Below are positions 1 to 64,000 of a stretch of 64,000 nt of DNA, piece by piece (the stretch's first letter is position 1; every line of letters starts with the position of its first letter). The notes below the pieces were generated by a model. The model saw only the letters and a program-made list of their open reading frames with translations. It had not been told where the DNA came from and made no database searches. Both the position numbers and the translations under genes were made by a program. This stretch comes from Longimicrobiales bacterium (GTDB taxonomy: Bacteria; Gemmatimonadota; Gemmatimonadetes; Longimicrobiales; Gaopeijiaceae), in contig CBDFIQ010000001.1 in the NCBI GenBank assembly GCA_965248195.1, positions 608,001-672,000 on the forward strand. The letters are read 5' to 3'.

Positions 1-118
1 TGATGTACCGCTGCCGCTGGAAGGCGGCAGTATCGATAATACGAACCGCCGTATGATCGAGCCGAATCGTGTTCCAAAGGGGGTCGCGGATGATCCGCTC
101 TTCACTGTAGGACGGCAT
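1..118 (-). CDS. HD-domain dNTP triphosphohydrolase-like protein (SAMHD1-like), N-terminus; runs off the window edge
   Basis: Manual translation from ATG 118: MPSYSEERIIRDPLWNTIRLDHTAVRIIDTAAFQRQRYI, matching the IRDP..IIDT..FQRLR N-terminal motif of this family. Confidence 0.75.
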   Translation of the reverse strand, partial: MPSYSEERIIRDPLWNTIRLDHTAVRIIDTAAFQRQRYI

Positions 119-138
119 GTGCGGACGTTAGCGGGAGC

Positions 139-1595
139 GATGGTGTCCCGCTGACAGTTGAAGGTGGTGGCTCCGGAGAGTCTCCTTGTTAGCCTGCCTT
201 TCTCATTTCGGCAACCGGTTCATGGTCGTCGAGGTGGGCCCTGAGCATCCAGAGCTGGTCGTAGCCGATGATCCTCCGGTAGCTCTTCTCGGTCTCCACG
301 AACGAGGCCGCAGCCCAGCGCAAGGCCATCGCTCCGTTCTTCCAGTTGGTCACCCTGCGGGTCTTCTGTCTTACGCCCGAGTGGGTGCTGTCGATCAGGT
401 TGGTCGAGCCCAGGCACTTCCTCAGCCGCGGCGGGAGGCCGAGCCGGTTGATCGTGAACATCTCGCTGAGGCCTTCGCGTAGGCTGGCCGAGGCCGAGGG
501 GTGGTCGCGCTCGAGCCATCGGGCGAGCTGCTCGAGCTTCTGCTCGCCCTGCTTCGCGTCCAGCTTCATCGCCGCCCGGAACGCCGCCTTCACCTGAGGA
601 TGCTGATCCTTCGGCAGATGACCCAGCACGTTGCGGAGCTTGTGGTTGCGGCAGCGCTGGATGGGGTGACGTTGGCCGAACACCTTCTCGATCGCCTTCC
701 TGAGCGCTTTCGAGCCATCGATCACGAACAGCCGCCGCCTGCCCGGGTCCAGGCCGCGCTCGACCAGATCCTCTAGGAGCGCGCTGGTCACCTCGGCGTT
801 CTCACTCGCTCCTTCCCTCACGCCCAGCACGTGCTTCTTTCCGTCTGAGTCCACGCCTACCGCAGCAAGCACGTGGTGCGAGCCCATCTGGATCCCGTCC
901 AGGTAGATCACCAGGAGGTCCCACGCATCCAGCCGGCGCTCCATCAGCTCCTTCAGCACGCGCTCCGAGGCCTCGACCGTCTCACGGCTCACCGCCGACT
1001 TGCTCACCCCGACCGTGTCGGCCATCTCACCGATCACACGGCCGTACTTCCGCGTGCTCACCCCCGCCATCAGGACCTCGAGCATCCGATCCGCCACGGC
1101 GCCCGGTCTCCGCATCGCTGCGTACGCCGGCACCTCGACCTCGCCACCCTCCCCGGCGCCCCGGCGCCTGAGCCGTGGCCGCTCCACACGCACCTTCCGG
1201 TCCGACAGGTAAACCACACCACCCTGCCGGCCATACCACACCGTGTCGTCTTCCGCTCGTGACCGACCTGCCTGCTTCACGCCTGCCACACCCTCGGCGC
1301 TCATCTCCAGCACCGCTTCGATCGTCGCTCGTCCCATCACCTGGATGACTTCGTCGATCGCGACCTCCGTCTGCTCCACGAGCTCAAGCATCGGAAGCAG
1401 AAACTGCCCCTCCCGCTTCAGGAACTCCCTGATCGCGCGCTTGTCCGCCCGATCCCTTACCTCGTACGTTCTCTTCATCGTGGTGGCTCCGTGTTGGGGT
1501 TTTTGCCTACCCGAGCCTATCGGCCCGGGACCCCCGGAGCCACCACTTCTCTTTCTCCCCTATCAGGAACCTTCAACTACGGTTGGGACAGCTTC
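139..1595 (-). mobile_element. IS256-family insertion sequence, complete
   Basis: Imperfect TIRs GATGGTGTCCCGCTGACAGTTGAAGGT (139-) and revcomp GAAGCTGTCCCAACCGTAGTTGAAGGT (-1595); 8-bp TSD GCGGGAGC at 131-138 and 1596-1603; internal transposase. Confidence 0.93.
189..1478 (-). CDS. IS256-family (Mutator-type) DDE transposase
   Basis: 429 aa; motifs GVSTRK, YLDG, DG.KAL, QRCRNHK, STNLIDS. Confidence 0.93.
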   Translation of the reverse strand: MKRTYEVRDRADKRAIREFLKREGQFLLPMLELVEQTEVAIDEVIQVMGRATIEAVLEMSAEGVAGVKQAGRSRAEDDTVWYGRQGGVVYLSDRKVRVERPRLRRRGAGEGGEVEVPAYAAMRRPGAVADRMLEVLMAGVSTRKYGRVIGEMADTVGVSKSAVSRETVEASERVLKELMERRLDAWDLLVIYLDGIQMGSHHVLAAVGVDSDGKKHVLGVREGASENAEVTSALLEDLVERGLDPGRRRLFVIDGSKALRKAIEKVFGQRHPIQRCRNHKLRNVLGHLPKDQHPQVKAAFRAAMKLDAKQGEQKLEQLARWLERDHPSASASLREGLSEMFTINRLGLPPRLRKCLGSTNLIDSTHSGVRQKTRRVTNWKNGAMALRWAAASFVETEKSYRRIIGYDQLWMLRAHLDDHEPVAEMRKAG

Positions 1596-1642
1596 GCGGG
1601 AGCCGCCCGGCCGGGGCAATGGCTCTTTGCGCCAGCCCGCTT

Positions 1643-1667
1643 TATACTTACCGAACGAAACACGAAA
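1643..1667 (+). promoter_or_regulatory. Putative -10 box (TATACT) followed by a GAAC-N7-GAAA candidate LexA-type operator
   Basis: TATACT 1643-1648; GAAC(1653)-GAAACAC-GAAA(1667); lies upstream of a DNA-repair-type nuclease. Confidence 0.35.
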
Positions 1668-1718
1668 GTCCGATTTAGACCACTTCACGCTCCTCACAGA
1701 AGATCTTTTCAAGCGCTC

Positions 1719-2843
1719 GTGCCTACTTCCGCCCTCCGCGAATATGTGCGGACGCACGCCGAAAACCGTCCGGGCGTCTATCAGATGCTGGGCGCCGACG
1801 GGGATCCACTGTACGTGGGAAAGTCGATCCACGTGCGCACACGACTCCTCTCTTACTTCAGGGCCCCGCCGGAAGAGAAGGCTACAAAGCTGATCCGGGA
1901 GACCGGCCGAATCCGGTGGGAGTACATCCCGAACGAGTTTTCGACGCTGGTCCGTGAGATGAGACTCATTCAACGTTGGCAACCCCGGTTCAACGTGCGG
2001 CACAAGCGGAAGCGGATGTATGCCTTCGTGAAGCTCACCCGGGAAATCGCACCTCGGATCGTCCCCGTCACACGCGCTGTTCCCGATGGCTCACTTTACT
2101 TCGGACCCTTTCCAGCCGTTGGGGAGGTGGGCCGCACGGTTCGGGAATTGGCCCACGCCGTGGGCCTCAGGGATTGCCCCGGGGCGACGCCGATGTTTTT
2201 CGACGATCAACTGGAAGTCTTCGCTGAAGGACGGACGCCCCTCTGCATGAGGGCGGAGTTGGGCACTTGCCCGGCGCCGTGTTGCGGGGGAGTGAGCAGC
2301 GAGGCTTATCAGCAGAAAGTCGTGACCGCACGGCGCTTTCTCGAGGGTCGCGGTCGCGCACCACTCGCGGCACTCGAGAGCCGTTTACAAGATGCCGTGG
2401 CGCGCCTCGACTTCGAGTACGCCGCACGGATTCGGGACCGGCTCGAGCGCCTCCAATCCTTCCAGGAGCACCTCGCGGCGTTCCGAGGGCGCATCGAAAG
2501 TCTCACGTTTCTCTACCGCGTGCCCGGATTCGCCGGCGATAGCCGCCTCTATCTCATCCGAAGAGGACGCCTTCAACGCGAGTTCCCGTACCCTACAACC
2601 GAAGGTGAACGGCGGAAAATCGACGACGCGGTCGAGTCCGTATACCGAGCCCCCGACCAGGACCCGGCGTCGTTGGCGCCTCAGGACGCCGCCGAGATAC
2701 TGCTCGTGGCTCGCTGGTTCGAGCTTCGCCCCAAGGAGCTGAAGCGCACCGCAACACCCAAGAAGTGGCTCACCGAGGGTGGCATCCGGCCCTCGCGTTG
2801 CGCGAACCGGCGTCGCCTCCCAGGTTTCGCGATAGATTCCTAG
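1719..2843 (+). CDS. GIY-YIG nuclease with UvrB/UvrC-type motif (UvrC N-terminal/Cho-like)
   Basis: PGVYQM..LYVGKS..RLLSYF, PRFN, YFGPF, Cys cluster, LDFEYAARIRD; the ORF-track start lies inside the IS, so GTG 1719 is proposed. Confidence 0.82.
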   Translation: MPTSALREYVRTHAENRPGVYQMLGADGDPLYVGKSIHVRTRLLSYFRAPPEEKATKLIRETGRIRWEYIPNEFSTLVREMRLIQRWQPRFNVRHKRKRMYAFVKLTREIAPRIVPVTRAVPDGSLYFGPFPAVGEVGRTVRELAHAVGLRDCPGATPMFFDDQLEVFAEGRTPLCMRAELGTCPAPCCGGVSSEAYQQKVVTARRFLEGRGRAPLAALESRLQDAVARLDFEYAARIRDRLERLQSFQEHLAAFRGRIESLTFLYRVPGFAGDSRLYLIRRGRLQREFPYPTTEGERRKIDDAVESVYRAPDQDPASLAPQDAAEILLVARWFELRPKELKRTATPKKWLTEGGIRPSRCANRRRLPGFAIDS

Positions 2844-2892
2844 ATTCGAAAATTCCGGACTACCCGTCATGATCATCATTCAGGAGGTCGTC

Positions 2893-3699
2893 ATGCGACG
2901 CTTTGTCTCTCCCCTCGTGCAAGGCGTCGCGGTGCTCGCCGTCTCGGCTTCGATTGCCGGGGCCCAGACCGAAACCCTGATGTACGATCATGTGCACATG
3001 TCGGTCCCGGATCCGCAGGCCTCGGCCCAGTGGTTCCACGATCATATCGGGGGCGAGTTCGTCGACGGCCGCACAGACCGGTTGCTGTTCGGCACGACAA
3101 GAATCATGTGGCTCGGATCGAGGGGCGAGGCTCGCAGGCCGAGTGCCGGGGGCGTCATCGACCACCTCGGGTTCTCCTTCGCGAACCTCAGTGCGAAACT
3201 CGCGGAAGTGGAAGGCGCCGGTGCGACGGTTACCACGCCCCGCCGGGAGGTGGAGGGCCTTTTCCCGCTCAGCTTCATCGTAGACCCCTGGGGCGTGCGG
3301 CTCGAATTGATCGAGGACCCGCAACATCTCGGATTCCACCACGTCCATCTGCGCGACCCTGAGCCGATGGAAGCCCTCGAGTGGTACCACGAGAATTTTG
3401 GTGGCGTCCGCAGGACCCTCAGGGGCAGCCAGTTGGACGGGATCCTCTATCCGGGTAACGTCTGGCTGCTGGTTTCCCGGGGTGAGACCTTTCCCAGCCA
3501 GGGCGCCGCGATCGATCACATCGGCTGGCGCGCCATCGTGCTCGACGAAAAGATCGAGGAGTTCAGGGCCAAGGGTCTGGAACTCACTACGGATCGGCGA
3601 GACATGACTCTTCCCAACGGTCAGATCGCCTTCTTTTACGTCGCCGGTCCGAACGGCGCGCGTGTCGAGTTCGTCGAGCGGGCGCGTGACATGCCGTAA
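2893..3699 (+). CDS. Exported VOC/glyoxalase-family protein (tandem VOC domains)
   Basis: Signal peptide; YDHVHM, IDHLGF, DPWG..ELIE, FHHVHL, GPNG..VEFVE; GGAGG RBS. Confidence 0.8.
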   Translation: MRRFVSPLVQGVAVLAVSASIAGAQTETLMYDHVHMSVPDPQASAQWFHDHIGGEFVDGRTDRLLFGTTRIMWLGSRGEARRPSAGGVIDHLGFSFANLSAKLAEVEGAGATVTTPRREVEGLFPLSFIVDPWGVRLELIEDPQHLGFHHVHLRDPEPMEALEWYHENFGGVRRTLRGSQLDGILYPGNVWLLVSRGETFPSQGAAIDHIGWRAIVLDEKIEEFRAKGLELTTDRRDMTLPNGQIAFFYVAGPNGARVEFVERARDMP

Positions 3700-3730
3700 C
3701 ATCCTGCTCACCTCGCCTGGAGAGACCGTC

Positions 3731-4660
3731 ATGGGCGTAAATTTCGATATGAAACCGAATCGGCGTGACTTCCTCGCTCAGGCGCTAGGGTTGGGCGCGT
3801 TGCTCTCGCACCCAGGCCGTCTCCTGGCGCAGGAGACGCTCCCCACTCGAGCCATCCCGGGCACCACAGAGGCCCTTCCCGTGGTCGGGTTCGGATCCTC
3901 GAAGCCGGTACTCGAGAGCCCGACCGAGGGCACGGAGCCCATCGCGAACGTTATTCGGACCTTGCTAGAATACGGAGGCCGCGTGGTCGACACGTCACCG
4001 CGGACGGAGGAGATCGATCGGGACTTCGGCCGCGTGTTGCAGGATCCCGAGGTGAGGGACCGTCTCTTTCTCACTGCCAAGATCAACATCGACGGTGAAC
4101 AGAACGGCATCGATCAGTGGCGGCAGACCCAGAGGCTGTTCGGGCGCCGCACCGTGGATCTTCTCCAGGTCGAGAGTCTGCGAGATGTCGACCTGCACTG
4201 GCCCAACGTGAGGGCCTGGAAGGACTCCGGCGAGGCGCGCTACATCGGAGTGACGGTCTCCGCCAATGCCCGTCACGGCTTGATGGAGACGTTCATGAGG
4301 GAGAATTCGCCAGATTTCGTGCACGTAAACTATTCCCCCATGGAAAATCGAGCCGAAGAGCGCCTTTTGCCCCTCGCCCGCGATATGGGCATGGCGGTCC
4401 TGATCAATCGGCCGTTCATGAACGGCTCCTACTTCGGGATGGTCGCGGGCAAGGAGCTCCCTGCCTGGGCCACGGATTTCGACTGTGAGACTTGGGCGCA
4501 GTTCTCGCTCAAGTATGTGCTGGCGAACCCCGCGGTCACCTGTGTGCTGACGGAGACGACGAATCCGGAGCACATGGAGGAGAACATCCAGGCAGCCTTC
4601 GGGCGTCTGCCGGACGAGTCCACGAAGGGGCGGATGCGGGAGCTGATCCGGGGGTTCTGA
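3731..4660 (+). CDS. Aldo/keto reductase with Tat signal peptide
   Basis: NRRDFL Tat motif; LPVVGFG, VDTSP, DLLQV, RYIGVT, VNYS, INRPF. Confidence 0.85.
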   Translation: MGVNFDMKPNRRDFLAQALGLGALLSHPGRLLAQETLPTRAIPGTTEALPVVGFGSSKPVLESPTEGTEPIANVIRTLLEYGGRVVDTSPRTEEIDRDFGRVLQDPEVRDRLFLTAKINIDGEQNGIDQWRQTQRLFGRRTVDLLQVESLRDVDLHWPNVRAWKDSGEARYIGVTVSANARHGLMETFMRENSPDFVHVNYSPMENRAEERLLPLARDMGMAVLINRPFMNGSYFGMVAGKELPAWATDFDCETWAQFSLKYVLANPAVTCVLTETTNPEHMEENIQAAFGRLPDESTKGRMRELIRGF

Positions 4661-4733
4661 GGGGTTCGCCTCGAAAGGTTTGAGGCGTCCCGGATTCCCG
4701 ACCTTCCAGGATTCCCGACCTGACGAGGGCTGA

Positions 4734-5744
4734 CTACATCACACTCCGGCGGAGCTCTGGAAAAACCTTGGAGACCTTGCCCAGGATGTAGTCCCCGTAC
4801 GTGCCTTCGAACTCGTGCACGCTGGCACGGTCCCAGCGCTCGTCCTTGTCTTCCTCCAGAAGGGGCATGCCACTCAGATCGATCGCCTCGACGTGCGCGT
4901 CGAAACCCGGGTCGAAGAAAAATGGGAACGAGAGCCGGCTTCGTCCGGACACGTTTTGCACCCGGTGTGGCGTGGACCGGTAGAGCCCGCGGGTCAGGCG
5001 GTCGAGCATGTCGCCGATGTTGCACACGAACGAATTGGGCAGAGGAGGCGCGTCGATCCACCGCGACCGCGTCTTGACCTGGAGCCCGCCCACATCGTCC
5101 TGCTTCAGGATGGTGAGCACACCGTAATCGGTGTGCTCACCGACGCCCCACTGCTCCTCTGCATCAGGCTTCAGCGTGACCGGCGGGTAGTGGAAGACGC
5201 GGAATAGGGTGAGGGGAACCGCCATGTACCGTTCCCGGAAATAGCCCGGCTCAAGGCCCAGGCTCAAAGCCATGCCCCTCATGAGCGCATGACCGAGATC
5301 CGTCAAGGCCGCCATGTACTCCAGGATCGTGTCGCCGAAGCCCGGAATCCCCGCCGGAAAAACGTTCGGCCCATGTAGGGGGAGGCACGCACGCACGCGA
5401 GGATCATCCTCACTCAGCTGCGATCCGAAGTAGAGTCCCTCCTTGACATCGGGTTTACCCGAGGTAAGCTCGTCGCCCACGGGGAAGTAGCCTCGCCAAG
5501 CCTTGCCAGCGAGGGCCATCCGGATCTCGAGCTTCGTCTCAACGTCCTGTGCGAAGAATCTGTGGCTGAGCTCCTCGAGCCGTTGGTTGAGGTTCTCGCT
5601 GACGCCGTGTCCGATCACATAGAAAAAACCGTTCTCCCTACAGGCCCACCCCATGGCGGCCGCCACCCCTTCCTGGTCTCCAGCGCCGGCCACGAGAGGA
5701 GCGACGTTGATGATGGGGACCTCGGACGTCCGGTCGTGCGTCAA
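4734..5744 (-). CDS. Isopenicillin-N-synthase-family 2OG-Fe(II) oxygenase
   Basis: ACRENGFFYV, HTDYG, NIGDML, STPHRV, RLS; TTG start downstream of GGAGG; the 5' part of the 795-aa ORF is antisense shadow of the dipeptidase. Confidence 0.88.
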   Translation of the reverse strand: MTHDRTSEVPIINVAPLVAGAGDQEGVAAAMGWACRENGFFYVIGHGVSENLNQRLEELSHRFFAQDVETKLEIRMALAGKAWRGYFPVGDELTSGKPDVKEGLYFGSQLSEDDPRVRACLPLHGPNVFPAGIPGFGDTILEYMAALTDLGHALMRGMALSLGLEPGYFRERYMAVPLTLFRVFHYPPVTLKPDAEEQWGVGEHTDYGVLTILKQDDVGGLQVKTRSRWIDAPPLPNSFVCNIGDMLDRLTRGLYRSTPHRVQNVSGRSRLSFPFFFDPGFDAHVEAIDLSGMPLLEEDKDERWDRASVHEFEGTYGDYILGKVSKVFPELRRSVM

Positions 5745-5975
5745 GGATGCCTCCAAGTGGCGAACGTGGCATGACCACCGTAGATCAGCCCCACCGGACA
5801 AGCAAGACGCTGTCGGCCAACCTTGAGCCGCCAGTATGAGATTCGAGGTGCGACCGGGTGGCTGAAGACCCCCCTCGGCTAGGCGGCGCCGGGTGGGCCG
5901 CTCTTGTCTGGCAGGCCCGCCACACCATCTATTACAATCACGACCCTGCCTCACACCGGACGAACGGACCAATCC

Positions 5976-7319
5976 ATGCGTGTTTTGAGCACGAGACGGT
6001 CTTCTTCGAAGCTTGCCCTCCTCCTCTCTCTCGTGGCCGCGGCCGCTTGCCGGGGTGAGCCCGCGAACGAGACCGAGGCGGACCTGATCGAGCGCGCCCG
6101 CGGCATCCACGAACGGGTCATCACCCTCGACACCCACAACGACATCAGCGCGGCCAACTTCACGGCGGAGCGCAACTACACGATGGACCTGGGGAACCAG
6201 GTCAACCTCCCAAACATGGAAGCCGGCGGGCTGGACGTGTCGTGGATGATCGTATACGTGGGTCAGGGCCCTCTGACGGAGGAGGGGTACGCGGACGCCC
6301 ACGCGCAGGCGATCGCGAAGTTCGATGCGATTCATCGCCTGACCGAGGAAATCGCACCGGATCGCATCGAGCTCGCGCTCACGTCCGTCGACGTTCGCCG
6401 CATCGCAGCGTCGGGGAAGAAGGTCGCGATGATCGGTATCGAGAACGCGTATCAGGTCGGCCTCGACCTCGACAACATCCGTGACTTCGCGGAGCGGGGG
6501 GGACGCTATATGTCCCTCGCCCACAATGGGCACAGTCAGTTCTCCGACTCGAACACGGGTGAGCGGGACGGCGTTTGGCTCCACGACGGGCTGAGCGACC
6601 TCGGTCGGCAGGCGATCGTCGAGATGAACCGGTGGGGGATCATGATCGATATCTCGCACCCCTCCAAAGAGGCAATCATGCAGATGCTCGAGCTGACACG
6701 AGCGCCGGTCATCGCCTCCCATTCCTCGGCGCGGGCGCTCAACGACGTGAGCCGCAATCTCGACGAGGAGCAACTCATGGCCTTGAAAGAGAACGGCGGC
6801 GTCGTCCAAACCGTCGCCTTCCGGAGCTACTTGAACGCTGACAAGAACAGCGCGAATCGTGACGCCGTCCAGGCAATCACCTCCGCGGTCGCCGAGGAGA
6901 TGGACTTCGAGATACTCGGTGGACGTGGTGGTGGCGCCAGCGGCGCGCTCCTGGCGATGAATGAGGAGGAGCGCGAAACGTACCGGGCGGGTCTGGCCCG
7001 CGTGCAGGAGGCGGTGGCCGCCAGGATCGCGGCGGAGGTCGACCCCGTGACGCCTCCGGTCGGCGTGGCGGACTTCGTGGACCACATCGACTATCTCGTA
7101 GGTTTGATCGGCATCGAGCACGTCGGCATCAGCTCCGACTTCGATGGTGGCGGTGGGGTCGAGGGCTGGAACGACGCCTCGGAGACGTTAAACGTGACGC
7201 TCGAACTGGTCCGTCGCGGCTACGCCGAGAACGAGATCGGCGTGATCTGGAGCGGAAATCTGCTCCGCGTCCTCGACGAGGTTCAGGCCTTGGCGGCCGA
7301 GATCCAGGCGGGGGGCTGA
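5976..7319 (+). CDS. Membrane dipeptidase (peptidase M19), lipoprotein
   Basis: Lipobox AAAC; LDTHND, GIEN, DISH, ASHS, DHIDY, HVGISSDFDG. Confidence 0.9.
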   Translation: MRVLSTRRSSSKLALLLSLVAAAACRGEPANETEADLIERARGIHERVITLDTHNDISAANFTAERNYTMDLGNQVNLPNMEAGGLDVSWMIVYVGQGPLTEEGYADAHAQAIAKFDAIHRLTEEIAPDRIELALTSVDVRRIAASGKKVAMIGIENAYQVGLDLDNIRDFAERGGRYMSLAHNGHSQFSDSNTGERDGVWLHDGLSDLGRQAIVEMNRWGIMIDISHPSKEAIMQMLELTRAPVIASHSSARALNDVSRNLDEEQLMALKENGGVVQTVAFRSYLNADKNSANRDAVQAITSAVAEEMDFEILGGRGGGASGALLAMNEEERETYRAGLARVQEAVAARIAAEVDPVTPPVGVADFVDHIDYLVGLIGIEHVGISSDFDGGGGVEGWNDASETLNVTLELVRRGYAENEIGVIWSGNLLRVLDEVQALAAEIQAGG

Positions 7320-7486
7320 GGCGGCCGGTAGGGGTCCCGACCCGCTCCCAACTTTGTGCAACAGCCTTGCCCACGGTCACGTGTGGCTGCTACTCTGGCG
7401 GTGGATTTTAGGGCGCGGGGCTGTCCCTTTTTCGAGGAGCCCCCTGTTCGTTGCAGTGTCGTCTGGCTACCAGTTCAAGGGGACTA

Positions 7487-8892
7487 ATGAGCGTCGAGAG
7501 AACCACAACGTTTGTCCGCTTTCTGACCTTGGGAGTCGTTGGGCTGTGCGGATGCGCGAACGTGCAGACGAGTAGCGTCCAGCGAACCGACGGTGCGATT
7601 CTCGCGTCAGCCTCAGTCGAGGGCGCACCCACATTCTACGCCGATGCCGCGCCGATCCTTCAAAAGAACTGCGTAGCTTGCCACCAGCCGGATGGACCCT
7701 CCGTGGGCGGACTCACGGCCCCGATGTCGCTCATCGCCTATGAAGATGCCCGCCCCTGGGCTAGTCGGATCAAGCGGGCGCTGGAGACGGGTTATATGCC
7801 GCCCTGGGGAGCCCACGCACAGCACGAAGGCACGTTCAAGGACGAGCGCTATATCCCCGATGCTGACAAGGAGACGCTCATCGCCTGGGTAGATGCGGGG
7901 GCACCGGCGGGGGCACCGGCCGACGCAAGGGCATGGGAGGCTCGCGTCGCGGCCGGACAGGTCCAGCAAGGTGGAACCTCCCTGCCGCCCTCGGGCTGGT
8001 GGATCGGCGATCCGGATCTCGTCGTGGCGTTCTCGGAGCCGGTCCAGGTGGCCGACGATGTGCGGGACTGGCAGCCCACCTTCACCATGCCCGTCCCTGA
8101 GGGTCAGCATACCGAAGCACGGTGGGTCTCGAAGGCCGAGCTTCGCCCCGGCGGTCCCTGGGTTCACCATATCGTGTCCAGTCACATGGGAGTCGGCGTC
8201 CCCGGTCGGGGCCCGTTCACCTATCCGGAGGGGTGGGGTGTTCTACTGCCCGAGGACCCCTACATCACCGTCAACATGCACTATCACAAGGACCCGGGGC
8301 CGGGAAGCAGCGTAGAGGATCTGACACAGGCCGGGTTCGTTTTCTACGAGCCGGGCGATGTGATCGACTACGTGGTCGATACGGACCTGAACTTCACGCG
8401 AGAATTCAAGATTCCCGCGGGTGATCCGAACTACGAGGTCAAGCACGAGCGTTTGTTCGAGGAAGACACCTTTCTCCTTTCCATGGGGCCGCACATGCAC
8501 TACCGGGGAAGGCTGTGAAGTACGAGCTCGAGTATCCGGACGGGAAGATGGAAACCCTGCTCTGGGTGCCGGACTACGATTTCAACTGGCAGTTCCTTTA
8601 CGAGTACCAAGAGCCGCTCCTCGTTCCGGCCGGCTCCAAGCTCCACATGACCTGGTGGTTCGACAATTCCGTCGACAATCCCTTCAATCCCGATCCGACG
8701 GCGGATGTGGTGTACGGCGCGGCCACCACGGATGAGATGGCCAACGCACGGATCTATTTCGCTCCCGTGACCAAGCGGGGCATCGTGGTGGGTGGGGAGA
8801 TTCCCGAAGAGCTCCTCGAACAGGCACGGGCCCGAGAGCAGCGGCGGCGCGAGCGGGCTGAGGCCCAGGAAGAGGCCCAGAACCAACGGTAA
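7487..8892 (+). pseudogene. Cytochrome c + copper type II (PHM-like) monooxygenase-like protein, split by a 1-nt frameshift near 8508
   Basis: CVACH heme motif, VHH, HYH, HMH; ...HMHYRG continues as KAVKYELEYPDG..YDFNWQ..DEM in the next frame. Confidence 0.72.
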
Positions 8893-8985
8893 GGCAAATA
8901 GAGGGCGGACAAGCCCCGCTGCTTCGGCCGCATGATCCCCATGCGGTGAGGGCGCGGGGCCGACTGCATCGAAGAGGGAGGATTC

Positions 8986-10047
8986 ATGAAGCACTCCGCG
9001 ATCGGGCGTGTGGCGATGGTCTTTGGTCTCGCAGTATTGATTGGTCTCGCGGCGGTCTCCTGCGACGGAGCGGGATCCGACTCGCAGGAAGTGGCGCAGA
9101 TGGCAGACCTCGCAGATCAGTTTCTCATGTCTCTGTCCGACGAGGAGCGTGGGCGCGCGACGTTCGGCTTCGCATCGGACGAGCGGGAGAGGTTCCACTT
9201 CGTCCCGCCCGAGGTGTTCGAGCGCCACGGTTTTCCGCTCAGGGACATGAGCGCCGAGCAGAGGGAGCGGGCCCATGACCTGCTCAAGACCGGCCTCAGT
9301 CAGAGCGGGTACATGACCGCTACCGAGATCATCGAGGTCGAGGCGATCCTACAGGCGCTGGAGGGCGACGAAGGCCAATTCTCGCGTGACCCGGAGCTGT
9401 ACTTCGTCTCCGTGTTCGGTACGCCGTCGACCGATGGAACCTGGGCCTGGAGGTTCGAGGGGCACCACCTCTCGCTGCACTTCACGATCGTGGACGGGGC
9501 GATCACCGTCAGCACGCCGACCTTCTTGGCGGCGAGCCCCGCAGAGGTCATGGAAGGTCCCAGAGCGGGGCTGCGGCCCCTGGGTTCCCTGGAGGACGCG
9601 GGCCGAGCATTGCTCGCATCCCTGGACCCCTCGCAACGGGCGGTCGCAATCATCGAAGAGGTCGCACCCACGAACATAGTGCGCGGCGTGGAGCTCGCAC
9701 CCGATCCCCTCTCCCCGGTGGGCATCGTAGGCTCGGATCTCACCGCGGCGCAGCAAGATATACTGATGGAGGTGATCGAGTTCTATACGTCGAAGATGGC
9801 CGATGACATCGCAGCGCTGCGACGCGCGAAAGTTGAAGATGACGGCATCGAGAACATCACGTTCGCTTGGGCCGGCGGGACCTCGTACGGCGACGTGTCC
9901 TACTTCCGGGTGCAGGGCCCTAGCTTCTTGATAGAGTTCGACCACACCCAGAGCGACCCCAATCACATCCACTCGGGGTGGCGTGACTTCGACGGAGACT
10001 TCGGTCGCGATGTGCTGAGGGACCACCTGGCGCAGGTAGTGCACTAG
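8986..10047 (+). CDS. DUF3500-domain lipoprotein
   Basis: WAWRFEGHHLSLHF, YFRVQGP.FLIEFD, NHIHSGWRD..DFG. Confidence 0.85.
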   Translation: MKHSAIGRVAMVFGLAVLIGLAAVSCDGAGSDSQEVAQMADLADQFLMSLSDEERGRATFGFASDERERFHFVPPEVFERHGFPLRDMSAEQRERAHDLLKTGLSQSGYMTATEIIEVEAILQALEGDEGQFSRDPELYFVSVFGTPSTDGTWAWRFEGHHLSLHFTIVDGAITVSTPTFLAASPAEVMEGPRAGLRPLGSLEDAGRALLASLDPSQRAVAIIEEVAPTNIVRGVELAPDPLSPVGIVGSDLTAAQQDILMEVIEFYTSKMADDIAALRRAKVEDDGIENITFAWAGGTSYGDVSYFRVQGPSFLIEFDHTQSDPNHIHSGWRDFDGDFGRDVLRDHLAQVVH

Positions 10048-10113
10048 AGAGCTGTTGGGGTGCTGGGGAGGCCCATGCCACTGAACCCACTAACCTGGAA
10101 GGCAGGACGCCGC

Positions 10114-11142
10114 ATGACTCGACCAGGATCCACACCTCCGCTTCTCGGCGCTGGCGCCGTCTCTGCGTTTCTCGTGCTCTCTGGGTTTCTTCCGCTTCTC
10201 GGGGCCGTTCCCATCGCCAGCGCCCAAGAGGTGCCGTCCTTGGTCACTGAGGCTGAATACGAGCGGTGGCAGGTAGAGCTCTCGAACTGGGGCCGGTGGG
10301 GACCAGACGACGAGCTCGGCGCTCTCAACCTGATCACTCCGGCGAAGCGCCTGGCGGCCACTGCGCTGGTGCGGGAGGGGATCACCGTGTCGCTCGCGTC
10401 GACGGCGCAGACCGAACGGACCATCGACAACCCCTGTCCCCTCGAGTGGGAGATGGCCAACGCCAATCGGGGCGGGGCTACCGACCGTATCTCCTATCGG
10501 TGCATCCACGGCCCAGGCACGACCCACATCGACGGCTTCGCCCATCGCTTCTTCGACGGCAAGATGTGGAACGGCTACGACGTCGCTGACCTGGTCACGA
10601 TGGAAGAGGGCGCGTTGAAGAACGACATCCTCACGATGAAGAACGGAATCGTGACTCGCGGCGTTCTGTACGATATCCCCCGGTTGAAGGGGGTGCCTTA
10701 CCTGGAGCCCGGCACGCGAATCACCGTCCAAGACCTGGAGGCGTGGGAGGCGCAGGCCGGCGTACGGGTGGGTCCGGGCGACGCGTTCCTCCTGCGATGG
10801 GGCCGTTGGGCCAGGCAAGATGCGATAGGGCCGTTCGATACTGGGGCCGAAGCGGCGGGGCTCGACAACACCGTCATCCCCTGGCTGAAGGCTCGGGACG
10901 TCGCGCTCATCGGATGGGAAACGCCGGGCTACATGCCACCGGTAGCCGGCGAGCTGCCCCGGCTCGCGTTGCATGACTTCGCGTTGACGATGCTGGGCAT
11001 ACACCTCCTCGACCGAGCGGATTTCGATGCGCTGAGTGAGATGGCGGCGGCCCAGGGGCGGTGGGAGTTCATGCTCACGATCGCGCCGATGCCGATCCCC
11101 AACGGCACCGGCTCCCCGGTAAACCCGATCGCCATCTTCTGA
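10114..11142 (+). CDS. Cyclase-family (kynurenine formamidase-like) metal hydrolase, exported
   Basis: SNWGRWGPDDELGALN, HGPGTTHID, TRGVLYD, TGSPVNPIAIF. Confidence 0.88.
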   Translation: MTRPGSTPPLLGAGAVSAFLVLSGFLPLLGAVPIASAQEVPSLVTEAEYERWQVELSNWGRWGPDDELGALNLITPAKRLAATALVREGITVSLASTAQTERTIDNPCPLEWEMANANRGGATDRISYRCIHGPGTTHIDGFAHRFFDGKMWNGYDVADLVTMEEGALKNDILTMKNGIVTRGVLYDIPRLKGVPYLEPGTRITVQDLEAWEAQAGVRVGPGDAFLLRWGRWARQDAIGPFDTGAEAAGLDNTVIPWLKARDVALIGWETPGYMPPVAGELPRLALHDFALTMLGIHLLDRADFDALSEMAAAQGRWEFMLTIAPMPIPNGTGSPVNPIAIF

Positions 11143-11314
11143 ACGAGAGACACGCGGCCAAGACCGTTTGGATGGCCTGCTCCACTTCGGGCGCGCCGGG
11201 GTCGTCCCCGGCTGGGAGGGCACAGGGCCAGAAGAACGAGTCCCAGGCGAGCGTGTAACGGTCTAGTGTGGAACCATTTCCTCAGGGATGTCCCACTAGT
11301 CATCGATTTTCTAC

Positions 11315-14137
11315 TCAGCTCACCAAGTCTTGTGGGGTGACAACCGTCTCCTGGGTGGCCGGCTCGGCAGTTGAAACCCTTTCCTGCCGGAACTCGTCCC
11401 TCGGCGCCGCGGGCATCGGACACCAGCCCGCCTCCTCAACAGCCGCCTGCGCAGCCGCGAGGCGTGCGACCGGGACCCGGAACGGAGAGCAACTCACGTA
11501 GTTCAGGCCAATCTTGTGACAGAATTCCACCGACCGGGGGTCCCCCCCGTGCTCGCCGCAGATCCCGATCTCGAGATCCGGACGGACGCCTCGCCCAAGT
11601 TCGACCGCCATCCGCATGATCTTTCCCACCCCGTCTATATCGAGGGTCGCAAACGGGTTTGCGGGGAGCACGTCATGTTCCATGTAGTGAAGGAGGAATC
11701 CCGACTCAGCGTCGTCCCGGGAGATTCCGAACACGGTTTGGGTCAGATCGTTGGTCCCGAACGAGAAGAACTCGGCCGTCGAGGCTATCTCGTCGGCGGT
11801 CAGGGCCGCCCGCGGGATCTCGATCATCGTCCCGAGCGAATATGGGATCTCCAGCTCTTCCTCCTCCATCACCTCCAGAGCCTCGGCCTCCACCAGTCGA
11901 CGCTGGGTCCGAAACTCGTTCACGTGTGAGACCAATGGGATCATGACCTCGAGCTTGACGTCGAGCCCGTCGCGCATGCAGCGGGCGGCCGCCTGAAAGA
12001 GCGCACGAGCCTGCATCCGGGTGATTTCCGGGAGTAACATTCCGAGACGGACCCCCCTCGTGCCCAGCATGGGGTTCGCTTCCAGAAGATCTTCGGTTCG
12101 CGCGAGGAAGTCCTGCTTCTCTCGGATCTCCTCGAGCGTGTCGTCGATCTCGCGGAGCGTGTCCAGGTGCTGGAGCCTGACCTTGAGCTCCGCCAGCTCG
12201 CGGAGGAGCTCCTGGTGGTCAGGGAGGAACTCGTGAAGCGGCGGGTCCAGAAGACGGACCACGACCGGGAGACCCTCCATTGTCCGGAAGAGACCCTCGA
12301 AATCGCCGCGTTGGAGCGGGAGGAGCCGATCCAGGGCGTCCTCGCGCTCTATGTGGTTCCGGGCCATGATCATCTCCCGCATTACCGGGAGGCGATCCTC
12401 CTCGAAAAACATATGCTCCGTGCGGCAAAGGCCGATCCCCTGGGCCCCCAAGTCCCGGGCTCGGCGCGCATCATCCGGGTAGTCCGCATTCGCCCACACC
12501 TCGAGAGTCCGGAACTCGTCCGCCCAAGCCAGCAGTTCGGTGAGCCAAGGGTCCTCGATGTCAGGGACGACGGTCGGTAGCACGCCCAGGTAGACCTCTC
12601 CGCGCATCCCATCGATGGATATTTCAGCCCCCTCGCGGATCGTGAGGTCTCCGACCCGCGCCTCGCGGTCGTTCAAGTCGATATCGAGGTCCTCTACTCC
12701 GACGACGGCCGGCTTACCGAACTGGCGCGCGACCAATGCTGCATGGCTCGTCCGTCCCCCCCGGCTGGTGACGATCCCCTCCGCCGCGAGCATCCCGTGA
12801 ACGTCGTCGGGCCTCGTCTCGGGCCGGACCATGATCACGGCTTTCCCGTCCTCCTTTGCCCATCTCTCTGCCGTGTCCGCATCGAAAGCCACGACACCTA
12901 CGGCCGCCCCAGGCGACACGTTCAGACCCTTCGCAAACATCTGAGCCTGGTTTCTGGCCTCCTCATCGAACTGAGGATGGAGATAGAAATCCACCTGCTC
13001 GGGGCTCACCCGGAGCACCGCCTCCTCTCGACCAAGCAGCTCCTCCTCGACCATGTCCACGGCGATCCGCACCTCCGCCTGGGCGGTGCGCTTGCCGTTC
13101 CGGGTCTGGAGAAGCCATAACTTTCCGTGTTCGACGGTGAATTCGAGGTCCTGCATATTTCGGTAGTGGTGCTCGAGGCTATCCGCGATCTCACAGAGCT
13201 GCTTGTGGGGGTCTGGAAACCGTTCCGCCATCACGCTGATGTCGAGCGTCTTCCGAGTTCCGTCCACCACGTCCTCTCCCTGGGCGTTCACCAGGAAGTC
13301 CCCATGTAGGCCCGGCTCTCCGGTGGACGCGTTGCGGCTCATCACGACCCCCGTCCCGGAAGTCTCGCCCATATTCCCGAAGACCATCGTCTGGATGTTC
13401 ACCGCGGTGCCAATGTCGTGTGGGATCCCCGAGGCGTTCCGGTAGTCGACGGCCCGTTTCGTATTCCAGGAATCGAATACTGCTTCCGTGGCCGCCTGGA
13501 GCTGTTCCAAAGGATCTTGCGGGAAGCGTGCCCGGGTGTGTGTCCTGACGAGCTCCTTGAAGCGCTGCGTGAGGGCCATCCAATCCTCCGCTCCAAGCTC
13601 CGGATCCGAGGTGACCCCGGCAGCCAATCGACTTTGTTCGATGACTTCTTGGAATACCTCGTCTTCCATCCCGCGAACCACGGTTCCGAACATCTGAATC
13701 AACCGCCGATAGGAGTCGTACACGAAGCGCACGTCCCCCGTGAGCTCCACCATCCCTTCGGCCACCTGGTCGTTCAATCCGAGATTCAGGATCGTGTCCA
13801 TCATCCCGGGCATCGAGAACTTCGCCCCGGATCGACACGACACGAGGAGGGGTTTTTGGGGGTTGCCGAACTCCTTCCCGGTATCAGTCTCGATGCGGCT
13901 CAGGGCCTCGATCTGTTGCGCCCAGATATCCGCCGGGAACCCGCCCGCCTCCCCGAGGTAGGCGATGCACGCCTCGGTCGTCACCGTGAAGCCGGGGGGC
14001 ACAGGGACCTGAATCCGCGACATTTCCGCTAGATTCGCCCCCTTCCCACCAAGTAGCCCCCGGACCGACTCCCAGTCACCCGCATAAGTCTCCGCGGCTT
14101 CGAGCTCGGTGAACAGATACACCCACTTTCGATCCAT
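11315..14137 (-). CDS. ppdK: Pyruvate, phosphate dikinase
   Basis: LGGKGANLAEM, SMPGMMDT, GGRTSHAA, GLCRTEHMF, SFGTNDLTQ, GICGEHGG. Confidence 0.97.
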   Translation of the reverse strand: MDRKWVYLFTELEAAETYAGDWESVRGLLGGKGANLAEMSRIQVPVPPGFTVTTEACIAYLGEAGGFPADIWAQQIEALSRIETDTGKEFGNPQKPLLVSCRSGAKFSMPGMMDTILNLGLNDQVAEGMVELTGDVRFVYDSYRRLIQMFGTVVRGMEDEVFQEVIEQSRLAAGVTSDPELGAEDWMALTQRFKELVRTHTRARFPQDPLEQLQAATEAVFDSWNTKRAVDYRNASGIPHDIGTAVNIQTMVFGNMGETSGTGVVMSRNASTGEPGLHGDFLVNAQGEDVVDGTRKTLDISVMAERFPDPHKQLCEIADSLEHHYRNMQDLEFTVEHGKLWLLQTRNGKRTAQAEVRIAVDMVEEELLGREEAVLRVSPEQVDFYLHPQFDEEARNQAQMFAKGLNVSPGAAVGVVAFDADTAERWAKEDGKAVIMVRPETRPDDVHGMLAAEGIVTSRGGRTSHAALVARQFGKPAVVGVEDLDIDLNDREARVGDLTIREGAEISIDGMRGEVYLGVLPTVVPDIEDPWLTELLAWADEFRTLEVWANADYPDDARRARDLGAQGIGLCRTEHMFFEEDRLPVMREMIMARNHIEREDALDRLLPLQRGDFEGLFRTMEGLPVVVRLLDPPLHEFLPDHQELLRELAELKVRLQHLDTLREIDDTLEEIREKQDFLARTEDLLEANPMLGTRGVRLGMLLPEITRMQARALFQAAARCMRDGLDVKLEVMIPLVSHVNEFRTQRRLVEAEALEVMEEEELEIPYSLGTMIEIPRAALTADEIASTAEFFSFGTNDLTQTVFGISRDDAESGFLLHYMEHDVLPANPFATLDIDGVGKIMRMAVELGRGVRPDLEIGICGEHGGDPRSVEFCHKIGLNYVSCSPFRVPVARLAAAQAAVEEAGWCPMPAAPRDEFRQERVSTAEPATQETVVTPQDLVS

Positions 14138-14244
14138 TTCCCCTCCGTTACTGACAAATCAACTGTACGGCAGCCGTGGATCCGACGCCCTGGCGTCACC
14201 GTGCCCCAAAGGTAATCCCCAAATCAGCCGATGCCAGGTTCGAC

Positions 14245-15366
14245 CTAGCGATACTCCTTCGTGAATCCGTTCCGGCTATTCGTGACGGTGAACGAGCCAT
14301 CGGCATTCCCTGACACCTTGATCCAGTACGCTTCACCATCGTGGGCAGGCCGGGGGGGGACTCCTGGTCCCCGTCGATTGGGCATCGGTGCAATCGGCAT
14401 GGCATCTTGCATTTCGTCGATCGGGTTCGCGATGAACAGCCCGGGGACCGTGTACTCCTGCCCGCTCAGTTGAGAAAAATGAAGCTGCCAGAGGTCTTCC
14501 AGACCGGGTGCGGAGTAGAGCACCCGCATCGCCTCCGGCTGTCCGCCCTTGCGCGTGCCGTTGTTCATGACGGCCACACGAGCCTCGATGGCGTGAACCA
14601 GGACCTCTGCGTTGGAGATCGGCTGTCCATGATGGGAGACAACGAATAGATCGACCGCACCGATCGGATTGTTTGGGCACATGAGCTCGAACTCAGTGTT
14701 GACCGTCAAGTCGCCCAAGTGGAGGACACGAAACTCGCCGAACCGAACGAGAACGCCTACCGACTGTGCGTTTTCGCCGTTGTCTTCGGCCTGCGAGACG
14801 AAATCGGCGCAGTAGCGATTCGGTCGGCCTCCACCCGGCAGCGGCCGGTCGATGACCCGCTTTGCGGATGCGAGTACCGTGATGTCGATACCGGCGAGCG
14901 CAATCCGATCCCCGGGCGTGACGACCGAATGCTCGGCACCCTGGTACAACGCCCGATAGGTCGTGTTGAGAAACTCGGCCACGTTGGCGTTCGACTCGAC
15001 ACCCGGTCCGTGGTCGATGAAGCGTCGCACCGGAACCTGGCTCGCCAGTTCCTGCATCGCTCCGTAGTGGTCGCCGTGCCAGTGGGTGGTGATCAGGTTG
15101 TCGATCTCAGCGACGCCGGCGTCCTGCATCGCGTCCACGATGCGACGGGTATCTCGCGCTGCATTCTGTCCACCATTTCCAGTATCGATCAGCAAGACCT
15201 CCCCGGCTGGAGAGACGAACAGCGTTGCGCCCCCACCCTCGACGTCGATCAGGTATATCTCGAGGGTCTCCTGCGCCTGTGCCGTGGCTAGGGGAACGCC
15301 CAAGAGAAGGGTCAGCAGGACCGCTGAGAAAAGCTCTGAATGGGCCCACGATTTGCGGTTCGGCAT
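14245..15366 (-). CDS. Exported MBL-fold metallo-hydrolase (ComEC/Rec2-like domain)
   Basis: IDVEGGGATL, THWHGDHYG, GDLT, SHHG; signal peptide. Confidence 0.85.
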   Translation of the reverse strand: MPNRKSWAHSELFSAVLLTLLLGVPLATAQAQETLEIYLIDVEGGGATLFVSPAGEVLLIDTGNGGQNAARDTRRIVDAMQDAGVAEIDNLITTHWHGDHYGAMQELASQVPVRRFIDHGPGVESNANVAEFLNTTYRALYQGAEHSVVTPGDRIALAGIDITVLASAKRVIDRPLPGGGRPNRYCADFVSQAEDNGENAQSVGVLVRFGEFRVLHLGDLTVNTEFELMCPNNPIGAVDLFVVSHHGQPISNAEVLVHAIEARVAVMNNGTRKGGQPEAMRVLYSAPGLEDLWQLHFSQLSGQEYTVPGLFIANPIDEMQDAMPIAPMPNRRGPGVPPRPAHDGEAYWIKVSGNADGSFTVTNSRNGFTKEYR

Positions 15367-15604
15367 TGGACGATCCTCCCCTTTCTTCAACGGCCTTCTG
15401 GTACGACCGGCGTGAATTGACGACACCCAAAATGTCACGCGCGAGCGCCAAACGCCATTGAGCCGATAGGAGCTATCTGGAAAGCTCCTCGCGGTGAGGA
15501 GGAGGCGCAGTTACTTATTTCTATTCGTGTGTCGACAACAAGCGACGGTTATGTGCTGAATCCCATGCACCAACCGCGGCGACACAAAGCCGACAGGAGG
15601 ATTT

Positions 15605-16453
15605 ATGAACCACTGGATAAGAGGAATGTTTCTGGGCAGCGTCCTTGTGGCAGCTACCGCAACTGGCGCTTTCGCGCAGAACGACCTGTCCATAGAACAG
15701 GTCAAGGATGGCCTCTATGCCATCATCGGTAGCGGTGGAAACGTCGGCGTTCGTGTTACCCGCGATGGAGTGATTCTGATCGACGACAAGTTCCCGCGAA
15801 ACTTTGCCGAGATTCAGGCCCTGGTGGCCCGGGTAAGCAATCAACCGGTCAAGTACGTCCTCAACACCCATCATCACGGCGACCACGCCGGTGGCAACGT
15901 GGAGTACATCAACATCGCGGAGATCATCGCTCACCAGAATGCCAGAGACAACATGGTAAGAGGCGACCAGGATGCCCCGCCAAGAGTTGTCTTTACGGAT
16001 CAGACTGCGGTTTATCTCGGTGGCGTTGAGGTACGAGCGTTCTATATGGGCCGTGGACACACCAATGGTGATGCGGTCATCTATTTTCCTGATCTGAGAA
16101 CCGTACATGGAGGTGATTTGTTACATGGCATCGCGCCATTTATCGACTATGGCAATGGCGGGAGCAGCAGCGGTTGGGTCACCACTCTAAATAACATTTT
16201 GGCACTCGATTTTGACACCGCCATTCCCGGGCACGGGGCCATCATGGATCGAAACGACGTGGTGGATTTTCGTAATCAAATGGAAGCGGTTCGCGCCCGT
16301 ATGGCGGATCTGATCAGATCCGGCACGCCCAAGAGCCAGGCATCCGAGCGTATAAAGACGCAGAATCTCAGCTGGACCATGGCGGAAGATGGTCTCTTTA
16401 TGGGAAGAAGCATCCCTGGCTTCTACGATGAAATTGCGGCTGGCTTGCCGTAG
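15605..16453 (+). CDS. Exported MBL-fold metallo-hydrolase
   Basis: NTHHHGDHAGGN, GHTNGD, GDL, IPGHG; AGGAGG RBS. Confidence 0.88.
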   Translation: MNHWIRGMFLGSVLVAATATGAFAQNDLSIEQVKDGLYAIIGSGGNVGVRVTRDGVILIDDKFPRNFAEIQALVARVSNQPVKYVLNTHHHGDHAGGNVEYINIAEIIAHQNARDNMVRGDQDAPPRVVFTDQTAVYLGGVEVRAFYMGRGHTNGDAVIYFPDLRTVHGGDLLHGIAPFIDYGNGGSSSGWVTTLNNILALDFDTAIPGHGAIMDRNDVVDFRNQMEAVRARMADLIRSGTPKSQASERIKTQNLSWTMAEDGLFMGRSIPGFYDEIAAGLP

Positions 16454-16574
16454 CACGGACACGAGCAAGCCACAGTCGGAGGCGTCGACGTGGGTGGTGG
16501 TCGAGCGTTACCGCTGAAACGGCCCGTCTCGGGTGGCTCCCCAATCCAAGGTCCCGTCGATGGCCGTATTCCAT

Positions 16575-16624
16575 ATACGAGGCACACTGGACCAGCGAGA
16601 TACGAGGCACACTGGACCAGCGAG
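16575..16624. repeat. Perfect 25-bp tandem duplication
   Basis: ATACGAGGCACACTGGACCAGCGAG x2 (16575-16599, 16600-16624). Confidence 0.95.
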
Positions 16625-16824
16625 TTTTTACTGGAGGTAGAGGGCCATGGCCCCGGCGCTTGCATTTTCCGAGATGGCCGAGACATTAAGGCGGGGAGCC
16701 GATTTCCGGCCCGCCGCGAGACCGCCTGCCTGGTGCCCGGACGGAGGGGCCAGAGATGGTGCCTACAACCTACAGCCGGCTATGTCGACGAGCCTGTTGA
16801 ACGCAGGCCGCGTCCCTCGAGCTG

Positions 16825-17385
16825 ATGGAGCGGATCGAAGGGGGCGACGATCGGGCCCTGGGCGAGCTCTACGATCGTCATGGTGCCGTGATGTACTCCC
16901 TCGCCAAATCCATCGTCTCGGAGCCAGCAGATGCAGAGGAGGTCGTGGCTGATGCGTTCCTTCAGATCTGGCGTGGGGCCCAGCGGTACGATCGGGGTCG
17001 GGCCTCCGTTGGCGCCTTCCTCGCCGTCGTCACCAGAAGCCGGGCTCTTGACGTGGTGCGCGCGCGGCGGCGGCGTAACGCGGCGGAGGGCCGGGCTGCC
17101 GCCTGGAACGAAGGCTGGCCGGCCGGCGCCCTGTCCGCCTCGGATCCGACCCCGGATCGCGCCCTCGAGCTCAGCGAAACATACGCCGTCGTGCGCCGGG
17201 CGCTCGACGCGCTGCCGGAGTCCCAGAGGGAGGTCATCTTGCTCGCATATTTCGGCGGCTACAGCCAGAGTGAGATCGCGGCTCGACTCTCGGAGCCGCT
17301 CGGTACCGTGAAGACGCGGGTGCGTACTGGAATGCAAAAGCTCCGTGAGGTGCTCTCCCCGTACGCCCCCGGGGTGGAATCGTGA
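16825..17385 (+). CDS. ECF RNA polymerase sigma factor (SigK-like)
   Basis: ALGELYDR, DAEEVV, LP..QREVILLAYFGGYSQSEIA..PLGTVKTR. Confidence 0.92.
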   Translation: MERIEGGDDRALGELYDRHGAVMYSLAKSIVSEPADAEEVVADAFLQIWRGAQRYDRGRASVGAFLAVVTRSRALDVVRARRRRNAAEGRAAAWNEGWPAGALSASDPTPDRALELSETYAVVRRALDALPESQREVILLAYFGGYSQSEIAARLSEPLGTVKTRVRTGMQKLREVLSPYAPGVES

Positions 17386-18203
17386 ACCCGAGGGACTGGA
17401 CGGAGATGACTGCGGCCTACGTCCTGGGCTCCTTGGACCCCGAAGATCGAGCCTCGTTCGAGGAGCGCCTCGCCTCAGATCCCGAGCTCGAGCGTGACGT
17501 AGAATCCTATCGGGAAGTCGTGGGTGGCCTTGCCGGGGCGGCGCCCCTGCATGCGCCGCCCGCGGCCCTGAAGGAACGCATCCTGGTCGAGGCCCGGGGC
17601 CGAATGGAGTCACCGCCGTCGCCTGCGCAGGAGCCTCCTGGGGAATCGCATGGGCGAGGGGCGACGCTCCCTTGGCTGCTAGCCGCCGCCGGGGTTGTCC
17701 TCAGTCTGGGTCTCGGGATCGCCTATCAACGCATGCGAACGGACAACACCTCGCTGCAAATCGCCTACGACCAAGTGGAAACGGATAACGCCTTCCTACG
17801 GATCGCCTACGACCGAGTTGCATCCGATCTCGAAGCCCGTGATTCCCTCCTCGCGACGTTCCTCGGGCCCGACGTGCGAACGGCGACCCTGGCGGCGACC
17901 GGTCGACCTCCGTCCGCCCGGCTGTTCTGGAACACCACCACCGGCTCGGTCGTGATGGCGGCGTTCGACCTACCGCCGGCCGCGGCCGGCCGCATTTATC
18001 AGCTCTGGGGGATCGTGACCGGCCTCGACCCAGTGAGCTTCGGTACCTTCCAGACCGGAGCCGACGGGACGGCCATTTTCCGAAGCCCGGTGCCGGAGGG
18101 CATCGAATTCGAGCTCGGGGCCGTCACGGAGGAGCCCGCCGGGGGATCGCCCCAGCCGACATCCACACCCTTCCTTGTCGGAGCCTGGTCCACAGCGCTA
18201 TAG
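17382..18203 (+). CDS. Anti-sigma factor, RskA-like
   Basis: AAYVLGSL N-terminus, one TM helix, LPP..YQLW, AVTEEPAGGSPQPT; overlaps the sigma stop codon. Confidence 0.9.
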   Translation: MNPRDWTEMTAAYVLGSLDPEDRASFEERLASDPELERDVESYREVVGGLAGAAPLHAPPAALKERILVEARGRMESPPSPAQEPPGESHGRGATLPWLLAAAGVVLSLGLGIAYQRMRTDNTSLQIAYDQVETDNAFLRIAYDRVASDLEARDSLLATFLGPDVRTATLAATGRPPSARLFWNTTTGSVVMAAFDLPPAAAGRIYQLWGIVTGLDPVSFGTFQTGADGTAIFRSPVPEGIEFELGAVTEEPAGGSPQPTSTPFLVGAWSTAL

Positions 18204-18505
18204 AAGGCTATTGAAGGAGTACAGCGGGTCGCGCACAGGGCGCTTGTGCGCGTTCAGACAAGGAACGACGACGAGGCGTAGCAACGCTACGGCGAGGAGG
18301 AGAGACGCAGGATCAACCGCACAACCGCCCTGTGCCCTCCACCATCTAGGGCATGACCTTACACGTTGGTGGGTTGCGGTGGCACGGCCCCATCTCCGTT
18401 GTTGGAGCTCCTAGCCGTAGCGAATGCTATGGCGTCGTCGCTCCGCCTAGGAGCTAGGACCGTGGCATCCGCAACGCGGCCCACTGTACTCCTTCAATAG
18501 CCTTC
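18203..18505 (+). repeat. Structured ~305-nt repeat element (MITE-like or ncRNA), copy 1
   Basis: Perfect 22-bp terminal IR GAAGGCTATTGAAGGAGTACAG (18203-18224 / 18484-18505); core closely matches 37964-38222 on the minus strand. Confidence 0.88.
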
Positions 18506-18517
18506 CGATCCAACCAC

Positions 18518-18543
18518 CAATCCGACTGGCGTCGACGGGCGTA
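18518..18543 (+). promoter_or_regulatory. Putative SigK-type ECF promoter of the DUF4331 operon
   Basis: CAATCC-N16-CGTA upstream of 18602, next to a SigK/RskA-like pair. Confidence 0.45.
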
Positions 18544-18601
18544 GAGACGATGAAGTCTCGCGTCCGTTTTTTATTTCTCGCTATGGAAGGGGCTGGATCA
18601 A

Positions 18602-19336
18602 ATGAACGAATCCGCTTATCGACCCCGGATCCTCGTCATCGCGCTTGCGATCGCGGGGTTGCTCGCCGCACATGCCGTGATCAAGGCGGCGGACCACGCC
18701 GACTCACCCGACACGTCGGAGGGCAATCTCGACGTGAACGACCTCTATGTCTTCAACCAGGGGGACAACGTCGTCTTCGCGATGACGGTAAGCCCCCTGC
18801 TCGCGCCCGGTGCGTCCACCTCGGGCGCCGCCTTCAACCCGAACGGTCTGTACCAGTTCAAGCTCGATCGTGAGCGCGACGGGATCGAGGAGGCGGTGAT
18901 CCAGATCGTCGTCTCCGGAGAAGGCACGGACCAGCGGGTCGACGTGCGAGGTCCGGTGGCCGCTGCAGTGACCGGAACCACCAACAACGTGCTGGCGGCT
19001 GCTCCGTCGGCTCGAGGCCCGTTCAACAACACCTTCTCGGCCGAGGGTCTGACCGTGTTCGCGGGGCCGCGGGATGACCCCTTCTTCATCGATCTATTCG
19101 GTGACGAAAGCCTCACGAGCGTGCTCAACGCCGTGTTCTCGGCCACTCTGGGCGAGACGGTCGGGAGCGCCGACGAGCAGACGCTCGCGTTCGCGGACCC
19201 GGCCGTGGACGACCTCGCCGGACTGAACGTTCTGGCAATCGTCGTAGAGGTGCCCAAGTCGATGGTGGCCGAAGCCCTGGGCATCGGGCTCTCGGACTCG
19301 TTCTTCGCATGGGCAACCACCAGCATCCGCCAGTGA
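18602..19336 (+). CDS. DUF4331-family protein (N-terminal-half type), exported
   Basis: ADHADSP..DVNDLYVF, VFAGPRDDPFF, AGLNVLAIVVEVP, WATTS. Confidence 0.85.
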   Translation: MNESAYRPRILVIALAIAGLLAAHAVIKAADHADSPDTSEGNLDVNDLYVFNQGDNVVFAMTVSPLLAPGASTSGAAFNPNGLYQFKLDRERDGIEEAVIQIVVSGEGTDQRVDVRGPVAAAVTGTTNNVLAAAPSARGPFNNTFSAEGLTVFAGPRDDPFFIDLFGDESLTSVLNAVFSATLGETVGSADEQTLAFADPAVDDLAGLNVLAIVVEVPKSMVAEALGIGLSDSFFAWATTSIRQ

Positions 19337-19395
19337 GCGGGCGAGCGATGGACCGGAATCCACATACAAAACGAATCCACGGAAGAGGTGTGATC

Positions 19396-20211
19396 ATGAT
19401 CGACCCAACCTTTGTACGTCGCGTCTCCGCTTGCCTTCTGATCTCCGGACTGGCTATGGGCTGCAACGACGACCCCTCTGGCCCCGAGTCTATCCCCGAC
19501 ATCGGTACGAGCTTGGCGGCGGTGGCCTTCGGTGAGCTCGATCTGAGCTTCGGAGTGAGCGTGGCACAGACGGTGACGGTTTCCAACACCGGTGGTGGCG
19601 ACCTCGAGATCCAGTCCGTGTCGCTGAGTGGTGCAGACGCTGGCGAGTTCGGATTGGAGAGCGGCGGTGGCGCCGCGGTTTTGGTCGCCAATGCTAGCCA
19701 AGACATTGTCGTCTTCTTCGATCCGGCTTCGGTGGGTGCAAAGAATGCGACGCTTCGCATCATGAGTGACGACCCGGACGAGCCCACGCTGGACGTCGAT
19801 CTCAGCGGCACCGGCTCGGTCTTCCAGTACCGACAGGTGGACCGGATGGGCATTCCGGCCCTGAACACGGTCTTCAACCACCCACCTGTGTTCAGCAAGA
19901 CCGACTATAACACGGCCGGTCCCGACGGAGACCTGGCCACGTACACCGGGCTCTTCGAGACGGTGCTCGGAGCGGTAGCGAACGCCGATCCGACTGCGAC
20001 GGCGGCCCTGCTCCTTCCCGATGAGCTGCCGGTCAGCCTGGGAGAGACAGTTTCGAACTTCGCGGCGCTCACCGGAAGGAAACCTGCTGACGACGCCACG
20101 GATGTGGCCTTACAGGTAGTCGTGGGCATCGTGTCTCTGCAGAGCGACAACGTGGACGACAACGATGTGCCGTTCCTCACTTCGTTCCCCTATCTGGCGC
20201 CGAGCAACTGA
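19396..20211 (+). CDS. Lipoprotein with Ig-like (ASH/choice-of-anchor D) domain + DUF4331 C-terminal half
   Basis: Lipobox AMGC; TVTVSNTGGGDL..SDDPDEP..LSGTG; QVDRMGIPALNT, GRKPADD, SFPYLAP. Confidence 0.8.
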   Translation: MIDPTFVRRVSACLLISGLAMGCNDDPSGPESIPDIGTSLAAVAFGELDLSFGVSVAQTVTVSNTGGGDLEIQSVSLSGADAGEFGLESGGGAAVLVANASQDIVVFFDPASVGAKNATLRIMSDDPDEPTLDVDLSGTGSVFQYRQVDRMGIPALNTVFNHPPVFSKTDYNTAGPDGDLATYTGLFETVLGAVANADPTATAALLLPDELPVSLGETVSNFAALTGRKPADDATDVALQVVVGIVSLQSDNVDDNDVPFLTSFPYLAPSN

Positions 20212-20212
20212 C

Positions 20213-21577
20213 ATGCATAACGACCGACACGGGGGTCACGCGTGGCTGATGGGCGCCACACTCGTGATCGGGACGACGCTGTGGCTGTCCTCAAGGCCAG
20301 AAGAACCGGCGGCCGCGTCCGATCGCTTGGTGACCCCCGAGGTCCTGGCGCAAGCCCTCTCGAGTGAGGTGCCGGATCAGCTGACGCTGAGTGACGATCT
20401 CGACTTTTTTAGCCGGAGGCTGGAAGAGCGGGGACCAGAGGACGTCCTGGCCCTTCGGCGCCTGGCGTCCACAAGCCTCCTCCGGTTCCAGACCTACGGG
20501 AGGGAAGCGGATCTGGCACGTGCGGAGAAGCACCTGGCGACCCTCACGGATCGGTACCCGACGTCGTCGAGCGTATGGGCGACCGTGGCCTCGGCAAGAC
20601 TTTCCCGGCATGACTTCTCCGGTGCGGTCCGAGCGGCTGAACGATCGGTTCGGATGGGTGGCCCCGACGACGAAGACGGCCGGCTTCGCCTCTTCGACGC
20701 TTACCTCGCCACCGGACTGTACGAGGCGGCGAGCGACCTGCTCAGTCTTCCGTTCGATCGTGACTCCTTCGCCTACCGGACGCGCGCCGTCCGGATGAAG
20801 GATCGACTCGGCGACGTGGCGGGCGCTCGAGACGGTATGGAAGCGGCTTTGGCCGTGGCGCGATCGTATGCCCAACCGCCTGCGATCGTGGCGTGGTGCC
20901 TCGTCGAACTCGGGCACCTCGAACATCACAGCGGCCGACCGTACGGCGCGGTCTCAAATTATCGGGAGGCGCTGGAGCTCGTGCCGGGCAGCCCAGCCGC
21001 GATCGAGGGCCTCGCCCAGGTGGCGCTGGGCTGGGACCGAGACTTGCGGGCCGCAGAGGCGCTCTTCCTCAAGGCCCTGGGGAACGGCGCACACCTGGAC
21101 GTCTACGTGCGCCTGATCGAGGTGGCGGAGGGCGCCGGCTGGGGCGACCGAGCTTTGCGTTACCGACAGCGGTTCCTCGCCGCGGCACGGGTGGATGAGT
21201 CGACGGAGAGGCTGCATCTACGCTCCTTGGCCCTAGTCCTCGGTCGCCAAGATGAAACCCTGCCCGAGGCCTTGCGATACGCGAGGCGGGATTTGGCGAT
21301 TCGCCACACCTCCGAGACATACGCGGTCCTCGGCTGGGTCCTCAGCCGTTTGGGCCGGAAGCGGGGGGCGTGGATGTGGATCGAAGCCGCGCAAACCGGA
21401 GCCCAGCCAGAGCCCGAAGTGGACTACCTCTCAGGGCTCGTCGCGTTTGATACGGGGCACCCCCAACAGGGGAGGAAGTTCTGGTCGAGAGCCCTGAGCG
21501 CGGAAGCGGAGATCGGCCCCATCAAGTCGGAGACGATCAGGGCTCGTCTCGGGGTGCGCGGCCTCTTCGGCTCCTGA
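20213..21577 (+). CDS. Tetratricopeptide-repeat protein, N-terminally anchored
   Basis: Ala/Leu-rich helical repeats, LSRHDFSGA, AWCLVELG; follows the DUF4331 genes. Confidence 0.75.
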   Translation: MHNDRHGGHAWLMGATLVIGTTLWLSSRPEEPAAASDRLVTPEVLAQALSSEVPDQLTLSDDLDFFSRRLEERGPEDVLALRRLASTSLLRFQTYGREADLARAEKHLATLTDRYPTSSSVWATVASARLSRHDFSGAVRAAERSVRMGGPDDEDGRLRLFDAYLATGLYEAASDLLSLPFDRDSFAYRTRAVRMKDRLGDVAGARDGMEAALAVARSYAQPPAIVAWCLVELGHLEHHSGRPYGAVSNYREALELVPGSPAAIEGLAQVALGWDRDLRAAEALFLKALGNGAHLDVYVRLIEVAEGAGWGDRALRYRQRFLAAARVDESTERLHLRSLALVLGRQDETLPEALRYARRDLAIRHTSETYAVLGWVLSRLGRKRGAWMWIEAAQTGAQPEPEVDYLSGLVAFDTGHPQQGRKFWSRALSAEAEIGPIKSETIRARLGVRGLFGS

Positions 21578-21671
21578 GGCCCTTGCCTTCATCTCCTCAT
21601 TTTTTAAGGTTCAGATCGCTTGTAGATGTTGGATGATGAGCCTCGTGGATGATGGGCAAGGAGGTACTGCA

Positions 21672-23060
21672 ATGAAGACTGGCGCCGCCGTAGCGCTGGC
21701 CGCCGTTATCCTGAGCGGCTCGATGCTGGCCGCCTCGCGCGGACGCGAGGCACCCGACTTCTCCTCACTCCCTACGGCGGTGCAGAGCGCTCCCGCGGCG
21801 GTCGCATTCACCAACGTCAACGTCGTTCCCATGGACTCCGAGCGAGTTCTGAGGGACCAGACCGTGCTCGTGCAGCAAGGCAGGATCCGTCGGGTGGGAT
21901 CCGCCGATGTGGTCCGGGTCCCCGCTGGCGTGACAACGGTGGACGGCTCGGGCAAATACCTGATGCCCGGTCTAGCAGAGATGCACGGCCACATGCCCGG
22001 CGGAGACGTGGAGGAGATGGTGATGTTCCTCTACGTGGCCAATGGTGTGACCACCGTCCGGGGCATGCTCGGTCAGGATGGCCACATGGAGCTGCGTCGC
22101 AAGGCAAACGCAGGTGAGATCGTGGCGCCGACTCTCTACATGGCCGGACCCAGCTTCAACGGCAACTCGGTCTCCTCTCCGGAGCAGGCCGCCCGGAAGG
22201 TTCGCATACAAAAGGAGCAAGGTTGGGATCTCTTAAAGATCCACCCGGGGCTGACGGTACCCGAGTACGATGCCATGGCCATGACCGCCCACGAGGTGGG
22301 CATCCGCTTTGGCGGTCACGTACCCGCCGAGGTCGGACTCGACCACGCCATCGAAATGGGGCAGGAGACCTTCGACCACCTGGACGGTTTCATCGAGGTC
22401 CTCAACGCGTTTGACGAGCCCATCGATCGGGGCAGCCTCGACGAGCTGGTCGCCACCGTCAGGGATGCCGGCTCTTGGGTCGTGCCCACCATGGTGCTCT
22501 GGGACGTGGGCATCATCGGCCGCGGAGACGGCCAGGCTTTGGCGAGCCGTCCAGAGATGCGTTATTGGCCCAAACGGAGCATCCCGGGCGTGGTCGAGGG
22601 GGTCGAGGGTTGGACCCGCCGACATGCAGCTAGCGCGCGGAATGCGCAAGCGGATCCCGCCGAAGCCGACCTTTGGGCCACCAACAGGCTGGAGGTGCTC
22701 AAGGCCCTGTCGGATGGGGGCGTGGGAATTCTCATGGGGACGGACTCACCACAGATCTTTTCGGTGCCGGGATTCTCGCTGCACCGGGAAATGCAGGCGA
22801 TGGCCGAGGCCGGCATGTCGCCCTACGAGATCCTGGTTTCCGGCACACGGGCAGTCGGCGAGTACTTCCGGCGAAGCGACACCTTCGGCACCGTGGCCGT
22901 CGGGCGGCGCGCCGACCTCATCCTCCTGAACTCCAATCCACTGGACGACATTGGTAACGTGGCCGACCGTGCCGGGGTGATGGTGAGGGGCCGCTGGTTC
23001 TCCGGGGCCTACATCCAGCAGCGACTCGACGAGATCGCCCGAAGATACGCTACGGGCTGA
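21672..23060 (+). CDS. Exported amidohydrolase-family protein
   Basis: PGLAEMHGH, NGVTTVR, GTDSP, G.RADLILL..NPL. Confidence 0.9.
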   Translation: MKTGAAVALAAVILSGSMLAASRGREAPDFSSLPTAVQSAPAAVAFTNVNVVPMDSERVLRDQTVLVQQGRIRRVGSADVVRVPAGVTTVDGSGKYLMPGLAEMHGHMPGGDVEEMVMFLYVANGVTTVRGMLGQDGHMELRRKANAGEIVAPTLYMAGPSFNGNSVSSPEQAARKVRIQKEQGWDLLKIHPGLTVPEYDAMAMTAHEVGIRFGGHVPAEVGLDHAIEMGQETFDHLDGFIEVLNAFDEPIDRGSLDELVATVRDAGSWVVPTMVLWDVGIIGRGDGQALASRPEMRYWPKRSIPGVVEGVEGWTRRHAASARNAQADPAEADLWATNRLEVLKALSDGGVGILMGTDSPQIFSVPGFSLHREMQAMAEAGMSPYEILVSGTRAVGEYFRRSDTFGTVAVGRRADLILLNSNPLDDIGNVADRAGVMVRGRWFSGAYIQQRLDEIARRYATG

Positions 23061-23108
23061 GGGTCACACCCGAGCGACAGGGACCGGCAGGGAGGGATCG
23101 GGCGAGGC

Positions 23109-23588
23109 TCAGGGAACGGCTAGATCCGCAATTCCCGCTTCGAGCTCTACGATTTGTCCCGGACGCAAGTACGCGGTGATGCGGTATTCCCCGTCCGGTA
23201 GGCTGTCCCCCAGAATGGTCGCAGCGCTCACGAGGCCCACTCGGAACTCTTGGCTCTCACCGGGGGCGAGGTCGACTTCTACGAGCGCCAAGGTACAAGC
23301 CACGGTGTTTCCCATGTCCCATACCGGCTCCGTACCTCCATCGTAGGCCCGCATCAACACCACACACCCGTCCGGGAACGTCACCGACTTCTGCGTCGTG
23401 GACTCGTTCGCGAGCTCCACGGTGATCCCGAGCTGAACGGGGAAGGATTCGGCGATGTCGAAGCCCGTCACCCTGTACGTGATCCCATCGACCAGCTGAT
23501 CGGGAAGACCGAGTCCCGTAGCCGTCGTTTGACACGCCGCGACGTTCACGGAGGCCAGTAGCGTAAACACCCTGAACCAACTCGACAC
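23109..23588 (-). CDS. Hypothetical lipoprotein with BsuPI-like Ig-fold domain (start uncertain)
   Basis: VAAC lipobox; VTFPDGC..VWD..CT..DLAPGES..LPDGEY. Confidence 0.5.
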   Translation of the reverse strand: MSSWFRVFTLLASVNVAACQTTATGLGLPDQLVDGITYRVTGFDIAESFPVQLGITVELANESTTQKSVTFPDGCVVLMRAYDGGTEPVWDMGNTVACTLALVEVDLAPGESQEFRVGLVSAATILGDSLPDGEYRITAYLRPGQIVELEAGIADLAVP

Positions 23589-23676
23589 TCCCTGTCTGGA
23601 CGCGCACCATCGCCGGGGCACCCACGCCGCCAGGCGTGGGTCGCACGACCCGCCGTACTCTTTCAACAGCCTTCTG
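23585..23676 (-). repeat. Partial, diverged third copy (5' end) of the structured repeat
   Basis: Revcomp AGAAGGCTGTTGAAAGAGTACGGCGGGTCG...GTGCGCGTCCAGACAGGGA versus copy 1 AGAAGGCTATTGAAGGAGTACAGCGGGTCG...GTGCGCGTTCAGACAAGGA. Confidence 0.7.
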
Positions 23677-23985
23677 CGGCCCATCTGCCTATCTCCCAAC
23701 GCACCCTTGATTGAAAAGTCGGAACCCCGCTGCCCCTCGTGGGCTCGGGCACCACTCGCGGGTCCACGGGGGTCGCCGGCGACCCGCCGTAGATAAGAAC
23801 ACCTGGGAGGTGGAATTTGTGACAGCCGGGGCCGATCAGGGGTTTCTCGCCGGCCTGTTCGTCCATCCTGCGAGACGTCCGCCGGAGGCGCAAATGGGCT
23901 TGTACGCCTCCGGCGAAAGTGTCGGTCCTGGTCGGTGATGACCGGTGCCATGCTGCGGTCTCGAAGCAGCGGTTGAACGCCGCCA

Positions 23986-24075
23986 CGAGAGGATCCGGTG
24001 CGCCCCGGGCTGCCCTACCTGGGCACCGAAAACGCCGTGTACGTCTCCTTCGACGACGGGGAGATGTGGCAGCCG
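23986..24075 (+). pseudogene. Isolated fragment of a VPS10/BNR (Asp-box) beta-propeller protein
   Basis: REDPVRPGLPYLGTENAVYVSFDDGEMWQP contains an SxDxGxxW Asp-box; no supporting coding context on either side. Confidence 0.6.
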
Positions 24076-24102
24076 GGAGCACCAGCCGGAGGTGTGCTGC
24101 GA

Positions 24103-25452
24103 CTAGGCGAGCGACCCAATGGCGTCCACCACCTTCTCCACGTCCGCCAGGGTATTGTAGACGTGCGGGCAGAGCCGGATTCCCGCGAAGTCCCCACTCC
24201 TGGGCGCACCCGCGATGCTGTGGTCGGTGTAAAGGTTGTTCAACGCTTCCCGGGGGTTCAGGCCCGGCGGCAGGAACACCACGACTCCAGCGCTGAGCGC
24301 CGGATCCCGGGGCGTGTGGAAGCGAGTTCCCGGAAGCCGGTCGGCTACCCCGTCCTTGAGGGCGGCCGCCAGCGTTCTCACGCGTGCCTCGACTCTCTGC
24401 GTGCCCATCATCTCGTGGAACTCGACGGCGGTGCCCACCGCGGATACGGCTGCATCGTCCCGCTGCCCCAGGTCTTCGAACTTGCGGGCCCCACCCTGGA
24501 GGGCGTTGGCCCACCCGACACCGACATGCGTAGCCCACAGGTCCGCCTGTACCTCACCGCGAACGTACAGCACACCCGCCTCCTTCGGCCCCACGAACCA
24601 CTTGTGGGCGCTCCCCGTATAGAAGTCACATCCGATATCGTGGAGATCGACTTCGAGGCATCCGTAACTCTGGGCGCCGTCGATCATGGCCAGGGCGCCC
24701 CGCGAGTGGGCAACCTCCACGATGTCTCGAGCCGGAAGCATGACGCCCGAGATGTTGGAGGCGTGGCTGAAAGAGACCAGCCGGGTCCTGGAAGTGATGG
24801 CCGCCAGGAACGGATCCAAGAGCTCCTGCGCAGTGGTAGGCTGCGGCGGCGTGCTCACCCGCTTCACGCTATAGCCGTAGCGCGCGGACCGGACGTCCCA
24901 TGCCGTGCTGTTGGTCGGATGGTTCTGATCCCAGAGCAGCACTTCGTCTCCGGACCCGAGATCGAGCCCGTTCACAACCGTGGCGTTGGCTGCGCTGGTG
25001 TTGCGGACGATGGCGATTTCGTCTGCGTCGGCCCCCAGGTAGCGGGCAAGGGCGGCGCGTGCGTCTTCTCGAAGTTGACCGAACTTCCTGCGGTTGTTGG
25101 ACGACGCGTCTCGATCGACATCTCTGGTGAGCTCGAAGACCCGCTGCTGCACCGAGATGGGAGAGGGACAAAGGTTGGCCGCGTTCATGAGGATCAGCCC
25201 CTCACGGAGGGGGAACGCGCCCTTGACCAACCGCCAGAAGTCCTCTTCAGCCTGCTCCGCTGGGCCCAGTCGCATGGCAGCTCTGCTGAAACGATCCATG
25301 CGATGGCGGGCTTCCGAGGAAAAGAGGTCGGCGGAAAGAGAGCCGGCTAGATCGGCGGGCTCCTCCGCCCGCAGAAGTGAGGGGACCGAAGCCGAGGCGA
25401 CCACGCCCCCTGCCACGTGACCGAGGAACCTCCGTCGACTCTGACTGCTCAT
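24103..25452 (-). CDS. Class V PLP-dependent aminotransferase (CefD/cysteine desulfurase-like) with Tat signal
   Basis: SRRRFL, NHPTN, DGAQS, GSAHKW, IRLCPHVYNT. Confidence 0.88.
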   Translation of the reverse strand: MSSQSRRRFLGHVAGGVVASASVPSLLRAEEPADLAGSLSADLFSSEARHRMDRFSRAAMRLGPAEQAEEDFWRLVKGAFPLREGLILMNAANLCPSPISVQQRVFELTRDVDRDASSNNRRKFGQLREDARAALARYLGADADEIAIVRNTSAANATVVNGLDLGSGDEVLLWDQNHPTNSTAWDVRSARYGYSVKRVSTPPQPTTAQELLDPFLAAITSRTRLVSFSHASNISGVMLPARDIVEVAHSRGALAMIDGAQSYGCLEVDLHDIGCDFYTGSAHKWFVGPKEAGVLYVRGEVQADLWATHVGVGWANALQGGARKFEDLGQRDDAAVSAVGTAVEFHEMMGTQRVEARVRTLAAALKDGVADRLPGTRFHTPRDPALSAGVVVFLPPGLNPREALNNLYTDHSIAGAPRSGDFAGIRLCPHVYNTLADVEKVVDAIGSLA

Positions 25453-25544
25453 GGTACTCCTCCGCACCGGGCGTCTGTGTCCATTCCGTCGAGAGCAGTC
25501 AGGATCCCACATGGTCCACCCGTTCGCAAGCCCGCCGAAGACGG

Positions 25545-25590
25545 TAAACCCTCGTCCACCTCCGCCTCGGTGATCAAGAGCGTCGGGCTG
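25545..25590 (-). pseudogene. Possible C-terminal remnant of a class III aminotransferase
   Basis: SPTLLITEAEVDEGL resembles the PPLIIT.EEIDEGL C-terminal motif; only about 15 codons. Confidence 0.4.
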
Positions 25591-25608
25591 CACGACGGGC
25601 TGCAACCG

Positions 25609-27234
25609 CTACTTCGGCCCCGCAGCCCCCACCCCGTCCTCGACCTGCGCCTCGAACCGGCCGAAGTTCTCCTTGAACATCGGTGCCAGCTTCTCGGCCG
25701 CCGCGTCGTAGTCCGCGCCGTTTCCCCAGGTGTCACGCGGGTTCAGGATCTCGGGAGGCACATCTGGGACCTCGGCCGGAACGTGCAGCCCGAAGAACGG
25801 ATCGGCCGTGGCCGCGACATCATCCAGACCACCGGCCAGGGCCGCCCTCACCATCGCTCTCGTATAAGAGAGCTTCATGCGGCTGCCTACGCCGTACCCG
25901 CCACCGCTCCATCCGGTGTTCACCAACCAGACATTCGACCCGTGCTCTCGCAGCCGCTCGCCCAGCATCTTCGCGTATACCCCAGGATGACGGGGTAGAA
26001 AGGGCGCGCCGAAACAGGCGCTGAACGTCGCCTCGGGCTCCGTAACGCCACGTTCCGTTCCGGCCACCTTCGCCGTGTACCCGGACAGAAAGTGGTACAT
26101 GGCCTGCTCGGGGGTCAGCTTGGAGATCGGAGGCAGCACGCCGAAGGCGTCCGCGGTCAGGAAAACGACGTTCTTCGGATGGTCACCCCGGCTCGGAATG
26201 ACCGCGTTCGGGATGTAGTGAAGGGGGTACGAAGCCCTCGTGTTCTGGGTGATGGTCGCGTCTTCGAAGTCGATCTCTGCGGTCCCTTCCCGTAAAACCA
26301 CGTTTTCCAGGATCGTTCCGAACATCTGCGTCGCACGATAGATCTCCGGCTCGCTCTCGAGGGAGAGCCGGATGGTCTTCGCGTAACACCCTCCCTCGAA
26401 GTTGAACACCCCGCCATCACCCCATCCGTGCTCGTCGTCTCCGATCAGGCTACGCTCCGGGTCGGCCGACAGCGTGGTCTTGCCCGTGCCGGAGAGGCCG
26501 AAAAAGAGCGCGGTGTCCCCGTCCGGGCCGATGTTGGCGGAGCAGTGCATCGGTAGAACACCCTGATCGGGAAGCATGTAATTCATTACCGTGAAGATCG
26601 ACTTCTTGACCTCTCCGGTGTAGTTGGACCCACCGATCAGGACCTGGCGCTCCTTGAAGTTGATCACGATGAAGGTACCCGAGGCCGTCCCGTGTTTTCT
26701 CGGATCGGCTTGGAACCCCGGCGCGTGCAGCACCGTGAATTCGGGCTGGAAAGCGGCTAACTCATCGGGTGTGGGCCGGAGGAACATGTTGTAGGCGAAC
26801 AGGTTGTGCCACGCTTTGTGATTCACGACCCGGACGTTCAGCACGTGATTGGGATCGGCGCCGGCCCGGGCGTCTCGAACGAACAGTTCCTGCCCATCCA
26901 AGAACGCGATGACCTCCTCACGGAGCGCGTAGAAGTGCTCCTCGCTCAGGGGCACGCCAACGGAATCCCAATCCACGGTGTCTCCGGTCAGCGTTTCCCT
27001 CACGAAGAATCTGTCGCCCGGGGAGCGCCCGGTGTGAGGACTGGTGATGGCAGCGAAGGCACCCATGTGGGCGAGCCGACCTTCGCCCCGCTCCAACGCT
27101 CTCTCATAAAGTTGAACGGGCGAGAGATTCCAGTGCACGGCTTTCCGGGGCTCGAGCCCGTGCATATCCAATCCGGCAACGGTCCCGGCGCCTGACCCGG
27201 TCACTTCCACTCTACCCTCCGTTTTCGTAGCCAT
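25609..27234 (-). CDS. pckA: Phosphoenolpyruvate carboxykinase (ATP)
   Basis: TGRSP, MHCSAN, FFGLSGTGKTTLS, LIGDDEHGW, NFEGGCYAK. Confidence 0.97.
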   Translation of the reverse strand: MATKTEGRVEVTGSGAGTVAGLDMHGLEPRKAVHWNLSPVQLYERALERGEGRLAHMGAFAAITSPHTGRSPGDRFFVRETLTGDTVDWDSVGVPLSEEHFYALREEVIAFLDGQELFVRDARAGADPNHVLNVRVVNHKAWHNLFAYNMFLRPTPDELAAFQPEFTVLHAPGFQADPRKHGTASGTFIVINFKERQVLIGGSNYTGEVKKSIFTVMNYMLPDQGVLPMHCSANIGPDGDTALFFGLSGTGKTTLSADPERSLIGDDEHGWGDGGVFNFEGGCYAKTIRLSLESEPEIYRATQMFGTILENVVLREGTAEIDFEDATITQNTRASYPLHYIPNAVIPSRGDHPKNVVFLTADAFGVLPPISKLTPEQAMYHFLSGYTAKVAGTERGVTEPEATFSACFGAPFLPRHPGVYAKMLGERLREHGSNVWLVNTGWSGGGYGVGSRMKLSYTRAMVRAALAGGLDDVAATADPFFGLHVPAEVPDVPPEILNPRDTWGNGADYDAAAEKLAPMFKENFGRFEAQVEDGVGAAGPK

Positions 27235-27247
27235 ATGTCCCCAGATA

Positions 27248-29515
27248 CTAGGGTTGCGTTGAACCCACCTGCGCATCCACCGATGCGAGTGTCACCAGGT
27301 TCACAATATCCTGGACCGTGGATCCCCGCTGGAGGAAATGCACGGGATGCCTCATTCCCAGGAGGACGGGTCCGATCACCTCGGCTCCTCCCAGCTCAGC
27401 CAACAGCTTGTAGGCTGAATTGGCCGCCGCGAGGCCTGAGAAGATGAGCACGTTTGCGGCTCTTTTCAGGTCGCTGAAAGCGTATTGCGACCGCAGGATC
27501 TCCGTATTCAGAGCTGAATCGGCCTGCATCTCTCCGTCGATCTCGATATCGGGCCGAAGCTGCTTTACCTTCATCACGGCTTCCTGAACTTTCCGCGCCT
27601 GGGGATGCCGAACAGATCCGAAGTTCGAAAAAGACAGCATCGCTATCCGTGGGACGATGCCCAGCTTCTCCACGAAGCCGGCCGTGAGCAACGCGATATC
27701 CGTCAACGTATCCGCGTCCGGATCGATGTTCACAGCAGTATCACCGAAAAAGAGCAATTCCCGATCCCGTAGCGCCACCATGTACATGCCGGCCACCCTA
27801 CGCACTCCATCCGCCCGTCCAATGACCTCCAACGCCGGCCGGATGGCCTCAGAATAGTGTGACTCGATCCCTCCTACCATGGCGTCGGCATCACCGCAAC
27901 GGACCATCATGCCGGCGAAGTAGTTCAGCTGGTACATCCTCGAGCGTGCCTCGGCGCGCGTGAGACCTTTCCGTTTCCGGGACGCATATAACGCTTCGGC
28001 ATACTCGTGCCGTACTTCCTCGCTCACGATGGGGTGGACGATCTGCACACCCCCCAGGTCCAGGCCGTGCAGTTCGGCGATCTGGTTGACCTTAACCTCA
28101 CGTCCGATGAGCACCGGCGCGGCAATGCCCTCTTCCACGATCTCCTGGGCCGCGCGGATCACTCGTTCATTGTAACCATCGGTCAAGACCACTTTCATCG
28201 GACGCTTACGTGCCCGGGCGATCAAGCCCCTCATCACCTCTCCGCCGGGGCCCAGGCTCGCCTTGAGCCGATCCTCGTACGGCTCCACGTCGATGCTCAC
28301 GCGGGCGACGCCCGAATCCATCGCCGCCTTCGCCACAGCGGGAGCCACGTAGAGAAGGATTCTGGAGTCGAACGGCTTGGGGATCAGGTAGTCGGGGCCG
28401 AACTCGAAGACCTCTCCGCCATAGGCGGCGGCCACCGACGGGGGGACGGTAGCCTTCGCCAATTCGGCCAGGGCCCGGGTGGCGGCAATCATCATCTCGG
28501 GGTTGATGGCACGCGCACGAACATCCAGGGCGCCCCTAAAGAGGAACGGGAAGCCCAGAACGTTGTTGACCTGATTCGGATAATCGGAGCGCCCGGTAGC
28601 CATAATGACGTCATCCCTGACCTCAGCGACCTCTTCCGGCGTGATCTCCGGATCGGGATTGGCCAACGCGAATACGATCGGACGGTGGGCCATCGAGGCG
28701 ACCATCTCCTTCGTGACGAGTCCCCCGACGGACAGCCCTACCAACACGTCGGCGCCCTCCATCGCCTCTGCCAACGTGCGCCGGTCGGTGGAGGCCGCGA
28801 AGCGCGCCTTGTACTCGTTCATCCCCTCCTCACGGCCCGCGTAGATCACACCCTTGCTGTCGACAAAAAGTAGATGGTCGCGTGCAACGCCCATCCGGGT
28901 GAAGTGTTCGGCGGTCGAAAGCGCCGACGCGCCAGCACCGCTGAATACGACCCGTACTTTCGATGCCTTCTTGCCGGCGATTTCCAACGCATTCAGCAGC
29001 GCAGCAGCTGCGATGATCGCCGTGCCGTGTTGATCGTCGTGGAACACCGGTATATCGAGAGATTCCTGGAGGCGCTTCTCGATCACGAAGCAGTCGGGCG
29101 CCTTGATGTCTTCGAGATTGATCCCACCGACCGTAGGCTCGAGAAGCTCGCAAAAGCGGATGACGTCCTCCGGGTCCTCAGATCCGACTTCGAGATCGAA
29201 CACATCGATGCCGGCGAATTTCTTGAAGAGCACCCCCTTACCCTCCATGACCGGCTTCGACGCGCTCGGACCGATGTTCCCCAAACCCAGTACCGCCGTG
29301 CCATTCGACACGACCGCGACCAAATTTCCCCGTGCTGTGTACTTGAACACCGCGTCCGGCTCATCGTGAATTGCAAGACAGGGGGCCGCCACTCCTGGAC
29401 TATATGCGAGCGACAACTCTCTCTGCGTATTGAGCGCTTTGGTGGGAATGACCTCGATCTTCCCGGGGCGGCCCGTGGTGTGGTACTCGAGGGCCGCTTT
29501 GCTACGAGCGTCCAT
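27248..29515 (-). CDS. maeB: NADP-dependent malic enzyme with phosphotransacetylase-like domain
   Basis: LSLAYSPGVA, INLEDI, FHDDQHGTA, ATGRSDYPNQVNN; C-terminal IDGEMQAD. Confidence 0.96.
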   Translation of the reverse strand: MDARSKAALEYHTTGRPGKIEVIPTKALNTQRELSLAYSPGVAAPCLAIHDEPDAVFKYTARGNLVAVVSNGTAVLGLGNIGPSASKPVMEGKGVLFKKFAGIDVFDLEVGSEDPEDVIRFCELLEPTVGGINLEDIKAPDCFVIEKRLQESLDIPVFHDDQHGTAIIAAAALLNALEIAGKKASKVRVVFSGAGASALSTAEHFTRMGVARDHLLFVDSKGVIYAGREEGMNEYKARFAASTDRRTLAEAMEGADVLVGLSVGGLVTKEMVASMAHRPIVFALANPDPEITPEEVAEVRDDVIMATGRSDYPNQVNNVLGFPFLFRGALDVRARAINPEMMIAATRALAELAKATVPPSVAAAYGGEVFEFGPDYLIPKPFDSRILLYVAPAVAKAAMDSGVARVSIDVEPYEDRLKASLGPGGEVMRGLIARARKRPMKVVLTDGYNERVIRAAQEIVEEGIAAPVLIGREVKVNQIAELHGLDLGGVQIVHPIVSEEVRHEYAEALYASRKRKGLTRAEARSRMYQLNYFAGMMVRCGDADAMVGGIESHYSEAIRPALEVIGRADGVRRVAGMYMVALRDRELLFFGDTAVNIDPDADTLTDIALLTAGFVEKLGIVPRIAMLSFSNFGSVRHPQARKVQEAVMKVKQLRPDIEIDGEMQADSALNTEILRSQYAFSDLKRAANVLIFSGLAAANSAYKLLAELGGAEVIGPVLLGMRHPVHFLQRGSTVQDIVNLVTLASVDAQVGSTQP

Positions 29516-29587
29516 TTGGAAGCCTCGCGGAGAGGGGGATGGGTTAGCTTGGAAAGTTAGTGTGTCGATCGCCTGACCAGAGAGTTG

Positions 29588-31381
29588 ATGGCCGTTTCTC
29601 CCACAAATACGTTAACGCTACTTGCCCTGCTCGGTACCACTTCGGCTACGGCGCTCGCCGGCCAAGTGTGCCCCCAAGGGGAGGTCTCGGCCGTCCTGGT
29701 AACACCCCATTCCTACTTCGAAACGGGCGATGCCACGGACGGGGGCACCCTTTCGTGGTTCTATGGATTCGCTAACGCGATCCACGCCGACACGAACGAG
29801 GACTTCGTCAGGGGCGAACTCCTCCTGGGAGTCGGCGATTGCTACGACCCGTTTCTGGTAGACGAATCCGAGCGGCTCTTACGACAGCTGGGCTTCATCG
29901 ACCGAGCAGAGGTTACCAGTGCACCCCAGCCGGACGGATCCGAACACATCATCGTCGAAACCTGGAACCGTTGGACTCTCCAATTCGAGCCGCGTGTCCG
30001 GTTCGAAGAGGGGTTTGAGTTCGCCGGGATCGACATCACCGAAAAGAACGTGCTTGGAAGAGGCGTCGTGCTCCGGGGTTTTTTCCGCCAAAATCGGGAG
30101 CGCCTCGCTGTCGGAGGAAGGTTCGAGACCCCCCGCCTCCTCGGCACTCGTTGGAATGCCCTGCTTGAAGCCGCCCGCACGCGAGCCGGGAACTCCTTCC
30201 AACAAGGCTTCATCTACCCCTTTGTCGGAGAGGTCGGCCGATATGCGGCGGTACAGTCGTTCGTCCGGCAAGAGGACCTCTTCTCCTACAACCTTCCCGC
30301 GGGAGGGAGCTTCACGCACGTGGTGCAGCCCTACCGGCGAAGGTCGAGCGAGATCACGGTGGCGGGTCGGGTCGGACGCCCGGGACGGCTCAGTATCCTC
30401 GGCGTGGGACTCTCGAGGGAGGAGTGGGAATACACCACCTTCACGGAGGGGGCGGAGGTGGTCCGGGACCGCGATTTCGGAAACGCGGAGCCGGCGCCTC
30501 CCGAGATTTCTGCGATCTTGGCGCCACAGCTCCGTGATTACTCGACGACCCGCGTGAACCTGGTCCTCGCCCAGAGGAACCTTTCCTTTCGGCGGCGCGA
30601 CCGCCTGGACGCCCTCCGAGGCGTTCAAGACGTCCCGGTGGGCGGAGAGGTGGCGCTCGTTCTCGGTCGGAGCATCCCGTTTCTCGGATCGAGCGCCGCG
30701 AATGAGGACTCCGACTTCTTCGGTCGGATCCGTATCTTCGGTGGACTGGCTCCTGGACGCTGGGTGCTCGCGTCGGCAGTCAGCGTCGAAGGCCGGAAAA
30801 TCTTTGGCGGAGCCGAGAACGGATGGAAGGACGTACTGGGTGAGTTCGATATCTATTCCTACTGGCGCCCGTCGGAGACCTCACGGCACACCCTCTTCGC
30901 CCGGCTCTCCGGCGCCGGGGGCTGGTCCCTGACCGGTCCGTTTCAGTTGACGCTGGGGGGAGTATCCGGGCTGAGAGGCCACAGTGTGGATGACTTTCCG
31001 GGAGGAAGGCGCCTGGTCGCCACCCTGGAGGATCGCATCTATTTCGGGTCTCCGAGCGACGGCTTCATGGATCTGGGAATGACCGCCTTCGTCGACGTGG
31101 GATCGATTTGGGAGGGGGGTGTCCCCTTTGGAGCAGATTCCGGCCCTCTGGCGACGGCCGGCGCCGGGCTGAGGATCGGGTTTCCGGGCGGAACCGGAGG
31201 CGTAGTCCGGATCGACGTCGCGTTCCCGCTCAACGGTTCTGACGCGTTCGGCGGACCCACGTTTCGCACCTCGGCCGAGTTGCTCGGCCTGATACGTGGG
31301 GTCGAGGACCGGCAGCTACGTCGGAGCCGCCGACCCGGTATCGGCCCAGGTATTCTCCCCGATCCTTCGGTGGGCCGGTAG
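29588..31381 (+). CDS. BamA/TamA-like outer membrane protein (POTRA + beta-barrel)
   Basis: ESERLLR, EKNVLGRG, LGG..GLRG, FVDVG, GAGLRIG, RIDVAFP. Confidence 0.7.
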   Translation: MAVSPTNTLTLLALLGTTSATALAGQVCPQGEVSAVLVTPHSYFETGDATDGGTLSWFYGFANAIHADTNEDFVRGELLLGVGDCYDPFLVDESERLLRQLGFIDRAEVTSAPQPDGSEHIIVETWNRWTLQFEPRVRFEEGFEFAGIDITEKNVLGRGVVLRGFFRQNRERLAVGGRFETPRLLGTRWNALLEAARTRAGNSFQQGFIYPFVGEVGRYAAVQSFVRQEDLFSYNLPAGGSFTHVVQPYRRRSSEITVAGRVGRPGRLSILGVGLSREEWEYTTFTEGAEVVRDRDFGNAEPAPPEISAILAPQLRDYSTTRVNLVLAQRNLSFRRRDRLDALRGVQDVPVGGEVALVLGRSIPFLGSSAANEDSDFFGRIRIFGGLAPGRWVLASAVSVEGRKIFGGAENGWKDVLGEFDIYSYWRPSETSRHTLFARLSGAGGWSLTGPFQLTLGGVSGLRGHSVDDFPGGRRLVATLEDRIYFGSPSDGFMDLGMTAFVDVGSIWEGGVPFGADSGPLATAGAGLRIGFPGGTGGVVRIDVAFPLNGSDAFGGPTFRTSAELLGLIRGVEDRQLRRSRRPGIGPGILPDPSVGR

Positions 31382-31551
31382 GCCAGGCCTTTGACGGCGG
31401 AAACAAAAGTTTTAGTTTAGCTTCCCTTCGCTATTTAGAACTAAACACTTGTTCCCCTGCCTCGTGAGTAGGTAGCGTTATCGTGCAGTGTTTACAGATT
31501 GGTCGCTGTTAGAGACACCTCATTACCTTCAAGACGAGGCGCCCAGCACGA

Positions 31552-32412
31552 ATGTTTTCAACTTCCCGAGGCCTGGACTCATTCGACCAGTATCTGCAAG
31601 ACGTCGAGAAATACCCCCTCATTCAGGATCCGGCGGAGGAACGGGCACTCGCACATCGAGCCCGATCCGGAGACAAAGAGGCCGCTGAGCGACTCGTTAC
31701 CGCTAATCTCCGGTTCGTTATTTCTTATGTGAAGAAATACCAGGGCCGTGGCTTGGGACTCGCCGAGCTCGTGTGCATAGGCAACGAAGGGCTGCTGAAG
31801 GCGGTCAAGAAGTTCGACCCCGACAAGGGTGTCAAATTTATTTCGTACGCAGTCTGGTGGATCCGCCAAACCGTACTCCAAGCCCTGGCGGAGCAAACTC
31901 GCTCAGTTCGGATCCCGCTAAATCAGAACTCCAACCTCGCCAAGCTCGCCCGAATCGATACCGCCCTCACACAACAGCTCGGCCGCTCCCCGACCATCCA
32001 GGAAATTTCTCGGGAGATGGAGGAGCCGATCGAAACGATCCGTGCTCTTCGGAGGGTAGCTGCCAGCGAATTGAGCCTAGACGCTCCCATCGATCGCAGT
32101 GACGGAAACAGCGCGAGCTTCGGTGAGCGCTTCGCCGGAATCGAGGCGACCGACATCGAAAAGGACGTTGAAGCCATCGCTCGCAGGGATTTCCTCGATA
32201 CGATGTTCGACAGCTATCTCACCGAGCGGGAGAGGAAGATTCTTTACCTCTACTACGGCTTGGACGACGGCGAAGAACGTACGCTCGAGGAAATCGGATC
32301 CCTCCTCGGAGTCACCCGCGAGCGGATCCGGCAGATACGGAACCGCGCGTTCGAGAAGTTGCGTGAAAGTCCGCACGGCGCGTCGTTGTCTGGATTCTGG
32401 AGCGCGAACTGA
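31552..32412 (+). CDS. Sigma70-family RNA polymerase sigma factor (RpoD/RpoS-like, no region 1.1)
   Basis: LVTANLRFV..KKY, GNEGL.KAV.KFD, KFISYAVWWIRQ, TLEEIG..GVTRERIRQI. Confidence 0.93.
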   Translation: MFSTSRGLDSFDQYLQDVEKYPLIQDPAEERALAHRARSGDKEAAERLVTANLRFVISYVKKYQGRGLGLAELVCIGNEGLLKAVKKFDPDKGVKFISYAVWWIRQTVLQALAEQTRSVRIPLNQNSNLAKLARIDTALTQQLGRSPTIQEISREMEEPIETIRALRRVAASELSLDAPIDRSDGNSASFGERFAGIEATDIEKDVEAIARRDFLDTMFDSYLTERERKILYLYYGLDDGEERTLEEIGSLLGVTRERIRQIRNRAFEKLRESPHGASLSGFWSAN

Positions 32413-32439
32413 CACGCGGGATCCTCCACTGAACCCAGG

Positions 32440-32468
32440 GCCCCGTCACGCGAGACGGGGCTTTTTTT
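32440..32468 (+). terminator. Rho-independent terminator after the sigma factor gene
   Basis: GCCCCGTC-ACGCGA-GACGGGGC followed by T7. Confidence 0.88.
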
Positions 32469-32488
32469 GCTCCCAGGGGTGGAGACAA

Positions 32489-34558
32489 ATGAATATCCCG
32501 ATGGGCTCAGCGATGACCATCGCAGGCCCGATCATGGCTCTTCTCTGGCCGTGGACCGGAAGCGCCCAGGACCAGTCCGAGTGGAACGGCGAGCGGGTAC
32601 TCGAGCTCGTGCAGCAAGCCCGAAACCTCCGCCAGGCCACCGCGATCGACTCGGCCTTTCAGGCGTACCAGGCCGACGCGCACGGCTATGTGTACTTCTT
32701 CATCGATCGGACCGACAGCGACGAACGGACGCTTGTAAAGACCGACCAGGTGGCCCTCGAGGTCTTTTGGAAGGCACCCGACCAGACCACGCAGCGGTTG
32801 GTCGGCCGCCGCGACGCGAAGGCGCTACCCACCAGCATCACCTATCACCTCGATCACCTGACCGTCGTACAAGATGACTTCGGCGACCTAATTCGCCTCG
32901 GCGATGGCGATGAAGTCGAGGCTGTAGTTCATCCCGTCGCACCCAGATCGGAGTCTATCTACGACTACCGCCTCGCCGATTCTTTGACCGTGACCATCCC
33001 AAGCCCCGTGTCGGAAATCCGGGTCTACGAGCTAGAGATTCGACCGAAGGACGCTGAGGGTCCAGGCGTTATCGGAAGGCTTTTCCTTGAGCGGGGGACC
33101 GGTGCCATCGTGCGGATGAGCTTCACTTTTACCCCCGCTTCCTACGTCGATGGGAGCCTGGATTACATCCGTATCTCCATGGACAACTCCGTATGGGACG
33201 GAAGGTATTGGCTTCCCTATAGGCAGGAAGTCGAGCTCAGGCGGGAGCTCCCCCTCATCGAGTTCCTGGGGGGCAGCGTTATCCGGGGCCGCTTCGAAAT
33301 TCGAAATTACCGGTTCAATCCAGAACTTCCCCCAACCCTCTTCCTCCGGGGGCCGTTCACTTCAGCTCCAGCGGCCGAACGCAGAAACTTTCCATTCGAA
33401 TCAGGCTTGTACGATCAACTCTCCGACGAGGGCCTAGACCCATCCCCAGAGATTCAAGCGATCCGTGAGCAGGCGAGAGCCGTCCTGGGAAAGCGGTACT
33501 TGAGCGGGTTGAATCCCGCCCGTCTCCATGTGCCCTCCGTTTCATCCGTGTACAGGTACAATCGTGCCGAGGGATCCTTCGCGGGAGCCGGCACATCCTT
33601 TCGGCTGGGCTCGACCTGGAGGCTTCTTTCACGGGGCGGCTACACATTCGAACGGAAGAACGGTCAACTCGCCGTCGACCTCGTGTCGAGTCCCACGCCC
33701 AAGGGCGTCAACATGGGTGTATGGTGGAACGAGCTTCAGAACGCATCAGGCGGCCTCCCTGGGGCGAGCCGCACCGTCAACACGCTGAGTGGACTGCTCA
33801 CCAACCGAGACTTTACAGATCCCTATTTCACGTCGGGAGCGGGCATCCGCTACGGATGGAGCCTAGGAGCTTCGAGCTCACTCGAAGTGGGCGCCGAATG
33901 GGAACGTCATCGTTCCGGAACAAACGTCGTGGACGATGGACTCGGAAGGGATCGAGCGACCGAGTCAGGGTCCAGCCACCCGGTACTGTCGGTCGACGAG
34001 GGCGACGACCGGGCCGTGGAGGTGACGCATGCCACCCGGACCGCCGCCCGAGGGTTCGAAAGCTGGGCGACGGCCCGGGTCGGACAAATGGGAGAACAGG
34101 CGTACGCCTCGCTCTGGTGGGCCACCACGCTCCGGCGGGAACTCCACGAGCGGGGCACCACCCTCGAGGCTGGGCTTCGAGTCGGCATCTCGACCCAGGA
34201 CGCCCCCGTGCAGAAGCTCTTTCTCCTGGGCGGCCGCCATACCCTCCCGGGTTACCCCTTTCGCTCGTTCATCGGTTCCGAAATGGCCCTCCTTCGAGTC
34301 GAGGCCAGCCAGGCTGTATTCGCTCCTTGGCTCAAGGCCCACATCTTCGGCGCGGCAGGAGTGACGGGCTTCACACGCACAAGCCTTCCCGACCCCGGCT
34401 GGCTTCGCCAAGACACAGATGGGGTGAAAAGCTCAGCTGGGTTGGGCTTGAAGCTGGGCTGGGATCTGTTGCGCTTCGACGTAGGGCGGGGCCTGAACGA
34501 CGGAGGGGACTGGGAATTCGTCTTTTCCGTCCAGCGCCGCTTCTGGGAGTGGCTATAG
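32489..34558 (+). CDS. Hypothetical outer-membrane beta-barrel protein
   Basis: Signal peptide; RYNRAEG, LGGRHTLPGY, amphipathic C-terminal strands. Confidence 0.6.
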   Translation: MNIPMGSAMTIAGPIMALLWPWTGSAQDQSEWNGERVLELVQQARNLRQATAIDSAFQAYQADAHGYVYFFIDRTDSDERTLVKTDQVALEVFWKAPDQTTQRLVGRRDAKALPTSITYHLDHLTVVQDDFGDLIRLGDGDEVEAVVHPVAPRSESIYDYRLADSLTVTIPSPVSEIRVYELEIRPKDAEGPGVIGRLFLERGTGAIVRMSFTFTPASYVDGSLDYIRISMDNSVWDGRYWLPYRQEVELRRELPLIEFLGGSVIRGRFEIRNYRFNPELPPTLFLRGPFTSAPAAERRNFPFESGLYDQLSDEGLDPSPEIQAIREQARAVLGKRYLSGLNPARLHVPSVSSVYRYNRAEGSFAGAGTSFRLGSTWRLLSRGGYTFERKNGQLAVDLVSSPTPKGVNMGVWWNELQNASGGLPGASRTVNTLSGLLTNRDFTDPYFTSGAGIRYGWSLGASSSLEVGAEWERHRSGTNVVDDGLGRDRATESGSSHPVLSVDEGDDRAVEVTHATRTAARGFESWATARVGQMGEQAYASLWWATTLRRELHERGTTLEAGLRVGISTQDAPVQKLFLLGGRHTLPGYPFRSFIGSEMALLRVEASQAVFAPWLKAHIFGAAGVTGFTRTSLPDPGWLRQDTDGVKSSAGLGLKLGWDLLRFDVGRGLNDGGDWEFVFSVQRRFWEWL

Positions 34559-34598
34559 TAATCTGGCCCCGCCCCCTAAATCGCCGGCCCCGGCCAAC

Positions 34599-34949
34599 TC
34601 AGGCGGCTACTTGGACCTCGGCCTCCCGCGCGGTGAGCAGCACCAATTCGCGTACGTTGACGTCGGCAGTGGGAATCTTCACACCCTCCCTTTCGTACGC
34701 ATCGTACTCCAGCCGTCCCTCAACATAGATCCGATCGCCCTTTTTCACGTTTTCCTCTGTGAACTCGGCCAGGCCGGCCCAAAACGTGAGCCGATGCCAG
34801 TCGGTCCGCTGTTCGCTGTCGTCTCCGAACGGCGGACGGTTGGTTGCCAGACTCAGGTGCACGACCTTGGTTCCGCTCTTGGTCTCGAAAACATCCGGAT
34901 CGCGTCCGACGTTTCCTACCAGAATAATCTTGTTGATGGTGCGGCTCAT
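34599..34949 (-). CDS. ssb: Single-stranded DNA-binding protein (short form)
   Basis: INKIILVGNVGRDP, SLATN, TDWHR, KKGDRIYVEGRL; GGAGG RBS. Confidence 0.92.
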   Translation of the reverse strand: MSRTINKIILVGNVGRDPDVFETKSGTKVVHLSLATNRPPFGDDSEQRTDWHRLTFWAGLAEFTEENVKKGDRIYVEGRLEYDAYEREGVKIPTADVNVRELVLLTAREAEVQVAA

Positions 34950-35095
34950 CTCATCCTCCCGCGTAAATTCGCGGCCGGCCCGTGAGCCGGCTCCATCGAG
35001 CTCGGACCGCGGGGGCCTGTCTTTGAGTTGGACAAGGGAAGGTGTGGAGTCGGGAGGGGCCGGGGGATGGCTGGACGGGCCTGTCGTGCGAGCCA

Positions 35096-37936
35096 CTAAC
35101 CCTTCGTCTCGAACCAGCTCTCTCCCACACCTCCCTCGACCACCAGCGGAACGCAGAGCTCCATCGCACCCTCCATCGCCGACACCACCACCTCGGCAAG
35201 AGCGTCTTCTTCGCCACGCGGCACCTCGAAGAGCAGCTCGTCATGGACCTGAAGCAGAAGACGGGCCCCCGTTTCCACCTCGGCCAACGCACGGGTCACG
35301 TCAAGCATCGCCTTCTTGATCATGTCCGCCGCCGTGCCCTGGATGGGCGTGTTCTGGGCGACTCGTTCCCCGAACTGGCGGACGTTCCAGTTCTTGGCTT
35401 GCAGCTCCGGGATGTGGCGCCGCCGCCCCATGAGGGTCTCGACGAAGCCCTTCTCGTGAGCACTCGCCACCTGCTCATCTAGATAGGCCCGCACACCGCT
35501 GAAGCGCTCGAAGTACTGATCGATGAACACCTTCGCCTCTTCGCGGCCGATGCCGAGCTGTCGGGCGAGCGAAAACGCACCTTGTCCATACAGGGTGGCG
35601 AAGTTGATCGTCTTCGCCTGGCCCCGCTGCTCGGACGTCACCCGGTCGAGGGGAATGTCGAAGACCACGGCGGCGGTCTGCTTATGGACGTCGATCCCGC
35701 TCCTGAACGCTCGGACCAGGGGCTCATCCCCGGAGAAGTGCGCCAGGATTCGCAGCTCGACCTGGGAATAGTCCGCTCCGTAGAACAGGTAACCCTCCGC
35801 AGGGATGAATCCCTTCCGGATCTCCCGCCCCAAGTCCGTTCGTATCGGGATGTTCTGAAGATTGGGATCGCTCGACGAGAGCCGCCCCGTGGCCGCCACC
35901 GTTTGATTGAAGCGGGTGTGGATCCTGCCCGTTCGTGGAAGCACCAACTGGGGCAGCGCGTCCACATAGGTCGAGCGGAGCTTCTCCAGCTCCCGGTACT
36001 CCATCATGAGCCGGGGAATCTCGTGCCCCTGTATCGCGAGCTCTTCCAAGACCGAGGAGTCCGTGGAGGGACCCGTCTTCGTCCGCTTGATCACGGGGAG
36101 TCCCTGCTGTTCGAAAAGGATCTCACGTAGTTGCGGTGTGGAGTTCAGATTGAATTCCGACCCGGCGACTTTGTAGATCTCGTCCCGGATGAGCGTCAGA
36201 TCGCGTTCCAGACGCTCGCTCATCGTCAGGAAGAAGGCCGGATCGATGCGTATTCCCTCCTGCTCCATCCCAACCAGAACCGGCAGGAGCGGCATCTCCA
36301 AGTTCTCGAAGAGTCCGGCAAGCCCTTGGGCTGCAAGATCTACGGCGGAGAGTTCCGCCAGGCGGAGCGCGGCATCGACGCCCTGAGCCGCATAGTCCCG
36401 TGCCTTCTCCTGGTCCACCTCTGAAAAGCTGATCCTTTTCTGGCCCGTCCCGACTACGTCGTTGTAGGGCGTGCGGGAAAAATCGAGGGAATCCTGGCAG
36501 AGCGCATCCAGATCGTGTTTCCGCCGGCCCGGGTCGAGCACGTAGGACGCGAGGGTCACATCGAAGGTCATCCCCCTGAGGCGGACGCCCACTCGGGCCA
36601 GAGACAGCGCCGACGCCTTCAGGTCGGCCCCTAGCTTCTCGACGCCGGGATCCTCCAGGAGATCGACCAGGGCGGCGAGAGCGTCGTGTCCCATTTCAGG
36701 AAGATTGGCGATCCCGGACGATTCGAACGCTAGCGTTGGCTCCCCGTGAGGCACGTGACCGAAGGAGAGATAGAAGGCCTCGCCCACGTCCACCGCCAGC
36801 GCGAGGCCAACCAAACCAGCTCGATGCGGATCGAGGAAAGCATTTTGTACCCCGAGGGCCACCCGACCTACCTCGCGGGCCCGACCGACCAACGCCCCGA
36901 TATCGTCCGGCTCGGTGACCAGGTGGCAACGAACCGGTGGGGGCCCGCCCGTCGCCGTGGACGCCGGACCGGCCGCATTATCACCGGGAAGCGAATCGGG
37001 ATCGGCATCATCCTTGACCGCCTGGCCAGGACCTCGAGCCCCTCCGGGCGCGAAGCGCTCCATGAGACGACGAAATTCCATCTCGGCGAAGAACCGGTGA
37101 AGCCTGGGACGATCGGGCTCCCGCACCTGCAGCGCCTCCAGGTCCAACTCGACCTCGAGGTCCGTCATGAGCGTCACGAGCTTCCTGGAGAGTCGAACCT
37201 GGTCCGCATTCTCCTCGAGCGACTCCCGCACACGCTTAGCGGAGATGTCGCTCGCGTGCTTGAGAATCTCGTCGAGGCTCCCGTACTCATCGAGGAGCTT
37301 GAGAGCCGTTTTCGGCCCAACGCCCGGGGCTCCGGGAATGTTGTCAGAGGAGTCCCCGATCAGGGCCAAGTAGTCGATTACCTTGCTCGCCGGAATGCCG
37401 AATTTCTCGTGGGCATTACGCTCGTCCACCCATTCGGCCTCCACACCCGTGCGTCCGCCGCGCCCGGGGTTCAGGAGGTGGATACCGGGTCCCACGAGCT
37501 GATAGAGGTCCTTGTCGCCGGAAACGATGACGGCTTCGAGTCCCGCATCCCTCGCCTTGATCGCCAGAGTGCCGATCACGTCATCAGCCTCATAGCCGTC
37601 CAATTCGACTAGGGCGTCATTGAACGCCGCCACGAGCTCGCGCACGCGGGGCAAACTGGCCCTGAGCTCATCGGGCATCTTCTCCCGGGTCGCCTTGTAG
37701 TCCGGGTATATCTTTTCCCGGTCGCTATTTCCGGCGTCGAACACCACCGCAAGATAGTCGGGTTGATATTTGTCACGGATCTCGATCAGGAAGTTCGCGA
37801 ACCCGAAGGGGGCGGACGTGTTCTCCCCCTTCGAGTTGGTGAGGGGGCGGCGAATGAAGGCGAAGAACGCGCGGTAAATCAGCGCGTAGGCATCGATAAG
37901 GAAGAGACGGGGCGCCTTCTTCGGTGGGACGTCCAT
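35096..37936 (-). CDS. polA: DNA polymerase I
   Basis: 5'-3' exonuclease motifs (YKATR, EADD, GDSSDNIPG); polymerase motifs DYSQVELR, KTINF..YG, QVHDEL. Confidence 0.98.
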   Translation of the reverse strand: MDVPPKKAPRLFLIDAYALIYRAFFAFIRRPLTNSKGENTSAPFGFANFLIEIRDKYQPDYLAVVFDAGNSDREKIYPDYKATREKMPDELRASLPRVRELVAAFNDALVELDGYEADDVIGTLAIKARDAGLEAVIVSGDKDLYQLVGPGIHLLNPGRGGRTGVEAEWVDERNAHEKFGIPASKVIDYLALIGDSSDNIPGAPGVGPKTALKLLDEYGSLDEILKHASDISAKRVRESLEENADQVRLSRKLVTLMTDLEVELDLEALQVREPDRPRLHRFFAEMEFRRLMERFAPGGARGPGQAVKDDADPDSLPGDNAAGPASTATGGPPPVRCHLVTEPDDIGALVGRAREVGRVALGVQNAFLDPHRAGLVGLALAVDVGEAFYLSFGHVPHGEPTLAFESSGIANLPEMGHDALAALVDLLEDPGVEKLGADLKASALSLARVGVRLRGMTFDVTLASYVLDPGRRKHDLDALCQDSLDFSRTPYNDVVGTGQKRISFSEVDQEKARDYAAQGVDAALRLAELSAVDLAAQGLAGLFENLEMPLLPVLVGMEQEGIRIDPAFFLTMSERLERDLTLIRDEIYKVAGSEFNLNSTPQLREILFEQQGLPVIKRTKTGPSTDSSVLEELAIQGHEIPRLMMEYRELEKLRSTYVDALPQLVLPRTGRIHTRFNQTVAATGRLSSSDPNLQNIPIRTDLGREIRKGFIPAEGYLFYGADYSQVELRILAHFSGDEPLVRAFRSGIDVHKQTAAVVFDIPLDRVTSEQRGQAKTINFATLYGQGAFSLARQLGIGREEAKVFIDQYFERFSGVRAYLDEQVASAHEKGFVETLMGRRRHIPELQAKNWNVRQFGERVAQNTPIQGTAADMIKKAMLDVTRALAEVETGARLLLQVHDELLFEVPRGEEDALAEVVVSAMEGAMELCVPLVVEGGVGESWFETKG

Positions 37937-37938
37937 CG

Positions 37939-38247
37939 CTAGGAGGGTGATCGGAAAGGGGGGTGGGCCGCGTTGCGGATGCCACGGCCCCAGCTCCTAG
38001 GCGGAGCGACGACGCCATAGCCGTAGCTATGGCTAGGAACTCCAACAACGGAGATGGGGTCGTGCCACCGCAACCCTTCGACGTGTAAGGTCATGCCCTT
38101 CATGATCGTGGGCACATGGCGGTTGCGCGGTTGATCCTGCGTCTCTCCTCGTCGCCGTAGACGGACTACGACTCCTCGTCGTTCCTTGTCTGAACGTGCG
38201 CAAGCGCCATGTGCGCGACCCGCCCCCCTTTCCGATCACCCTTCTAG
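37939..38247 (-). repeat. Structured ~305-nt repeat element, copy 2
   Basis: CTAG-bounded; perfect 20-bp IR AGGGTGATCGGAAAGGGGGG (37944-37963 / 38223-38242); core homologous to 18225-18483. Confidence 0.88.
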
Positions 38248-38337
38248 GTCCGTGAATCACAGGACTGTTGGGGCTGGTAACTCATAGATCGACGAACTTA
38301 GACAACCCAGGAAGGCGAGGCCACATGGTGGGTTGTC

Positions 38338-38376
38338 AAAAAAAACGCCCCACGGATCTCCTCAACCCGGGGGCGT
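38338..38376 (-). terminator. Rho-independent terminator of the cold-shock gene
   Basis: ACGCCCC...GGGGCGT stem next to A8 (T8 on the minus strand). Confidence 0.65.
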
Positions 38377-38396
38377 CTTCATCCGTTCTGTCGGTG

Positions 38397-38597
38397 TCAG
38401 GCCCTGACTACATTGGTGGCCCGGTATCCATTCTCGGTCTCCGCCAACTCGAACTCCACTTCCTCGCCCTCTGTCAGGGTGCGAAAGCCATCGGTGATGA
38501 TAGCTGAGAAGTGGACAAACAGGTCATCGCCCTCGGGACGAGCGATAAACCCATACCCTCTGCTATCGCTGAACCATTTAACGGTCCCTTTCGACAT
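38397..38597 (-). CDS. Cold-shock protein (CspA family)
   Basis: [37 protein letters not shown]. Confidence 0.95.
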
Positions 38598-38693
38598 GCG
38601 GCCTACTCCTTCTGCGGCACGGAACGATGGTTCGTCACGCCCAGGGCGTTGCGTCCGACCGAGGGCCGTGACCGGGTCTGGCGACCCGCACCT

Positions 38694-38723
38694 AGGGTAT
38701 CGGCCCGACCGGGTAGCCGTCAA
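38694..38723 (-). promoter_or_regulatory. Putative sigma70 promoter of csp, giving a ~90-nt 5'UTR
   Basis: TTGACG-N18-TACCCT on the minus strand. Confidence 0.4.
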
Positions 38724-38749
38724 GGAATTCGTCTTAGAGGCCCTAAAGG

Positions 38750-41089
38750 TTAATCCTCTCCGTAAAGAAACTGGTAGAGACCGATGTTGCGCGTGATGCT
38801 CTTCACGTATCCCCGGGTCTCGTCGAAGGGAATACGCTCCGTGAATCGAAGGGGATCCGCAAACTCGGGAAGCTGTCTCCAACGGCGTGCTCGGGTGGGA
38901 CCGGCATTGTATGCGGACAGCACCAGTGGCAGCTTGCCATCGCCGTATCGTCGCTCCATGTCGAGCCAAAACCTCGTTGCCAAGTGAAGGTTGATTTCCG
39001 CCGTCTCGAGACTCGCAGCCGTGAACCCTCGGATTCCCTGGCCCCGAGCGAGATCCCGCCCTGTCGCCGGCATGACCTGCATGAGGCCGATGGCTCCCGC
39101 CGGTGAATGAATTGTCGGCGTGAACGCCGATTCTTGCCGAATCAAAGCGGCCAGAAAAATTGGATCGATGCCGCGCTCATCCGCCTCTCTGGTGACAAGC
39201 TCCCGATAGGGGAACGGATAAAGAACCCGAAGCAGGCGCTTGGTCTGCGAAGCCCCGCCGCGCAGCAGATCCTGCCCAAGGCGGATCCCCTCGATGGAGA
39301 AACCCCGTTCGATCAGGGCATCGGCCACGTCGAGCCCTTCCGGAACCGATCCGTCCGTGCGCACGATCAGCCCATCGATGTGGGCCTCCACTCCTGCGTC
39401 GAGACCTGCCGCCACGAGCAGGTCCAGCGTCCTCAATGCGTCTCGGAGCCAGGGTCTCGGCGCCGATACCGGCCCCGAGGGCACAGCGGGGCGGAAAGGC
39501 TCCCCGAGGAGATCGAATGCGAGCACGCCGTAGTAGGACAGGGCGTCTCGGTCCCGTATCTCACTCAGGTATTGCTGGGCGTCCTCGTCACGGCCGAGGG
39601 CCCTCAGACTTCGAGCCACCCAAAAGGTGGCCTCGGCCCAGCGCTCACCACTAGGGAATTCCTCGAGGTAGCTACCGAACACTTCGGCCGCCGCTTCTTC
39701 ATCGTTCTGTTGAAGACGGATCTGACCAAGCCGCATTCGGGCCAGACCCGCCGAAGCGTGCGACGGCTCCATCGCGATCGCCCGCTCGAAACCGGCGGCC
39801 GCCTCCGTGTACGTGCCGCGCGCCAGTGCAGAGTTGGCCCGTGCTACGACGATATCGACCGCCTCGCGGCTCTCTGGGTACCGATCGATGATCCATCCCT
39901 CGATCGTTCGGACCGCATCTCGCCGGCCTTGCCGGCTCCGAGCCGCGCGCCATTGATCGAGGACGCGGAGCTCGAACACAGCGTCGTCGGTCTCGACCAG
40001 CTTCCTGAACTCCACCACCGCCGCCTCGTGCGTCCCGACCGCCGAAAGCAGGCGCGCGCGCGCCAACCGTACCGCGGGTTCGGGCTGGACCGCCTCCGGC
40101 AACCCGGCCAAGTGCCACTCATAGGCTTGAAGTGCCTGGTGATTCTCCCTGGCCCGGTCCAGGATCCGGGCCGAGCGGAGAGCCTGATCCGCGTCCACCG
40201 TACCGGTCCGTAGAACCCCCCAGGCCGCCCTTACCCCGCTCGCTCCCCGCGGGTACGCGTCCAAGGACGCCTGGTACGCCGCTCGCGCTGCCTCCAAATC
40301 TCCACGAATCGCCGCCAACGCACCGATGGCTTCCATCGCCTCACCACGCTGCGCCGCCCTTAGATCCCCCTGGACGATCTCGGCATATCGATCCAGGGCG
40401 CGGGCCGTGTCACCGGCCGCCAGCCAGGCACGAGGTTCCAGATCCCACGCCAACTCGGCGATGGCGGAGTCTCCCCTGAGCAGTGGAAGAAACCGTAACG
40501 TCTCTTCCGGGTCTCCCTGTTCAAGTGCGTTGCGGGCCATCTGCAACACGGTCCATTTCGACAACTCCGGCGAACGTCGGCCTGCCGCCTCTAGGGCACC
40601 GAGCATCGGCACCCAAGCGCCGGCCCGCGCCGCAACCTGCGCCTCCCGGGAAGCCACCCACGGAGTCTGCTTCGCGATCTGGCTGGTCGACCGGAAGCGT
40701 CGGTATTGTTGAGCCGCCTCATCCCATCGCTCCGCCGCCTCTAGCGCACGCGCCACCAGCAGCCTGCCCTCCCCACCTCCGATCCGATCGAGCCAGTCCG
40801 CCCCCTCCAGTTCCGCCAGCACATCGTCCCAATTATTCCAGCCCGCATCGGCACGAGCGAACAGGAGTAGCTCCGGGGGCGTCAGTGCGGCTTCGTCGGC
40901 GCCACGCGCTCTCAATATCCGACTTGCGTGCCAAAACCTCCCCGCTTCGAACTCGGCTCTGGCCGAGTCGACCGTCTGATCAGGAGCATCCGCACCGACG
41001 AGCAAGGCGGCCGAGTCAGGAAAGGCCGGAGCCGTGGGAACGCCCGCCCACAGCGCCAAAAGAACAGAGATCGACCCGAGGAATTTCAC
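38750..41089 (-). CDS. Soluble lytic transglycosylase (Slt-type) with TPR repeats
   Basis: [34 protein letters not shown]. Confidence 0.9.
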
Positions 41090-41262
41090 CAAACAGCACT
41101 ACCCGACGCGAAGGGAAGCCGGAAAAACATGCCCTATTCCGGAAACAGATATTTCAAGAGGCGGACCTCTAATAATAGTGTGGACCTCGAAATTTACCTA
41201 CTGACCCGCGGCTCCAACCGGGCAGCTCCGGAGGGAAGGTCAGGTGGGCAGCGCATGTGCAT

Positions 41263-41297
41263 AAGAAAAGGGGCCGCCCTTTCGGGCGGCCCCTCTT
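41263..41297 (-). terminator. Rho-independent terminator after the ExbB/TolQ gene
   Basis: AGGGGCCGCCC-TTTC-GGGCGGCCCCT with a T-rich tail on the minus strand. Confidence 0.85.
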
Positions 41298-41319
41298 ATG
41301 GTACACGCAGGTGCTCTTA

Positions 41320-42009
41320 CTACCGAGCGCGGTCCGACTCCATGGCGTGGAGCATGTCGATCATTTTCTGAGCCGACTCCTCCATATCGATGACCAAGCT
41401 GTCGATGCGCGCCACGAAGTAGTTGTGCGAAATGCTCACGGGAATCGCGATGACGAGTCCCGTCGCAGTCGTGAGCAACGCCACCTTGATCCCACCGGCA
41501 ACCAGCGTGGCCTCGACCTCGCCCGCCGCTTCGATGGACTGGAAGGCGATGATCATTCCGATCACGGTTCCGAGGAAGCCGAGGAGAGGAGCCACGTTGG
41601 TGAGCGTAGCAAGGACCACCAGGCCCTTCTCGAGCTTGCTCAACTCGATGAGACCCTGGTTCTCGATGGCCTTCATCACACGATCCGTGCCCTCCTCATG
41701 CCGATCTAGACCGGCATAGAGAATTTTCGCGGCAGGAGCGTCCGAGTTCCGGGTCGCCTCGAGCGCCTCATCGATGCGGTGCTCTTCCAGGAGCCCGTCC
41801 ACCTCACCCAGAATCTTTTTCGTCCGGGTCGAACTGGCGAGGAGGTCGAAGAACTTCCAGATGATGACGATAAAGCCGATGACTACGCAGATGGCCAAGG
41901 GCACGCGCATGAATCCCATGTCCCCCCAAAGAACCGAAGCCTGCTCACCTATCGTCAGATCCGGAGCCTCGACCCCAGGAATCTGCAGGAGCGCACTATA
42001 GACACGCAT
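41320..42009 (-). CDS. MotA/TolQ/ExbB proton-channel protein
   Basis: APLLGFLGTVIGMI, GGIKVALLTTATGLVIAIP. Confidence 0.92.
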   Translation of the reverse strand: MRVYSALLQIPGVEAPDLTIGEQASVLWGDMGFMRVPLAICVVIGFIVIIWKFFDLLASSTRTKKILGEVDGLLEEHRIDEALEATRNSDAPAAKILYAGLDRHEEGTDRVMKAIENQGLIELSKLEKGLVVLATLTNVAPLLGFLGTVIGMIIAFQSIEAAGEVEATLVAGGIKVALLTTATGLVIAIPVSISHNYFVARIDSLVIDMEESAQKMIDMLHAMESDRAR

Positions 42010-42124
42010 CACACCGACCAAAAGGACCTCCAGCAAGAAGTTCTAACTACGTCGCGAGGCCGCCCATGAGGGCGACAACTCTTGATTTTCGGAAGTCCGA
42101 ACCTGCCGGTGCCCGACAACCCTG

Positions 42125-43195
42125 TCAAGCCCCGTTCACCAGCATCGGCTTCTTGCAGCACGCGACTAGGTGCTTCGCTCCCTTTTCCTCCAACACGGGG
42201 GCTACCTTCCGGCACTCCTCATCCTTCCCTGGGTGGGGGCAACGTGTGTAGAAGGGACATCCCGATGGCGGCCGGATCGGACTGGGCACATCTCCGGAGA
42301 GTCGGACACGCTCGCGCACTGGTCCAACCCTCAGATCGCGGTGCGGAGCCGCTGACAGGAGTGCCCGGGTATACGGATGCCGTGGGTTCTTGTAGAGCTC
42401 CTGGGCCGCAGCCATCTCGACTATCTTGCCTAGATACATGACTGCCACGCGATCGCTCATATACTCGACGATGGCCAAGTCATGGGCGATGAAGAGGTAC
42501 GTGAGGCCGAGGTCCCTCTGGAGATCCCTGAGCAGATTGATCACCTGGGCCTGGACAGACACGTCGAGCGCCGAGACCGGCTCATCGCAGACGATGAACT
42601 CCGGCTCCACAGCCAGCGCGCGTGCGATCCCGACGCGCTGCCTCTGGCCGCCACTGAACTCGTGCGGATAACGGCCCGCGTGCTCGGTGTGTAAGCCCAC
42701 CATCTCGAGTAGCTCATGAACACGGGCCGACCGATCCACACCCGTCTCACCCAGCCCGTGTACCTTGAGGACCTCCGCTAGCATTCCGCCGACCGTCATC
42801 CGTGGATTGAGCGAACCGAAAGGATCCTGAAAAACAATCTGAGCACGTCGCCGAAACGCTCGGAACTGCGCACGATCGAGTTCCTCGAGGGCCTGACCGT
42901 CAAAGAGCACCCGCCCGCCGGTCGGCTCGATGAGACGGAGGATGGCTCGTCCCGTGGTGGATTTTCCGCAACCGGACTCCCCGACGAGGCCGAGCGTCTC
43001 GCCACGTTGGAGCCGGAAGCTCACGCCATCCACCGCCCTGACCTGCTCCACACTACGCCCCAGGACCCCGCCATGGACGGGGAAATACTTCCTCAGGTCC
43101 TGAACGTCGAGCAGCGCCTCGGTGTCGAGCGCGCCGTTCCCCTCGCGAGTCGACCTCGCGTCGGGAGCGGACGACGCGTCGGTATGGGACGTCAA
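42125..43195 (-). CDS. oppF: Oligopeptide/dipeptide ABC transporter ATPase
   Basis: [27 protein letters not shown]-terminal GCPF..RC. Confidence 0.92.
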
Positions 43196-44202
43196 GTCGG
43201 CTCTCCAGCGGGCCCGATCGAGGACTCATCTGGATGGACGCGCCAACACCTCGCCGAGCGGCTCGACCCAACGTCCACCGGCAACAGATCCGGCACAGAC
43301 TCCGCGCAACGCCCCCATGCGAAGGAACAGCGGTCCCGAAAGCGACACCCCTCCGGCCAATCCACCGCACTTGGAACGGTACCCGGAATGGGGTTCAGCC
43401 GGACGTTACGGTCCCCGACACCGGGGAGAGACGCCAACAAACCCTGCGTGTATGGATGCTCGGGGCGGGTCAGGATCTCCTCAGTAGTCCCCGTCTCTAC
43501 GATCTGGCCACCGTACATGACCAGCACCCGATCGCACACCTCGGCGATGACCCCGAGGTCGTGGGTAATGAGGAGGAGGGCCATGCCATGCCTACGCTGC
43601 AAGCTCACAAGCAAATCCAGAATCTGCGCCTGAATCGTCACGTCCAGCGCTGTGGTCGGCTCGTCGGCGATCAAGAGTCTTGGCTCACAAGAAAGGGCGA
43701 TGGCGATCATGACCCGTTGGAGCATTCCACCCGACATTTGATGCGGATAGCAGTCGAAGCGCTGATCGGGCTCCGGAATCCCGACCTCCGCGAGAAGGGC
43801 CACCCCTGCGGCACGGGCCTCCCGTTTACTCAACCCACGATGCAGCCTCAGTACCTCCTCGATCTGGTGCCCCACCGTGAAGACGGGATTCAACGAGGTC
43901 ATCGGCTCTTGGAAGATCATCGAGATCACATTGCCCCGAATCTCGCGGAGCCGAGCCGGTTGTACCGCCAGAAGTTCCTCGTCGTCGAAACGAATGGAAC
44001 TGCCCGACACGATCTCGCCGGGAGGCGAAGGGATAAGGCCCAAGACGGAGAGGGCCGTCACGGTCTTGCCGCACCCCGACTCCCCGACGATCCCCAGCGT
44101 CTCTCCCGGTTCGACCTGAAGGGACACGCCGTCGACCGCACGCGCCACGCCGGCGTCCGTCGTGAAGTAGGTGCGGAGATCCGTCACCTCGAGGAGCGGC
44201 AT
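43192..44202 (-). CDS. oppD: Oligopeptide/dipeptide ABC transporter ATPase
   Basis: [35 protein letters not shown]. Confidence 0.92.
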
Positions 44203-44206
44203 TACG

Positions 44207-45325
44207 TCACGTCCTCAGGCGTGGGTCGAGAGCGTCCCTGAGCCCCTCGCCGACCAGGTTGAACGCGACCACGGTGAGTACGATTGCGAGGCCCGAGAAC
44301 GTAGATATCCACCAAGCGTCCAGCAGATAGGCACGCCCCTCCGATACCATGGAGCCCCATGAAGGGGTTGGAGGCTGGAGCCCGAGACCGAGGAACGAAA
44401 GGCCGGCCTCCAACACGATGACGTTTCCTACACCGAGGGTAGCCGCGACTATGACCGGGCCCAGCGCGTTGGGGATCACGTGCCGGAGGATGATGCGCCT
44501 ACGACTGAACCCGAGAGCCCGGGCCGCCTCGATGAACTCGCGCTCTCGCAGACTGAGCACCTCGCCACGAACGATTCGCGCCGTGGGGGGCCACTGGGTG
44601 AAGCCCAGGACGGCCATGATGAGGAAGATCGAGTTCGATTCGAATAGCGCGACGATGGCGATGAGGAGCACCAGACGGGGAAAGGAGATCACCATATCGA
44701 CGAAGCGCATCACCACCGTATCGACCCAACCGCCCAAGTAGCCGGACACAGCTCCCAGCAGAGTGCCGATCGTGATGCTGATCCCCACCGCAATGAAACC
44801 GATCGAGAGAGAGATCCGTGCGCCATACATGATGCGTGAGAAGACGTCTCTAGCCAGATGGTCCGTCCCGAGGGGAAATTCACCACCGGGAGCAACCAAA
44901 CGGGCCGTCAACAGCGAAGCCTGAATCGCCGGGTCGTGCGGAGCGATCAAGGGCGTCACAAGGGCGATCAGGTAGACCCACACGACGATCATTACGCCGA
45001 TGACGGCGATCCGGTTTTTCTTGAACGCCTGCGCGGCGAGACTCCATTGACCCATGCCGCTTCGCTTCACTTCGGCGGGGTGCGACACGTCGAACATGGA
45101 CCATCCCCATGCTCCAAGGAGGCCGGCCACGACCGTCAGCGACGCAATCTGGTGATCAAGCGGCCCGCCCCAGCCGGCAGCGAACCGGGCCCACCGAGTC
45201 AGGAGCACTCCGAGAAGTCCGATCCATACAGTTAGACTCATGCCGCCTACACCCCACCGGCCCTTCAGCACCTGTGGGAACCCGGGAAGCACAGCCGAAA
45301 GAGACACGCCGCCGGGGTCAGTCAT
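44207..45325 (-). CDS. oppC: Oligopeptide/dipeptide ABC permease (with N-terminal TM extension)
   Basis: [37 protein letters not shown]. Confidence 0.92.
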
Positions 45326-46301
45326 ATCGAATCCGCGGATCCACCACCGCGTAGAGCACGTCCGAAACGAGGTTACCCACCACGACCATATTCGCGAAGA
45401 TCAGGCTGCCACCCATGATCACCGGATAGTCACGCGCCGTGATGGCGTCTACGACGAGTTTACCCATCCCTGGCCATGAAAAGACGTACTCGATGAAGAC
45501 GGTGCCGCTGAACAAAAAGGGGAGGTGGAGACCGAGCAGTGTGATTATGGGAATCAGGCCATTTCGGAGGGCGTGCTTGAAAATCACGACCGGCTCCGAC
45601 AACCCCTTGGCACGTGCTGTACGAATAAAATCCTGACGGATGACGTCCAGCATGCTTCCTCGCGTATAGCGGGCGATCCCGGCGGCTAGCACGAGAGCTA
45701 GAGAGGTGGCCGGAAGCGTCAGGTGCATGAGCCGGTCCTGGACCTTCTCCGCGGGACTGAGGAAGGCGTAGTCCACACCTTGGAGGCCGGTACCTGGGAA
45801 TTGGATCGGCCACTGCGACTCATAGGCGAAAAGACTGAACACGAGCACCATCATCAGCGCCAGCCAAAAAGACGGCATGGAGTAGAAGAAGAGACCCACG
45901 ATCGAGGCGACCGAATCCACCAGGGAGTATTGGCGCACGGCCTGCAGGATTCCGAGCAAGATCCCGAGGAAGAACGCGACTCCGATGGCGCTGACAGAGA
46001 GGAGCAGCGTGTTCGGAAGAAGTTCCTTGATGACGTCCAGAACCGGTCGATTATGCGAAAACGAGACCCCGAGGTCCCCTTGAGCAAGCGCCCCGAGCCA
46101 CCGCGCGTAGCGGATATGAATCGGCTGATCGAGACCCAAGTTGACACGGATCTGCTCGAGGGTCTCCGGCGACATGGTGGGGTTCATGAACCTCGCGGCG
46201 GGATCGCCCGGCGCGAGGTTTACGACGAAAAAAATGATCGTGGCGATGCCGAGGACGAGGGGAATGGCGCCCAGGAGCCGTCGCAAAATGAACGTTCTCA
46301 T
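45318..46301 (-). CDS. oppB: Oligopeptide/dipeptide ABC permease
   Basis: LAPGDP, GLDQP, FIRTARAKGL, HALRN, RDYP, DPRIR. Confidence 0.92.
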   Translation of the reverse strand: MRTFILRRLLGAIPLVLGIATIIFFVVNLAPGDPAARFMNPTMSPETLEQIRVNLGLDQPIHIRYARWLGALAQGDLGVSFSHNRPVLDVIKELLPNTLLLSVSAIGVAFFLGILLGILQAVRQYSLVDSVASIVGLFFYSMPSFWLALMMVLVFSLFAYESQWPIQFPGTGLQGVDYAFLSPAEKVQDRLMHLTLPATSLALVLAAGIARYTRGSMLDVIRQDFIRTARAKGLSEPVVIFKHALRNGLIPIITLLGLHLPFLFSGTVFIEYVFSWPGMGKLVVDAITARDYPVIMGGSLIFANMVVVGNLVSDVLYAVVDPRIRYD

Positions 46302-46352
46302 CGTTCGGCCACTACAGCCCAACCTTGATGTTTCCGAGTTTTCGGATCTTCG

Positions 46353-48068
46353 TCACTGTTCGGCGGAAATCCACCAATCCTTGATGTTCTGCCATTCCCC
46401 GCGCGAATCCATCTCCACGCCGTTAAGCTTCTTGCTCACGCCATCGAGCCGGTCCGGAAAGGAGAAAAAAGTATAAGGCTGCTCGTCCACCAGAAGTTCC
46501 TGGTATTGCGCCCAAAGCGGCTTGGCCTCGTCACGGTCGACAACCAGGGGTAACTCGTCGAGGAACTTGTCGATATCCGGGCGCCGCGTCCCGGCCCAAG
46601 CATAGGGGCCAGAAAGACTTTGGCTATGAAGGAGGTCCGTATCGTCCAACTTGAACTCGCCCACCCACCCCATGACCACACCGTCGAAATCCCGACGCAC
46701 CGGGTCGTTGATCTGGCTGAGGAGGGTAAGCCACTCGACCACGGTCGGCGTGACCTCGACGCCAATCTCGGCTAGCTGCGCCTGCATGATCTCCGCGATA
46801 CCCTGCCGGATATCGTTCCCGTCATTGTACTTTATGGAGATGGAGAGCCGATCCCCGTCGGAGTTCTCACGAACGCCGTCTCCGTCCCGATCCACCCAGC
46901 CCGCGGCATCGAGCAGAGCCCTGGCACCATTCGGATCGTACGCCCAGTGGAATGGGGGGACGCTCCCGTTCGCCACCCTCCCATGACCCTGCAACAGAGC
47001 ATCCACGATCTCCTGCCGGTTCGTGCCCTTCGTCAGGGCTCGGCGCACCCTCTTGTCGGCCAGCTGTGGGCGGCGAGAATTCCACGCAATGAGATCGTAC
47101 TGCCGGAACACATACTGCCTGAGCTCTGCGGCATCCGAATCAATGATGGCCTGGGCCTGATCGGGCGTGGGAGCGATGTAAACATCCAACCGCTCGGTCA
47201 GCAACTCTGTGAGGAGGGTCGTCTGCTCGCTGATGGTGCGGTTGACGTAGCGATCGAGGTAAGGGCGGCCGCCGAGGGCATCGGGAAACGCCGGGTTCGC
47301 CTGGAAGGTCCAGCTCGCGTCTTGCCGGTGCTCCACGAATACGAACGGTCCATTGCCAACCGGGCAGACCGTACCATAGGGATGCTGACTCAGCATCGTG
47401 GCGGGGACGTCGCCGAGCAGATGCTCGGGCATGATCGCCACGGCCCGCCAGGGATCGATGAAGTCTGCATGGGGCCGCATCCGAAACCTCACCGTGAACG
47501 AGTCGACCACCTCCACGCCGGCCGGCCCGCGGTCGTAATAGGTCCAGAACGTCGCGTTCGGAAAAGCCGTCTCGGGATCGATCGCACGCTCGTACGTAAA
47601 CGCGACATCGTACGCATCCGTGAGCTCACCGTCGTGCCAGTAGACGTCGTCTCGAATGTGAAACGTGAGCTCGGTCCCGTTGTCCGACACCTCCCAGGAT
47701 TCGGCTAGATACGGTGTCGCAATCCAATTCTCGTCGTACTGCACCAAGGTCATGAGGTTGACGAAATTCTGGTGCTGCTCCGCGGTATAGTCCGTAGAGA
47801 TGAGGCCATTCATCCCGGCCGGAATCTCGCCGATGTTACCCACGACCGCCGTGCCACCATAACGCGCGGACGGTGGCATCTGCCCCTCGAACTGAGACAT
47901 GAACGCCGAGACGTTGGCCGTGACCTCCTCACAAAACGGGATACCCGCCCCGGCCTGGGCCAACGAGGCTTCCAGCATCCAGGGTCCGGCTTCAAGGGAG
48001 GCCCCACCTTCGCCGCCCCGACATGCTCCCATCAACACGGCCGTCCCAACCGCTAGAATCGTCCTCAT
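46353..48068 (-). CDS. ABC transporter family-5 substrate-binding lipoprotein (paralog 1)
   Basis: Lipobox MGAC; PYLAESWEVS, WHDG..TDAYDV, PVGNGPF, DRDGDGVRE. Confidence 0.9.
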   Translation of the reverse strand: MRTILAVGTAVLMGACRGGEGGASLEAGPWMLEASLAQAGAGIPFCEEVTANVSAFMSQFEGQMPPSARYGGTAVVGNIGEIPAGMNGLISTDYTAEQHQNFVNLMTLVQYDENWIATPYLAESWEVSDNGTELTFHIRDDVYWHDGELTDAYDVAFTYERAIDPETAFPNATFWTYYDRGPAGVEVVDSFTVRFRMRPHADFIDPWRAVAIMPEHLLGDVPATMLSQHPYGTVCPVGNGPFVFVEHRQDASWTFQANPAFPDALGGRPYLDRYVNRTISEQTTLLTELLTERLDVYIAPTPDQAQAIIDSDAAELRQYVFRQYDLIAWNSRRPQLADKRVRRALTKGTNRQEIVDALLQGHGRVANGSVPPFHWAYDPNGARALLDAAGWVDRDGDGVRENSDGDRLSISIKYNDGNDIRQGIAEIMQAQLAEIGVEVTPTVVEWLTLLSQINDPVRRDFDGVVMGWVGEFKLDDTDLLHSQSLSGPYAWAGTRRPDIDKFLDELPLVVDRDEAKPLWAQYQELLVDEQPYTFFSFPDRLDGVSKKLNGVEMDSRGEWQNIKDWWISAEQ

Positions 48069-48120
48069 CAAAAGGGCCTCCTCATTTACGTCTCTCCACT
48101 ATTGCCGGGATGCGCAGTCC

Positions 48121-49896
48121 CTACCGCGCTCCGCGCCTCCGCTCATCGGACGGGATCCACCAGTCCTTCAGATTCACCCATTCGCCACGAATGTCCAATA
48201 CCTCGCCCCGGATTCGCCGGTTCACGCCCGACAACCGATCCAAGTTGTAGAGAAATGTGAAAGGCTGCTCGTCTATCAGGGATTCTTGGTACGCGTCCCA
48301 CGCCGCCTCGGCGGCCGCGAGGTCCAGAATCAACGGAAGTTGCTCCAGCTGGTCGTCGAGGTCCTCGCGTTGCGTGCCGGACATGGCGAAAGGAAAGTCA
48401 AGTTGTCCGCTGTGAAACAGGGGAGTGTCATCTAGCCTGAAGTCCGGCGTCCAAGTCATCATCACGCCGTCGAAATCCCTGGAGTCCGCGGCGAAAACCT
48501 GCTGGGACAGGGTCGACCCATCCACCGGCATTGGAACCGCCTCGACGCCGATCGAGCCGAGCTGAGCCTGCATGGCTTCCGCGATGTCGTGGCGCACCCG
48601 GATCGAGGTGAACTTGATCGTGAGCGAGAGGCGGACGCCGTCAGCGCTCTCCCGCACCCCGTCACCGTCCCGGTCAATCCATCCGGCTTCATCCAGCAGC
48701 GCCCTGGCGGCCGCTGGATCGTATGCCAGCGCATCTGCTCCCAGGGACGCATCGTAATACGGATGGAAGGGGGGTACTGTCCCGTTCGCAACGACGCCGT
48801 ACCCACCGAGGAGACCCGCCACGATCTCCTCGCGGTTCGTCCCCTTCGTAATCGCCATCCGAACCCTCTTGTCCGCGAGTTGTGGACGGCGGGAGTTCCA
48901 AGCGACAAAGGCGAAGGTCCGACCGGGAAAGCGGTACAATTCGATTGCGTCCGACGCGAGAATTGTCGCCGCCTGGTCAGGCGTAGGGGAGACATACGCG
49001 TCTAGGTTTTCCGTCAGCAACTCGGTCAAAAGCGCAGTTTGATCGGTCACGATCCGATATACGTACCGGTCGAGGTACGGTCGGCCTCCTAGTCCCTCTG
49101 GAAACGCCGGGTTCGCCTGAAAAGTCCAGCTCGCGCCCTGTCGATGCTCCACGAAGATGAACGGCCCGTTACCTACCGGACACACCGATCCGTATGGGTG
49201 CGCCCGCAACTCCGCCGCGGGCACGTCCTCCACCAGATGTTGCGGCATGATGGCCAACACCGTCCACAGATCCATGAAATCCGCGTGCGGCGTCATACGA
49301 ACGCGGACGGTCAGAGGATCGATCACCTCCACCGCACCCGGCCCCGTCTCCACGTACGTCCACCAGCCATCGTTCGGAAAGGCCGTCGCCGGGTCGGCGG
49401 CACGCTCCACCGTGTACGCCACATCGTAAGCGTCAGTCAGTTCGCCGTCGTGCCAGTAAACGTCGTCCCGCAGGTGGAAGGTGAGCTCCGTGCCGTCGGT
49501 CGACACCTCCCAGGATTCGGCCAGGTACGGTGCCGGGTTCAACTCCCGGTCATATCGGACGAGCGTCATGAGGTTGACGAACATCTGGTGATGCTGGCTT
49601 TGATACAGAGCGACGATATGGGCATTCATCCCACCGAACATTTCACTCGGTTGGCCCACTACTGCCGTGCCGCCATACCGGTTCGATGAAGGCTCCTGCC
49701 CCTTGAAGCGACCCATGAACGCAGCGACCCCGGCCATGGCCTCGTCACAGAAGGGGATGCCCGTTCCCGCCTCCAAGACGGAGGGATCCAGGGCCCATGG
49801 AGAGGCTCCGGCGAACGGCGAGCGCCCGTCACGGCACGCACTCGCCCCCACAGCCGCGAGCGCGAGCATCGTCGGGACGCACCAAGTTTTTCTCAT
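48121..49896 (-). CDS. ABC transporter family-5 substrate-binding lipoprotein (paralog 2)
   Basis: Lipobox ASAC; same motifs; clearly a tandem paralog of 46353-48068. Confidence 0.9.
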   Translation of the reverse strand: MRKTWCVPTMLALAAVGASACRDGRSPFAGASPWALDPSVLEAGTGIPFCDEAMAGVAAFMGRFKGQEPSSNRYGGTAVVGQPSEMFGGMNAHIVALYQSQHHQMFVNLMTLVRYDRELNPAPYLAESWEVSTDGTELTFHLRDDVYWHDGELTDAYDVAYTVERAADPATAFPNDGWWTYVETGPGAVEVIDPLTVRVRMTPHADFMDLWTVLAIMPQHLVEDVPAAELRAHPYGSVCPVGNGPFIFVEHRQGASWTFQANPAFPEGLGGRPYLDRYVYRIVTDQTALLTELLTENLDAYVSPTPDQAATILASDAIELYRFPGRTFAFVAWNSRRPQLADKRVRMAITKGTNREEIVAGLLGGYGVVANGTVPPFHPYYDASLGADALAYDPAAARALLDEAGWIDRDGDGVRESADGVRLSLTIKFTSIRVRHDIAEAMQAQLGSIGVEAVPMPVDGSTLSQQVFAADSRDFDGVMMTWTPDFRLDDTPLFHSGQLDFPFAMSGTQREDLDDQLEQLPLILDLAAAEAAWDAYQESLIDEQPFTFLYNLDRLSGVNRRIRGEVLDIRGEWVNLKDWWIPSDERRRGAR

Positions 49897-49952
49897 GGTT
49901 CCTCCCTTAGTGGTCGGCTCTGCTTGTCTTGCCGTGTCCGCCTACAGCACAC

Positions 49953-50867
49953 CTACCTGCGCCAGGTCCACTCGGTCGAGCCGTACTTTTCAGCGAGCTC
50001 CATGCTTTTGACCCGCTCGGCCTCCGGGAGTTCGCCCCGATGCCAGTCACCCCCTGTCACACCACTCAGACCCGCGATGACGGCATCTACAAGATGGGAC
50101 CAAGACGGCGCATGGCCCAGAACTTCCTCGAGGGAGATCGGAGCCTGGACACGCTCGTACTTCCGAGGCTCCATGGCGTTTCCGCCCGTCCGGGATAGCC
50201 GTTCTTCACCGGGAGGTGTCGAGACCAACCCAAGTAGCCGTTCCTGTCCCGGACCGATGAGGAGCGAGCCGTGCTGGAGAACCACTCCCTCGAGCCTCGC
50301 CTGGGCGCTTCCGACCAGCTTTTTTCCCGCCACGGTCACCTCGCCGGGGGCCGGCTCATCGAAACAGGGTCCAGCGTCCAGGTCCGCGACCGAGCCTCGT
50401 GCCTTGGCCAGCACTGCCGGAACTCCCAAGGAACGCAGGGCCTCCATCAGCCCACGGTTGATCAGCCCGTACGTCCCCCTGAGACCCCCCCGCGCCGGGA
50501 GCGGAAGGACCGCGGCATACGTGAGCTCCCGGTCGTGCAGAACGGCACGCCCGCCCGTCGGCCGGCGTACGAACTCGATGCCGGCGTCGCGACCGGCGGC
50601 CGGATCGTAGCGGTCGCGGGCGGGTTCGTTGCGGCCAAAAGAGACCGTGGGACGACTCCACCGGTAGATGCGAAGCACCGCATTGCCCGGACTCAAACAG
50701 GCAGCGAGTGCGTGATCCACGGCCATGTTCTTCGCACCGCAGGCGGGCGGGTCGACGAGCACCCTCCACTTGAGCGCCTCGTTATCGAGCGTACCCCGCC
50801 CTAGGGCGGCAGCGCCGCGGTCGGGTCGCCTGGAGCTTGGCGGCGCGAGGCCCGAGGCCACCGTCAA
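49953..50867 (-). CDS. Lipoate-protein ligase A / octanoyltransferase family (start uncertain)
   Basis: NMAVD, RRPTGGRAVLH, KKLVGSAQ, LQHGS; neighbours gcv genes. Confidence 0.88.
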   Translation of the reverse strand: MTVASGLAPPSSRRPDRGAAALGRGTLDNEALKWRVLVDPPACGAKNMAVDHALAACLSPGNAVLRIYRWSRPTVSFGRNEPARDRYDPAAGRDAGIEFVRRPTGGRAVLHDRELTYAAVLPLPARGGLRGTYGLINRGLMEALRSLGVPAVLAKARGSVADLDAGPCFDEPAPGEVTVAGKKLVGSAQARLEGVVLQHGSLLIGPGQERLLGLVSTPPGEERLSRTGGNAMEPRKYERVQAPISLEEVLGHAPSWSHLVDAVIAGLSGVTGGDWHRGELPEAERVKSMELAEKYGSTEWTWRR

Positions 50868-51553
50868 AGCTCGTACGATCCCTTTCCGGGCTCGACGATC
50901 TCGACTCGGGCGCGGTCGCCGACGAGGGAGGCAAAGGCGTCGACATCTTGCTCGATGTAGGGCCAGGTGTCGTAGTGGATCGGGATCACCACGGAGGGCT
51001 CGATGAACTCGATCGCGGTGACCGCATCCTCCGGTCCCATGGTGAAGTTGTCGCCCATCGGGAGCAGCGCCACATCGACCTTTCCCTTCAGGAGCTGCAT
51101 GTCCAAGGTGAGGGCGGTATCACCCGCGTGGTACAGGCGCTTCCCCGGACCAAGATCGAAGAGCAGCCCCGCGGGGTTGGTAGTGAAGCCCTCGGCACCT
51201 TCTCCGTAGACCCTGCCTCCGTGGATGGCGACGGTCATCTTCACGCGCCCAAACGGAAAGTCCCACCCGCCGCCGATGTGCATCGGGTGGGCGTTCTCCA
51301 CTCCCTGGCTCTGCACATACTCGACGAGCTCGAACGCCCCGACGAGCGTGGCGCTCGTGTTCTTGGCGATGGCGATCGCGTCCACGAAATGGTCGAAATG
51401 GCCATGCGTGCAGAAGATGAAATCGGCCTCGACCTCGGAGGGACTCACCTCCGTCCAGGGATTGTCCTCGAAGAACGGGTCGATGATCACTCGGGTCCCA
51501 TCGTCCGTCGTGAGGCCGAACGTCGAGTGACCGTAGTAGTCGAGCGTTGCCAT
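50864..51553 (-). CDS. UPF0173-type metal-dependent hydrolase (MBL fold)
   Basis: YGHS, IDPF, THGHFDH, YHAGDT, LPMGDNFTMG, IPIHY. Confidence 0.88.
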   Translation of the reverse strand: MATLDYYGHSTFGLTTDDGTRVIIDPFFEDNPWTEVSPSEVEADFIFCTHGHFDHFVDAIAIAKNTSATLVGAFELVEYVQSQGVENAHPMHIGGGWDFPFGRVKMTVAIHGGRVYGEGAEGFTTNPAGLLFDLGPGKRLYHAGDTALTLDMQLLKGKVDVALLPMGDNFTMGPEDAVTAIEFIEPSVVIPIHYDTWPYIEQDVDAFASLVGDRARVEIVEPGKGSYEL

Positions 51554-51657
51554 GTCGGACGTCTCCTCGTGCTCTTGGATGAACTTCAGCCGCTGGTGGC
51601 GGTCCTTCGCCGCTCGGGGCCGGCTCCTTTTTTCCGTGGAGCTTGGTGTCACAGCCC

Positions 51658-54561
51658 TCAGTCGGGTTCCTCAGCATAAGCTTCAACCGGGGGACACGCA
51701 CACACCAGGTTGCGGTCTCCATGGGCGTTATCCACCCTCCGGACCGGCGGCCAGAACTTGTGTTCTCGTGTCCAGGGAGCCGGGTATGCCGCCTGCTCGC
51801 GCGAGTAGCCATGCTCCCACTCCTCGGCCATGAGCACGGCGGCCGTATGAGGAGCATTCTTGAGCGCATTGTCGTCCGGGTCGGCCTCGCCCGACACGAT
51901 GGCCTCGATCTCGTCCCGAATCTTCAACAGAGCGTCACAGAACCGGTCCAACTCGTATTTGGATTCGCTCTCCGTGGGCTCCACCATGACGGTTCCCACC
52001 ACCGGGAAGGACATGGTCGGCGCATGGAATCCATAGTCCATCAACCGTTTGGCGACATCCTCATCCGTGATTCCGCTCGTCTTCCTCAGCGGACGAAGGT
52101 CCAGAATGAACTCGTGCGCCACGCGGCCGTTCTCTCCCCGATACAGGACGTCGAACCGTTCGCCGAGCCGGGTCGCCATGTAGTTGGCGTTGAGGATCGC
52201 CGTTTCCGTGGCTCTTCGGACACCGTCTTTTCCGAGAAGCGCGATGTACGCCCAGGAGATCAAGAGAATACTGCTACTCCCCCACGGGGCCGCAGACACG
52301 GCCCGGATAGCCTGCTCCCCGCTGGCGTCCCCGCCCGGATGCCCGGGAAGGAAAGGCGCCAACTCCGACGTGACACAGATCGGGCCCATCCCGGGCCCAC
52401 CCCCACCATGCGGGATCGCAAAAGTCTTGTGGAGATTGATGTGACAGACGTCGGCACCGTAATCACCCGGCCGGCACAGCCCCACCTGGGCATTCAGGTT
52501 CGCACCGTCCAGATAGACGCGTCCCCCGTGGCCGTGAACGATGTCGCAGATCTCCCGGATGCGTGGCTCGAACACCCCGTGGGTCGACGGATACGTGACC
52601 ATGAAGGCCGCAAGCTCGGAAGCATGCGCCTCGGCTTTTGCGGCGAGGTCGTCCACGTCGATGTTACCGGAATCGTCACAATCCACGACCACGACGCTCA
52701 TGCCAGCCATCACCGCGCTGGCCGGATTGGTTCCGTGCGCGGAGGACGGGATCAGGCAAACGGTCCGTTGAGACTCACCCTGGCTCTCGTGGAGCGCCCG
52801 GATCACCCGCAACCCGGCGTACTCACCCTGGGCCCCCGAGTTAGGCTGGAGGGACGTCGCCTCGAACCCGCTGATCTCCGCCAACCAGCCCTCCAGATCC
52901 GAGAAGATCCGGCGATATCCTTCGGTTTGGTCAGGCGGTGCAAACGGGTGGAGTCCTGCGAAAACCCTCCATGTCAGGGGTACCAACTCGGTGGTCGCGT
53001 TGAGCTTCATCGTACAGGATCCGAGAGGGATCATGCTCGTTTTGAGCGAAAGATCCCGACTCTCCAAGCGGTGCAGATACCGGAGCATCTCGGTCTCGGA
53101 GCCATACCGGTGGAAGACCGGGTGCTCGAGTATCGGGGACCTGCGTTTCAGAACCTCGGGGATGGCAGACGAAGCTTCCTCGGACACTTTTTCGCTGCGG
53201 AGCTTCGCCCCTCCTCCGCGCGGGCCGCCATGGCTGAACATCGCGAAGAGATCGTCGATGTCCTTCGGACCGGTCGTCTCGTCGAGCGCGATGCCGACCG
53301 TCCCGTCCCCGTAGTCACGAAGATTGATTTGCATTTCCAACGCCCGCCGCAGAAGGGTTTCTCCCGAGATCTCCGAAGGCACCACCTGGATGGTATCGAA
53401 GAAACGATCGTGGACGAGCGTATGACCGAGTTGGCGGAGGCCATGCGCCAGGGTCGCGGCCAAGTGATGGATCCTGTTCGCGATGCCCCGCAAACCGTCG
53501 GGCCCATGGTACACGGCATACATGCCCGCCATGATTGCCAAAAGCACCTGAGCCGTGCAAATGTTGGAGGTGGCCTTTTCCCTTCGGATGTGCTGCTCAC
53601 GAGTCTGGAGCGCCATCCGGAGCGCCGGATCTCCATCCGCGTCGACGGACACGCCGATGATCCGACCCGGCAGCTTGCGCTTGAACCCCTCCTTGGCGGC
53701 CAAATAGGCGGCGTGGGGGCCGCCATACCCCATGGGAACGCCGAATCGCTGGGTGTTCCCAACCGCAATATCGGCGCCGAACTCCCCAGGAGGCGTGAGG
53801 AGGGTCAGCGCCATCAAATCCGCGGCCACCACCACCCCCGCACCCCATTCATGAAACGTCGCACAGAACGGGCTGTAGTCGTGAAGCGCGCCGTCGCTCG
53901 CCGGATACTGGACCAGACCTCCGAACATCTCACCCCCGAAGGTCTTGAGATCAACGTTGTCGTGGACGCCGACCATGACCTCGATACCCAATGGCTCCGC
54001 CCTGCCGCGAACCACCTCGATCGTCTGCGGATGACACACCTCCGACACGAAGAATATCTTGCGCGCCTCATCCTTTGCTTCGGCGAAGAGCATGGTCATC
54101 GCTTCGGCGGCCGCCGTGGCCTCGTCCAGTAGCGAGGCGTTGGCGATCTCCATCCCCGTGAGGTCGATCACCATCGTCTGGAAGTTCAGGAGTGCCTCGA
54201 GTCGTCCCTGTGAGATCTCGGCCTGGTAGGGCGTGTACTGAGTATACCAGCCCGGATTTTCCAGGATGTTCCTCAGGATGACGCCGGGAACGATCGTATC
54301 GTGGTACCCCATCCCGATATACGACCGAAACACCCTATTCAGCGCGCCGATCTCATGGAGTTTGCCGAGCAGTTCGTGCTCGGAAGACGCATCTGGAAGG
54401 TCCAGGTCGGTCTTGAGCCGGATGGACTCGGGGATGGTCTGATCGACGAGCTCGCCGAGGCTGTCGACGCCCAAAGAAGCCAACATCTGCTCGACATCCT
54501 GGGGCCGCGGCCCAATGTGCCGGCGGGTGAACCGACTCCCCGACTCTATTTCAAGGGACAT
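51658..54561 (-). CDS. gcvP: Glycine dehydrogenase (decarboxylating), glycine cleavage P protein
   Basis: [49 protein letters not shown]. Confidence 0.98.
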
Positions 54562-54571
54562 TCGTGATCGG

Positions 54572-54961
54572 CTACTCGCCCACCAAGGCCTGATAGGCCG
54601 CGGCGTCCATAAGCGCATCGACCGCGCCCCGATCACCGACGCGCAACCGAATCATCCAACCAGCACCGTAGGGATCGCTGTTTACGGACGACGGCTCATT
54701 CTCCAACGACTCGTTCACCGCAACGATCTCGCCGGCGACCGGACAGTACAGATCACTCACCGCCTTTACGGCCTCGATCGTCCCAAAGGTGGCGCTTTTC
54801 TCGAAGCTCTCCCCGACCGCGGGTAACTCGATGTAGACGACGTCCCCCAACTCCCCCTGGGCATAGTCCGTAATCCCAACCTGATATACGCCGCTCTCAT
54901 CGGTCGCCATCAAATACTCGTGCTCCTCGGTATATCGCAGTCCATCGGGAAACTTGGACAT
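54572..54961 (-). CDS. gcvH: Glycine cleavage system H protein
   Basis: [19 protein letters not shown] (lipoyl Lys), DPYGAGW. Confidence 0.97.
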
Positions 54962-55111
54962 CACTTCTCCAGGCTAAAGCGTCTTACGGGTGGCGTGAGG
55001 TGGTCACTAACGAGGCGGATTTTTCGTCTTTTCGCGTACAAAGTATTCGGATAACTTTGACAAGACTTTGCGACCATTTCACAACGATCTCGGCGCAAAA
55101 GTATAGAGGAC

Positions 55112-56287
55112 ATGGACACGTTCAAGAAGACCGAATCCGAGATCCGTCCCGCCCTGACATCCCTCTCCGACGAAGAGCAAATGTTTCGGGAGGCGGTACG
55201 GGATTTTTCGACCTCGGAGATCGCTCCGCTCGTATCTCAGATGGATCGATCACAGGAGCTGGAGGCTGGTCTGCTCCCCCAACTCTTCGAGCTGGGTCTC
55301 ATGGGGATCGAAATTCCGGAGGAGTTCGGTGGAGCCGGCTCCAACTTCTTCACATCGGTCCTGGTGGTGGAGGAGATGTCGCGGACCGATCCGGCCGTAG
55401 CCACCGTGGTCGACGTCCAGAACACGCTGGTCATCAACGCACTCAGTCGGTGGGGATCCGACGAGTTAAAGGCTCACTACTTCCCAAAGCTCGCTTCTGA
55501 GTGGGTGGGCGCCTATGCCCTCTCTGAGGCCGGAAGCGGCTCCGATGCTTTTTCGCTGAGTTGTCGAGCCACTCAAGATGGCGACGATTGGGTGCTGGAA
55601 GGGCAGAAACTCTGGATTACGAATGGAGCCGAGGCCTCCACGTTCGTTGTCTTCGCGACGGTGGATCCCGACGCGGGGTATACGGGCATCACCGCCTTCA
55701 TGGTGGATCGTGACAGCGACGGGCTCTCCGTGGGGAAGAAGGAGGACAAGCTCGGAATCCGGGCGTCCTCAACGACGGAGGTGATTCTCGACACGGTGAG
55801 AGTTCCTGGCGGTAGGGTGCTCGGCGAGGTCGGGGAGGGATACAAGGTGGCCATCGAGACCCTGAACGAGGGCCGAATCGGAATCGGTGCTCAAATGGTC
55901 GGCACCGCCCAAGGAGCTCTGGATCACACCTTGCGGTACGTACGGGAACGAGAGCAGTTCGGCCGCCCTATCGGTGAGAATCAGGGCGTACAGTTCCAGT
56001 TGGCGGACGCGGCGACGGAGCTGGAGGCCTCCAGACTTCTGGTCTACAACGCGGCCCGGCTCAAGGATGCCGGAGAGGACTTCCTGGTGCCGGCGGCCAT
56101 GGCCAAGCTACATTCCTCGCGGATGGCACAGAAGGTGACTTCTTTGTGTATCGATCTGTACGGTGGGTACGGATTCACCACGGAATACCCGGTAGAAAAA
56201 TTTTATCGCGATTCCAAGATCGGCACGATTTACGAGGGCACGACCAATATGCAACTCCAAACGATCGCCAGGGTGCTTCTAGGATGA
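55112..56287 (+). CDS. Acyl-CoA dehydrogenase (short/branched-chain type)
   Basis: ALSEAGSGSD, KLWITNG, KLGIRAS, REQFG, GGYGF, IYEGT. Confidence 0.94.
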   Translation: MDTFKKTESEIRPALTSLSDEEQMFREAVRDFSTSEIAPLVSQMDRSQELEAGLLPQLFELGLMGIEIPEEFGGAGSNFFTSVLVVEEMSRTDPAVATVVDVQNTLVINALSRWGSDELKAHYFPKLASEWVGAYALSEAGSGSDAFSLSCRATQDGDDWVLEGQKLWITNGAEASTFVVFATVDPDAGYTGITAFMVDRDSDGLSVGKKEDKLGIRASSTTEVILDTVRVPGGRVLGEVGEGYKVAIETLNEGRIGIGAQMVGTAQGALDHTLRYVREREQFGRPIGENQGVQFQLADAATELEASRLLVYNAARLKDAGEDFLVPAAMAKLHSSRMAQKVTSLCIDLYGGYGFTTEYPVEKFYRDSKIGTIYEGTTNMQLQTIARVLLG

Positions 56288-56478
56288 CTGGTCTCGGGAT
56301 TTGGGAAATCGGGCTGATCCTCCTGATCGTGATGTTTTTCTTCGGGGCGAAGAGGATTCCCGTGATCGGTCGCGGCCTCGGAGAAGGCATTCGGAACTTC
56401 AAGGGGGCACTCGGTCAAGGCGACGAGCCGCCCAGCGACCGCACCCTCGAGGACCCCCCGGGGAAAGACAGTCCTTAG
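56284..56478 (+). CDS. tatA: Twin-arginine translocase TatA/E subunit
   Basis: GIWEIGLILLIVMFFFGAKRIP..GRGLGEGIRNFK. Confidence 0.9.
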   Translation: MTGLGIWEIGLILLIVMFFFGAKRIPVIGRGLGEGIRNFKGALGQGDEPPSDRTLEDPPGKDSP

Positions 56479-56490
56479 AAGGCCCACCTG

Positions 56491-57270
56491 ATGGAGACGG
56501 CGGCCCTCGACAACGTCGTCATCGTGTTGGACGAGCCCAAGGACGTCGTCAATGTCGCCGGCGTCGTCCGTGTCATGATGAACATGGGTCTGTCCAGGTT
56601 GCGCCTTGTGAACCCGGACGACTTCGACACGTACCGCATCGGCGGGATCGCCCACCGAAGCGAAGATCTGACGCAAACGGCGGAGACGTACGACACCCTC
56701 CAGGACGCACTGTCCGACGTGGTACTCAGTGTCGGAACCAGCGCTCGCCCCCGAACCGCACGGCGCAATTATGGCAGGCCCAGGGAGGTCGCGCCCCAAA
56801 TCGTCGAGAGCACAGCCAGCGGCCTCGTCGCCCTGGTATTCGGTAGGGAAGACCGGGGGCTCACGAACGAGGGGCTCGACCTCTGTCAGACGGTGGCCAT
56901 CGTGCCGACGGCCGCCGAATATCCGAGTCTCAATCTGGCTCAAGCCTGCCTGGTTCTCTGCTACGAGATCTATCTCGTAGCGTCCGAGGAGGCTCCGCTC
57001 CCCACGGGCAAACGGGACCAAGGGCCCGCCACCCGCGGGGACCTCGAGGAAATGTACGCCGCCCTCGACCGGGGGTTGCACCGAATCGATTTTTTCAAAG
57101 GGGACCGGCACCCCGAAAGTGTCATGCGCCTTCTGCGTACGATTCTGTCACGGGCCGAACCGGACCTCCGGGAAGCACGTCTGGTGCGGGCGATGGGGTT
57201 CGAGATGGAGCGCTACTTTGACCGAGATGAGGCGGGAAGCGAACGCCCCACTTCGCCCCCCTCGATATGA
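56491..57270 (+). CDS. TrmJ/LasT-type SPOUT RNA methyltransferase
   Basis: NVAGVVRVMMNMG, VGTSAR, VFGREDRGLTN, SLNLAQA. Confidence 0.88.
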   Translation: METAALDNVVIVLDEPKDVVNVAGVVRVMMNMGLSRLRLVNPDDFDTYRIGGIAHRSEDLTQTAETYDTLQDALSDVVLSVGTSARPRTARRNYGRPREVAPQIVESTASGLVALVFGREDRGLTNEGLDLCQTVAIVPTAAEYPSLNLAQACLVLCYEIYLVASEEAPLPTGKRDQGPATRGDLEEMYAALDRGLHRIDFFKGDRHPESVMRLLRTILSRAEPDLREARLVRAMGFEMERYFDRDEAGSERPTSPPSI

Positions 57271-57453
57271 ACTTACCCGAGCCGACCGGTACCGCACCGC
57301 TCGCCGAGCGTTATCGCGCTTTGCTCGGCTTGGGTCGCACCTTCCTGGGCAGCTCGAACTCGCGGGACCTTTACCAAACGATCTACATCGAGACCGCCAA
57401 GGTGGTCGACCGTGCGGTGTCCCAGAAGTTCGCGAGCCACCTCCGGCAGGGTC
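57267..57453 (+). pseudogene. Truncated GAF-domain signalling protein remnant
   Basis: ATGA-coupled to the TrmJ-like gene; ERYRALLGLGRTF..DLYQTIY.ETAKVV resembles GAF N-terminal helices; ORF is only 84 codons and its last codons overlap the actF 3' end. Confidence 0.45.
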
Positions 57454-58749
57454 CTACGCGGAAGCGGCCATCTCCACCTCGAACGTCTCCGGATCCACCA
57501 TGGGCTGCCACACTTGGATGAGCGGAAAAGTGCAAAGGAACCATCGGACGGCGTACAAGAAGATCCCTAGAAACATGAGCGCCACGACCAGCTCCGTAGC
57601 GCCCAACGTCGGAGTGTCGGGGCTACGGATCGACGGCGCCACCATGAGGTGTTTCTCCAGCCACAATCCTGCGAGTAGCACGAGTGCGACGGACCGGAAG
57701 ACCATGGGAGTCATCTTCGCCTTCCGGCCGATCAGGCCCGCAAACGGAATCACGAAGCACATCACGATCAAGAGCGCCGACCACTTGCCCCAGGGCTCTT
57801 CAGCCCGGTGGATGATCCAAGCCTGCTCCCAAGGGAGTTTGCCGTACCAGATCACCAGATATTGGGAGAAGAACAGATAGGTCCAGAACACGCAGAAGGC
57901 GAAGGTGAGTTTGCCGAGATCATGGAGTTGCTGGCGGCCCATCGCCTTGTCCACGACCCCGCCCTCGCCCTTCAGAAAGATCACCGCAACTGCGGTAGCC
58001 GCGATGCCGCCCCAGAAGGCACCCATGAAGAACCAGGGGCCCATCATCGTGGAGAACCAGTGGGGTTCGAGCGACATCACCCAGTCGTACGAGAGCATGC
58101 TCATCACGAGCGCGTATACGATCACGAACGCAGGGGCCATACGCGTCATGCGTCGGTAGGAAACCACCTCCTCCACCTCCTGACCGAGCCATCCCTGGGT
58201 GAGGCGGTCGCGCCATACCTCTCGGCTGGCGTCGGAATCGGCGTGTCCCTCGGTCAAGCCCATATCCGGTCTGAGCGCCAGGTACGCGAAGTAGAGCGAC
58301 ATCCCGAAAAGGACGAGCACCCCGACCACGTTCCTGGTCAACAGGAACTCCATGTTGAGGTAGGCCGCCTTCCTCTGGAGGATCGGGTCCTGCGCCACCT
58401 CCGTGATCCAAGGAAAATAGGACTCGCCGAGCCCCAGCATCGGTAGGAACATCACGAACGAGATCGGAAGGAAGGCCACGAACGCCAGACTCACCCGACG
58501 TACCGACCAGTTCCACTTCGCCTTCGTGATCCACGTCACCACAGTGAGCAGTGTCGCTCCCATGGCGATGGTCGTGAAGAACAGCCAATTCGAGACGTAC
58601 GACTGCCACGCTCGATCGGCGTCGATGGTCAGGGAGAAGACGAAACCCGCTAGGCCCACCACGAACATCCCGACGAACACGCTGTCCGCCTTCTTGGATC
58701 GCACGAGATACCGAATGGGAATCTCGGAGGGGACGTGAATATGACTCAT
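57454..58749 (-). CDS. actF: Alternative complex III membrane subunit ActF
   Basis: KAAYLN, DWVMSLEPHWFSTM, HDLGKL, YLFFSQYLVIWYG.LP.E. Confidence 0.88.
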   Translation of the reverse strand: MSHIHVPSEIPIRYLVRSKKADSVFVGMFVVGLAGFVFSLTIDADRAWQSYVSNWLFFTTIAMGATLLTVVTWITKAKWNWSVRRVSLAFVAFLPISFVMFLPMLGLGESYFPWITEVAQDPILQRKAAYLNMEFLLTRNVVGVLVLFGMSLYFAYLALRPDMGLTEGHADSDASREVWRDRLTQGWLGQEVEEVVSYRRMTRMAPAFVIVYALVMSMLSYDWVMSLEPHWFSTMMGPWFFMGAFWGGIAATAVAVIFLKGEGGVVDKAMGRQQLHDLGKLTFAFCVFWTYLFFSQYLVIWYGKLPWEQAWIIHRAEEPWGKWSALLIVMCFVIPFAGLIGRKAKMTPMVFRSVALVLLAGLWLEKHLMVAPSIRSPDTPTLGATELVVALMFLGIFLYAVRWFLCTFPLIQVWQPMVDPETFEVEMAASA

Positions 58750-58753
58750 CGAG

Positions 58754-59383
58754 CTACTCTGCCCCCGCGCCCGCCGGCGCATTGCCGGCCTGGCGCTGCA
58801 ACACGCGGACATAGTTCACGATGTTCCAGCGGTCGAAGTGGCTGATTTGGTGCGCGAACGGAGGCATGAGGCCTCGGCCCACGCGCATGATTCCGTAGAT
58901 ATAGCCGTCGCTGAATCCGGCTACGACCGGACCGGAAAGGTCGTACGCTATCAGCAGCGGATACTTTTCGATGATGTTGGCCTGAGCACCCACGCCCGCA
59001 GGCCCATGACAGACCGCGCAAATCCGGTTGAAGAGAACCTCGCCGCGTTCGAGCGACGCCGGATCGGACGGGACTGGGTTGGGGAGGTTCTGCACCAGAG
59101 GTTCCAACAGGTCGGTTTGCGCAAACAGGGCCGGCATGAGACCCGGCTCTGGCTGCCCCGTGTTCAGGCGGCCCGGTCCCGGAGTGTTGTTACCGGAGGC
59201 GAAGGGCACGCTATTTTCGGGCGGCGCGATCGTATTCTCGTACGGATCGAACGACCTCGAATCACGCATGTGACGGCCGAACCAATACGCGGCCACGTCG
59301 TCGAGGGGCGTACACGCCCCCGATGTGAGGAGTAATGCGCCGACCCACGCCATGCGAGTGTTACGAGCCACCGTGCTACTCAT
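58754..59383 (-). CDS. actE: Alternative complex III monoheme cytochrome c lipoprotein ActE
   Basis: Lipobox SGAC, CAVCH, GRGLMP, RWNIVNYVR. Confidence 0.85.
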   Translation of the reverse strand: MSSTVARNTRMAWVGALLLTSGACTPLDDVAAYWFGRHMRDSRSFDPYENTIAPPENSVPFASGNNTPGPGRLNTGQPEPGLMPALFAQTDLLEPLVQNLPNPVPSDPASLERGEVLFNRICAVCHGPAGVGAQANIIEKYPLLIAYDLSGPVVAGFSDGYIYGIMRVGRGLMPPFAHQISHFDRWNIVNYVRVLQRQAGNAPAGAGAE

Positions 59384-60771
59384 CGGTCCCCCCCTTGCCC
59401 ACCCGCGCCCGCCATGGCCCTGGGTCGCATCGGCGTCGGCAGCACTTCCTTGAGCTCGGCGATGGCCACCGGAGGAAGCAGCCGCGTGAAGAGCAGGAAC
59501 CAGAACCCGAACCAGGCGAAGCTCCCCAACACAATGCCCATCTCTACGACGGATGGCCGATAGAGTCCCCAGGCGAACGGCTCGTACTCGTGATGCAGCG
59601 AAGTGACGATGATCACGTACCGCTCGAACCACATGCCGATGTTGACGAAAATCGAGATCACGAACAGCGCGGGAATAGAGTACCGAACTCTCTTGAACCA
59701 GAGCATGACGGGAACCATGCCGTTGCAGACGAGCATGGTCCAACTGGCCCACCAGTAGGGGCCGAAGAGGCGCGCCCAGAAGGCGGCTCGCTCCACCTCT
59801 TCACCGCTGTACCACGCCATGAAGAATTCTGAGAGGTAGGCGTAAAAGACGATCAGCGACGTCAGCAGGCACAGCTTCGCCATGGCGTCGTAGTGCTTGT
59901 TCGTGAGGTACGCCTCGAGCCTAAAAGCCTTCCGGAGCGGCACCGTCAGCGTGATCACCATCGCGATGCCCGAGAAGATGGCCCCGGCTACGAAGTAGGG
60001 GGCGAAAATGGTGGCGTGCCAGCCGGGCACGATGGCCACAGCGAAGTCCCAGGACACCACCGAGTGGACCGACAGGACCAGAGGCGTGGCCAACGCAGCC
60101 ATGAAGATGTACGCCTTCCCGAAGTGGTGCCACTCGCGGTCCGTGCCGCGCCAACCCAGCGAGATGACCTTGTACAGCTTTTTCCGCAGGCCCGTCGCCG
60201 CGTCCCGCGCGGCCGCTAAATCCGGAACCGTGCCAAGGTAAAAGAAGACCGCCGAGACCGTGAAATACGTAGTCACCGCAAAGACGTCCCACACCAAGGG
60301 CGAGCGAAAGTTGGGCCACAGGAAGCGGCTGTTCGGATACGGAATCAGCCAATACCCATGCCAGACGCGTCCCATGTGGATGAGCGGGAACAACCCCGCG
60401 GTCATGACCGCGAACACCGTCATCGCCTCGGCCGCACGGTAGATGGACTGGCGCCACGGTGCGCGGAACAGAAAGAGGATCGCAGAGATCAGCGTTCCCG
60501 AGTGTGCGATACCGACCCAGAAAACGAAGCTCGTGATATAGGCGCCCCAGCCCACGGGACTCGTGAGCCCGGAGACGCCGATGCCCTTCCACATCTGAAA
60601 GATCCACGCGCTCAACCCGAGCCCCATCCCGGCGAGGGCCAGCGCTAGGAGCGCCCACCAGCCCCGGCCAGGAGGGCCAAGGGCCTTCAATACGTCGCGG
60701 TTGACCTCTTCGAGCCAATGGACATCCGGGTGCGGGACCGCCCCGCGCTGCACTTCGGTCGCGGTGCTCAT
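59380..60771 (-). CDS. actC: Alternative complex III NrfD-type quinol-binding subunit ActC
   Basis: FVFWVGIAHSGTLISA, RAAEAMT, HMGR, SPLVWD, SVHSVVSWDFA, GMWFER. Confidence 0.93.
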   Translation of the reverse strand: MSTATEVQRGAVPHPDVHWLEEVNRDVLKALGPPGRGWWALLALALAGMGLGLSAWIFQMWKGIGVSGLTSPVGWGAYITSFVFWVGIAHSGTLISAILFLFRAPWRQSIYRAAEAMTVFAVMTAGLFPLIHMGRVWHGYWLIPYPNSRFLWPNFRSPLVWDVFAVTTYFTVSAVFFYLGTVPDLAAARDAATGLRKKLYKVISLGWRGTDREWHHFGKAYIFMAALATPLVLSVHSVVSWDFAVAIVPGWHATIFAPYFVAGAIFSGIAMVITLTVPLRKAFRLEAYLTNKHYDAMAKLCLLTSLIVFYAYLSEFFMAWYSGEEVERAAFWARLFGPYWWASWTMLVCNGMVPVMLWFKRVRYSIPALFVISIFVNIGMWFERYVIIVTSLHHEYEPFAWGLYRPSVVEMGIVLGSFAWFGFWFLLFTRLLPPVAIAELKEVLPTPMRPRAMAGAGGQGGDR

Positions 60772-63700
60772 CAATGCTCCCCGGAATCCACTTCGTGGAA
60801 CGTCACCTTCTTCAAGTAGCTCACCGCAGGCTGCGTATTCACGAGTTCGTCCAGCACCCGGTACGCCCGCTCATCGAGTGAGGCCTGCGCCACCCGCGAC
60901 CCGGAATCCCGGATGTTGCCGAACACGATCGCTTCGGCCGGGCAACTCTGCTGGCACGCCGGAATGATCTGGCCATCCGCGATCGTACTTCCCTCCACGG
61001 CCGCCCGGTCCTGGTGCTCCCGAATCCGATGGATGCAGAAGGAGCACTTCTCCATGATCCCGTTCTCCCGGACGGTCACGTCGGGATTCAGCTGCCAGTT
61101 GAGCGGCTCCGGAATGTGGCCCAGGCCCTCGCGCACGGGCTCCTCGTCCGTAAAGGTATACCAGTTGTAAACCCGGACCTTGTACGGGCAGTTGTTCGCG
61201 CAATACCGCGTCCCCACACAGCGGTTGTATACCTGCGTGTTGATTCCATCGGGCGTGTGATACGTAGCGAAGACTGGACATACAGGCTCGCAAGGCGCGT
61301 TTCCGCAGTGCTGGCAAATCATGGGTAAGAAACGCACGTCCAACGATCCCGCTTGGTACGCGTCCACCGCCTCGTAGTAGCGCTCCAACCGGATCCACCC
61401 CATATCGCGACCCATCGTGACCTGGCCCTCGCCGACCCAGGGCACATTGTTCTCGGCCTGACAAGCCGTCACGCAGGCACTGCAGCCGGTGCACTTGTCC
61501 AGGTCGATGGCCATCGACCACCGGGGCTCTTCCTCATCCCCATACTCGCCGTGGCGAGAACCCTCGAGCGGGAAGTCCTGGGGACGACCCTCAGTCTCGA
61601 CGGGCACGAAGCCTCCGACCCCCTGAAGCTCCTGTAGTGGACCGTGGCTCTCCTCCTCGGCCCCGGCACCGAGGCTCGTGAGCGCGACGGCCGGCGTAAT
61701 GGGCCGATTGCTCTGCGAGTCCGACCCGGCGATCGACGCGAGTGGCCGGCGGCGGCCAGTCGGCGCCACATCCACCTTGGTCACGAAGTGCACCAACCCA
61801 CCCGAGAGGGATTCGGCTTCGCTCGGGAGAAGGTCCAGAGCGTTGACGCCATTTCCGTTGGCGAAGCGTCCGGCGCTCGTGTGTCCACCACCCATAGGCA
61901 CCGCGATCACGTCTTCACGGATCCCGGGATATGTCCAGAGGGGCGCCTCGATCGACCCGTGTTCGGTCGACAACACGACCACATCTCCCGCCCGAAGGCC
62001 GAGGGCCTCCGCGCGGTTCGGATGCATCTCGACCCACGAATGCCAAGCGATCTTGCTCACCGGATCGGGCAACTCCTGCAGCCACGGCCGATTGGCATTC
62101 AGGGCGCCGTCGCCATACCGAGCGGAGGGGTAGACCATCAGATGCAAATCCCCCGTACCCTCGAAGGCCGGCGGATCGAACACGAGACCGCGATCGGGCT
62201 GACGAAGTGTCTCTGACGCACCGGACGGGGTGGTCCCGACCTGCGCGACTCCCGTTCTGAGCGACTCGTGCCAGAAGGCATCGGCGTCGGCCGCCCCAGC
62301 CATCGTTGCAAGGTCGGCCCAGCGGACGCGCAAGTGATCGAAGAACGTCACCGACCCGAGGTCCTGTCCCATTCGAGTGGCCACTGAGAGAAGGACGTCT
62401 CCGGCCTGCTTCGAATCGAAGTGGGGAACCGGGCGCATGGCAGGCTGCCGTACCGTCCACTGGCCAGGGCGGGACGAGGTGTCGCCCCAAGACTCGAGGA
62501 AGTGCCGATCCGGAAGGATCAGATCCGCCTCCGCGGCCGTCTCGTCCATCGCCGAGGCAAACGACACCTTGAAGGGAACGCTGGCGAATGCCTCCCGGAA
62601 ACCGGACGACGCGGGAAGAGCATAGGCGGGATTGCTCGCGTGCACGAGCGCGGCACCCACCTGACCCGCACGCATCGCCTCGATGGCCTGCCGCATCGGA
62701 GCGAAGCCGGCTGACGGGGCATCGAGCTGAGGAGCGTCGTAATGGACCGTGCGCCCGACATTTCCAGCAACGGCATTCAAAATCGCTATCGCGACGTTGG
62801 CCGCTGTGGCACCCCGGTGCAGCCCGGCGGTGCCCGGACCTAGTGCCAGGCTCGGGCCGGCCGCGAACCGCTCCGCGAGTTCGCGGATACTCTCAGCCTC
62901 GACCCCCGCCGTACTTGCAACGTTTTCGGGAGTATAGGCGGCTACGATGTTGCGGTAGGGCCCCGCGCTCGCTCCGCCACCGGCCACGACATTCGCCATC
63001 GCGAGCGCCACCAGGGCCTCGCTCCCCGGCTGGATCGGTAGCCAATCGTCGGCGTTCTGCCCGGTCAGCGAGAGACGGGATCCCACGAACGCAAATCGCC
63101 CCTTGGCGCCGTCCTCGTCCACCCCACTCATGCGCGAAAATCCCCGTCCGTCTCGAACCGGCGAAAGCCAACTCTCCAGGAAGTCCGCACCGAAAGAAAC
63201 CAGGAAGCGGGCCTCCTCGAGATCATACCAGGGAACGACATCTCTTCCGAAGGCGATCCGACTCGCCTCGCGGAGTGGTGCCTCGGCCAGGGGGTCGTAC
63301 CGGATCACCCGCCCGCCAGTCGCCCCAGCGAAGTCAGAAATAAGCCCCGCCAGGGAAGGACCGGCGATTCCCGTAAACAGGTAGTACTCGCCCGCAGACC
63401 CCAGGCGATCCGCAACCATCTGCTCCGCGTCGTCCCATGAAATCGACTGGAGCTCCCCACCCTGCCGGAGCATTGGACCCGTAAAACGGTCCGGGTTATA
63501 GAGCGCCTGGAGACTCGAGTGGCCACGCGAGCAAAGCGCTCCTCTCGACACGGGATGTTCGGGGTTCCCCTCGACCTTCACGACACGCCCTTCCCTCGTG
63601 CGTACCCACATGCCGCATCCGGCCTCGCACTCTCCACATACCGTCGTGTACCACGTAGCCACGCCCGGGGTGATGTCCTCCGGAGGCACCACGTAGGGCA

Positions 63701-63803
63701 GGAGCCTCTCGACCTTTTCGGTCGAGCAGCCCCACACACCGGCACCCGCACCGCTGGCGCCCAGAACCCTCAGGAAGTCCCGTCTCTTAAGTCCGTCGGT
63801 CAT
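60771..63803 (-). CDS. actB: Alternative complex III subunit ActB (molybdopterin-oxidoreductase fold + Fe-S domain)
   Basis: Tat KRRDFL; WLQELPDP; CTGCSAC..C, CQHC..PC..VC, CVGTRYCANNC, CSFC..C..C. Confidence 0.92.
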   Translation of the reverse strand: MTDGLKRRDFLRVLGASGAGAGVWGCSTEKVERLLPYVVPPEDITPGVATWYTTVCGECEAGCGMWVRTREGRVVKVEGNPEHPVSRGALCSRGHSSLQALYNPDRFTGPMLRQGGELQSISWDDAEQMVADRLGSAGEYYLFTGIAGPSLAGLISDFAGATGGRVIRYDPLAEAPLREASRIAFGRDVVPWYDLEEARFLVSFGADFLESWLSPVRDGRGFSRMSGVDEDGAKGRFAFVGSRLSLTGQNADDWLPIQPGSEALVALAMANVVAGGGASAGPYRNIVAAYTPENVASTAGVEAESIRELAERFAAGPSLALGPGTAGLHRGATAANVAIAILNAVAGNVGRTVHYDAPQLDAPSAGFAPMRQAIEAMRAGQVGAALVHASNPAYALPASSGFREAFASVPFKVSFASAMDETAAEADLILPDRHFLESWGDTSSRPGQWTVRQPAMRPVPHFDSKQAGDVLLSVATRMGQDLGSVTFFDHLRVRWADLATMAGAADADAFWHESLRTGVAQVGTTPSGASETLRQPDRGLVFDPPAFEGTGDLHLMVYPSARYGDGALNANRPWLQELPDPVSKIAWHSWVEMHPNRAEALGLRAGDVVVLSTEHGSIEAPLWTYPGIREDVIAVPMGGGHTSAGRFANGNGVNALDLLPSEAESLSGGLVHFVTKVDVAPTGRRRPLASIAGSDSQSNRPITPAVALTSLGAGAEEESHGPLQELQGVGGFVPVETEGRPQDFPLEGSRHGEYGDEEEPRWSMAIDLDKCTGCSACVTACQAENNVPWVGEGQVTMGRDMGWIRLERYYEAVDAYQAGSLDVRFLPMICQHCGNAPCEPVCPVFATYHTPDGINTQVYNRCVGTRYCANNCPYKVRVYNWYTFTDEEPVREGLGHIPEPLNWQLNPDVTVRENGIMEKCSFCIHRIREHQDRAAVEGSTIADGQIIPACQQSCPAEAIVFGNIRDSGSRVAQASLDERAYRVLDELVNTQPAVSYLKKVTFHEVDSGEH

Positions 63804-63821
63804 GTCGGCTGGCTTTCGGAA

Positions 63822-64000
63822 TCAGTAGTGGCAGACGGCGCAGTCCCGGGAGACACCGCGCTCCATGTGGCAACTGACGCACCACCCCATCGCAAGGGGT
63901 TGGTTGACCTCCTCGATCACGGTCATCTCTCGGACATCTCCATGGCAGGTCGCGCAGTCGATTTCAGCCGCGATGTGCCTCATGTGCGGGAAGTGGACGT
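63822..64000 (-). CDS. actA: Alternative complex III multiheme cytochrome c ActA, C-terminal part
   Basis: Manual translation VHFPHMRHIAAEIDCATCHG..MGWCVSCH..DCAVCHY* has three CxxCH motifs. Confidence 0.88.
   Translation of the reverse strand, partial: VHFPHMRHIAAEIDCATCHGDVREMTVIEEVNQPLAMGWCVSCHMERGVSRDCAVCHY

Follow-up and report, generated by a model that had tools for sequence, protein, structure and literature searches.

Two copies of a 303-nt element lie in the window, the 64,000-nt stretch of Longimicrobiales DNA analysed here, and they raise the question of how the two ends of such an element, 259 nt apart, can stay complementary to each other while their sequence drifts. The repeat, first noticed from the letters alone, was confirmed in the window: copy 1 occupies positions 18203..18505 on the plus strand and copy 2 positions 37942..38244 on the minus strand, 303 nt each. 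Both copies start with TAGAAGG, followed by a 17-mer and then by CGGGTCGCG, and the original prediction was right that the two 17-mers agree at 5 of 17 positions and that the core is conserved between the copies (230 of 259 nucleotides identical). It had also held that each 17-mer pairs perfectly with its own copy's other end; the full 22-nt arms pair at 22/22 positions in copy 1 and at 21 of 22 in copy 2, with the mismatch outside the 17-mer. The folding z-scores are −10.3 for copy 1 and −10.4 for copy 2, and none of 100 shuffled sequences folded equally well. There is no ORF of at least 100 aa inside the element; a 34-codon internal ORF, identified by eye in the copy alignment A2 described below, has lost its start codon in several copies.

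In copy 1 the ends are of what we call type A. Its left terminal inverted repeat (TIR; 18203..18224, plus strand) carries the variant G8A, which is mirrored in the right one (18484..18505, plus strand), and the terminal stem has an imperfect inner extension, in which 18225..18233 (plus strand) pairs with 18475–18483. The remainder of the predicted Y-shaped fold, also on the plus strand, consists of a left internal stem-loop (18233..18335), whose interior is purine-rich and whose tip reads GTAGC..GCTAC, a central linker (18336..18372) and a right internal stem-loop (18373..18475). The linker is the most variable part (12.6%), and several distant homologues retain just a few bases of it; the left stem-loop has a site after CAGACAAG, near 18262, that holds a 65-nt module in other copies and an IS110 in the locus L104. 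Copy 2 has the ends that we call type B, with its left TIR at 38223..38244 and its right TIR at 37942..37963, both on the minus strand. The flanking host genes lie outside the element. Copy 1 is placed between an anti-sigma factor gene (17382..18203, plus strand), whose TAG stop is completed by the first G of the left arm, and an ORF; copy 2 lies, co-oriented, between the genes for a cold-shock protein (38397..38600, minus strand) and DNA polymerase I (polA; 35096..37936, minus strand).

The genome that holds the window (G000, 91.8% complete) has 27 core matches and 24 two-armed copies, 20 of type A and four of type B. The 17-mers had been taken to be copy-specific, but these 24 copies show only two end types, and the seven distinct 17-mers among them are point variants of types A and B. 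The 17-mers are thus subfamily-specific, and the 5/17 contrast between copies 1 and 2 arose because two end subfamilies were being compared. Arms that are copy-specific because they derive from the target are ruled out by the same finding of two end types genome-wide. Subtypes are known from Correia ends as well. G000 also holds further single arms and short hairpin remnants, about 29 in all; among the matches listed, the single arms do not lie beside transposase-like ORFs, as judged by eye. The window itself contains a third type A arm, truncated and together with the beginning of the core, at 23643–23675 on the minus strand (C1:631643–631675 in the genome).

Each of the 11 other genus genomes has the element, as do 21 of the 41 genomes searched, and a phylum-wide sample of 301 genomes gave matches in 21; records of the type B end come mostly from Gemmatimonadota or Longimicrobiales. 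Its placement is intergenic, with genes called by our own codon model. Longer copies carry optional hairpin modules of 18–66 nt at fixed positions (about 32, 57, 82, 120, 189, 243 and 267), which recur across genomes and in G000 are found in copies of 321–406 nt (for example C2:1415133–1415538). These modules may be a second, smaller mobile unit.

Comparison with related genomes makes it clear that the element is an insertion, one that comes and goes freely at individual sites. In G011 the polA site is unoccupied and has one CTAG; when filled, it shows CTAG at either junction: at 38244..38247, the left junction, which includes the terminal G of copy 2, and at 37939..37942, the right junction, which includes its terminal C and represents the target duplication. 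For copy 1 the empty allele was found in the DNA runs, with GTA in place of ATA, the 303-nt element and CG (net +2), so that its right flank is CG where TA is expected. Many of the relatives' copies, among the matches listed, are at sites that are empty in G000, and the net length gain at empty sites is 0 to +3, an imprecise figure with flanks that are about 80–90% identical. Empty-site alleles, which the original prediction had proposed to look for, are therefore at hand for both window copies and bear out its mobile structured unit. The empty sites have no arms, which rules out that the element entered the loop of a hairpin already present. Apart from one pair of loci with the same junctions, the other intergenic regions shared between genomes look like independent insertions.

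The target duplication is unevenly visible in the two subfamilies. Of the 13 type B copies, four have CTAG and six have TA on both sides; of the 70 type A copies, none has CTAG and six have TA on both sides. Counted by single ends, CTAG is present at 15/26 in type B and at 20/140 in type A. The direct repeats of MITEs are described as expected to decay with age (PMC10969869), and most type A insertions may be old enough for their duplications to have decayed. However, repeat decay does not fully account for the changed right flank of copy 1, which was seen in a close strain.

At the polA site a type A arm remnant is also present in G005 and G006, and a shorter one in G004. In G006 (L257) and G005 (L259) this lone remnant ends in GAAGGAA directly before the polA start codon (the equivalent position in the window is about 37937–37960), and it could act as the polA ribosome-binding site. 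Several other lone arms also precede a start codon. In another locus of G006 (L040:1215–1270) the CTAG next to a type B arm is where an IS1182-like element starts, and in L378:2150–2220 a type A remnant and a short type B element meet at a CTAG; it seems that the elements insert at each other's flanks.

These CTAG flanks are shared with an IS1182-like transposon family found in 24 of 301 class genomes, in which 40 of 44 ends follow CTAG. Some members of IS1182 are known for such a CTAG preference. The name IS1182-like was chosen because the transposases are best matched by NF033551, with 204.8, 187.4, 165.5 and 186.4 bits, and yet all fall below its 270-bit cut-off. In register, the transposon ends agree with arm A at 9–13 of 17 positions, and with the closest natural A variant at up to 15 of 17; a search of 45,463 genomic 17-mers after TAG found 17 with at least 13 matches to the transposon end, the element's own arms included. 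The fit is closest for homologues of the element in G220 and G281, the ends of which are identical over 15/15 nt to the transposon end in L281 and match 13/15 with the one in L279, a locus that lies in G281 itself. The cores of these homologues score 97–274, compared with a null maximum of 58, and their ends have 38 and 43 matches in the two genomes, compared with 0 for a reversed-pattern control. TIR sharing with an autonomous IS is therefore seen for the G220/G281 homologue and for type A, whereas type B ends fit the IS1182-like ends poorly (6–8/17). The suggestion that the ends are not read as sequence is not supported by this comparison, since they stand in register with IS1182-like ends after CTAG, as in an ordinary MITE.

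A resident partner was looked for in G000 (91.8% complete), where no transposase with matching ends, no DUF772 and no DDE_Tnp_1_6 were found; its repeats of at least 500 bp, with one representative per length class, include no other element with matching ends either. The L046-type transposase was found in just one of the 12 genus genomes, and the element is present in all 12. No DUF772 was found in G220, and in 91 loci with the type B end no transposase gene adjoins. A resident 13-copy IS5-type element was rejected as partner, because its GGCCTGTT fits an arm A variant just when shifted by one base; being CTAG-flanked, it is a weak lead. It is about 820 bp long, has a reading frame split at an A-run (for example C2:1541419–1541889), and one of its copies appears to be interrupted by another IS.

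The behaviour of the arms was analysed in 83 two-armed copies from eight genomes, the relatives being represented by their copies in the top-scoring 60 regions; seven of 90 candidates, L217 included, lacked two scorable arms, and metagenome and type B pattern matches, which are chosen by exact arm match, were kept out of the counts. Changes at 74 arm positions were mirrored in the opposite arm and changes at 33 were one-sided, and no copy (0/83) combined a type A with a type B end. For the 70 type A copies, 62 mirrored positions were observed, compared with a mean of 13.9 and a maximum of 28 in 5,000 within-genome permutations; for type B the excess was weak (12 observed, null mean 7.3, maximum 12). 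Counted as distinct variants, 22 of 34 were mirrored, and those private to one copy comprised seven mirrored and 11 one-sided variants. Six of the mirrored variants are transversions, mirrored multi-base changes also occur, and L217, checked apart from the 83 copies, has a mirrored indel. In alignment A2, which holds 42 of the 83 copies (297–306 nt, just two from G000 and 35 rows of type A), 18 of the 24 pairs with double changes fall in the terminal helix.

The ends therefore covary beyond what a split into two subfamilies would give, which supports part of the original prediction. Two fixed end types with no further covariation had been named as the outcome that would count against it: the two types are real, and the covariation within type A is strong. 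That the termini are less conserved than the core, as had been claimed, was not borne out as a rule: in the type A rows of A2, arms deviate from the majority base at 5.5% and the core at 4.7%. As to the cause, selection on an RNA stem predicts intermediates with G·U pairs on one strand, and none were favoured: one-sided arm mismatches on the plus (mRNA-like) strand comprise 13 G·U and 13 A·C, which argues for copying at the DNA level. Inner-stem mismatches are likewise balanced at 25 to 25, although these were taken from pairs common to the folds of both strands, a restriction that leans to symmetry. The mirrored indel and the multi-base cases also favour copying at the DNA level. Among the mechanisms initially suggested, copying from end to end is the best fit, and an RNA or retro mechanism gained no support, with no RVT_1, no Rfam family and no G·U strand bias.

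In terms of class, the element has the features of a type II MITE: it is shorter than 500 bp, has 22-nt TIRs, and is multicopy and intergenic with empty sites. We think it probable that it is such a MITE, that DDE transposases of the IS1182/IS5 clan act on it in trans and insert it at CTAG (TA-centred) sites, and that copying between its arms occurs in addition. The ends are likely kept identical by copying one arm onto the other in a folded single strand. The outer 15–17 nt would be the transposase-binding site, and the folded interior would bring together the arms 259 nt apart. A template switch during replication, or hairpin repair, could then homogenise them. Template switching has been described as homogenising the arms of inverted repeats, mostly of those with short spacers (PMC5941160, PMC8794818).

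The core tree, built from 81 of the 83 copies, shows how ends and cores are combined. The arm types are scattered across it, type B needing nine changes, at least six of them forced by well-supported branches, in a tree whose bootstrap had not settled. Such scatter indicates that cores move between A- and B-ended copies, likely by recombination between copies; this could swap the core and reach both edges less often, leaving one core with A or B ends. Other lineages share the core with further end types, one of them intermediate between A and B. A short chimeric A/B remnant, L356, tells against the favoured model. We consider it possible, though doubtful, that the Y-shaped core serves as a conserved chassis able to switch transposase partners, its fold being retained because it doubles as an orientation-specific element in host mRNAs. 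An end newly gained on one side would then be transferred through the folded element to the other in a single step, so that the two match and suit a different IS. If true, this would explain the persistence of the core across Gemmatimonadota with six or more end types, also where a genome has no cognate transposase. Shorter elements, about 165 nt long and with other ends flanked by TAG, were also seen (L304, L306, L310 and L322); they share just a 40–50-nt interior stretch with the 303-nt element.

A transposase that reads just the ends leaves the conservation of the interior stems unexplained, and this conservation is considerable. In the type A core, paired positions vary by 1.5% and unpaired ones by 8.4%. 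Among 18 diverse homologues (alignment A5, 18 of 27 homologues), 47 of 66 inner pairs of the Y-shaped core have double changes, a count that relatedness inflates; none of 500 shuffles reached it, and it lies above all slid controls. The element also follows the direction of transcription in 58 of 63 co-directional gene pairs (own codon model; p about 2 × 10−12, kin not being independent), in 19/19 of those in G000, and in 17 of 18 distant homologues, while its placement on the leading strand is weaker (19/24). Such co-orientation points to a constraint at the RNA level, and the MITE model with arm copying covers it by assumption, in that the bias could reflect selection against having the reverse strand in mRNA, or insertion linked to transcription.

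It is on these data that an alternative with the same MITE origin would rest, in which both the mirrored ends and the inner stems are kept by selection for an RNA fold in host mRNAs through compensatory mutation, for example as an RNase III processing or stability element. RNase III cleavage has been described at Correia TIRs (PMC10969869). The conserved and covarying inner stems and the transcription-following orientation speak for this alternative, as does the better folding of the plus strand in the diverse alignment (−153.6 versus −140.7). However, the plus strand folds better in just 31 of the 83 single copies, the mismatches of arms and inner stems show no G·U preference on the transcribed strand, and the mirrored transversions, multi-base changes and indel are hard to reach stepwise. 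Since the element is, in addition, freely gained and lost at given sites, we regard this alternative as unlikely.

The mirrored variants could instead have been inherited, each having arisen once in a master copy that then spread, with no ongoing copying. Some variants do recur in several copies, and the copies with G8A partly share a core clade. Inheritance is nonetheless already weakened by the 20 distinct, perfectly mirrored type A haplotypes and the seven private mirrored variants, and also by the same-junction loci of two species, which differ by a mirrored change even though their cores rank first and second within the genome. Moreover, both arms of each master would still have to change. 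We therefore hold inheritance without copying to be quite improbable.

Copying of the arms might also occur in a REPIN-like element, multiplied through a single-stranded hairpin by an HUH enzyme (RAYT or another Y1/Y2), its symmetry being re-made by end copying. The persistent intergenic population, the weak duplications of type A and the many single-arm and short-hairpin remnants would agree with this, and the inner hairpins carry GTAG, which we take to resemble REP ends. REPINs are described as symmetric hairpins with compensatory changes (PMC3116915), persistent and intergenic, in which the doublets are rarely mixed (PMC3116915, 10.1101/119743); a symmetric unit with like ends is found here too, with 0/83 mixed. 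REPINs, however, depend on the HUH enzyme RAYT, and G000 has no Y1 transposase or RAYT (0 PF01797 matches in that genome), whereas the ends of the 303-nt element match those of DDE transposons and its CTAG duplication is seen. A REPIN-like origin thus seems very unlikely.

That the element is a discrete structured RNA spreading by reverse transcription, or a small RNA gene, is extremely unlikely: its fold is very stable and RNA-library contigs cover it in 4/4 runs (shares 0.06–0.15), but these contigs sum many copies and organisms without strand or ends, some extend into the flanks, the DNA runs give the same pile-up, G000 has no reverse transcriptase (RVT_1), and 18100–18650 contains no promoter-like or terminator-like site. 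Rfam 15 has no family for the element, the one chance match (E 0.16) lying outside it, and no hit at gathering score was obtained in four homologue loci.

Since stably folding MITEs are common, the element is ordinary in its basic identity. Like the type II bacterial MITEs described in PMC10969869, it is shorter than 500 bp, intergenic and multicopy, with TIRs within 4–30 bp and a stable stem-loop, and it shares with them IS similarity confined to the TIRs, apparently decaying direct repeats and many truncated copies. Unlike those, it is GC-rich by inspection and not AT-rich, one covarying core goes with several end types, its left and right arms change together, and its co-orientation with transcription is strong. 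The IS1182-like DDE elements of Gemmatimonadota (L046, L264–L293) have the same CTAG flanks and in-register ends, but are autonomous, about 1.5 kb long, imperfect in the match of their left and right ends and absent from the G000 matches. By description, and not by sequence, two further elements are similar. One is bcr1 of Bacillus cereus, likewise a non-autonomous repeat, with non-conserved positions and with a cruciform-like fold kept by compensatory changes, which differs in its length of about 155 bp and its 5-bp direct repeats (as given in PMC3184786). The other is Chunjie, a Geobacter uraniireducens MITE, 178–235 bp with 21-bp TIRs, a stable fold and a place within an operon, which differs in being A+T rich and having 9-bp direct repeats (as given in PMC10969869 and PMC3184786). 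In the literature on Gemmatimonad MITEs, IS1182/CTAG MITEs and Gemmatimonadota palindromic repeats we found no description of the element, which ISfinder or the cMITE catalogue (PMC11602168) may list.

The family is a natural data set on how two inverted-repeat arms can drift and yet remain identical across 259 nt, and it also bears on how a non-autonomous element survives its transposase or changes to another. It offers concrete candidate pairs of transposase and ends, namely L279 with the copies of G281, and L046 with type A. Covariation without strand preference in such repeats is a caution against calling them structured RNAs, and the transcription-linked orientation suggests a possible effect on operon mRNAs.

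The element can itself be a target. The 1.8-kb two-armed locus L104, from a metagenome, was rejected as an autonomous parent, being a copy interrupted by an IS110 (NF033542; L104:421–1915) between CAGACA[AG] and GACCG. Among 151 family genomes there was no second IS110 insertion in the element, three relatives lying elsewhere, and the resident IS110 loci L184 and L185 are not inside it. The non-coding end of the L104 IS110 differs from that of the 65%-identical relative L414 in two stretches, and in each of these two IS110 elements the stretches match its own target flanks. This comparison of two elements suggests a putative RNA-guided IS110 aimed at the 303-nt MITE. It resembles the IS621-type IS110 elements that target REP repeats (as described in PMC11208160) in its AG/CT core and its candidate guide stretches, and differs in that its target, in one occurrence, is the interior of the MITE and not a REP.

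Two other repeats were observed in the window. A perfect 25-nt tandem duplication is present at 16575–16624, and the paralogous stretches 46996–47430 and 48812–49246, 1816 nt apart and 70–77% identical, sit in adjacent ORFs of 572 and 591 aa.
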